From Promethearchaeota archaeon (GTDB lineage: Archaea > Asgardarchaeota > Lokiarchaeia > Sigyniarchaeales > SOKP01): DNA of 25,357 bases. Position 1 is the first letter of the stretch, and each line of letters starts with the position of its first letter. Of this stretch, positions 1 to 25,357 are shown in pieces. Where the stretch lies: positions 1 to 25,357 of the forward strand of contig JAHLWH010000173.1 of assembly GCA_019058015.1 (NCBI GenBank). The letters run 5' to 3'. Made by a program: the position numbers and the translations under genes. The notes beneath the pieces are model-generated. The model was not told the DNA's origin, made no database searches, and saw only the letters and a program-made list of their open reading frames with translations.

Positions 1-218
1 GCATAAAGTGCGGTAAATGTGCAAAAGCTTGTTCTGTTCAAATTATTAAATTAATCCCCTATCCTAAGAAATTCGGATATTGTATTAAATGTTATAATTG
101 TGTGTGGTTTTGCCCCGTAGATGCCGTTAAATCTCGAACATTTTGGATTTTTCATTTTTTTCATGAATTTCTGGGATATATTTATCACGAGATTCCAGAA
201 ACTAAGATATATGTATAA
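1..218 (+). CDS. 3' end of a 2x[4Fe-4S] ferredoxin-domain protein (possibly EFR1-type flavodoxin-ferredoxin), partial at window edge
   Basis: Not in the ORF track. The frame starting at nt 3 reads (C)IKCGKCAKACSVQIIKLIPYPKKFGYCIKCYNCVWFCPVDAVKSRTFWIFHFFHEFLGYIYHEIPETKIYV, with TAA at 216-218. It contains two CxxCxxCxxxC motifs. Confidence 0.85.
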   Translation, partial: IKCGKCAKACSVQIIKLIPYPKKFGYCIKCYNCVWFCPVDAVKSRTFWIFHFFHEFLGYIYHEIPETKIYV

Positions 219-445
219 ACATCGCATATTCATTCAAATCTAGATGTTTTTAAAAAAATCTGCAAAATTTTATTTTCATTTTTTTAATCTAATCATTTTA
301 TTTAAAGCAACTTGGCTCTAATATGATTTCTTTTTAAATGTGCTATTTTTTAAATCAATTGGAAAAAATAGACAACTTAAAGATAATAAGACGAAAAATT
401 TTAATAAAAAAAAATTAAAAATAAAATTTTATAGAGGAATCATCA

Positions 446-766
446 TTAGGGTGCCGTTAATCCAATTAATGGCATAGATTCAACTAGATCATAAGCTATA
501 TTGATTTGATAGCGAAATCCTTCGATGGCTGACACCATTAGCAGGCGATTATGTGCCATATCCATAGCTTCTTTAACTTTTCCTGGTTGAACAGAAGATA
601 TGGTAATACTATGCATACCCTCTTGAACTGCCCATACCGCTGAGCGTACAACCGGCTTAGATATGGTTCTATCGTCAGGATATTTTTGCATTACTTCGAG
701 ATATATTTTTCCGATTTCCTCTGATTTATTTGGAGGTCACCAATGTTCTGTTATAATTAATACCAA
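446..766 (-). pseudogene. Small uncharacterised protein (~106 aa) interrupted by an in-frame TGA at codon 10
   Basis: The track ORF (ATG 691) extends in frame to TTG at 766: MVLIITEHW*PPNKSEEIGKIYLEV-MQKYPDD... The TGA is at 737-739. A purine-rich AGGAATTGAGAAAG directly precedes the TTG. Confidence 0.6.
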
Positions 767-857
767 CTTTCTCAATTCCTTAATTTTTTTTTAAAAATCT
801 GGATTACAATGGTGATTACAAAATATTCTAATTAAATATTTATATTTTACTTAAGTT

Positions 858-1055
858 TTGTATTTTTTTATAAAGTTTATGCGTAATAAAAATATTAAAG
901 TTAAAATTGAGCATGGGCATGCTTCCCAGAGATCAGAGGATTATTCTTCGACAGCGTATTGGTACCAAACAGAACCTCACAAGAAATTTAAATCACTTTT
1001 ACCGGTGGAAGAAAGATTGCCCAGAGAAGAACCAAAAGAGATAAATAGTGCATAA
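858..1055 (+). pseudogene. C-terminal remnant of a DUF2961/GH172-family glycoside hydrolase
   Basis: IKVKIEHGHASQRSEDYSSTAYWYQTEPH..LPVEERLPR matches the typical DUF2961 C-terminus (IEHGHAN..SDDxSSxAYWYQ). Only ~55 aa are present and no upstream coding region exists. Confidence 0.75.
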
Positions 1056-1078
1056 TAAATAAAAAAGGAAGAAATTTT

Positions 1079-2470
1079 TTAATTTTTAAGAGCAGAAGTG
1101 AGTCGTTCCCTTTTTTGCTGATGAATTTCTTCTAATCTTACTTGAAGATCTTTTAATCTATCTCCATATAATGGATAAAAATATATAACAATTAAGCTGA
1201 TTAATGAAGCAATAGCCGGAACTAAAAGAAACAGTATTTTAATTCCAAATAATGCTTCAGGGGTCTGAATTATTTCATCTTGTGCATAACCATAGGTAGT
1301 TAAAATTATTGTAGCAATTATTGGTCCAACACTTTGTGCTGGCTTAGTAAAAAAAGCATTCATACCAAGAAACATCCCTTCTCTGCGAGTACCTTGATTT
1401 ACTTCATCTTCATCCATGCTAAGACTCATGATCGGTACAGTAAACACACCATATCCTCCAAAAAACGTTGTCCAGATAAAACCGAACCATATTAATGATT
1501 CTGTTATCGGATTTAAAATTAAAATAAATGTAATAAAAGCTCCTATAACTTTTAATATTCCAAATCGCAAAATAATTTTTTTCATGCTCCATTTAGATCT
1601 TAATTTCATACAAAGATAATTTGAACCATAGCCAATAAATAGAAAAACGCAAAAAAATAAAGCTATTGCTAAACCTGGATCAATACCAAGTATAAAAATA
1701 TATGTAAAAAGGTAACTAAATCCAATAGAGCTATTAAATACACTGCAAAAATTATATCCGATAAAAACCAAGAATGATTTTAATTTAAGTGTTTCCTTGA
1801 TGGATTTCCATAGAGGAAAAACTTCGTCTTTTTGAAATTCTGGCTTTTCTTCAGACGTTTTTACAACAATCCAATAACAAATAATTGAAACAATTGCAAT
1901 AATTGTATTTAAGATTTGAAACCATGGAAATCCTGCTGCTTTAAAAATTGGCAAAATGAAAAAAAAAGGTAATACGCCAATTACAGCCCAAATTAAAACA
2001 AAAAAATTAATTTTATTACGTTCATCGATATCAGTGGTAATTTCCGGCATAAGAGCCATCCAACAGAGAACTACGAGGGTTAACATCGTATCATATGCAC
2101 AAATACTCACTACAAAATGAATGAAAAGTAATATCTGATTTTCAGGACCTACAAATGGAAAAAATGTAAATATAAGAGTTAGCCCCCAGATTGGAGCCCC
2201 CCATTTAATATAAGGTAATCTTCGACCTCCCCACTTTTTTCGATCTGTTCGGTCAGAAAGTTGACCAAGTAGAGGATCGTTAATTGCATTAACAATAGCA
2301 TATATTATTTGACCAACGATAAAATATATGGGTAATAGTTGTAAATCATCAAAGAAAAATTCAACATAATATAATGTGAAAACAAACCCAAGTAATGCCA
2401 TAGGAATGCCACCAAATGAATATCCTAACATTTGTTTATAGGTGAGTTTCTCGGATTTGTTATTCTCCAT
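1079..2470 (-). CDS. MFS transporter, glycoside-pentoside-hexuronide (MelB/GPH, MFS_2) family
   Basis: About 12 hydrophobic segments. GPH motifs: NAINDPLLGQLSDRT..WGGRRLPY, MPEITTDIDER and DEDE...GTRREGMF. Confidence 0.9.
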   Translation of the reverse strand: MENNKSEKLTYKQMLGYSFGGIPMALLGFVFTLYYVEFFFDDLQLLPIYFIVGQIIYAIVNAINDPLLGQLSDRTDRKKWGGRRLPYIKWGAPIWGLTLIFTFFPFVGPENQILLFIHFVVSICAYDTMLTLVVLCWMALMPEITTDIDERNKINFFVLIWAVIGVLPFFFILPIFKAAGFPWFQILNTIIAIVSIICYWIVVKTSEEKPEFQKDEVFPLWKSIKETLKLKSFLVFIGYNFCSVFNSSIGFSYLFTYIFILGIDPGLAIALFFCVFLFIGYGSNYLCMKLRSKWSMKKIILRFGILKVIGAFITFILILNPITESLIWFGFIWTTFFGGYGVFTVPIMSLSMDEDEVNQGTRREGMFLGMNAFFTKPAQSVGPIIATIILTTYGYAQDEIIQTPEALFGIKILFLLVPAIASLISLIVIYFYPLYGDRLKDLQVRLEEIHQQKRERLTSALKN

Positions 2471-2569
2471 TAATTATCATTTATTTATTTTTTAAATTAA
2501 TATTTCTTATTTCATTTTGAACTATTTAATAATTATCAAGGAAAAAAATTTTTAAAAAAATTCTAAATA

Positions 2570-4519
2570 TTAGTTTTCAATTAATATTTTTTTGCGTTTT
2601 CGAATAATCTTAAAAATTATCAACAACCCCACCGGGGCACTGCATGCAATAATTATTATAATTATAATAGACACAATAACTGGGTTTTCAACACCTGCTT
2701 TTAATGAATCAATTTCAACAGAACTTAATTGAACTAAAACATTTTCATTGTATATTAAACTCACTTCAGTTGGATTAGGTGTCATTGGTATGGAAAAAGT
2801 CGTAGTACTATTTATCCAAACATTTTCATTGAATAAAATTTGTCCATTTGCGTCAAATACCTGAAGTGGAATTTGTTGAGAATAAGGATAGTTATTATTT
2901 ACTTCATTGAGATCTTCGACAGTAATATATAAAATGCTCTGATACAAATCGTAAATAACACTCGTAAAAACATAGCTGGGAAGATATGGATTATCAAACC
3001 AAGGCAAAAAGAACCAATCCAATGATGTCCCAATGATATCCTCAAAACACTGCTGTAAATCTGATAATAAAGCAATTTTATATTGATATCGCTCAAAATA
3101 GAGTTTTAATCCTGAGAAAAAATTCACATCACCGATACTATTACGAAATTTTTCTAAAATCAAGGGAGCTTTTTTATATGCAATATACCAATAAATTGTA
3201 TAACACTCATATATCGATTGGTTTATCCTATTTGGGAGTACTTCTTCTTCGTAATATGTCCTCACTTCGTCGATATATAGTTCATGTTGAAAATATTTCC
3301 AATCAGAATGATATATCTCAGCATAATAATCTGTAGACCAACATGCGAGCATTTCATCTAAAAAGCCCCAATCTACTTCATCATTTCCCACAAGATTATA
3401 CCACCATTGATGACTAGTCTCATGTGCGATAATTTTCTCGAGAAACCATTGGGGATAATCCCAATAATCAATAGATTCTGTTATATAAACTTGATTTGGA
3501 TACTCCATACCGCCATAATATGTGTATTCCTCAACAATGTTAAATGTGGGATAAGGATATATGCCAAAGGTTTCATTATATAAGGTAAAAGCATTAACAC
3601 CATAATTTAAAGCATTATCTTCCCAAATAGGTTTGGATTTTGGCAAGTAATAAGTCGAAATATTGACACCATTTACTACCTTAGAATCAACCTTAAACCA
3701 TTTTGAAGTTGAAAATGTGACCTCTCGAACAGGATAAATTGTATCAAAATGATAAATTGTATAGTTGCTATTATTTATTCTTTCAGTTAAATTTCCTGTT
3801 GCTGCAACGACCATTTCATTAGGGACTTCAACAAATAAATGATAGTAAGCCATATCAAAATAGAATGGATCTCCTACCTCTAAATATGGATCTATATTCC
3901 AACCATCAAACTTATCATAAACACACGGCATGGGATAAAAACTTGAAAATTTATAAATTCGAGATTGGTTGGAATCTTCTCCGTGTGAATTTGCTCTATC
4001 AATACCTCCATCTGGTAGAATAGCATTAAATTTAATAATGAATGAAACCCGCTGAAATGATTCTAAAGTGGTGTCTAAAGTCACCCACATAATTTGATTT
4101 TTTGAATCTACTTCAAATGTGAAAGCGACATCGGGGTTATCTGCTTTTGCCACATTTAGAATTTCAATATTACCTCTTCTACTTTCAAACTCCATACCGG
4201 ATAAATAGAGATGAAAGGGAAGTTTAGCAAAACTTACGGGATCATTATTATAAAAATCAACACTCAAATTTCCTTGAATAATTGAAGTGGCCTCATCCAA
4301 TATAACAGATAGATTATAACTTGAGAAATTTCCCTCAATTGAAGCCATTTTGGGTAACTTAAAATTCTCTGTAGGAACACTTTCAGAAATTAGAATTTTC
4401 TCTTGTGAGGAATCAGAAAAATTAGGAAGGCAAATCATATAAAAAACACTGTAAATACTGAAAGAAGTAATTAAGATTATTAAAAACAATCGATATGCAT
4501 TCTTCATTTTAAGTATCAT
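2570..4519 (-). CDS. Membrane-anchored M1 family zinc aminopeptidase
   Basis: GGMEY exopeptidase motif and HETSH-x18-E zinc motif, with an N-terminal hydrophobic anchor and a C-terminal TM helix plus basic tail. The likely start is ATG 4519 or 4507, because the track start at 4690 overlaps the upstream gene. Confidence 0.88.
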   Translation of the reverse strand: MILKMKNAYRLFLIILITSFSIYSVFYMICLPNFSDSSQEKILISESVPTENFKLPKMASIEGNFSSYNLSVILDEATSIIQGNLSVDFYNNDPVSFAKLPFHLYLSGMEFESRRGNIEILNVAKADNPDVAFTFEVDSKNQIMWVTLDTTLESFQRVSFIIKFNAILPDGGIDRANSHGEDSNQSRIYKFSSFYPMPCVYDKFDGWNIDPYLEVGDPFYFDMAYYHLFVEVPNEMVVAATGNLTERINNSNYTIYHFDTIYPVREVTFSTSKWFKVDSKVVNGVNISTYYLPKSKPIWEDNALNYGVNAFTLYNETFGIYPYPTFNIVEEYTYYGGMEYPNQVYITESIDYWDYPQWFLEKIIAHETSHQWWYNLVGNDEVDWGFLDEMLACWSTDYYAEIYHSDWKYFQHELYIDEVRTYYEEEVLPNRINQSIYECYTIYWYIAYKKAPLILEKFRNSIGDVNFFSGLKLYFERYQYKIALLSDLQQCFEDIIGTSLDWFFLPWFDNPYLPSYVFTSVIYDLYQSILYITVEDLNEVNNNYPYSQQIPLQVFDANGQILFNENVWINSTTTFSIPMTPNPTEVSLIYNENVLVQLSSVEIDSLKAGVENPVIVSIIIIIIIACSAPVGLLIIFKIIRKRKKILIEN

Positions 4520-4577
4520 AACTATAAGGTACCCAATATTTATTAACTTTATTTTATCTTTTTTAATTAACCTTGGT

Positions 4578-5417
4578 TCAGACTCTTTTTTTATATTCTT
4601 CCAATAACTGATCTGGAGAAATATATCCACGAATATTTTTGGGACCTTTAAAGTATATTGCCTTAGGCAGTAATTTAAGAAAAAGAGCATTTGTAGGACA
4701 ATTTCGCATGCATCGAAAACAGAACATACATCTATTATGGTTAATGATGGGTCTCTCTTGAAAATTTATAGCTTTAGTAGGGCATTCTTTCTCACATGTT
4801 TTACATTTAATACATTTTTCTGAGTTAAATCCAAATAAGCGACTAAAAATGTTATAAAAAGGTCTTTCTAATACTTTAAAATAAGCACCAATTACTCTAC
4901 TAAATGGCAAAGGTGTTAATGACCAATCCAAGACACCTTTTCCCATTCTAATTATTTTACCAAGTATAATACCAAATTGAAAAGATCTTTCAATATTTCT
5001 TCTTGACCACTTAACATATTTAAATAAATTAGTGTCAAATACTGAATCCCTTGTTGGAACTACTATTTCAATTGCTCCTATAAATTCAAAATTTTTTTGT
5101 TCTAGTATTTTCCTTATATTTTTAATTGATGGTCCAGGAAATCCAGCATTCGTATCGAATAAAAAGAATTTTATTTTTCTATTGACCCTTGGAATTTTTT
5201 TAACCCAATCTCTTATATTAGGAGTGAGAGACATGGCATAAACTGGGGCGCCAATTCCAAATGCCTTAAAAGTATTAAAATCTAAACTCTTTTCCTCTAA
5301 AGAATTAAATGGAATTAATTCAGTTTCAAAATTCGCGAATTTTAACCCTTCACTAATTAATTGAGCTATGTATTCTGTATTACCAGAAGATGAGAAATAT
5401 ACAATTGGAATTTTCAT
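4578..5417 (-). CDS. EFR1-type flavodoxin-ferredoxin fusion protein
   Basis: N-terminal flavodoxin motif YFSSSGNT...GAPVY. C-terminal CIKCKTCEKECP and CMFCFRCMRNCP motifs. Confidence 0.88.
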   Translation of the reverse strand: MKIPIVYFSSSGNTEYIAQLISEGLKFANFETELIPFNSLEEKSLDFNTFKAFGIGAPVYAMSLTPNIRDWVKKIPRVNRKIKFFLFDTNAGFPGPSIKNIRKILEQKNFEFIGAIEIVVPTRDSVFDTNLFKYVKWSRRNIERSFQFGIILGKIIRMGKGVLDWSLTPLPFSRVIGAYFKVLERPFYNIFSRLFGFNSEKCIKCKTCEKECPTKAINFQERPIINHNRCMFCFRCMRNCPTNALFLKLLPKAIYFKGPKNIRGYISPDQLLEEYKKRV

Positions 5418-5495
5418 TATTTTCTAATTATTTCATAGTTTGTAGTAAAAAAAAATTTGGCGATTTAACAATATTCGCCTATATAGAATTTTTTT

Positions 5496-6152
5496 TTAAT
5501 ATACCCAACCAAGGAATCCGAGACATATTATATTAGCCAAAATAGCAAATCCATAAATGATTCCCAAAACCTTGAGTTTATTCTTATTATCTCTCATGTC
5601 ATGTACCAAAAATGTAACAACATAGAAGTGAAAGTATCCAAGAAAGAAAATCAACCAAATCCCAGTGAAAGAGGCGTTCCAAAAGGGATATTCCCAAACT
5701 AAAAGTCCTCCAATATTCAAAAGAACTTCTATGAAAACACAAAAAGCTGAAAACCCTATAGCTAAGGCCCAGCGATTTGGAATTCCCAAAATTTTTGCAT
5801 TTTTATCTTCTGGAAGTGCATTTGCGAAAACGATGCCTGCTATTAAGAACATGAAAACAATTTCAACGTTCCAACCCATCATTATCCGCAATGCGGTTTC
5901 CCCTGGTGTAGTCCAAAACGCTGAATGTTGTGTAAGATGATATACCCAACCATTCCAAGTTTCATTGATAAAATCCATGCCAAAAAGAGCCAGACCAGAA
6001 TAAACAACATTCCAATTACCAGATTCACGTGCTTTCTTGATCTCGATAGTATAGATATATAAAACAATCGCAAGGAGGGGGATTACATACCATTTAAGCG
6101 TTGAAAGATCTCTAAGCCCCTCCAACGCCTGTAGTGAAGCTTCTGTACTCAT
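5496..6152 (-). CDS. Uncharacterised integral membrane protein (~6 TM)
   Basis: Long ORF with alternating hydrophobic helices and polar motifs (GMDFINETWNG, GWNVEI). Start at ATG 6152 or 6161. Confidence 0.8.
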   Translation of the reverse strand: MSTEASLQALEGLRDLSTLKWYVIPLLAIVLYIYTIEIKKARESGNWNVVYSGLALFGMDFINETWNGWVYHLTQHSAFWTTPGETALRIMMGWNVEIVFMFLIAGIVFANALPEDKNAKILGIPNRWALAIGFSAFCVFIEVLLNIGGLLVWEYPFWNASFTGIWLIFFLGYFHFYVVTFLVHDMRDNKNKLKVLGIIYGFAILANIICLGFLGWVY

Positions 6153-6352
6153 ATTTATCAAAACCCCTAATTTTTATTTAATAAATAATTTGTCTTAACA
6201 ATTTATTTTATTTGAATTTTTCATTATTACTATATTAATTTTCACTTATTATTACTGAATTTTCCACCCCTCCAATTTTTTATTTTTATATATACAATCT
6301 AAAAATAGTATAAATAAACATAAAATCAAATTTAATTAAGGTATAGGAAATA

Positions 6353-6645
6353 ATGAAAGAAAAAAAAGCTCCAAAATTAAAGAGGAATTAGATAAGAGAG
6401 GCATATCTGTTGAAGATTTACGTCAGTTTGAGGCATACGGAACAGCAACGATTTTCAAAGAAGATTTGGACATAGATGAGATTGTAGAATGGATCCTCAG
6501 TGGAAGGATTAATTATTACCAATTACCTAATGATGAATTTATAGAAGAAGTAGAAAGGAATTATTGTGAAAGTGGAAGTGAAGAATGGTTTTATAATACA
6601 TATTTAAATGATTTAGAGAAAATAGTAAAAGAACAAGGAAATTAA
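6353..6645 (+). CDS. Acidic hypothetical protein (~97 aa) with a -1 frameshift in an A8 tract
   Basis: Not in the track. The ATG at 6353 gives MKEKKAPKLKRN*. The -1 frame is open from 6340 to TAA 6643-6645 (SSKIKEELDKRGISVEDLRQFEAYGTATIFKEDLDIDEIVEWILSG...KEQGN) and has no ATG near its 5' end. The two frames join in A8 at 6360-6367. Confidence 0.6.
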
Positions 6646-6705
6646 TTTTTTATAAATATTAATTAAAAAATTAGCGAATTCTACATTAGTGTAGATTAAT
6701 ATTTA

Positions 6706-7029
6706 TTATGCAATTAATTTGCATAATTTATTTTTTAATTCTTTTTTTTCAGTTAAAGGAAGATTTTTTGAATCTTTTCCCATTGTATCGTAATAATCGA
6801 GAGGTATATTTTCTGAAAGTGAAAGAATTAGAATTATTGCATTTTGAATTAAATTCTTAATCTCAATTAAATTACTTGATTTTTCTTTCTTCTTAAATAA
6901 TTTCATAAGTTCAATTATCATTGATTCCTTCCATCTCTCTGTTTCTTCTGCGTTTCTATTTTTCGAAGAAAAAAATTGAAGGATTTTATCATAATAATCA
7001 ATCTCCGAGAAATTATCAAAATCACTCAT
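6706..7029 (-). CDS. Hypothetical protein
   Basis: Open frame of 107-118 aa with host-like composition. Start at ATG 7029 (MSDFDN) or 7062. No motif recognised. Confidence 0.65.
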   Translation of the reverse strand: MSDFDNFSEIDYYDKILQFFSSKNRNAEETERWKESMIIELMKLFKKKEKSSNLIEIKNLIQNAIILILSLSENIPLDYYDTMGKDSKNLPLTEKKELKNKLCKLIA

Positions 7030-7241
7030 TTTTAATTGTATACCTCTTCTAAACCCTATCATAATTCTTCCATTTAAATTTCGATAAAAAAATATGATTT
7101 TTTTATAAAATTGGAACTATAATTTTCTATCAAAATTAATATATTCCAATTTTTGTCCTCATTTTTATAATATTTATAAAGTAGGAAGAAATATTGGACA
7201 TCCAATTTATTAAATAAGGAAAAAGAAAAGAACTTAAATAA

Positions 7242-7496
7242 TTACCAAGATATCTTTATTGCCTTTTCGGGGCATGCTTTAACACAATAGAAACAGCGTG
7301 TACAAACAGAGGGCCATACTGGTGTGATTCGCCAATGTTGTGGATTATATAGATCCTCTTCTTTATAACCTAACGCTTCGTGCATTAAAAAGACACATGG
7401 ATCACATACTTCAAGACATTTATGGCAATCTCTGGGGTCGACCTTCCCATTCTCTCCACATTTTGAATAATCAATTCTTATTTTTGTTTTACTCAT
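7242..7496 (-). CDS. Small 4Fe-4S ferredoxin
   Basis: IRIDYSKC...CHKCLEVC and CTRCFYCVKACPEKAI motifs. Begins 8 bp after the stop of the upstream Fe-S gene. Confidence 0.85.
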   Translation of the reverse strand: MSKTKIRIDYSKCGENGKVDPRDCHKCLEVCDPCVFLMHEALGYKEEDLYNPQHWRITPVWPSVCTRCFYCVKACPEKAIKISW

Positions 7497-7504
7497 ATAA
7501 TCAC

Positions 7505-8377
7505 CTAGTATTTTCCATCAAATCCTGGATATTCTTCTCGTGGAATAAGGCGAAGTGCATCATTTTTGCATGCATGACGGCATATACCGCATCCAAAACA
7601 TTTATCATAATCTATTATAACTCTATCTATTGAGGGAATATAGCGTATAGCGCTGAATTGGCACATAGATACGCATGCTTTACATCCCTCGCATTTATCT
7701 TGGTCTAATTGGATAATATATTCTGCTTTATAGACTACATTCAAATCGAAATTATTTCTAAGACGAAGCCCGCCACATTCAGGGCTTTCACACGAGCATA
7801 TAGCACATATATAGGGCACCGGCTGAAACCATACGGAAGCTATATATCCCTTTTTGTTATGCTCTTCCAATCTTTGCATAGCTTCTTCACGATCAATTCG
7901 TACTACTCTATTTTTAGGAATAAAACGGGGAAGTTTCTCTATAATCTCGGATAATATGCCAAAGTTGATACAAACTGCTTCTTTTTTTCCCCGCTGCATC
8001 CAACGGCACATACAATAGTTTTCAATTATTGGTTCGGCCGCTAGCTCAGAAAGAATTATTTTTCCATCTTCTAAGGGAATAACCTGCCCAAAATGACCAT
8101 CAGCTCTCATTGGATTTCTTTTTTTCGTCTCTTCTTTGTGAATCATCCGCTCAACTACCCAACGGATTACTCTCCCTATAATAGGCATTTTAAGTTTATA
8201 TCCCAGACCTATAGAAGAAAGTCCCATTATCTTTCTAATAAAAACCGTCTCAAAATTCATCCACTGCTCTGTTAAATAATCTTCTAAATTTAAATCCTTG
8301 GCAAGTTGATCGGAATAATTTTTGGCGTTCATATACCATTTCTTACCCGCTCCATGTTTCATACACCAATCACACAT
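7505..8377 (-). CDS. Cys-rich 4Fe-4S dicluster binding protein
   Basis: N-terminal CDWCMKHG, internal CMCR and CAICSCESPEC, and C-terminal CEGCKACVSMC and CFGCGICRHAC ferredoxin motifs. Confidence 0.85.
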   Translation of the reverse strand: MCDWCMKHGAGKKWYMNAKNYSDQLAKDLNLEDYLTEQWMNFETVFIRKIMGLSSIGLGYKLKMPIIGRVIRWVVERMIHKEETKKRNPMRADGHFGQVIPLEDGKIILSELAAEPIIENYCMCRWMQRGKKEAVCINFGILSEIIEKLPRFIPKNRVVRIDREEAMQRLEEHNKKGYIASVWFQPVPYICAICSCESPECGGLRLRNNFDLNVVYKAEYIIQLDQDKCEGCKACVSMCQFSAIRYIPSIDRVIIDYDKCFGCGICRHACKNDALRLIPREEYPGFDGKY

Positions 8378-8604
8378 ATTAAAAAAGCCTCATTTATTTA
8401 TTTGTTAAATTCTTTTTTATTATTAATTAATTTGTAATAACATCAACTTCAATCTATATAAAGATTTCTGGAACTTGAATCAATTAGAATAAATTATATC
8501 TTTAATATCTTCAAGTCTCCTATAAGTAATAAGATGTTGCATAGGAAAAGATTTTTTCTATGCTAGATTTCATGGCAATCGATAAATATGGAAGGGAAAA
8601 AAAA

Positions 8605-9525
8605 TTAATCGAATTTAACAGTGCGTAAATACTCTGCCATGCCCGTTCCAATTTCACCTGTGTCAATAGATTCCATAATAACCATCTGTTCAAATAATTC
8701 AGTATTACCTCCTGGAAACTCTCTTGCAAATCGTATGTGACTGTTTTGTTCCATTCGTTTTGATTTGATTGAATATGATTTTCCTTCGATATCTGTGATA
8801 ACATACATTGACGTAAGAGGACTTTGAAATTGATCAGCATCATTAATAGTTTTAATTTCCAGCTGAGCTAGTGGAGTATTACCTTTATCATTTGCAATAT
8901 ACCCTGAAAGGTTAACTTTTTTCTTTTCATAATCTTTTCGGAATGCGCATGACCATTTTTTGAATTGGAAATGACCGGCGAACCATTTGTCAAATTGATG
9001 CCAATCTCTATACCCCCAACTTTTATCTCGTTCACCAAAACCGCGAATCATCCTGACACTCTTATTTCTATACTTCATTTCACCTGTTACTATTCCTGAC
9101 GCTTCAAAATGTCGATGCCAAGACCCAGAGGAATCTTGTCCAAAATCAAAAGGTGAAAATCTCGTTTCAAAAGTCAAGTTAAATTCGAATTTTCTACATT
9201 TATAATCTATCTCCCATGTTTGGAGGGGTTTAATCATTTTATAGGTTAATTTATTATCTCTTAACATGATAGTAATGTCATCCACGTAATTTTCTAAAGA
9301 GGGTTCCTTGTAATAAACTTCCATTTTGTTGTCCAAGAAAAGAACAAAAACAAGTTCTCTTTTTTTATCGTTAGGTAATATTCCAATTGTAGAAAAACCT
9401 GAAATTTTGTTTTTAAAGTCCGCCCAATTGAAATAATAAGATTCTCTCCATTTTAAATCGTTATTAGGTTTGTGGAGTAGTTCAAAATCTTCTGATAATG
9501 TAAGATTCCTTTCTTTTAGAGTCAT
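8605..9525 (-). CDS. Uncharacterised beta-rich protein, AttH/CrtC/tocopherol-cyclase-like fold
   Basis: WRESYYFNW, HFEASG.VTG and GFGERDKSWGYRDW motifs resemble the AttH-like superfamily (WxExWYF; GxxDHSWG). The fold assignment is inferred. Confidence 0.6.
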   Translation of the reverse strand: MTLKERNLTLSEDFELLHKPNNDLKWRESYYFNWADFKNKISGFSTIGILPNDKKRELVFVLFLDNKMEVYYKEPSLENYVDDITIMLRDNKLTYKMIKPLQTWEIDYKCRKFEFNLTFETRFSPFDFGQDSSGSWHRHFEASGIVTGEMKYRNKSVRMIRGFGERDKSWGYRDWHQFDKWFAGHFQFKKWSCAFRKDYEKKKVNLSGYIANDKGNTPLAQLEIKTINDADQFQSPLTSMYVITDIEGKSYSIKSKRMEQNSHIRFAREFPGGNTELFEQMVIMESIDTGEIGTGMAEYLRTVKFD

Positions 9526-9530
9526 TTTAA

Positions 9531-10688
9531 TTAATCCTCAGGTAGGAGATATAAGGAAGGTCCGTCCTTAGCCACTTGTCGCTTACTTCTGAATAATCTA
9601 GGTATGCCAGGATCAAAATCGCTTTCCATGAAGATTGGAATGTATTTATTCATCGTTCGTTCTGTGAGTTCCCAGTTTATTTGGTCTGTTATACCCACAA
9701 AATTAGTATACCTCGCATATCCATAGCAATAAGCATATGCTCCCGCGATTAAACGCTGTTTCCTATCCCATTTTGAGAATTTAAGAAATAATTCTTTATT
9801 AGCTTTCACCGCATAATCACTAAATGCATCTAGGACATCAAACTCAATAGGTTTCACCTTGGTTCCATCTCGTGTAAATAAAGCAACACCTGTTATATTT
9901 TCTGAGAAATTGAGAGGAGTAGTAGTCATTGTTGCGAAGTCATCAAATTTTGCATCTACATCTTTTAATCTAAATGCAAAAGCGATATTACTAAAAGGTG
10001 CCTTTGCTTCAGTAGCCGACCATGGAAAGTGTGGTTTCTTACCGTCATATAGATGCATAATTTCTTTGAAGATCATAATTTCATTCTCACTGATTCTATA
10101 AGGTCCGTGGTCACATATTTTTGCTCTTGCTTCACATTCATCAAGAAATGAGACAACTTCAATATTCGCCATTACTTTCTTAATCTCTACAGCCTTTTCA
10201 CTAGTTACATCTATGATTTGATTTATCGACCATTCTATATCAGGTTGATTTAAAACAATATTTATCTTATTTGAATCATAAACAGTCAGTTTTTCATCAA
10301 GGAAATATGAAGAAGCTAAACATTTCCAGAAATCAAGAATAAACATAGTTTGTTCCCTCTTCTCTCTAGTTTCATTTTTTGGATCTCCATTATTTCTCTG
10401 GATTTCTCCCATCCTGCCAACCATATAATATAACGGAATATAGAACAGAGATAATGCATGGAGTTCTGAAAGAATCTTTCTACTCTCTTTCCCCATACGC
10501 TCTGGTGTGGTTTTTTTAGATACTTTTTTTAAAATATCATAAAGCATATCATAGGCATTATAAAAAGAAACACAAACATAAGCAGTTACTGGAAACAGTT
10601 GTGATTCCAAAAGACCTCTTTTCTTAACTTGGTAATCTATAATTTCAGAAATATGAGAAATGAGTTCATTTACTTCTTTGATATTCAT
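9531..10688 (-). CDS. Conserved-looking hypothetical protein (385 aa)
   Basis: Long ORF with enzyme-like motifs (ESQLFPVTAY, LDFW, FLDECEARAKICDHGPY). Ends 5 bp before the start of the next gene. Confidence 0.8.
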   Translation of the reverse strand: MNIKEVNELISHISEIIDYQVKKRGLLESQLFPVTAYVCVSFYNAYDMLYDILKKVSKKTTPERMGKESRKILSELHALSLFYIPLYYMVGRMGEIQRNNGDPKNETREKREQTMFILDFWKCLASSYFLDEKLTVYDSNKINIVLNQPDIEWSINQIIDVTSEKAVEIKKVMANIEVVSFLDECEARAKICDHGPYRISENEIMIFKEIMHLYDGKKPHFPWSATEAKAPFSNIAFAFRLKDVDAKFDDFATMTTTPLNFSENITGVALFTRDGTKVKPIEFDVLDAFSDYAVKANKELFLKFSKWDRKQRLIAGAYAYCYGYARYTNFVGITDQINWELTERTMNKYIPIFMESDFDPGIPRLFRSKRQVAKDGPSLYLLPED

Positions 10689-11028
10689 ATTAACACAAAT
10701 CTAAAGTTTTGAAAATATATTATAATTTTAAACTTATTATTATTTAACTATTTATTTAACTAAATCTCGGAATTAAATGATTAAGATTTTCAAAAAAAAA
10801 ACCCAAGTTTTTAATTGTATTTTTTTTTGAATACAAATTCATTATTTCTTAGAAAAAGATTGTAGTATTATATAGAAAATATTATATAGTTAAAAAATAT
10901 TAAATTTCCTTGAACAATTAATTTCCTTTTAAAAAAGATGTAGTTGCAAGGGAATACATTATTAGTAAAAAAAAAATCTAATATTGACTGAATTTTACAT
11001 ATAGATATTCCATATAGGTGTAAATTTA

Positions 11029-11907
11029 ATGGGATCAGAAAAAAGAGAATATATAAAAATATCTAAAGAAAAATATCACATACTTGTTAATAGTATAGTA
11101 GATGTTATTGTAGAATTAGATTCAAATGGAACATTTATTTTTGTAAATTCGCGGTTTTTTGATTTTTTCGGGTATCAACGGGAGGAAATTATTGGAATGA
11201 ATGCATTCAGTTTCGTCCATCCAGAAGATTTACCAAAAATTGCAAAAAAAATGAACGATGCAATATATTCAAGAGAAACAATAGAAGTTGTATATAGATC
11301 ACGCCATAAAGATGGTCATTATATTCCAGTCCAAGCGAGAGGAGGGATGTATAACGATAATGGAAAAATTAAATTTATTGGAGTTATTAGAGACTATAGC
11401 ACACAAAAAGAAGAAGAACAAAAAATAGAAGAATCCCAAGAAAATTATATAGAATTATGTAAAATGTTAGAACAAAAAGTCTCAGAAACAACAATAGATT
11501 TTAAGGAATCAGAACAAAAATTTCATCATTTATTTGAAACTTCTCCATTTGCGATATTTCTACTAAAATTTATAGGTATAATTATAGACTGCAATTCTGT
11601 TGCTGAAAGATTATTTAAAGTTAAAAAAGATGAAATGATTGGCAGAAATTTTCTAGAACTGGCAGCATTTCCTTCAAAAGCATATACTAAGATTGAGAAT
11701 GCTTATAAAAAGTTGTGTAGAGGAGAAAAGTTAAATCCTATTGAGATTCAAATTCATACCAAAGATGATGAATTAATTTGGGTGAATGTTATAAATACTT
11801 TAGTTAAATTACACAATGAAATCCAAATTCAAGTTATAGTTCAAGATATTTCTGAGCGAAAACTAACTGAAAAGGCTCCACAACCTTCAAAGCAAGAAAT
11901 TCCGTAA
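11029..11907 (+). CDS. Tandem PAS-domain sensor protein lacking an output domain
   Basis: PAS1 is FVNSRFFDFFGYQREEIIG..FVHPED..RHKDG..IRD and PAS2 is DCNSVAERLF..MIGRNF..IWV..VQDISERK, joined by a coiled linker (LEQKVSET). An SD-like AGGTG lies upstream. Confidence 0.85.
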   Translation: MGSEKREYIKISKEKYHILVNSIVDVIVELDSNGTFIFVNSRFFDFFGYQREEIIGMNAFSFVHPEDLPKIAKKMNDAIYSRETIEVVYRSRHKDGHYIPVQARGGMYNDNGKIKFIGVIRDYSTQKEEEQKIEESQENYIELCKMLEQKVSETTIDFKESEQKFHHLFETSPFAIFLLKFIGIIIDCNSVAERLFKVKKDEMIGRNFLELAAFPSKAYTKIENAYKKLCRGEKLNPIEIQIHTKDDELIWVNVINTLVKLHNEIQIQVIVQDISERKLTEKAPQPSKQEIP

Positions 11908-12039
11908 TATTATAAAGTTTTATGCATAAAAAACTTTATTTTGGAAAACACACAATTAGATATTCCCAGATTACTAAAAATGTAATCCTAATTATATTGA
12001 GTTTCGAGGCCGTTTATATTTATACGGCTGTAGTAGTTC

Positions 12040-12050
12040 AAAAAAAAAAA
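12040..12050 (-). terminator. Oligo-T (T11) archaeal-type terminator after the hgcB-like gene
   Basis: A11 on the plus strand immediately beyond the stop codon at 12051. Confidence 0.5.
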
Positions 12051-12386
12051 TTAACAACTGCAGCTATCATCATAATTAGCAATTTCAATTTTATCTTTAC
12101 TCTTCCGTTTCTGGATTACATTCCATAAACAACCACAACCTTCTATTTCTTCCATAATAATCGCTTGTTCTGGACAATTCCGCATACAAGCGCTACATTC
12201 TGTGCAAAGGTTTGGTCTTGAAATTTCATATTTATTATTATGACCTTGATGCGGAAGACCAAAGGGACATACTTCTGCACAAATACCGCAGGATGTGCAA
12301 AGTTCTGGAACAATAAAAATTTTAGTAATAACTTGAGGCTCACTGCTACATGTTTGATTTTGGTTAATATCACTCATAATTCTCAT
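12051..12386 (-). CDS. hgcB: HgcB-like 2x[4Fe-4S] ferredoxin
   Basis: CTSCGICAEVCP and CTECSACMRNCP motifs, followed by GCGC (canonical GVGC) and a terminal CSC (canonical CC). Starts 10 bp after the hgcA-like gene. Alternative start at 12377. Confidence 0.72.
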   Translation of the reverse strand: MRIMSDINQNQTCSSEPQVITKIFIVPELCTSCGICAEVCPFGLPHQGHNNKYEISRPNLCTECSACMRNCPEQAIIMEEIEGCGCLWNVIQKRKSKDKIEIANYDDSCSC

Positions 12387-12396
12387 GTTTTTTTTT

Positions 12397-14052
12397 CTAT
12401 ATTAATATTAATCCAATTGTTGATAAAATTATACCTAATATTAAAAAAGTTAAATTTAAAATTCTAAAAATAGGATATTCGTCATAGATTTCCCGAGGGC
12501 TCGTTGCCATCGTAGAACCACTAAATGACATCGTTGAAAAGAATGCTAACCAGAAAATAAAACAAATATTTAACAAGACAAATATAATTGATTGATGTAC
12601 GATCAATAATAGGAATCCTAAACATAAGACATTTATTATTCCAATCACTACACCTTTTATAACAAACTTCCGTGTAAAATTAGTTAGCGGAAATAATATC
12701 GACAATAATCCATTGGTGATAATTACACCAATCGCCAACTCTCCTACAATCCATAACATATCTAACTTGCCAAAAACCAATAAAAGAAGTGCAATTACAG
12801 CTAAAACTATTAAGAATATTTTTCGAAATAGAAAAGTTGTGTGTGAAATACCCGCTCTTAACCGGTGAGAAAACGTGAATTTTGCAAGTTTCATTTTATC
12901 TGGTTTTCTAGCTGGGTGTTCTTTCAAATACTGTGGTAAGTGCTTTGACCAAACAGGACCATATTTAATTTTATATGGAAAACTTGATGATTGTTTATGA
13001 AGAAGGGGAGCTGAGACACCACCAGCAGATAATTGTGGAAGGATTAGTGTTTTTTTATTTGAAAATTTTTGAATATTAGTTGCTTGAACAGCTTCAATAA
13101 GTTGTTCGTTTCCAAAATCTCCTCCCCGTGCAGCACACCAGACATTTATGCCACGTGAGTCTACACATAACACCCAAGCATCAATTCCCTTGAGGTCATT
13201 CATAACTCTAATATATGTATAAATATAATTTGCTGTTACAATTATTGGTGATTCATTAGTCGGATTACCCGATCTATAAATACCTGGTTCGATTGAAACA
13301 TAATCAGTTTGGCCCGTAAATAAACATCGGATTATTTGAAATTTTGCCCGAACTCCTGTGAAAGTTTTTTGTAATGGCTTATAATATCCAGGTTCATTAT
13401 TAGCATTTTCATTAATTTTTTGTAATTCAATTACTCGAATCGCTCCATGATTCCATTCCTCTTGTGCTACAATTTTAAAGCCTATTGGTTCAAGGTAATT
13501 TAAAAACCATCTTAAAATAAAAGTACCTCCAATTTTAAGCCGCCGTAATTTCTTTTTATACCACCATCGTCTAATTTTGAAAAACAATTTCCATATTCCA
13601 GAAGGGACAAATTCTGCCGCAATAATTAACCTTCCATTAGTTTTAAGAGACTTCCATGCATATCGAAGTAATAATTGTTGCTCAAATGAACGGAGTTCTG
13701 AAAGTAAGAATTTGCTTACAATAACATCTTTTGAACAATCTTCAATTTGCCAATCGCTTATGGAGCCAACTTGATATATTAACTCTCTACTCGAAATTGT
13801 AGAATAATTACGCATTGCATAATCTATCATTTTAGAATTTATATCAATAGCTAATACATTATTTCCCTTTAATGCCATCTTAGATGCAAGAGTGCCTGTT
13901 CCACAACCGACCTCTAAAATAGATTCATCAGAATTAATTCGGTCTAAAATCCAGTCTTGAACTTTAAGATTTATTCCTTTAGTAAGAGTTGTAAATTTTG
14001 AGTCATAAGTATCCGGTTCTTCCTCGAGCTTACGCATATAGACAACAGCCAT
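12397..14052 (-). CDS. hgcA: Fusion of a class I SAM-dependent methyltransferase and an HgcA-like corrinoid-binding membrane protein
   Basis: aa ~1-215 form a methyltransferase (ILEVGCGTG, LAIDINSKM, LKTNGRLIIAAEF). aa ~250-400 form a CdhD-like corrinoid domain (IEPGIYRSGNP..SPIIVTANY, DSRGINVWCAARGGDFG, LILPQLSAGGV, YGPV). aa ~410-551 hold five TM helices including MSFSGSTMATS (compare the HgcA MNFTGST segment). Confidence 0.8.
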   Translation of the reverse strand: MAVVYMRKLEEEPDTYDSKFTTLTKGINLKVQDWILDRINSDESILEVGCGTGTLASKMALKGNNVLAIDINSKMIDYAMRNYSTISSRELIYQVGSISDWQIEDCSKDVIVSKFLLSELRSFEQQLLLRYAWKSLKTNGRLIIAAEFVPSGIWKLFFKIRRWWYKKKLRRLKIGGTFILRWFLNYLEPIGFKIVAQEEWNHGAIRVIELQKINENANNEPGYYKPLQKTFTGVRAKFQIIRCLFTGQTDYVSIEPGIYRSGNPTNESPIIVTANYIYTYIRVMNDLKGIDAWVLCVDSRGINVWCAARGGDFGNEQLIEAVQATNIQKFSNKKTLILPQLSAGGVSAPLLHKQSSSFPYKIKYGPVWSKHLPQYLKEHPARKPDKMKLAKFTFSHRLRAGISHTTFLFRKIFLIVLAVIALLLLVFGKLDMLWIVGELAIGVIITNGLLSILFPLTNFTRKFVIKGVVIGIINVLCLGFLLLIVHQSIIFVLLNICFIFWLAFFSTMSFSGSTMATSPREIYDEYPIFRILNLTFLILGIILSTIGLILI

Positions 14053-14154
14053 ATTACAAACACTTATTAAAAGGGTATTTTTTTCTGATTTGATTTATTT
14101 TAAATTAGATTTAAACATTTCATTAACATAAAAATACCTTAAAAACTTCAAACT

Positions 14155-14859
14155 TCATTTTCTATATTTTTTAAGTCTTTTATTGTATTCATTTTCGATA
14201 TCATTGATAAAATTTAAGACTTTCTCATCCTCGATTTTATTGTATTCTAATGTACATTTTATCAATGCACGTAAATGTATAATTCCTGCTATTTCTTTAT
14301 CACAAGTTCGTCCAAATCTTGGCGCTCGACATTCATAACATACATTTATTGCAAAATTTTGTAATATCTCCACAGTAATTGATTTACCTCTAATAAAATT
14401 GGCTCCAGCACGTGAAGAACCACAGGGATAACTTCGAATTACCTCTAATTCGACAATTTTACCCTCCAACACATTAGATTTATAAAGGGGACGCCCAAAA
14501 TTTTTAGCATATTCGTCAATTTCTAAAATATTAGTGTTAGGCTCAATGGAACACATTGTAGGGTATGCAAATGTTCTTGAATTTAACTCTTTTGCTTGTC
14601 GCATAAAACCATCTCCAAAACTAATCCCAAGAATTGTAGGTTTTCCTAGTTCTGCGAGGGCTAAAACTTGATTAGGGTGCCTTAAATAAGAAATGTAAAG
14701 ATCACATTCAGGAATATTTAATTTATAATCATTTAAAATAATATTCGTAGGGATTTCCTCAATTTCGATCCACGTACATGGAAAAATTTTACTTATATTT
14801 TCATAAGCTCGATCTCCATACTTTCCATCTGTTAAAATGCCAATTTTTATCAATTTCAA
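14155..14859 (-). CDS. DUF166-family protein
   Basis: GKYGDRA N-terminus, HP, MCSI, FGRP, VIRSYPCGSS, CYECRA and AGIIH motifs are typical of DUF166. TTG start. Confidence 0.75.
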   Translation of the reverse strand: MKLIKIGILTDGKYGDRAYENISKIFPCTWIEIEEIPTNIILNDYKLNIPECDLYISYLRHPNQVLALAELGKPTILGISFGDGFMRQAKELNSRTFAYPTMCSIEPNTNILEIDEYAKNFGRPLYKSNVLEGKIVELEVIRSYPCGSSRAGANFIRGKSITVEILQNFAINVCYECRAPRFGRTCDKEIAGIIHLRALIKCTLEYNKIEDEKVLNFINDIENEYNKRLKKYRK

Positions 14860-14925
14860 ATTAGCTTCTTGTAAACTTAGAGTCGATTTAGAATTTATTT
14901 TTTTAAAATAAAAAAAAAATATTTT

Positions 14926-15726
14926 TTATAAGGGTTTCACAGCATGAATTTTAATACTTGAAACGGTGTTGTCAAGGTCCTCCTTTAGTTTCTTGTCTAA
15001 CTCTTGATTAAGGTATGAACTAATAGCAAAGAATGATTCTCCAACAATATTTACTTCATGAAATCCAGCTTCTTTTATAGATTCTATATACTGGTTCTTT
15101 AGAACCGCACCAGCAACACAATTAACATACGCGTCATAATTATTTTTAATGAAATCAGGTAATTCTCTTAAAAGCACTATATCTGATACCATCAATCTTC
15201 CCCCTGGCTTTAAAACCCTAAAAGCCTCCCGAAATACTCTCTCTTTTTCGGGTGAAAGATTAATCACACAGTTAGAAATAATTACATCTACTGAATTATC
15301 TGCAGCTGGTAAATTTTCAATTTCACCGAGTCTAAATTCTACATTGTCAAAATTTTCCTTCCTTGCGTTTTCTCTAGCTTTATCAATCATAGACGCTGTC
15401 ATATCTACTCCAATGACTTTTCCACTTTTACCAACCTTATTCGCTGCAAGAAAGCTATCAAAACCAGCCCCTGATCCGAGATCTAAAACATGATCTCCTT
15501 CCTTTAATGAAGCAAGAGCTACCGGATTTCCACAACCAAGACCTAGATTAGCTCCTTCAGGAACACTTTTGAGATCTTCATCCGTATATCCAATTGTCTT
15601 ACTAATATTTTTATAATAAGTATCACTACCACAGCAAGAACTGGTTGGAACACAACAACTACTTGATTGCTCCGCTATTTTTCCATAACTTTCCCTTACA
15701 ATTTTTTTAACATCTTTTTCTTCCAT
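14926..15726 (-). CDS. arsM: Arsenite S-adenosylmethionine methyltransferase
   Basis: N-terminal [52 protein letters not shown] and CVAGA. The conserved ArsM cysteines are present. Confidence 0.93.
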
Positions 15727-15780
15727 TTTTTTTCCCTTTTTTTATTTAAGTATAAATAATCAATAAAAGTATATAAAGGT

Positions 15781-15803
15781 TCCGAACATTTCGGATCCGA
15801 ACA
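15781..15803. promoter_or_regulatory. Candidate operator upstream of arsM: three TCCGAA half-sites
   Basis: TCCGAAcatTTCGGATCCGAACA contains a perfect 12-bp palindrome TTCGGATCCGAA (15790-15801) and a direct repeat TCCGAACA (15781, 15796). It is flanked by minus-strand TATA-like TTTATA elements near 15772-15777 and 15808-15813. Confidence 0.6.
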
Positions 15804-15847
15804 ATTATATAAAAATTAAATTACTCTATTCAAAATGACCAGGATTA

Positions 15848-16327
15848 TTAACATTTTTCCAATCCATTTAAATCAAACGAATTAGATAATTTATTTAACA
15901 AAGAGGTTAATTGCTCTAAATCTTTAGATGTAAACCCTTCACAACAATTCTTTAAAATGATCTTTATTGGGGGTGTTTTACTTTTTATTTCTTTTCCTTT
16001 TTCAGTAAGTTTAACAAGAAGGCTTCGTCTATCTTCAGGGTTATTTTCTCTATATACTAAATCATTTTTCTCCATAGTATCAATTATTCCTGTTATAGTT
16101 GAGGGGGAACAACAACACGCAGATGCTAAATCTTTAAATTGTTTACCGTCAGATTTCCAAAGTTCCATTAAAATAGAATATTGAGGAGGAGTAAGATTTT
16201 CACTTTTAACAACTCGACGTTGTAATTTTTCATATTTTTTATTTAAAATATTAATCAATTGAAAGATTTCAGAAAAATTTAAAGTTTCACATGTGCCATT
16301 TTCGCAATTGAAATCATGTTCCGACAT
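15848..16327 (-). CDS. Cys-rich MarR family transcriptional regulator
   Basis: LTPPQYSIL, SPSTITGIIDTMEKNDLVYR..NPEDRRSLLVKLTEKG winged-helix signature. Eight Cys, including CCC and CC. Confidence 0.92.
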   Translation of the reverse strand: MSEHDFNCENGTCETLNFSEIFQLINILNKKYEKLQRRVVKSENLTPPQYSILMELWKSDGKQFKDLASACCCSPSTITGIIDTMEKNDLVYRENNPEDRRSLLVKLTEKGKEIKSKTPPIKIILKNCCEGFTSKDLEQLTSLLNKLSNSFDLNGLEKC

Positions 16328-16701
16328 AATATTTTCACCATATAGTTAGGATTGAAATTATTTATATCCTTAATAAATAATTAGCTTTAATCCTTATTAT
16401 TCTTTTCGTTGTATATCAGTTATTTCAAAAGTATAAATAAGATAAATCCAGACTCTAAAGATTTATATGTATGAAACACATTAGAGTATTTATATGGATA
16501 GCTTTTAGATCATGATAATTCGCACGAATAATAATAAAATCTTCTTTCATTGATTAACTTGAAAAAATAAGAGGTATTCTTAAGAAGTATTAACTTTTCA
16601 AAAATCTTGACTGGTAACAAAGAAAAAAAAAATAATTTATTTAGAGGTGCGATCCTTTAATTCTACACTATAAACCAAGTCTTTATTCATATCTAACTTA
16701 A

Positions 16702-17232
16702 TTAGACTTCTTTATTCTCTTTCAATAAGAATTTGAATTTACAAATATCATCTCCACCAGGAAAGCGTTTAATAGGAATTATTTTTCCATTTACACCCAT
16801 AGCTTCCAACCATCCTCTGTGTCTAAAGTTACAGGCACATGAATATTCTAATTCACCTTTAGATTTTTTCACTTCTTCCCAAATGAAGCATTTTTTGACT
16901 ATAGCCACACCTTCATTTTCAGAATGTACAATAAATTTGAATTTCATAATTTTAGGAATAATAACATCCATGAATGTATTCATGATTTTAAAAATTTCAG
17001 GAATTGAATTAATCGTCCCCTTTTTAATTTTTAATGCATTTAAAATATATTTAGCTTCAATTTTACCCATTGAGAAAACTACTTTTTGATTTAAAAGATT
17101 AGCTTCTTGAATTCCAAACTTTCTTTTTGTTTTTAAAAACCATTGACCATCATGTCGAGCCCAGCAAATTTGAAGTAGAAATTTCTGTGTTTGTAGAGGG
17201 ATATTATATTTTTCCTTAAATAATAACTCCAT
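16702..17232 (-). CDS. DUF6125 / V4R-like protein (paralogue 3)
   Basis: WARHDGQWF, KCFIW, CAC..RHRGW and GDDICKF motifs. Confidence 0.75.
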   Translation of the reverse strand: MELLFKEKYNIPLQTQKFLLQICWARHDGQWFLKTKRKFGIQEANLLNQKVVFSMGKIEAKYILNALKIKKGTINSIPEIFKIMNTFMDVIIPKIMKFKFIVHSENEGVAIVKKCFIWEEVKKSKGELEYSCACNFRHRGWLEAMGVNGKIIPIKRFPGGDDICKFKFLLKENKEV

Positions 17233-17260
17233 AATCTCATCATCTCAATTTTAATATTAA

Positions 17261-17779
17261 TTAATTTACATTTGTTCCTTCATTGAAATAAAATCTGAAA
17301 TTTCTAAAACATACACCATTTTTATACATCATACAACCATCTATTTGTGGAGTTATGCTATATTTTATTCCTAATTCCTCGAACCATCCTTCCAATCTAT
17401 CAAATATTCCACATTTATACTGGTTTATAATACCTATACGCTTAACTCCATCATAAGCAAAACATTTATTCATAATAAAATTTAACTCATTATTCGACGG
17501 AAACTCATAAGTAAAATCCATAAACTTAGCTTTAACTACATTAAATATTTTATTAAGAAAATTTTGAAGATCTTTAAACTTCTCAATCTTGCCTATATTA
17601 AACGCTTTTTTCAATCTTTTTAATTCAATTTTAGCCATAGATTTTACCGCTGCTTTGTTTATCTTATTAGCTTTTTGGATCCCGCAATTTTTAACACTAT
17701 GGAAAAACCACATACCATCGTGAGTCATCCAATTTTTTATTAAAATTTCTTTTAATTCTTTCTTATGAAGTGACTTCAT
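17261..17779 (-). CDS. DUF6125 / V4R-like protein (paralogue 2)
   Basis: NWMTHDGMWF, KCFAY, CGIFDRLEGW and GCMM..GVCFR motifs. Confidence 0.78.
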   Translation of the reverse strand: MKSLHKKELKEILIKNWMTHDGMWFFHSVKNCGIQKANKINKAAVKSMAKIELKRLKKAFNIGKIEKFKDLQNFLNKIFNVVKAKFMDFTYEFPSNNELNFIMNKCFAYDGVKRIGIINQYKCGIFDRLEGWFEELGIKYSITPQIDGCMMYKNGVCFRNFRFYFNEGTNVN

Positions 17780-17808
17780 TTTTTCATTTACACTATTCTA
17801 TTTTCAAT

Positions 17809-18348
17809 TTATTTTTTAATTTTCCAATCTTTTACTTTAAGAACGATTTTACAGATATCATCTCCATCTTTAAGACATTTCAAGAGTTTTTCTTCAACTT
17901 TAACACCTAATGCTTTATACCAACCAGAACGCATAGCAAAACAGCCACATTCGTACTGATCTGAAACCCCAATCTTTTTAATATTTTCATAGACTCCACA
18001 TTTTTCGATGACTCCAATAAGAGATGTCTCAGACTCGCGTTCAAATTGGTAAATCATATTTGGTGGAGGATAGTAAAACAACACAGTAGCTAGGCATATT
18101 GCCTGAAGATCTTCTATATTTTTTACCTTTGGTATCCCAAGAGCATTCATTATTCTGTACATCATAACTTTCCCCATATCACTAATGATCGTTTTATTAA
18201 GTTTATTACCCATTTCCCACCCCAATTCTCGAACTATCGCCATTTGACACCTTGCGTCGTGAGACATCCAGTTTTTTCTTAGTATTTCAATTTTCTGCTC
18301 CTCTGAAATATAAGATAGAAGTCTTTTCCCTTGTTCCATAAAACTCAC
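17809..18348 (-). CDS. DUF6125 / V4R-like protein (paralogue 1)
   Basis: NWMSHDARC, KCGVY, CGCFAMRSGW and CLKDGDDIC motifs. Start at GTG 18348 or ATG 18339. Confidence 0.75.
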   Translation of the reverse strand: MSFMEQGKRLLSYISEEQKIEILRKNWMSHDARCQMAIVRELGWEMGNKLNKTIISDMGKVMMYRIMNALGIPKVKNIEDLQAICLATVLFYYPPPNMIYQFERESETSLIGVIEKCGVYENIKKIGVSDQYECGCFAMRSGWYKALGVKVEEKLLKCLKDGDDICKIVLKVKDWKIKK

Positions 18349-18424
18349 TTTTATTATAATAATTTTAATTGTATATTTTTCGAATATGATAGAGTTTTAG
18401 ATTTTTAAAATATTTCCGATAAAT

Positions 18425-18446
18425 AACAACTTTATTTAGGTTGAAA
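18425..18446. promoter_or_regulatory. Candidate TrmB-family operator, copy 1 (AACAAC-N9-GTTGAAA)
   Basis: AACAACtttatttagGTTGAAA, in the divergent intergenic region and repeated at 18509. Confidence 0.55.
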
Positions 18447-18508
18447 CTGAAAAAAAATAAATAAAAATTCATCTTTTATCTAATATAGTTTATTATTCTT
18501 CGACTGAA

Positions 18509-18530
18509 AACAACCTTTCTTTAGTTGAAA
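18509..18530. promoter_or_regulatory. Candidate TrmB-family operator, copy 2 (AACAAC-N9-GTTGAAA)
   Basis: AACAACctttctttaGTTGAAA, with the same arms and spacing as copy 1, ending 15 bp before the TrmB start. Confidence 0.55.
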
Positions 18531-18545
18531 AAAAAGTGAATATAA

Positions 18546-19448
18546 TTGTCAAAAAAAATAATAGTAGAATTGAAGGAATTTCTAAAAAATTCCAAACTTT
18601 CGAATTATGAAATTAATTCTTATATTACATTATTACATTCAGATATTTTAACAGCCCGAGAAATATGTGGAAAATCAGGAGTTCCTAGTGGAAGAATTTA
18701 TGAAATATTAGAAAAGTTAAAGGAGTATGGAATGATTGAAATTCAAGAATCTCGCCCTAAAATGTATAGATCAAAATCTCTTAATTTAGCATTACATAAC
18801 ATAATTTCATATCAAAACAATGAGAACCAAAGAAAAGTTTCATTTTTGTATGATCAAGCGAAAATTTTAGAATCTAAGTTATATGATTCAGATTTTTTGA
18901 TCAAACAAGATTCTTCGAAAATTTTTTGGTCAACCGCTTTCGGAGTTCCAGAAATATTTTCATTATATATAAACAATTTTAATGATTTAAAGGAAGAATT
19001 ATTAATGACTGGATTTTTAAACGAAAATACAATAAAGGTTCTTCCATATGCTAAAAATTTTTATGAAGGAATCATCAATGCTTTAAATCGTGATGTTCAA
19101 GTAAAATATTTATGGAGTTTAGAGCATGATGATAGACCACTCTCAAATGAACAAAAAAATAGAAACAAAACACTCTATGGAAATTTGATTAAAAAATTTA
19201 AGGAATTATATAATATATCCTCCGAAATGGATGGATTGGAAATGAAATTAATTCATAAAAAAATTCCAACGTATTATGATATTTTTGATAAGAAGAGAAT
19301 AATGATCAAGCTACAAAATCCATTAAATCCATCCCGAATTTTTGCCAGCTTGAACATTTTAGATCCAAATTTAGCAAAAGAATTGAAAAAAAAGTTTCTC
19401 TCCATTTGGTTATTTGAGTCTATTAAAGGATTTCCAGAAAATGAATAA
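18546..19448 (+). CDS. TrmB family transcriptional regulator
   Basis: LSNYEINSYITLL..LTAREICGKSGVPSGRIYEILEKLKEYGMIE..SRPKMY HTH, plus a C-terminal effector domain (YDIFDKK). TTG start. Confidence 0.9.
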   Translation: MSKKIIVELKEFLKNSKLSNYEINSYITLLHSDILTAREICGKSGVPSGRIYEILEKLKEYGMIEIQESRPKMYRSKSLNLALHNIISYQNNENQRKVSFLYDQAKILESKLYDSDFLIKQDSSKIFWSTAFGVPEIFSLYINNFNDLKEELLMTGFLNENTIKVLPYAKNFYEGIINALNRDVQVKYLWSLEHDDRPLSNEQKNRNKTLYGNLIKKFKELYNISSEMDGLEMKLIHKKIPTYYDIFDKKRIMIKLQNPLNPSRIFASLNILDPNLAKELKKKFLSIWLFESIKGFPENE

Positions 19449-19513
19449 CCAAATTGAAAAATAAAGAAAAAAAAAAGGAATTTTTAAAAAATTTAAATTT
19501 TTTTAAATTAAAT

Positions 19514-19726
19514 TTATAATGTACTAATTGATAGTTCCATATCCGATAAGGTTAATTTCTTTCTACCGGCGTGTCGGCAAAATTCTAGAGCTTTACAAGT
19601 GACTGTTTTTGCTAATTTTTCAAGATATCCAATTAATGCGTCTACTGCATCTTTTGCAACCATTTCAGCGCCATTATTCTTCATAAGTGAGCGGATTGGG
19701 CTCCATGCAAATACTTTTTTGGCCAT
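19514..19726 (-). CDS. Archaeal histone (HMf-type histone fold)
   Basis: 70 aa, SPIRSLMKNNGAEMVAKDA...ALEFCRHAGRKKLTLSDMELS (compare HMf APIGRII..GAERVS.DA..HAGRKTIKAEDI). GGAGG SD at 19736-19740. Confidence 0.92.
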   Translation of the reverse strand: MAKKVFAWSPIRSLMKNNGAEMVAKDAVDALIGYLEKLAKTVTCKALEFCRHAGRKKLTLSDMELSISTL

Positions 19727-20287
19727 AATTTATTTCCTCCAATTTTTTAATTTTAAAATTTTTTAATATTAAATTTTAAGGTGTTCTATTTATCATTTCT
19801 TCTTTCTCATTAATAAATGTTGCGATAAATAGTAGTTTGGTTAAAATTTTTGATGCCTCGACAAAAATATTGATTTTCTATAAGTATGATGCTGGAAACA
19901 TCTCTGAGCCATTAAATCAGAGATCTCAAACTAAAATTAGAAAATTGAGAATATGAAAGTCGACTAAAAAAAATGATGCCATAAACTCCTACTAATCGTT
20001 AAAGAAATTTAAAAATTCACAAATAATTATTACAAATCTTCACGAAAATAGCCTAAGAAAAAAGATTTTAAATCTCTAAAATTATTAATGTTCTGATAAT
20101 CCTTGTTTAAAATTATTTGCGAATATTCTAATTAAAATTAGGTTTTAGATTATTTATTGTAGAAAAATTATTCTTAAATCTTGAGATTTAGTAGTTAATT
20201 AATTCAAGCAAGTCAGTAGTCATATGCTTCTTTTTTTAAGGTTTAATTTTCCTTAAAATTTGAAAAAAAAAAGAGATATAAAAAAAA

Positions 20288-20755
20288 TTACAATTGAGTG
20301 CCGCAATGGAGACAGAATTTTGCGCCGGGATTAACTTCATTGCCACATTCAGGACAGAATATGCCTTTTTCTATTTTTGTGGGGGCTTTTGGTGTAATTA
20401 CATCTCCTAAATTTTGCCCACAATTTTCGCAAAATTTGGCTTCTCCACTAACCTTTGCACCACAGGATGGACATTTAGATATAATTTTCATTCCGCAATT
20501 ATTGCAAAATTGAGATGTGCCTTCAAGCCTTTTCCCGCACTTTGGGCAAATTTTTATACTCTGCTTAGTAAAATATTCAATCGTTGTAGCAACAACGGCA
20601 ATTGATACTCCAAAAACGGGAAACCACATCCAAAACTGCCACACTCCGAAAATAGTCACTGTAAGCATGATCATAACAATTATAACAATAATTAATGCTG
20701 TACATGAACCAATAACTGCTTCTCTTAATTCAAATTTAGATTTAATTTTACTCAT
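20288..20755 (-). CDS. Membrane protein with double-zinc-ribbon (DZR) repeats
   Basis: Two N-terminal TM helices, then six CxxCG knuckles (CPKCG, CNNCG, CPSCG, CENCG, CPECG, CLHCG). Confidence 0.88.
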   Translation of the reverse strand: MSKIKSKFELREAVIGSCTALIIVIIVMIMLTVTIFGVWQFWMWFPVFGVSIAVVATTIEYFTKQSIKICPKCGKRLEGTSQFCNNCGMKIISKCPSCGAKVSGEAKFCENCGQNLGDVITPKAPTKIEKGIFCPECGNEVNPGAKFCLHCGTQL

Positions 20756-20923
20756 AAAATTTTCTCCTTTAATTTTAGATAATAATTTATTTAATTATTT
20801 TTAAATCTTCTATGAACCGATTTTTATCAATAAATAATTGAGTTATTTGCATTTTTAATTGTTCTAATATACTTATTTTTTAAATAATGTTCTAAAATAT
20901 TATTATTAGGTGTGTGAATTAAT

Positions 20924-21994
20924 ATGGAAAAAAAAAAGATTGCTATTATTAAGGGGGATGGTGTTGGTCCTGAAGTTGTGAATGAAGGATTAAAAATTCT
21001 CAAGATTATTAATGAATATTCGGATTTAAATATGGAATTTAATGAGGCTCCTGCAGGTGGGTTCGTCTATAAAACCTACGGGGAAAGTCTCCCTGAAAAA
21101 TCGTTAAACATTTTAAAAAAGTCGGATGCAATTCTTTTTGGTGCGATAGGATTACCTGATTTACCAGCAGGTGTTGCTGAGCTTGCAATCTTAAAAATAA
21201 GGCAAGAATTTGATTTATACGTGAATCTCCGACCCATTAAATTATATGAAACTGCAATTGATTGCTGTCCGTTGAAAAATGAATATATAGGAGATGGAAT
21301 TGATATGACTATCGTTCGAGAGAATACTGAGGGCTTATATGCAAAAATTGGGGGAATCTTAAGGGATGAAATTGCTTCAAATATTATGCTTTATACCCGT
21401 AAAGGATGCGAGAGAGTTATCAAATATGCTTTTGAATATGCAAAAAAAAGAAATCATAAAAAAATCACTTCAGTTGATAAAGCTAATGTCTTGGCATGCA
21501 GTCAGTTGTGGAGAAAGATATTTGAAGAAATTGGTATGAAATATTCTAATATTGATAAAGAGAACTTCTTAATTGATGCATTTTGTCAATGGATAATTCG
21601 CAAACCATATACATGTCAAACTGTAGTTACTGGTAATTTATTTGGAGATATTATTAGTGACGAGGCTGCTTATCTTTTAGGAAGTCTGGGTATGGCATCA
21701 AGCGGTAATATTAATCCTGGGCAATTATCAATGTATGAACCAATTCATGGTGCTGCTCCTGATATTGCGGGTCAAGGAATTGCAAACCCTGTGGGAACAA
21801 TATTAAGTGTAAAATTAATGGTTGAAGAATCTTTTCAGCGGAAAGATTTAGGTAAGGATATTGAGGATTGTGTAGAACAAGCCTTAGGTGAAAGTAGAAC
21901 CATAGATATTAAATCAGATAAATTAAAAACTCTGTCTACAGTTGATATGGGCAATTTAATTACTAGAAAATTAAAAGAAAGGTTGAAAAAGTAA
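20924..21994 (+). CDS. leuB: 3-isopropylmalate dehydrogenase (isocitrate/isopropylmalate dehydrogenase family)
   Basis: GDGVGPEV, LFGAIG, LYVNLRP, VRENTEGLY, VDKANV, NLFGDIISD and EPIHGAAPDIAGQGIANP motifs. The exact substrate is inferred. Confidence 0.8.
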   Translation: MEKKKIAIIKGDGVGPEVVNEGLKILKIINEYSDLNMEFNEAPAGGFVYKTYGESLPEKSLNILKKSDAILFGAIGLPDLPAGVAELAILKIRQEFDLYVNLRPIKLYETAIDCCPLKNEYIGDGIDMTIVRENTEGLYAKIGGILRDEIASNIMLYTRKGCERVIKYAFEYAKKRNHKKITSVDKANVLACSQLWRKIFEEIGMKYSNIDKENFLIDAFCQWIIRKPYTCQTVVTGNLFGDIISDEAAYLLGSLGMASSGNINPGQLSMYEPIHGAAPDIAGQGIANPVGTILSVKLMVEESFQRKDLGKDIEDCVEQALGESRTIDIKSDKLKTLSTVDMGNLITRKLKERLKK

Positions 21995-22058
21995 ATAATT
22001 TAGTTATGATAGTGTTTGAAAAAAAATTTAAAGAACTATTTCAAAAAATTACTCATTT

Positions 22059-23633
22059 TTATAAAAAAGAGCTTATTGTACTAATCCAAGTATTGAATTG
22101 ATCCAAAAGTTCCAATCGGTATTCAGTAGTTATTTTAAAGAACAACAAAGAAATCATCTTTTTCTCAAGATATTCATTCAAGTTAAATTCTTCGATGAGT
22201 CGAGACCAAACTCCCGTTTGAGTATGGTCTTCGGAAGTTCTTAAGCCTATTAATACACTCGTATTTTCATTTATCTTATCTAAACCGTTAATTACTAAAT
22301 TTCTCCATTCCAAATCAATGGATTTCTTATTTCTTGCATCAAATATAAATAAAACTCCATCAGAGTCTTCAATTTCTCCAATATGATTGATATAATTTTT
22401 AATAATAACTTTATCATTAAATGAATAAATTTTTTCTAATTCTTCATTTTTAACTATACTCATTTCGCCCAAATCTCGAAATTCAGTAAACAATTGTAAA
22501 GCAGGATTCCAATATTTATTTAAACCAATAAATGTTAAAGTTAATTTACCTTTTACATCAATTATATTATTAATTTCTGAAATTAGATTTTCTTTTACGA
22601 TTCTCTCCTCTTCCAGTTGTGATTTTACTATATAGTGATAGGAGATTAAAGAGAACGCATCCTCGACATTTTCCCCTGTTTTTGCACTAGTCTCAATATA
22701 AGAAGCTTTTAGCTTATTTGCTAATGAAACACCTTCTTGATAAGATATTTTTCTTTCCTTACTTAAATCTGTTTTATTCCCCACAATAACAACCGGAATA
22801 TCTTTACTAATAAAACCTTTCAATTCATCGTACCAATTTTCAAGATTCTCAAAAGAAGATTCATTTGTTAAATCGAATACTAAAAATGCTGAATGAGCTC
22901 CTTGATAATAAGTCTTTCGAACTCTTCGGAAGAATTTTTGAGCTCCAATATCCCAGATCATTAAATTTATTGCTGTATTCAGAAATTTATAGTTATGTGT
23001 CAAAATATTTAAACCAATTGTGGCACGATAATCGGTCGAAAATCTATTTTCAACAAATCTCATTACAATTGATGTCTTACCAACCGCGTGGTCACCAACA
23101 ATAATAAATTTAAATTTATATTCTCCCCTGGCGAGTCTCATTTGATAAATTTGATTTTTCAACCTATCAAACTCTTGTCTTTCATCATATTCAAAATTAG
23201 GAATATATATTTGAATTCGATTAATATTTTCCTCTGTTAATATTTGGGCACATTTTTCAGCTAAGAAATAGGCATATGGAGCAGTTTTATCAATGGAAGC
23301 GAGTGTATTTAATATAATGCTTACAGTAGCATTATCTTTTATAGATACAAACAAAATTCTGGAATCTTCCGTTTCAAAGCTTGCAGTTCCCCATTTTTTA
23401 AAGGAAAATTCATATCTAATTCTTTCTAAAATTGGGTTTACAAGAGAAGAAAGTACCGATATTGAATCTGTTTTTTCTTCAAGAGAATTATCTAATGTTT
23501 TCTCTTTAAGAGAGTCATCTAATTTCGCAGCAATTATCAACCCTTCATCATCAGAAACAATTACCGCTTCAACATCAGGGACAACATCCATAAAATTTTT
23601 TAGCAAACTATTAAATAATTCTAATTTTGACAT
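22059..23633 (-). CDS. Roadblock/LC7 domain fused to a Rab-like small GTPase with an additional C-terminal domain
   Basis: N-terminal VPDVEAVIVSDDEGLIIA (Roadblock). G1 GDHAVGKTS, G2 YRATIG, G3 WDIGAQ, G4 GNKTD, G5 ETSAK. Likely start at ATG 23633. Confidence 0.88.
   Translation of the reverse strand: MSKLELFNSLLKNFMDVVPDVEAVIVSDDEGLIIAAKLDDSLKEKTLDNSLEEKTDSISVLSSLVNPILERIRYEFSFKKWGTASFETEDSRILFVSIKDNATVSIILNTLASIDKTAPYAYFLAEKCAQILTEENINRIQIYIPNFEYDERQEFDRLKNQIYQMRLARGEYKFKFIIVGDHAVGKTSIVMRFVENRFSTDYRATIGLNILTHNYKFLNTAINLMIWDIGAQKFFRRVRKTYYQGAHSAFLVFDLTNESSFENLENWYDELKGFISKDIPVVIVGNKTDLSKERKISYQEGVSLANKLKASYIETSAKTGENVEDAFSLISYHYIVKSQLEEERIVKENLISEINNIIDVKGKLTLTFIGLNKYWNPALQLFTEFRDLGEMSIVKNEELEKIYSFNDKVIIKNYINHIGEIEDSDGVLFIFDARNKKSIDLEWRNLVINGLDKINENTSVLIGLRTSEDHTQTGVWSRLIEEFNLNEYLEKKMISLLFFKITTEYRLELLDQFNTWISTISSFL
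23469..23522 (-). repeat. 27-bp imperfect tandem duplication inside the Roadblock domain
   Basis: tgttttttcttcaagagaattatctaa and tgttttctctttaagagagtcatctaa are 23/27 identical and encode LDNSLEEKT and LDDSLKEKT. Confidence 0.8.
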
Positions 23634-23770
23634 AAGATACTCAAAATGAAAATACAAAAAAATATTAATATATCTTTTGTATATTTTAGTGAAAATAATT
23701 AAGAAAAAAATAAATTTTTTAATCTCTAATCACTCTTATAGTGTAGAAACTTCATTTAATTTGATACAAA

Positions 23771-24364
23771 ATGCCTACTTGTATAATTTGCCATGAAAAA
23801 ATTGAAATAAAAGAGAGTTCTAGCATTAAAAGCTATACTTGTCCAAACGGACATCAAATTCATAGAAAATGTTTAGAAGATTGGTTAGTTCATTCCCAAG
23901 TTTGTCCATTATGTGCTGAAAAATATGACTCAAATACAATTTCAGAATTTATAGAATATTTTGATAAAATAAAGGACCAAAAAGAGCAAGAAAAACAGAT
24001 AAAAGTTGATATGGAACTTGAAAAAGTTATTAGTAGTATTGCGGATGATATTATTATTTTAGAAAAACTGGAACTTCCACGGAAATTAATCGAACAAAAG
24101 CAGTTTGAAAAGGCATTAGAAAAGTTATTTGATTTGATAGATGATGACGGTCAAAATGTGGATATTTTATTTCTAATAGGAAAAACGTTTTATTTAGATA
24201 AACAATATGCATTAGCCGTTAATCATTTAATAAAACTGATAAAAAAAGATTTTAAATATCCTCAAGGATTTTATTATTTAGGAAAAACTTATCAAGCATT
24301 GGGTCTGGATGACAAAGCAAAATGGGCATTTGATCGAGTTCCATCTGAAGATTCAAAGTCCTAA
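23771..24364 (+). CDS. RING-H2 finger plus TPR protein (putative E3 ubiquitin ligase)
   Basis: CIIC-x16-CPNGHQIHRKC-x10-CPLC gives a C3H2C3 pattern with the conserved Trp (CLEDWL). A coiled segment follows, then TPR-like helices (LFLIGKTFY...A; FYYLGKTYQALG..DKA). Confidence 0.82.
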   Translation: MPTCIICHEKIEIKESSSIKSYTCPNGHQIHRKCLEDWLVHSQVCPLCAEKYDSNTISEFIEYFDKIKDQKEQEKQIKVDMELEKVISSIADDIIILEKLELPRKLIEQKQFEKALEKLFDLIDDDGQNVDILFLIGKTFYLDKQYALAVNHLIKLIKKDFKYPQGFYYLGKTYQALGLDDKAKWAFDRVPSEDSKS

Positions 24365-24388
24365 TTTTAAAGCAAAAGTAGTATTTTC

Positions 24389-25357
24389 ATGGAAAAAATA
24401 ATTTGTTTAACAATTGCAGGAACCGACCCAAGCTGTGGTGCTGGAATTCAGGCTGATATTAGAACTTTTGAAAAATTTGAAGTCTATCCTTTTTCCGTTA
24501 TTACTGCTGTTACATATCAAACAACAGATTCATTTTCGGGGTATTTTCCGATTCCAATTGACTCTTTAGAGGAACAATTAAAAATATTATTTGAAAAATA
24601 TCCTATAAAATATGCAAAAACTGGTATGATTCCAACAAAAGAATCTGTAAAAATTATCGCAGAATATTTAGATAAATATCAAGTACATTACGTTGTTGAT
24701 CCAGTAACTGTTTCTAGCGTTGGAGTGAGACTAGCAGAAGAAGGTACTGAATCAGAGCTTAAAAAAACTCTCTTCCCAAGTGCACAAATTATTACTCCTA
24801 ATCTTAAAGAAGCAGAGTATTTCTCTGGAATTAAAATTAAAACGCAAGAATTTGATGATATTGAATCAATGAGAAAAGCAGCCTTAGAAATTTTATCTAT
24901 GATGACTAATGAAAAAATTAAGCATAAATCAAAGGCAGTTGTTATTAAAGGAGGTAATCCTGAAAAAAACAAAATAGTTGACATAGCATTAATCTCTGAT
25001 TTTGAAAACAAGAAAAAAAAGCAATATTTCTTAAAATTTTTAAAAGATCAGAAACCAATTGAACAAAATGTTCATGGCACTGGATGTGTTTTTTCAGCTG
25101 CTTTAACAGCTGCATTAGCCATTAAAAAGGATTTAAAATCTGCAATCCAAAATGCAGAAGAATTTTTTGATGAGAATTTTGAAAATATCACGAAAATTAG
25201 CGATAGAGCATATATCCTTACATTGGATTATTCACCAGAAAAAAAAGCAGTTTTAAATCAAGTAAAAGAAATTTATAATTTTATTTCAAGTTCAAAAAAA
25301 TTCTCAAGATTAATTCCAGAAGTTAGAACAAATATCTCTGTATCTTTACCTAATGCA
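24389..25357 (+). CDS. thiD: Bifunctional HMP/HMP-P kinase with C-terminal ThiN domain (ThiDN), partial at window edge
   Basis: Not in the track because it has no stop in the window. MEKIICLTIAGTDPSCGAGIQAD, KTGM, VVDPV, ITPNLKEA, VIKGG and HGTGC motifs, then IPEVRTNIS marking the start of ThiN. Confidence 0.9.
   Translation, partial: MEKIICLTIAGTDPSCGAGIQADIRTFEKFEVYPFSVITAVTYQTTDSFSGYFPIPIDSLEEQLKILFEKYPIKYAKTGMIPTKESVKIIAEYLDKYQVHYVVDPVTVSSVGVRLAEEGTESELKKTLFPSAQIITPNLKEAEYFSGIKIKTQEFDDIESMRKAALEILSMMTNEKIKHKSKAVVIKGGNPEKNKIVDIALISDFENKKKKQYFLKFLKDQKPIEQNVHGTGCVFSAALTAALAIKKDLKSAIQNAEEFFDENFENITKISDRAYILTLDYSPEKKAVLNQVKEIYNFISSSKKFSRLIPEVRTNISVSLPNA

Follow-up and report, generated by a model that had tools for sequence, protein, structure and literature searches.

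The locus is best explained as two adjacent modules, marR-arsM and DUF166-[SAM-MTase::HgcA-like]-hgcB, and its five genes probably do not form a single fixed unit. What is conserved is a core made up of a SAM-methyltransferase fused to an HgcA-like protein and of an HgcB-like ferredoxin. Within the genus, the genes DUF166-fusion-hgcB occur together or not at all. This presence/absence polymorphism and the marR/arsM/DUF166 context are new here. As to function, we give about even chances to the proposal that the second module is a SAM-charged, corrinoid-dependent system for the methylation of a metalloid (probably arsenic) beside the MarR-ArsM unit.

The features of the locus are listed in Table 1; the window is the whole stretch of 25,357 nt that was analysed. 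The layout of the original prediction agreed with the ORF coordinates: five co-oriented genes with gaps of 121, 66, 102 and 10 nt, a long upstream spacer of 374 nt (16328-16701) and a T11 run immediately past the hgcB stop codon. The family assignments of all five genes were likewise upheld by profile scores and motifs. Three DUF6125 genes (16702-18348) lie on the same strand, so the strand run extends beyond the five genes and co-orientation by itself is unremarkable. Neither these genes nor the T10 run after arsM had been mentioned in the original prediction. Between 16701 and 11908 the coding strand contains only three runs of at least seven T, each of them after a stop codon. The first is likely the terminator of the upstream unit and marks the upper boundary of the locus, and the second, at the edge of the indel described below, is likely an archaeal terminator or attenuator which splits marR-arsM from DUF166-fusion-hgcB. 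A T-run is no proof of termination, and read-through would give a single operon. Elsewhere the window contains Ras-family GTPase and RING/TPR genes, which are in keeping with an Asgard origin, as are the source names of the homologues.

Table 1. Coordinates of genes, protein domains and candidate regulatory elements in the window.
Feature	Position	Strand	Remarks
marR	16327-15848	minus	159 aa ORF
arsM	15726-14926	minus	266 aa ORF
DUF166 gene	14859-14155	minus	234 aa ORF, TTG start
MTase-HgcA fusion gene	14052-12397	minus	551 aa ORF
hgcB	12386-12051	minus	111 aa ORF
Class-I SAM methyltransferase domain, CpaM-like	13417..14052	minus	fusion residues 1-212
HgcA-like corrinoid-binding domain	12868..13350	minus	fusion residues 235-395; CdhD PF03599, 52.8 bits
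Cap helix NVWCAARG	13123-13146	minus	fusion residues 303-310; N303-G310 invariant, including Cys306
Five predicted transmembrane helices	12403..12873	minus	fusion residues 394-550; hydropathy
Candidate autoregulatory MarR operator, TAAGGA...N...CCTAA	16346..16372	minus	just upstream of marR
Candidate MarR operator TTCGGATCCGAA with third TTCGGA half-site, then TTTATATA box	15770..15801	minus	before arsM
T10 run	16623..16632	minus	70 nt past stop of last DUF6125 gene
T10 run	14910..14919	minus	6 nt past arsM stop; edge of indel
T11 run	12040..12050	minus	adjoins hgcB stop; likely terminator

Misassembly does not account for the arrangement, since contigs from two other studies, neither of them the source of the window, span the same order. 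One (run X5, 3980 nt) carries the end of the PAS gene, hgcB, the fusion, DUF166 and arsM in one piece, the other (run X6, 3518 nt) the fusion, DUF166, arsM and marR. In a genome of the same genus, G002, the order is marR (97% identity), arsM (88%) and PAS, with DUF166, the fusion and hgcB all missing between arsM and PAS. The same short form was present on a contig of run X10 from a third study, on which 341 letters stand between positions 11923 and 15059, as in the G002 form.

The original prediction had treated the five genes as one regulated unit and had named a gene order not conserved in relatives as evidence against it. The comparison supports neither the unit nor a conserved order, since the five-gene order was found at no other locus among the relatives. 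Directly upstream of the fusion, MarR orthologues stood in 4/29 GTDB-type and 3/13 metagenome loci and ArsM in 1/27, while DUF166 was upstream in 3/26. One might still imagine a single operon under MarR, in which ArsM and the corrinoid module would work sequentially on one arsenic pool; for example, ArsM would produce mono- or dimethyl species, which the HgcA-like module would then methylate further or export. The shared strand and the short gaps speak for such an operon, as does the persistence of the long form, at about 93-97% identity, in the X5 and X6 studies. So does an independent locus, L033, with the order arsM-fusion-hgcB, a 40-nt gap between arsM and the fusion and no T-run between them, and so does the tight linkage of arsM and DUF166 in G003. 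Nevertheless we consider it unlikely. There is a T10 run just past arsM, both G002 and the X10 population do without the three-gene block, and the MarR-type operator and TATA box before arsM have no similar counterpart before DUF166 or the fusion, where no operator-like palindrome was seen. Moreover, ArsM does not track the fusion across genomes: of 41 genomes, 22 had the fusion and 10 had ArsM, the two coincided in 4 where chance would give about 5.4, and only in the window's genome were they on one contig.

The MarR protein (PF01047, 66.8 bits) has five cysteines (C13, C71, C73, C128 and C129) that are invariant in 9 orthologues. In an alignment of the window, G002 and six marR-type relatives, TAAGGA and CCTAA of the element upstream of marR were invariant in 8/8 sequences, and the operator/TATA element before arsM is identical in G002. 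In seven relatives the promoter after marR is homologous to the arsM promoter of the window, and in this respect the same MarR promoter stands ahead of the fusion, which would favour a single operon. There the promoter is followed by a micro-ORF of 26-32 aa with a CC...CC pattern, a T6-T10 run (7/7 relatives; the counterpart of the window's T10) and the fusion. From the palindromic operator beside the TATA box we infer that MarR regulates arsM; in the two-module arrangement, the Cys-rich MarR-type sensor and this operator would make marR-arsM a module of its own. The cysteines of MarR could serve redox sensing rather than metalloid sensing.

The arsM product is predicted to be an ordinary SAM-dependent arsenite methyltransferase of the short form. 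It scored 363.1 bits against NF008823 (cut-off 263), the only match above the cut-off in the genome, and alignment to the solved structure 5evj placed cysteines at the GCGNP, SNCV and CVAGA positions, besides an N-terminal CC...CC; 4fs8 is another solved ArsM structure. The gene stands behind a promoter of MarR type instead of ArsR type. Alongside ArsM, a second enzyme for arsenic methylation would seem superfluous. The DUF166 protein (PF02593, 98.4 bits) has conserved cysteines at TMCS, PCGSS and VCxEC...TCDKE. All 16 copies of the window-type group had an ars gene or the fusion nearby, compared with none of eight in the sister clade, and this protein belongs to an ars-island-associated subfamily. 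Its closest relative is the copy of G003, which adjoins arsM (65% identity). A second copy in the window's genome lies on contig C201 (172 bits).

The N-terminal domain of the fusion resembles UbiE/UbiG-type enzymes and scored 130.5 bits against the CpaM profile NF043040 (cut-off 180). Its GCGTG motif and D70 were invariant in 14 sequences, and the structure model showed a methyltransferase fold. For the corrinoid domain the best solved sequence match was the CFeSP large subunit and the best fold match the HgcAB model 9a0b (E 2.8e-12); the cap-helix region was modelled at low confidence. The model placed the membrane helices at residues 394-426, 434-456, 463-486, 489-514 and 519-550. The HgcB-like protein has two CX2CX2CX3C 4Fe-4S motifs and an invariant C84, and it scored 56.1 bits against NF040864 (cut-off 99). 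Its C-terminal Cys pair reads CSC in the window and CC in most relatives. An hgcB-like gene followed the fusion in 27/27 relatives' loci having downstream sequence.

The protein labelled HgcA in the original prediction is not a canonical HgcA. The fusion scored 182.7 against the curated HgcA profile (cut-off 275) and 180 against the HgcAB-like profile (cut-off 285), and together with the Thorarchaeota fusions it forms an Asgard clade of its own, apart from canonical HgcA (SH-aLRT 99). Within this clade the window's fusion is sister to the marR/c6 subclade (SH-aLRT 86). We found no published description of a SAM-MTase::HgcA-like fusion family. It might be thought that the fusion and HgcB are nonetheless a true mercury methylase with a built-in methyl loader, whose product would be methylmercury. 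NVWCAA does match the survey motif N(V/I)WCA(A/G) as quoted in PMC12484752, and the conserved Cys, the five transmembrane helices, the neighbouring ferredoxin with its C-terminal Cys pair and the top fold match to 9a0b all point the same way. However, 9/9 canonical HgcA controls scored 374-506, and the clade is separate. The cap helix has R-G where 47/51 canonical HgcA have G-K (NVWCAAGK), and no mer genes were seen in the window. We regard a mercury methylase as quite improbable.

In our proposal the second module would be a self-contained corrinoid methyl-transfer machine. The HgcB-like ferredoxin would reduce the corrinoid cobalt beneath the Cys-bearing cap helix, and the fused methyltransferase domain would pass the methyl group of SAM to Co(I). 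The methyl group might then be transferred at the membrane domain to a thiophilic metal(loid) supplied by the Cys pairs of HgcB, while DUF166, rich in cysteine, would have an accessory part in Asgard ars islands. Which donor supplies the methyl group to HgcA itself is under debate (PMC12484752). Arsenic, as arsenite or methylarsenite, is the most likely native substrate on grounds of genomic context.

That context agrees with the link to arsenic or another metalloid which the original prediction had drawn for this lineage, and it suggests that arsenic-like elements, rather than mainly mercury, may be the targets of this HgcA-like branch. An ars-type gene was present in the covered flanks of 17/30 unique relatives' loci. 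ACR3 (298.1 bits, equivalog cut-off 282.8) was directly upstream and co-directional, at 400 nt or less, in 7/27 loci; a CVC-motif ArsR was upstream in 12/26; and arsR was directly upstream in 5/6 loci of Thorarchaeota-type fusions. Among 51 canonical hgcA loci, ArsR was near in seven, Acr3 in four and ArsM in one. Counting against an arsenic substrate are the apparent redundancy with ArsM, the uncorrelated occurrence of ArsM and the fusion, the ND132 resistance data quoted below, and the nearest subclade, which carries a Cys-rich MarR in place of ars genes.

A different explanation would give the fusion and HgcB a task unrelated to metalloids, for instance methylating some membrane or cellular metabolite from SAM via a corrinoid. 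The ars and marR neighbours would then result from shared thiol/redox or SAH-responsive regulation, or from gene-island dynamics. The pair is indeed widespread without ars genes. No recognised ars gene was found in marR/c6-type loci (8/30 GTDB-type, 9/20 metagenome), the nearest subclade, where the genes that recur nearby encode a generic flavoprotein and a generic MFS transporter, and about 6/30 loci had neither context. No ars neighbours were seen in the loci covered for the CpaM + HgcAB-like pairs (n=8 split pairs) and the bacterial fusions, and the likeness of the methyltransferase domain to UbiE/UbiG points in the same direction. ArsR/SmtB regulators respond to many metals. Since one ArsR-family regulator of Pseudodesulfovibrio mercurii ND132 also responds to SAH (10.1101/2022.10.17.512643), adjacency to arsR could mean methyl-cycle control. 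We regard a non-metalloid task as rather unlikely all the same. ACR3 is above its equivalog cut-off and immediately precedes the fusion on the same strand in the loci counted above, and there are three distinct arsenic-type associations: acr3/arsR, arsR in Thorarchaeota, and arsM with the ars-type DUF166 here and in L033. Cys-pair features are shared by HgcB, MarR, the micro-ORF and the N-terminus of ArsM.

Several known systems resemble parts of the proposed metalloid module. Canonical HgcA and HgcB (NF040863 / NF040864) share the CFeSP-type corrinoid domain, the Cys cap helix, the five C-terminal transmembrane helices and the neighbouring 2[4Fe-4S] ferredoxin, which has one Cys behind its second cluster and a Cys pair at the C-terminus. 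The window's protein differs in carrying an extra SAM methyltransferase domain (about 215 aa) at its N-terminus and in its cap helix; both members of the pair are below the curated cut-offs and their clade is that of the Thorarchaeota fusions. The CpaM + HgcAB-like pair (NF043040 / NF043039; the 'fused HgcAB' clade of PMC10083202), a putative system known from its profile names, also combines a small class-I methyltransferase with an HgcA-like membrane protein of corrinoid type and with a ferredoxin module, and it is found in the same Asgard order. There, however, the methyltransferase has a gene to itself and it is the ferredoxin that is joined to HgcA, the reverse of the window. Its cap helix is NVWCGACG in 8/8, and the window's protein reaches neither cut-off of that pair.

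In ND132 the hgcA-type gene likewise has a metalloregulator upstream and ars genes near (10.1101/2022.10.17.512643, PMC10349881). The preprint (10.1101/2022.10.17.512643) reports co-regulation of hgcAB with the ArsR regulon; according to its authors' summary, deleting hgcAB did not reduce As resistance significantly, although the abstract describes the mutant as more sensitive to As(V). In the window the regulator is instead a MarR with five invariant cysteines and the HgcA relative belongs to another clade with a fused methyltransferase, and among relatives ACR3 sits immediately upstream in the same direction. For DUF166 the comparison is with MMP_RS05055 of Methanococcus maripaludis, which is reported on genetic evidence to be needed for CODH/ACS-dependent CO2 fixation (cofitness r 0.94-0.99; the knockout was complemented; 10.1101/2024.03.05.583561). 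The two are of the same Pfam family, and CODH/ACS includes a corrinoid protein homologous to the HgcA domain, but the window's copy falls into a subfamily with lower scores (98 bits), whose members consistently accompany ars genes or the fusion. Finally, methanogens methylate arsenic with methylcobalamin via MtaA (Thomas et al. 2011, as given in the review PMC13262295), a transfer of a corrinoid-bound methyl group to arsenic in an anaerobic archaeon like the one proposed here. According to that review it is an incidental, unregulated side reaction of methanogenesis, whereas the window would have a dedicated module with its own regulator and linkage to ars genes.

The five genes of the locus (see table) were all located on the minus strand, separated in the direction from marR to hgcB by gaps of 121, 66, 102 and 10 nt. 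A spacer of 374 nt preceded marR, and the first base of a T11 run came right after the hgcB stop codon. This layout, down to the position of each open reading frame, is as originally predicted. The proposed gene names were also supported: Pfam and NCBIfam recognised MarR, ArsM, DUF166, the methyltransferase::HgcA-like fusion and HgcB, leaving aside whether the fusion counts as a canonical HgcA. The profile matches of the fusion were class-I methyltransferase domains and CdhD/PF03599, and HgcB was recognised as a two-cluster ferredoxin. The gene order is no assembly artefact, because contigs from other studies showed the same order. One of 3980 nt (X5 record 9) reached from the end of a PAS gene through hgcB, the fusion and DUF166 to arsM and differed from the window in 121 letters over 3428 nt; another of 3518 nt (X6 record 17) included the fusion, DUF166 and arsM together with part of marR and differed in 236 letters. 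That the five genes share a strand is in itself unremarkable, since the three genes directly upstream are on it too. These are tandem DUF6125 paralogs, weakly similar to ATC hydrolases, and they are kept in G002, a genome of the same genus. A scan for sigma-70 style promoters, a type irrelevant for archaea, gave matches no commoner than in shuffled sequences. Elsewhere the window encodes two proteins of eukaryote-like type: one, of 532 aa, has a Ras/Roc small-GTPase domain, and the other is a RING-finger/TPR protein. Such signature genes are compatible with an Asgard origin.

Location of the features discussed in the text (window coordinates, unless the locus of a relative, L, or another contig of the same genome, C, is named)
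Feature	Location	Strand	Remark
marR	16327-15848	minus	159 aa
arsM	15726-14926	minus	266 aa
DUF166	14859-14155	minus	234 aa; 98 bits
Methyltransferase::HgcA-like fusion	14052-12397	minus	551 aa
hgcB	12386-12051	minus	111 aa
T10 run	70 nt after last DUF6125 gene	coding (minus)	
T10 run	6 nt after arsM	coding (minus)	
T11 run	directly after hgcB	coding (minus)	
DUF6125 paralogs (three)	16702-18348	minus	
Ras/Roc GTPase-domain protein	22059-23657		532 aa
RING-finger/TPR protein	23771-24364		
Segment shared with C201	25217-25357		141 bases
Micro-ORFs	L020:2667-2756; L024:7815-7901; L025:7749-7832; L032:7818-7901; L129:3349-3429; L131:2064-2162; L133:6033-6119		
c4 and c5 genes	L033:10023-10803; L101:8383-9050; C134:8699-8929 and 11305-11589		
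ars island	C134:8699-15330		
Second ACR3-like gene	C242:20640-21605		257 bits
DUF166 copies, own genome	C201; C134; window		172, 109 and 98 bits
ars-context DUF166 subfamily	window 14155-14859; L165-L172, L177, L161		
Interrupted DUF166 gene	L107:1190-1864		in-frame TGA

Judged by its sequence, the fusion of the window is not a canonical HgcA. It scored 182.7 bits on the HgcA model NF040863 (cut-off 275), 180.0 on the HgcAB-like model (cut-off 285) and 130.5 on the CpaM model NF043040 (cut-off 180), and four relatives of its family gave 159-175, 166-177 and 133-144 bits on the same models. Nine canonical HgcA proteins scored 374-506 bits on the HgcA model, all of them above the cut-off, and 190-222 on the HgcAB-like model; the values for four Asgard HgcAB-like proteins were 152-171 and 367-378, respectively. 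CpaM is encoded by a stand-alone gene beside an HgcAB-like gene, and the two such genes tested in Asgard archaea reached 240-250 bits on the CpaM model, whereas the corresponding domain of the window protein (residues 3-210) is fused and remained under the cut-off. NCBIfam names both CpaM and HgcAB-like without a tested function.

A phylogenetic tree of 103 rows was rooted with two CFeSP sequences and built by a quick IQ-TREE search with SH-aLRT as its only support measure. The fusion family (28 rows) formed one clade (SH-aLRT 99), with six Thorarchaeota-type fusions as its sister (99). Canonical HgcA (50 rows) formed a separate clade (99) with the window fusion outside it, and the HgcAB-like proteins grouped with Chloroflexi fusions (92); the branching order among the main clades is without resolution on this tree. 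The motif of the cap helix tracks these clades. For HgcA we take the long form of this motif to be N(V/I)WCA(A/G)GK, with the cysteine as ligand. The window protein has the short form including the cysteine (NVWCAA), and R309-G310 stand where GK would be expected. NVWCAAGK was found in 47 of 51 canonical HgcA sequences, NVWC(A/G)ARG in all 28 members of the window's family, NVWCAARG in all six Thorarchaeota fusions, NVWCGACG in 8/8 HgcAB-like proteins and NVWCAAGG in 7/8 bacterial fusions. The bacterial fusions of this kind (loci L040, L043, L051, L054, L062, L079, L089 and L096) belong by record name to Poribacteria, Chloroflexi/Anaerolineae or unclassified bacteria, and their methyltransferase part exceeded the CpaM cut-off (212-287 bits, six tested). 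Three of them branched close to the root of the HgcA tree, a hint of a possibly ancient partnership with the methyltransferase.

Environmental surveys may be affected by this distinction. N(V/I)WCA(A/G), the motif filter quoted in PMC12484752, accepts the window protein, so part of the 'Asgard mercury methylators' of sediment surveys may belong to this non-canonical fusion family. In the literature searched, supplements apart, we found no description of a methyltransferase::HgcA-like fusion or of its ars context.

The homologue search yielded 1010 proteins at E <= 0.001 among 8000 candidates scored. Among the matches listed, about 120 protein clusters with 59-100% identity agreed in length (about 551 aa) and had both domains. 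Their named sources were all Asgard (Promethearchaeota, Hod-, Heimdall-, Odin-, Thor-, Hermod- and Lokiarchaeota), and databases label the fusion homologues as 'methyltransferase domain-containing protein' or UbiE-type. The SAM motif G49-C-G-T-G53 together with D70, and the cap-helix stretch N303-V-W-C306-A-A-R309-G310, were invariant in 14 aligned members. In the predicted structure (mean pLDDT 73.6, pTM 0.68) a methyltransferase fold (1-212) is followed by an alpha/beta domain (257-378) and five long C-terminal helices (394-550); the cap helix (301-313) was modelled with low confidence, and hydropathy was concordant with the model for the membrane part. In the fold comparison the HgcAB model deposited as 9a0b came first (E 2.8e-12 over 318 aligned columns), ahead of SAM methyltransferases, and the closest solved chain by sequence to residues 244-379 was the CFeSP large (gamma) subunit 2h9a. 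Two characters of HgcA are thus present in the fusion, namely a CFeSP-type corrinoid domain (PF03599 on residues 241-343, 52.8 bits against a cut-off of 24.8) and, by hydropathy and model, about five C-terminal transmembrane helices.

HgcB possessed two CX2CX2CX3C motifs, and C84 after the second cluster was invariant. The C-terminal cysteine pair was found in a variant form, CSC (Cys-x-Cys) in the window and CC in most relatives. On NF040864 the protein scored 56.1 bits, under the cut-off of 99. The association with the fusion was close: hgcB lay within 300 nt downstream in all 27 species-genome loci with downstream sequence (in locus L024 by tblastn only), and among the 17 metagenome loci whose flanks were long enough, 14 had it. 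In the other three (L128, L130 and L137) tblastn detected no hgcB within 300 nt after the fusion.

To what extent the wider gene order is shared was examined in species-representative genomes (30 unique loci) and in metagenomes (20 loci). A metagenome scan for relatives more than 70% identical returned only loci of 52-63% identity, so that the contexts of the 68-94% identical proteins lie outside this comparison. The five-gene order, which had been expected to be conserved, was found in no other locus of the 30 from species genomes. Instead, there were two recurrent layouts. In the first, a divergent arsR was followed by DUF166 in some cases, acr3, the fusion, hgcB and two small genes designated c4 and c5. 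The pump of this layout was over the ACR3 equivalog cut-off (298.1 against 282.8), and its regulator was an ArsR/SmtB member with a CVC motif. Upstream of the fusion, ACR3 was encoded within 400 nt in 7/27 loci and ArsR within 3.5 kb in 12/26; c4 was present in 9/26 and c5 in 7/25. DUF166 was upstream in 3/26 and downstream in 1/25, and ArsM was directly upstream in 1/27, namely at locus L033, where arsM ended 40 nt ahead of the fusion with no T-run between. The second layout consisted of a divergent membrane protein gene (c6), marR, the fusion and hgcB; MarR was encoded within 600 nt upstream in 4/29 loci and c6 upstream in 7/27. On the tree the window fusion was the sister of the subclade with this marR/c6 layout, with a support of 86.

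Of the 30 species-genome loci, 17 had an ars-type gene in the flanks examined, 8 were of the marR/c6 type, one was both and about 6 were neither. For the 20 metagenome loci the numbers were 7 (ars-type gene) and 9 (marR/c6 type). Among the Thorarchaeota-type fusions arsR was directly upstream on the same strand in five of six loci, and nearby ArsR, Acr3, MarR and ArsM were encoded at 7, 4, 2 and 1 of 51 canonical hgcA loci. These neighbourhoods uphold the arsenic or metalloid link of the original prediction, although not its single conserved five-gene unit. The link is limited, in that the recurrent neighbours of the marR/c6 type do not belong to arsenic families. Hidden ars genes (ArsH, ArsJ/K) were considered for this subclade and rejected, the recurrent neighbours being a generic flavoprotein and a generic MFS transporter. 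The small genes c4 and c5 accompanied ars genes with or without the fusion. The c4 product has the motif DIYVPLDACACEW and often a Cys-rich N-terminal extension, and the c5 product a C-terminal PDVGC; neither matched any Pfam or NCBIfam family.

It had been proposed that the five genes form one regulated unit, and two observations speak against this: a T10 run follows arsM, and the block of the last three genes is missing in close relatives. Oligo-T runs are taken here as archaeal termination signals. On the coding strand from 16701 to 11908 there were only three runs of T>=7, every one after a stop codon. A run of T>=8 within 60 nt past the stop was found for 7 of the window's 20 minus-strand genes, but not past marR, DUF166 or the fusion, nor at tight internal junctions. 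If the oligo-T runs are terminators, the simplest reading of the sequence is a locus of two units, one being marR-arsM and the other DUF166-fusion-hgcB, with the border between them at the edge of an indel. A search of sequencing runs listed no RNA run that carries the locus. In the syntenic locus of G002 the three DUF6125 genes, marR (96.9% identical) and arsM (87.5%) were followed by a convergent PAS gene, without DUF166, fusion or hgcB. In a contig from another study (X10, depth 27.7) 341 letters separated window positions 11923 and 15059. It represents the short form seen in G002, because 341 is the sum of the 133-nt arsM 3' end and the 224-nt spacer of G002, less 16 nt. In G004, also of the same genus, arsM adjoined the PAS gene and marR was absent. 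No fusion was found in the genus's other four genomes (completeness 100, 90, 69 and 100%). Such presence/absence polymorphism within a genus offers a natural comparison for field data.

The regulatory sequences also bear on this division. The region 5' of marR contained TAAGGA and, about 17 nt away, CCTAA, both of them invariant in the window, G002 and six relatives. The promoter 3' of marR was homologous in the window, G002 and seven relatives, with a TT(A/C)GGA half-site, CG(A/G)AAC and TTTAWATA. In the window and G002 it included the palindrome TTCGGATCCGAA and a third half-site and stood ahead of arsM; no comparable palindrome was found in the 66-nt gap before DUF166 or the 102-nt gap before the fusion. 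In the seven relatives the same promoter preceded a micro-ORF that encodes 26-32 aa and at least two Cys pairs (M.DKDK.CC...CC) and lay between marR and the fusion in 7/7 marR-type loci. A T6-T10 run 47-64 nt past its stop codon came next, and then the fusion. In the window ArsM, with its N-terminal CC...CC, takes the place of the micro-ORF, which may encode a very small peptide for metalloid binding or serve as a leader with a regulatory role. The shared promoter and T-runs therefore point to a conserved design in which a first cistron, presumably controlled by MarR, is followed by a T-run and then by fusion-hgcB. On this design, loss of the block in G002 is slightly more likely than its gain in the window. 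MarR itself had a winged-helix domain (PF01047, 66.8 bits against 24.6) and reached no NCBIfam equivalog cut-off. Its cysteines C13, C71, C73, C128 and C129 were invariant in nine orthologs and would suit a thiol-based sensor of metalloid or redox state.

ArsM scored 363.1 bits on NF008823 (cut-off 263) and was the sole match over this cut-off in the genome. Aligned to the solved ArsM 5evj, it has cysteines at GCGNP, SNCV and CVAGA as well as N-terminal Cys pairs; the conserved positions are those that presumably bind As(III). Across 41 related genomes the fusion was present in 22 (in three as partial pieces) and ArsM (E <= 1e-40) in 10. Both occurred together in 4, against about 5.4 expected by chance, and on one contig only in the genome of the window. 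There is no classical ars operon (arsR-acr3/arsB-arsC) here, as neither ArsR nor an arsenite efflux pump is encoded within 12051-16327. The ArsR and arsenite pump of the same genome are on contig C134, and many relatives have arsR/acr3 beside the fusion. No ArsC over the cut-offs was detected in this genome, which is 94% complete. The ars island of C134 comprised c5, acr3, arsR, a DGC-like gene, c4, a second arsR, a row of small Cys-rich/GcvH-like genes and DUF166. Contig C242 carried a second ACR3-like gene, under the cut-off and with two in-frame stops, adjoining an ArsR-like gene; this is possibly a decaying second ars locus.

The DUF166 protein of the window scored 98.4 bits on PF02593 (cut-off 24.4) and, at 49.9 against 200, stayed under the cut-off of the NCBIfam DfsP model. 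The final 141 bases of the window recur without any difference at one end of contig C201, so the two contigs probably adjoin; the high-scoring DUF166 copy of C201 is about 1 kb past the right end of the window. In a survey 17 further lower-scoring copies were retrieved. Eight were at least 50% identical to the ars-type queries, and seven of these had ArsR, Acr3, c4 or c5 within about 6 kb; near the eighth (L166) there was only a weak SBF-family match (23% identity). Eight copies at 31-41% identity had no ArsR, Acr3, c4 or c5 nearby, and one of the 17 loci gave no match with these queries. In a tree with 26 rows, the eight copies lacking ars context formed one clade (96), which contained none (0/8) with an ars gene or fusion nearby; all 16 copies with such a neighbour fell outside it. 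One change of context therefore suffices on this tree, and the ars-context subfamily can be put forward as a candidate for a new component of arsenic islands in Asgard archaea.

What DUF166 does there can be approached by analogy. In Methanococcus maripaludis a DUF166 gene is cofit with CODH/ACS (r 0.94-0.99), and its knockout cannot fix CO2 unless complemented, according to the available part of 10.1101/2024.03.05.583561. The corrinoid protein of CODH/ACS is homologous to the domain of HgcA, and a corrinoid-servicing role for DUF166 is therefore possible. That it serves the corrinoid protein alone is made less probable by the genome G003, whose DUF166 copy, paired with that of the window on the tree (97), is directly 3' of arsM and followed by a T8 run and unrelated genes, and by eight further ars-island copies without the fusion. 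These ars-only contexts argue that the subfamily is not tied solely to the fusion. A predicted complex of DUF166 with fusion residues 1-395 scored 0.00 against a mark of 0.32, in a run without controls. The structure model of DUF166 was confident (pLDDT 86.5); it had no sequence match in the PDB and no Foldseek match at E <= 0.001. The top VIA-align Z scores (8.1-6.8), inside the stated background of the tool, were tied among Rossmann/flavodoxin-like folds, including the MetH B12 domain, receiver domains and NAD-binding domains. At L107, a locus of genome G021, the DUF166 gene beside the fusion has an in-frame TGA. This aligns to Lys and not Cys in homologs, so a broken gene is likelier than selenocysteine.

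From the known activities of these families a sequence of chemical steps can be inferred. The HgcB-like ferredoxin would reduce the corrinoid, the fused methyltransferase domain would charge it with a methyl group from SAM, and this group would be handed to a thiophilic metalloid. The cited literature, in the portions available, gives some points of contact. In Pseudodesulfovibrio mercurii ND132 hgcAB is co-regulated with the ArsR regulon, with an SAH cross-response, and its deletion had an ambiguous arsenic phenotype (10.1101/2022.10.17.512643). Some bacteria have ars genes near hgcAB, and some a MarR gene upstream of hgcA (PMC10349881). For MtaA, arsenic methylation with methylcobalamin is described as a side reaction (PMC13262295). 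As far as these sources go, the methyl donor to HgcA is still open (PMC12484752), and the purpose of HgcAB and its methyl-loading enzyme have been open questions since its discovery (10.1101/2022.10.17.512643, PMC12484752). The Asgard fusion is a natural construct with a candidate methyl loader, the fused SAM methyltransferase. Together with several independent adjacencies to arsenic genes (ArsM in the window), this makes both questions testable with few genes. A wider reading, which we regard as possible if rather doubtful, is that the Asgard fusion and HgcB would form a dedicated, sensor-controlled and B12-dependent methyltransferase for arsenic (or metalloids), charged by SAM. The native function of the HgcA superfamily would then be to handle metalloids, and one descendant branch would methylate mercury as a side activity; MarR, the CC...CC micro-peptide and the ars-island DUF166 would be new arsenic parts.

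Fused HgcAB is already described from Asgard archaea, and the fused form tested made no methylated Hg, according to the accessible text of PMC10083202. The present system is, by its sequence, a variant of the HgcAB kind. What is new in the window is the MarR-type control with a promoter common to arsM and the fusion, the direct adjacency of ArsM, the ars-island subfamily of DUF166 and the presence/absence polymorphism within the genus.
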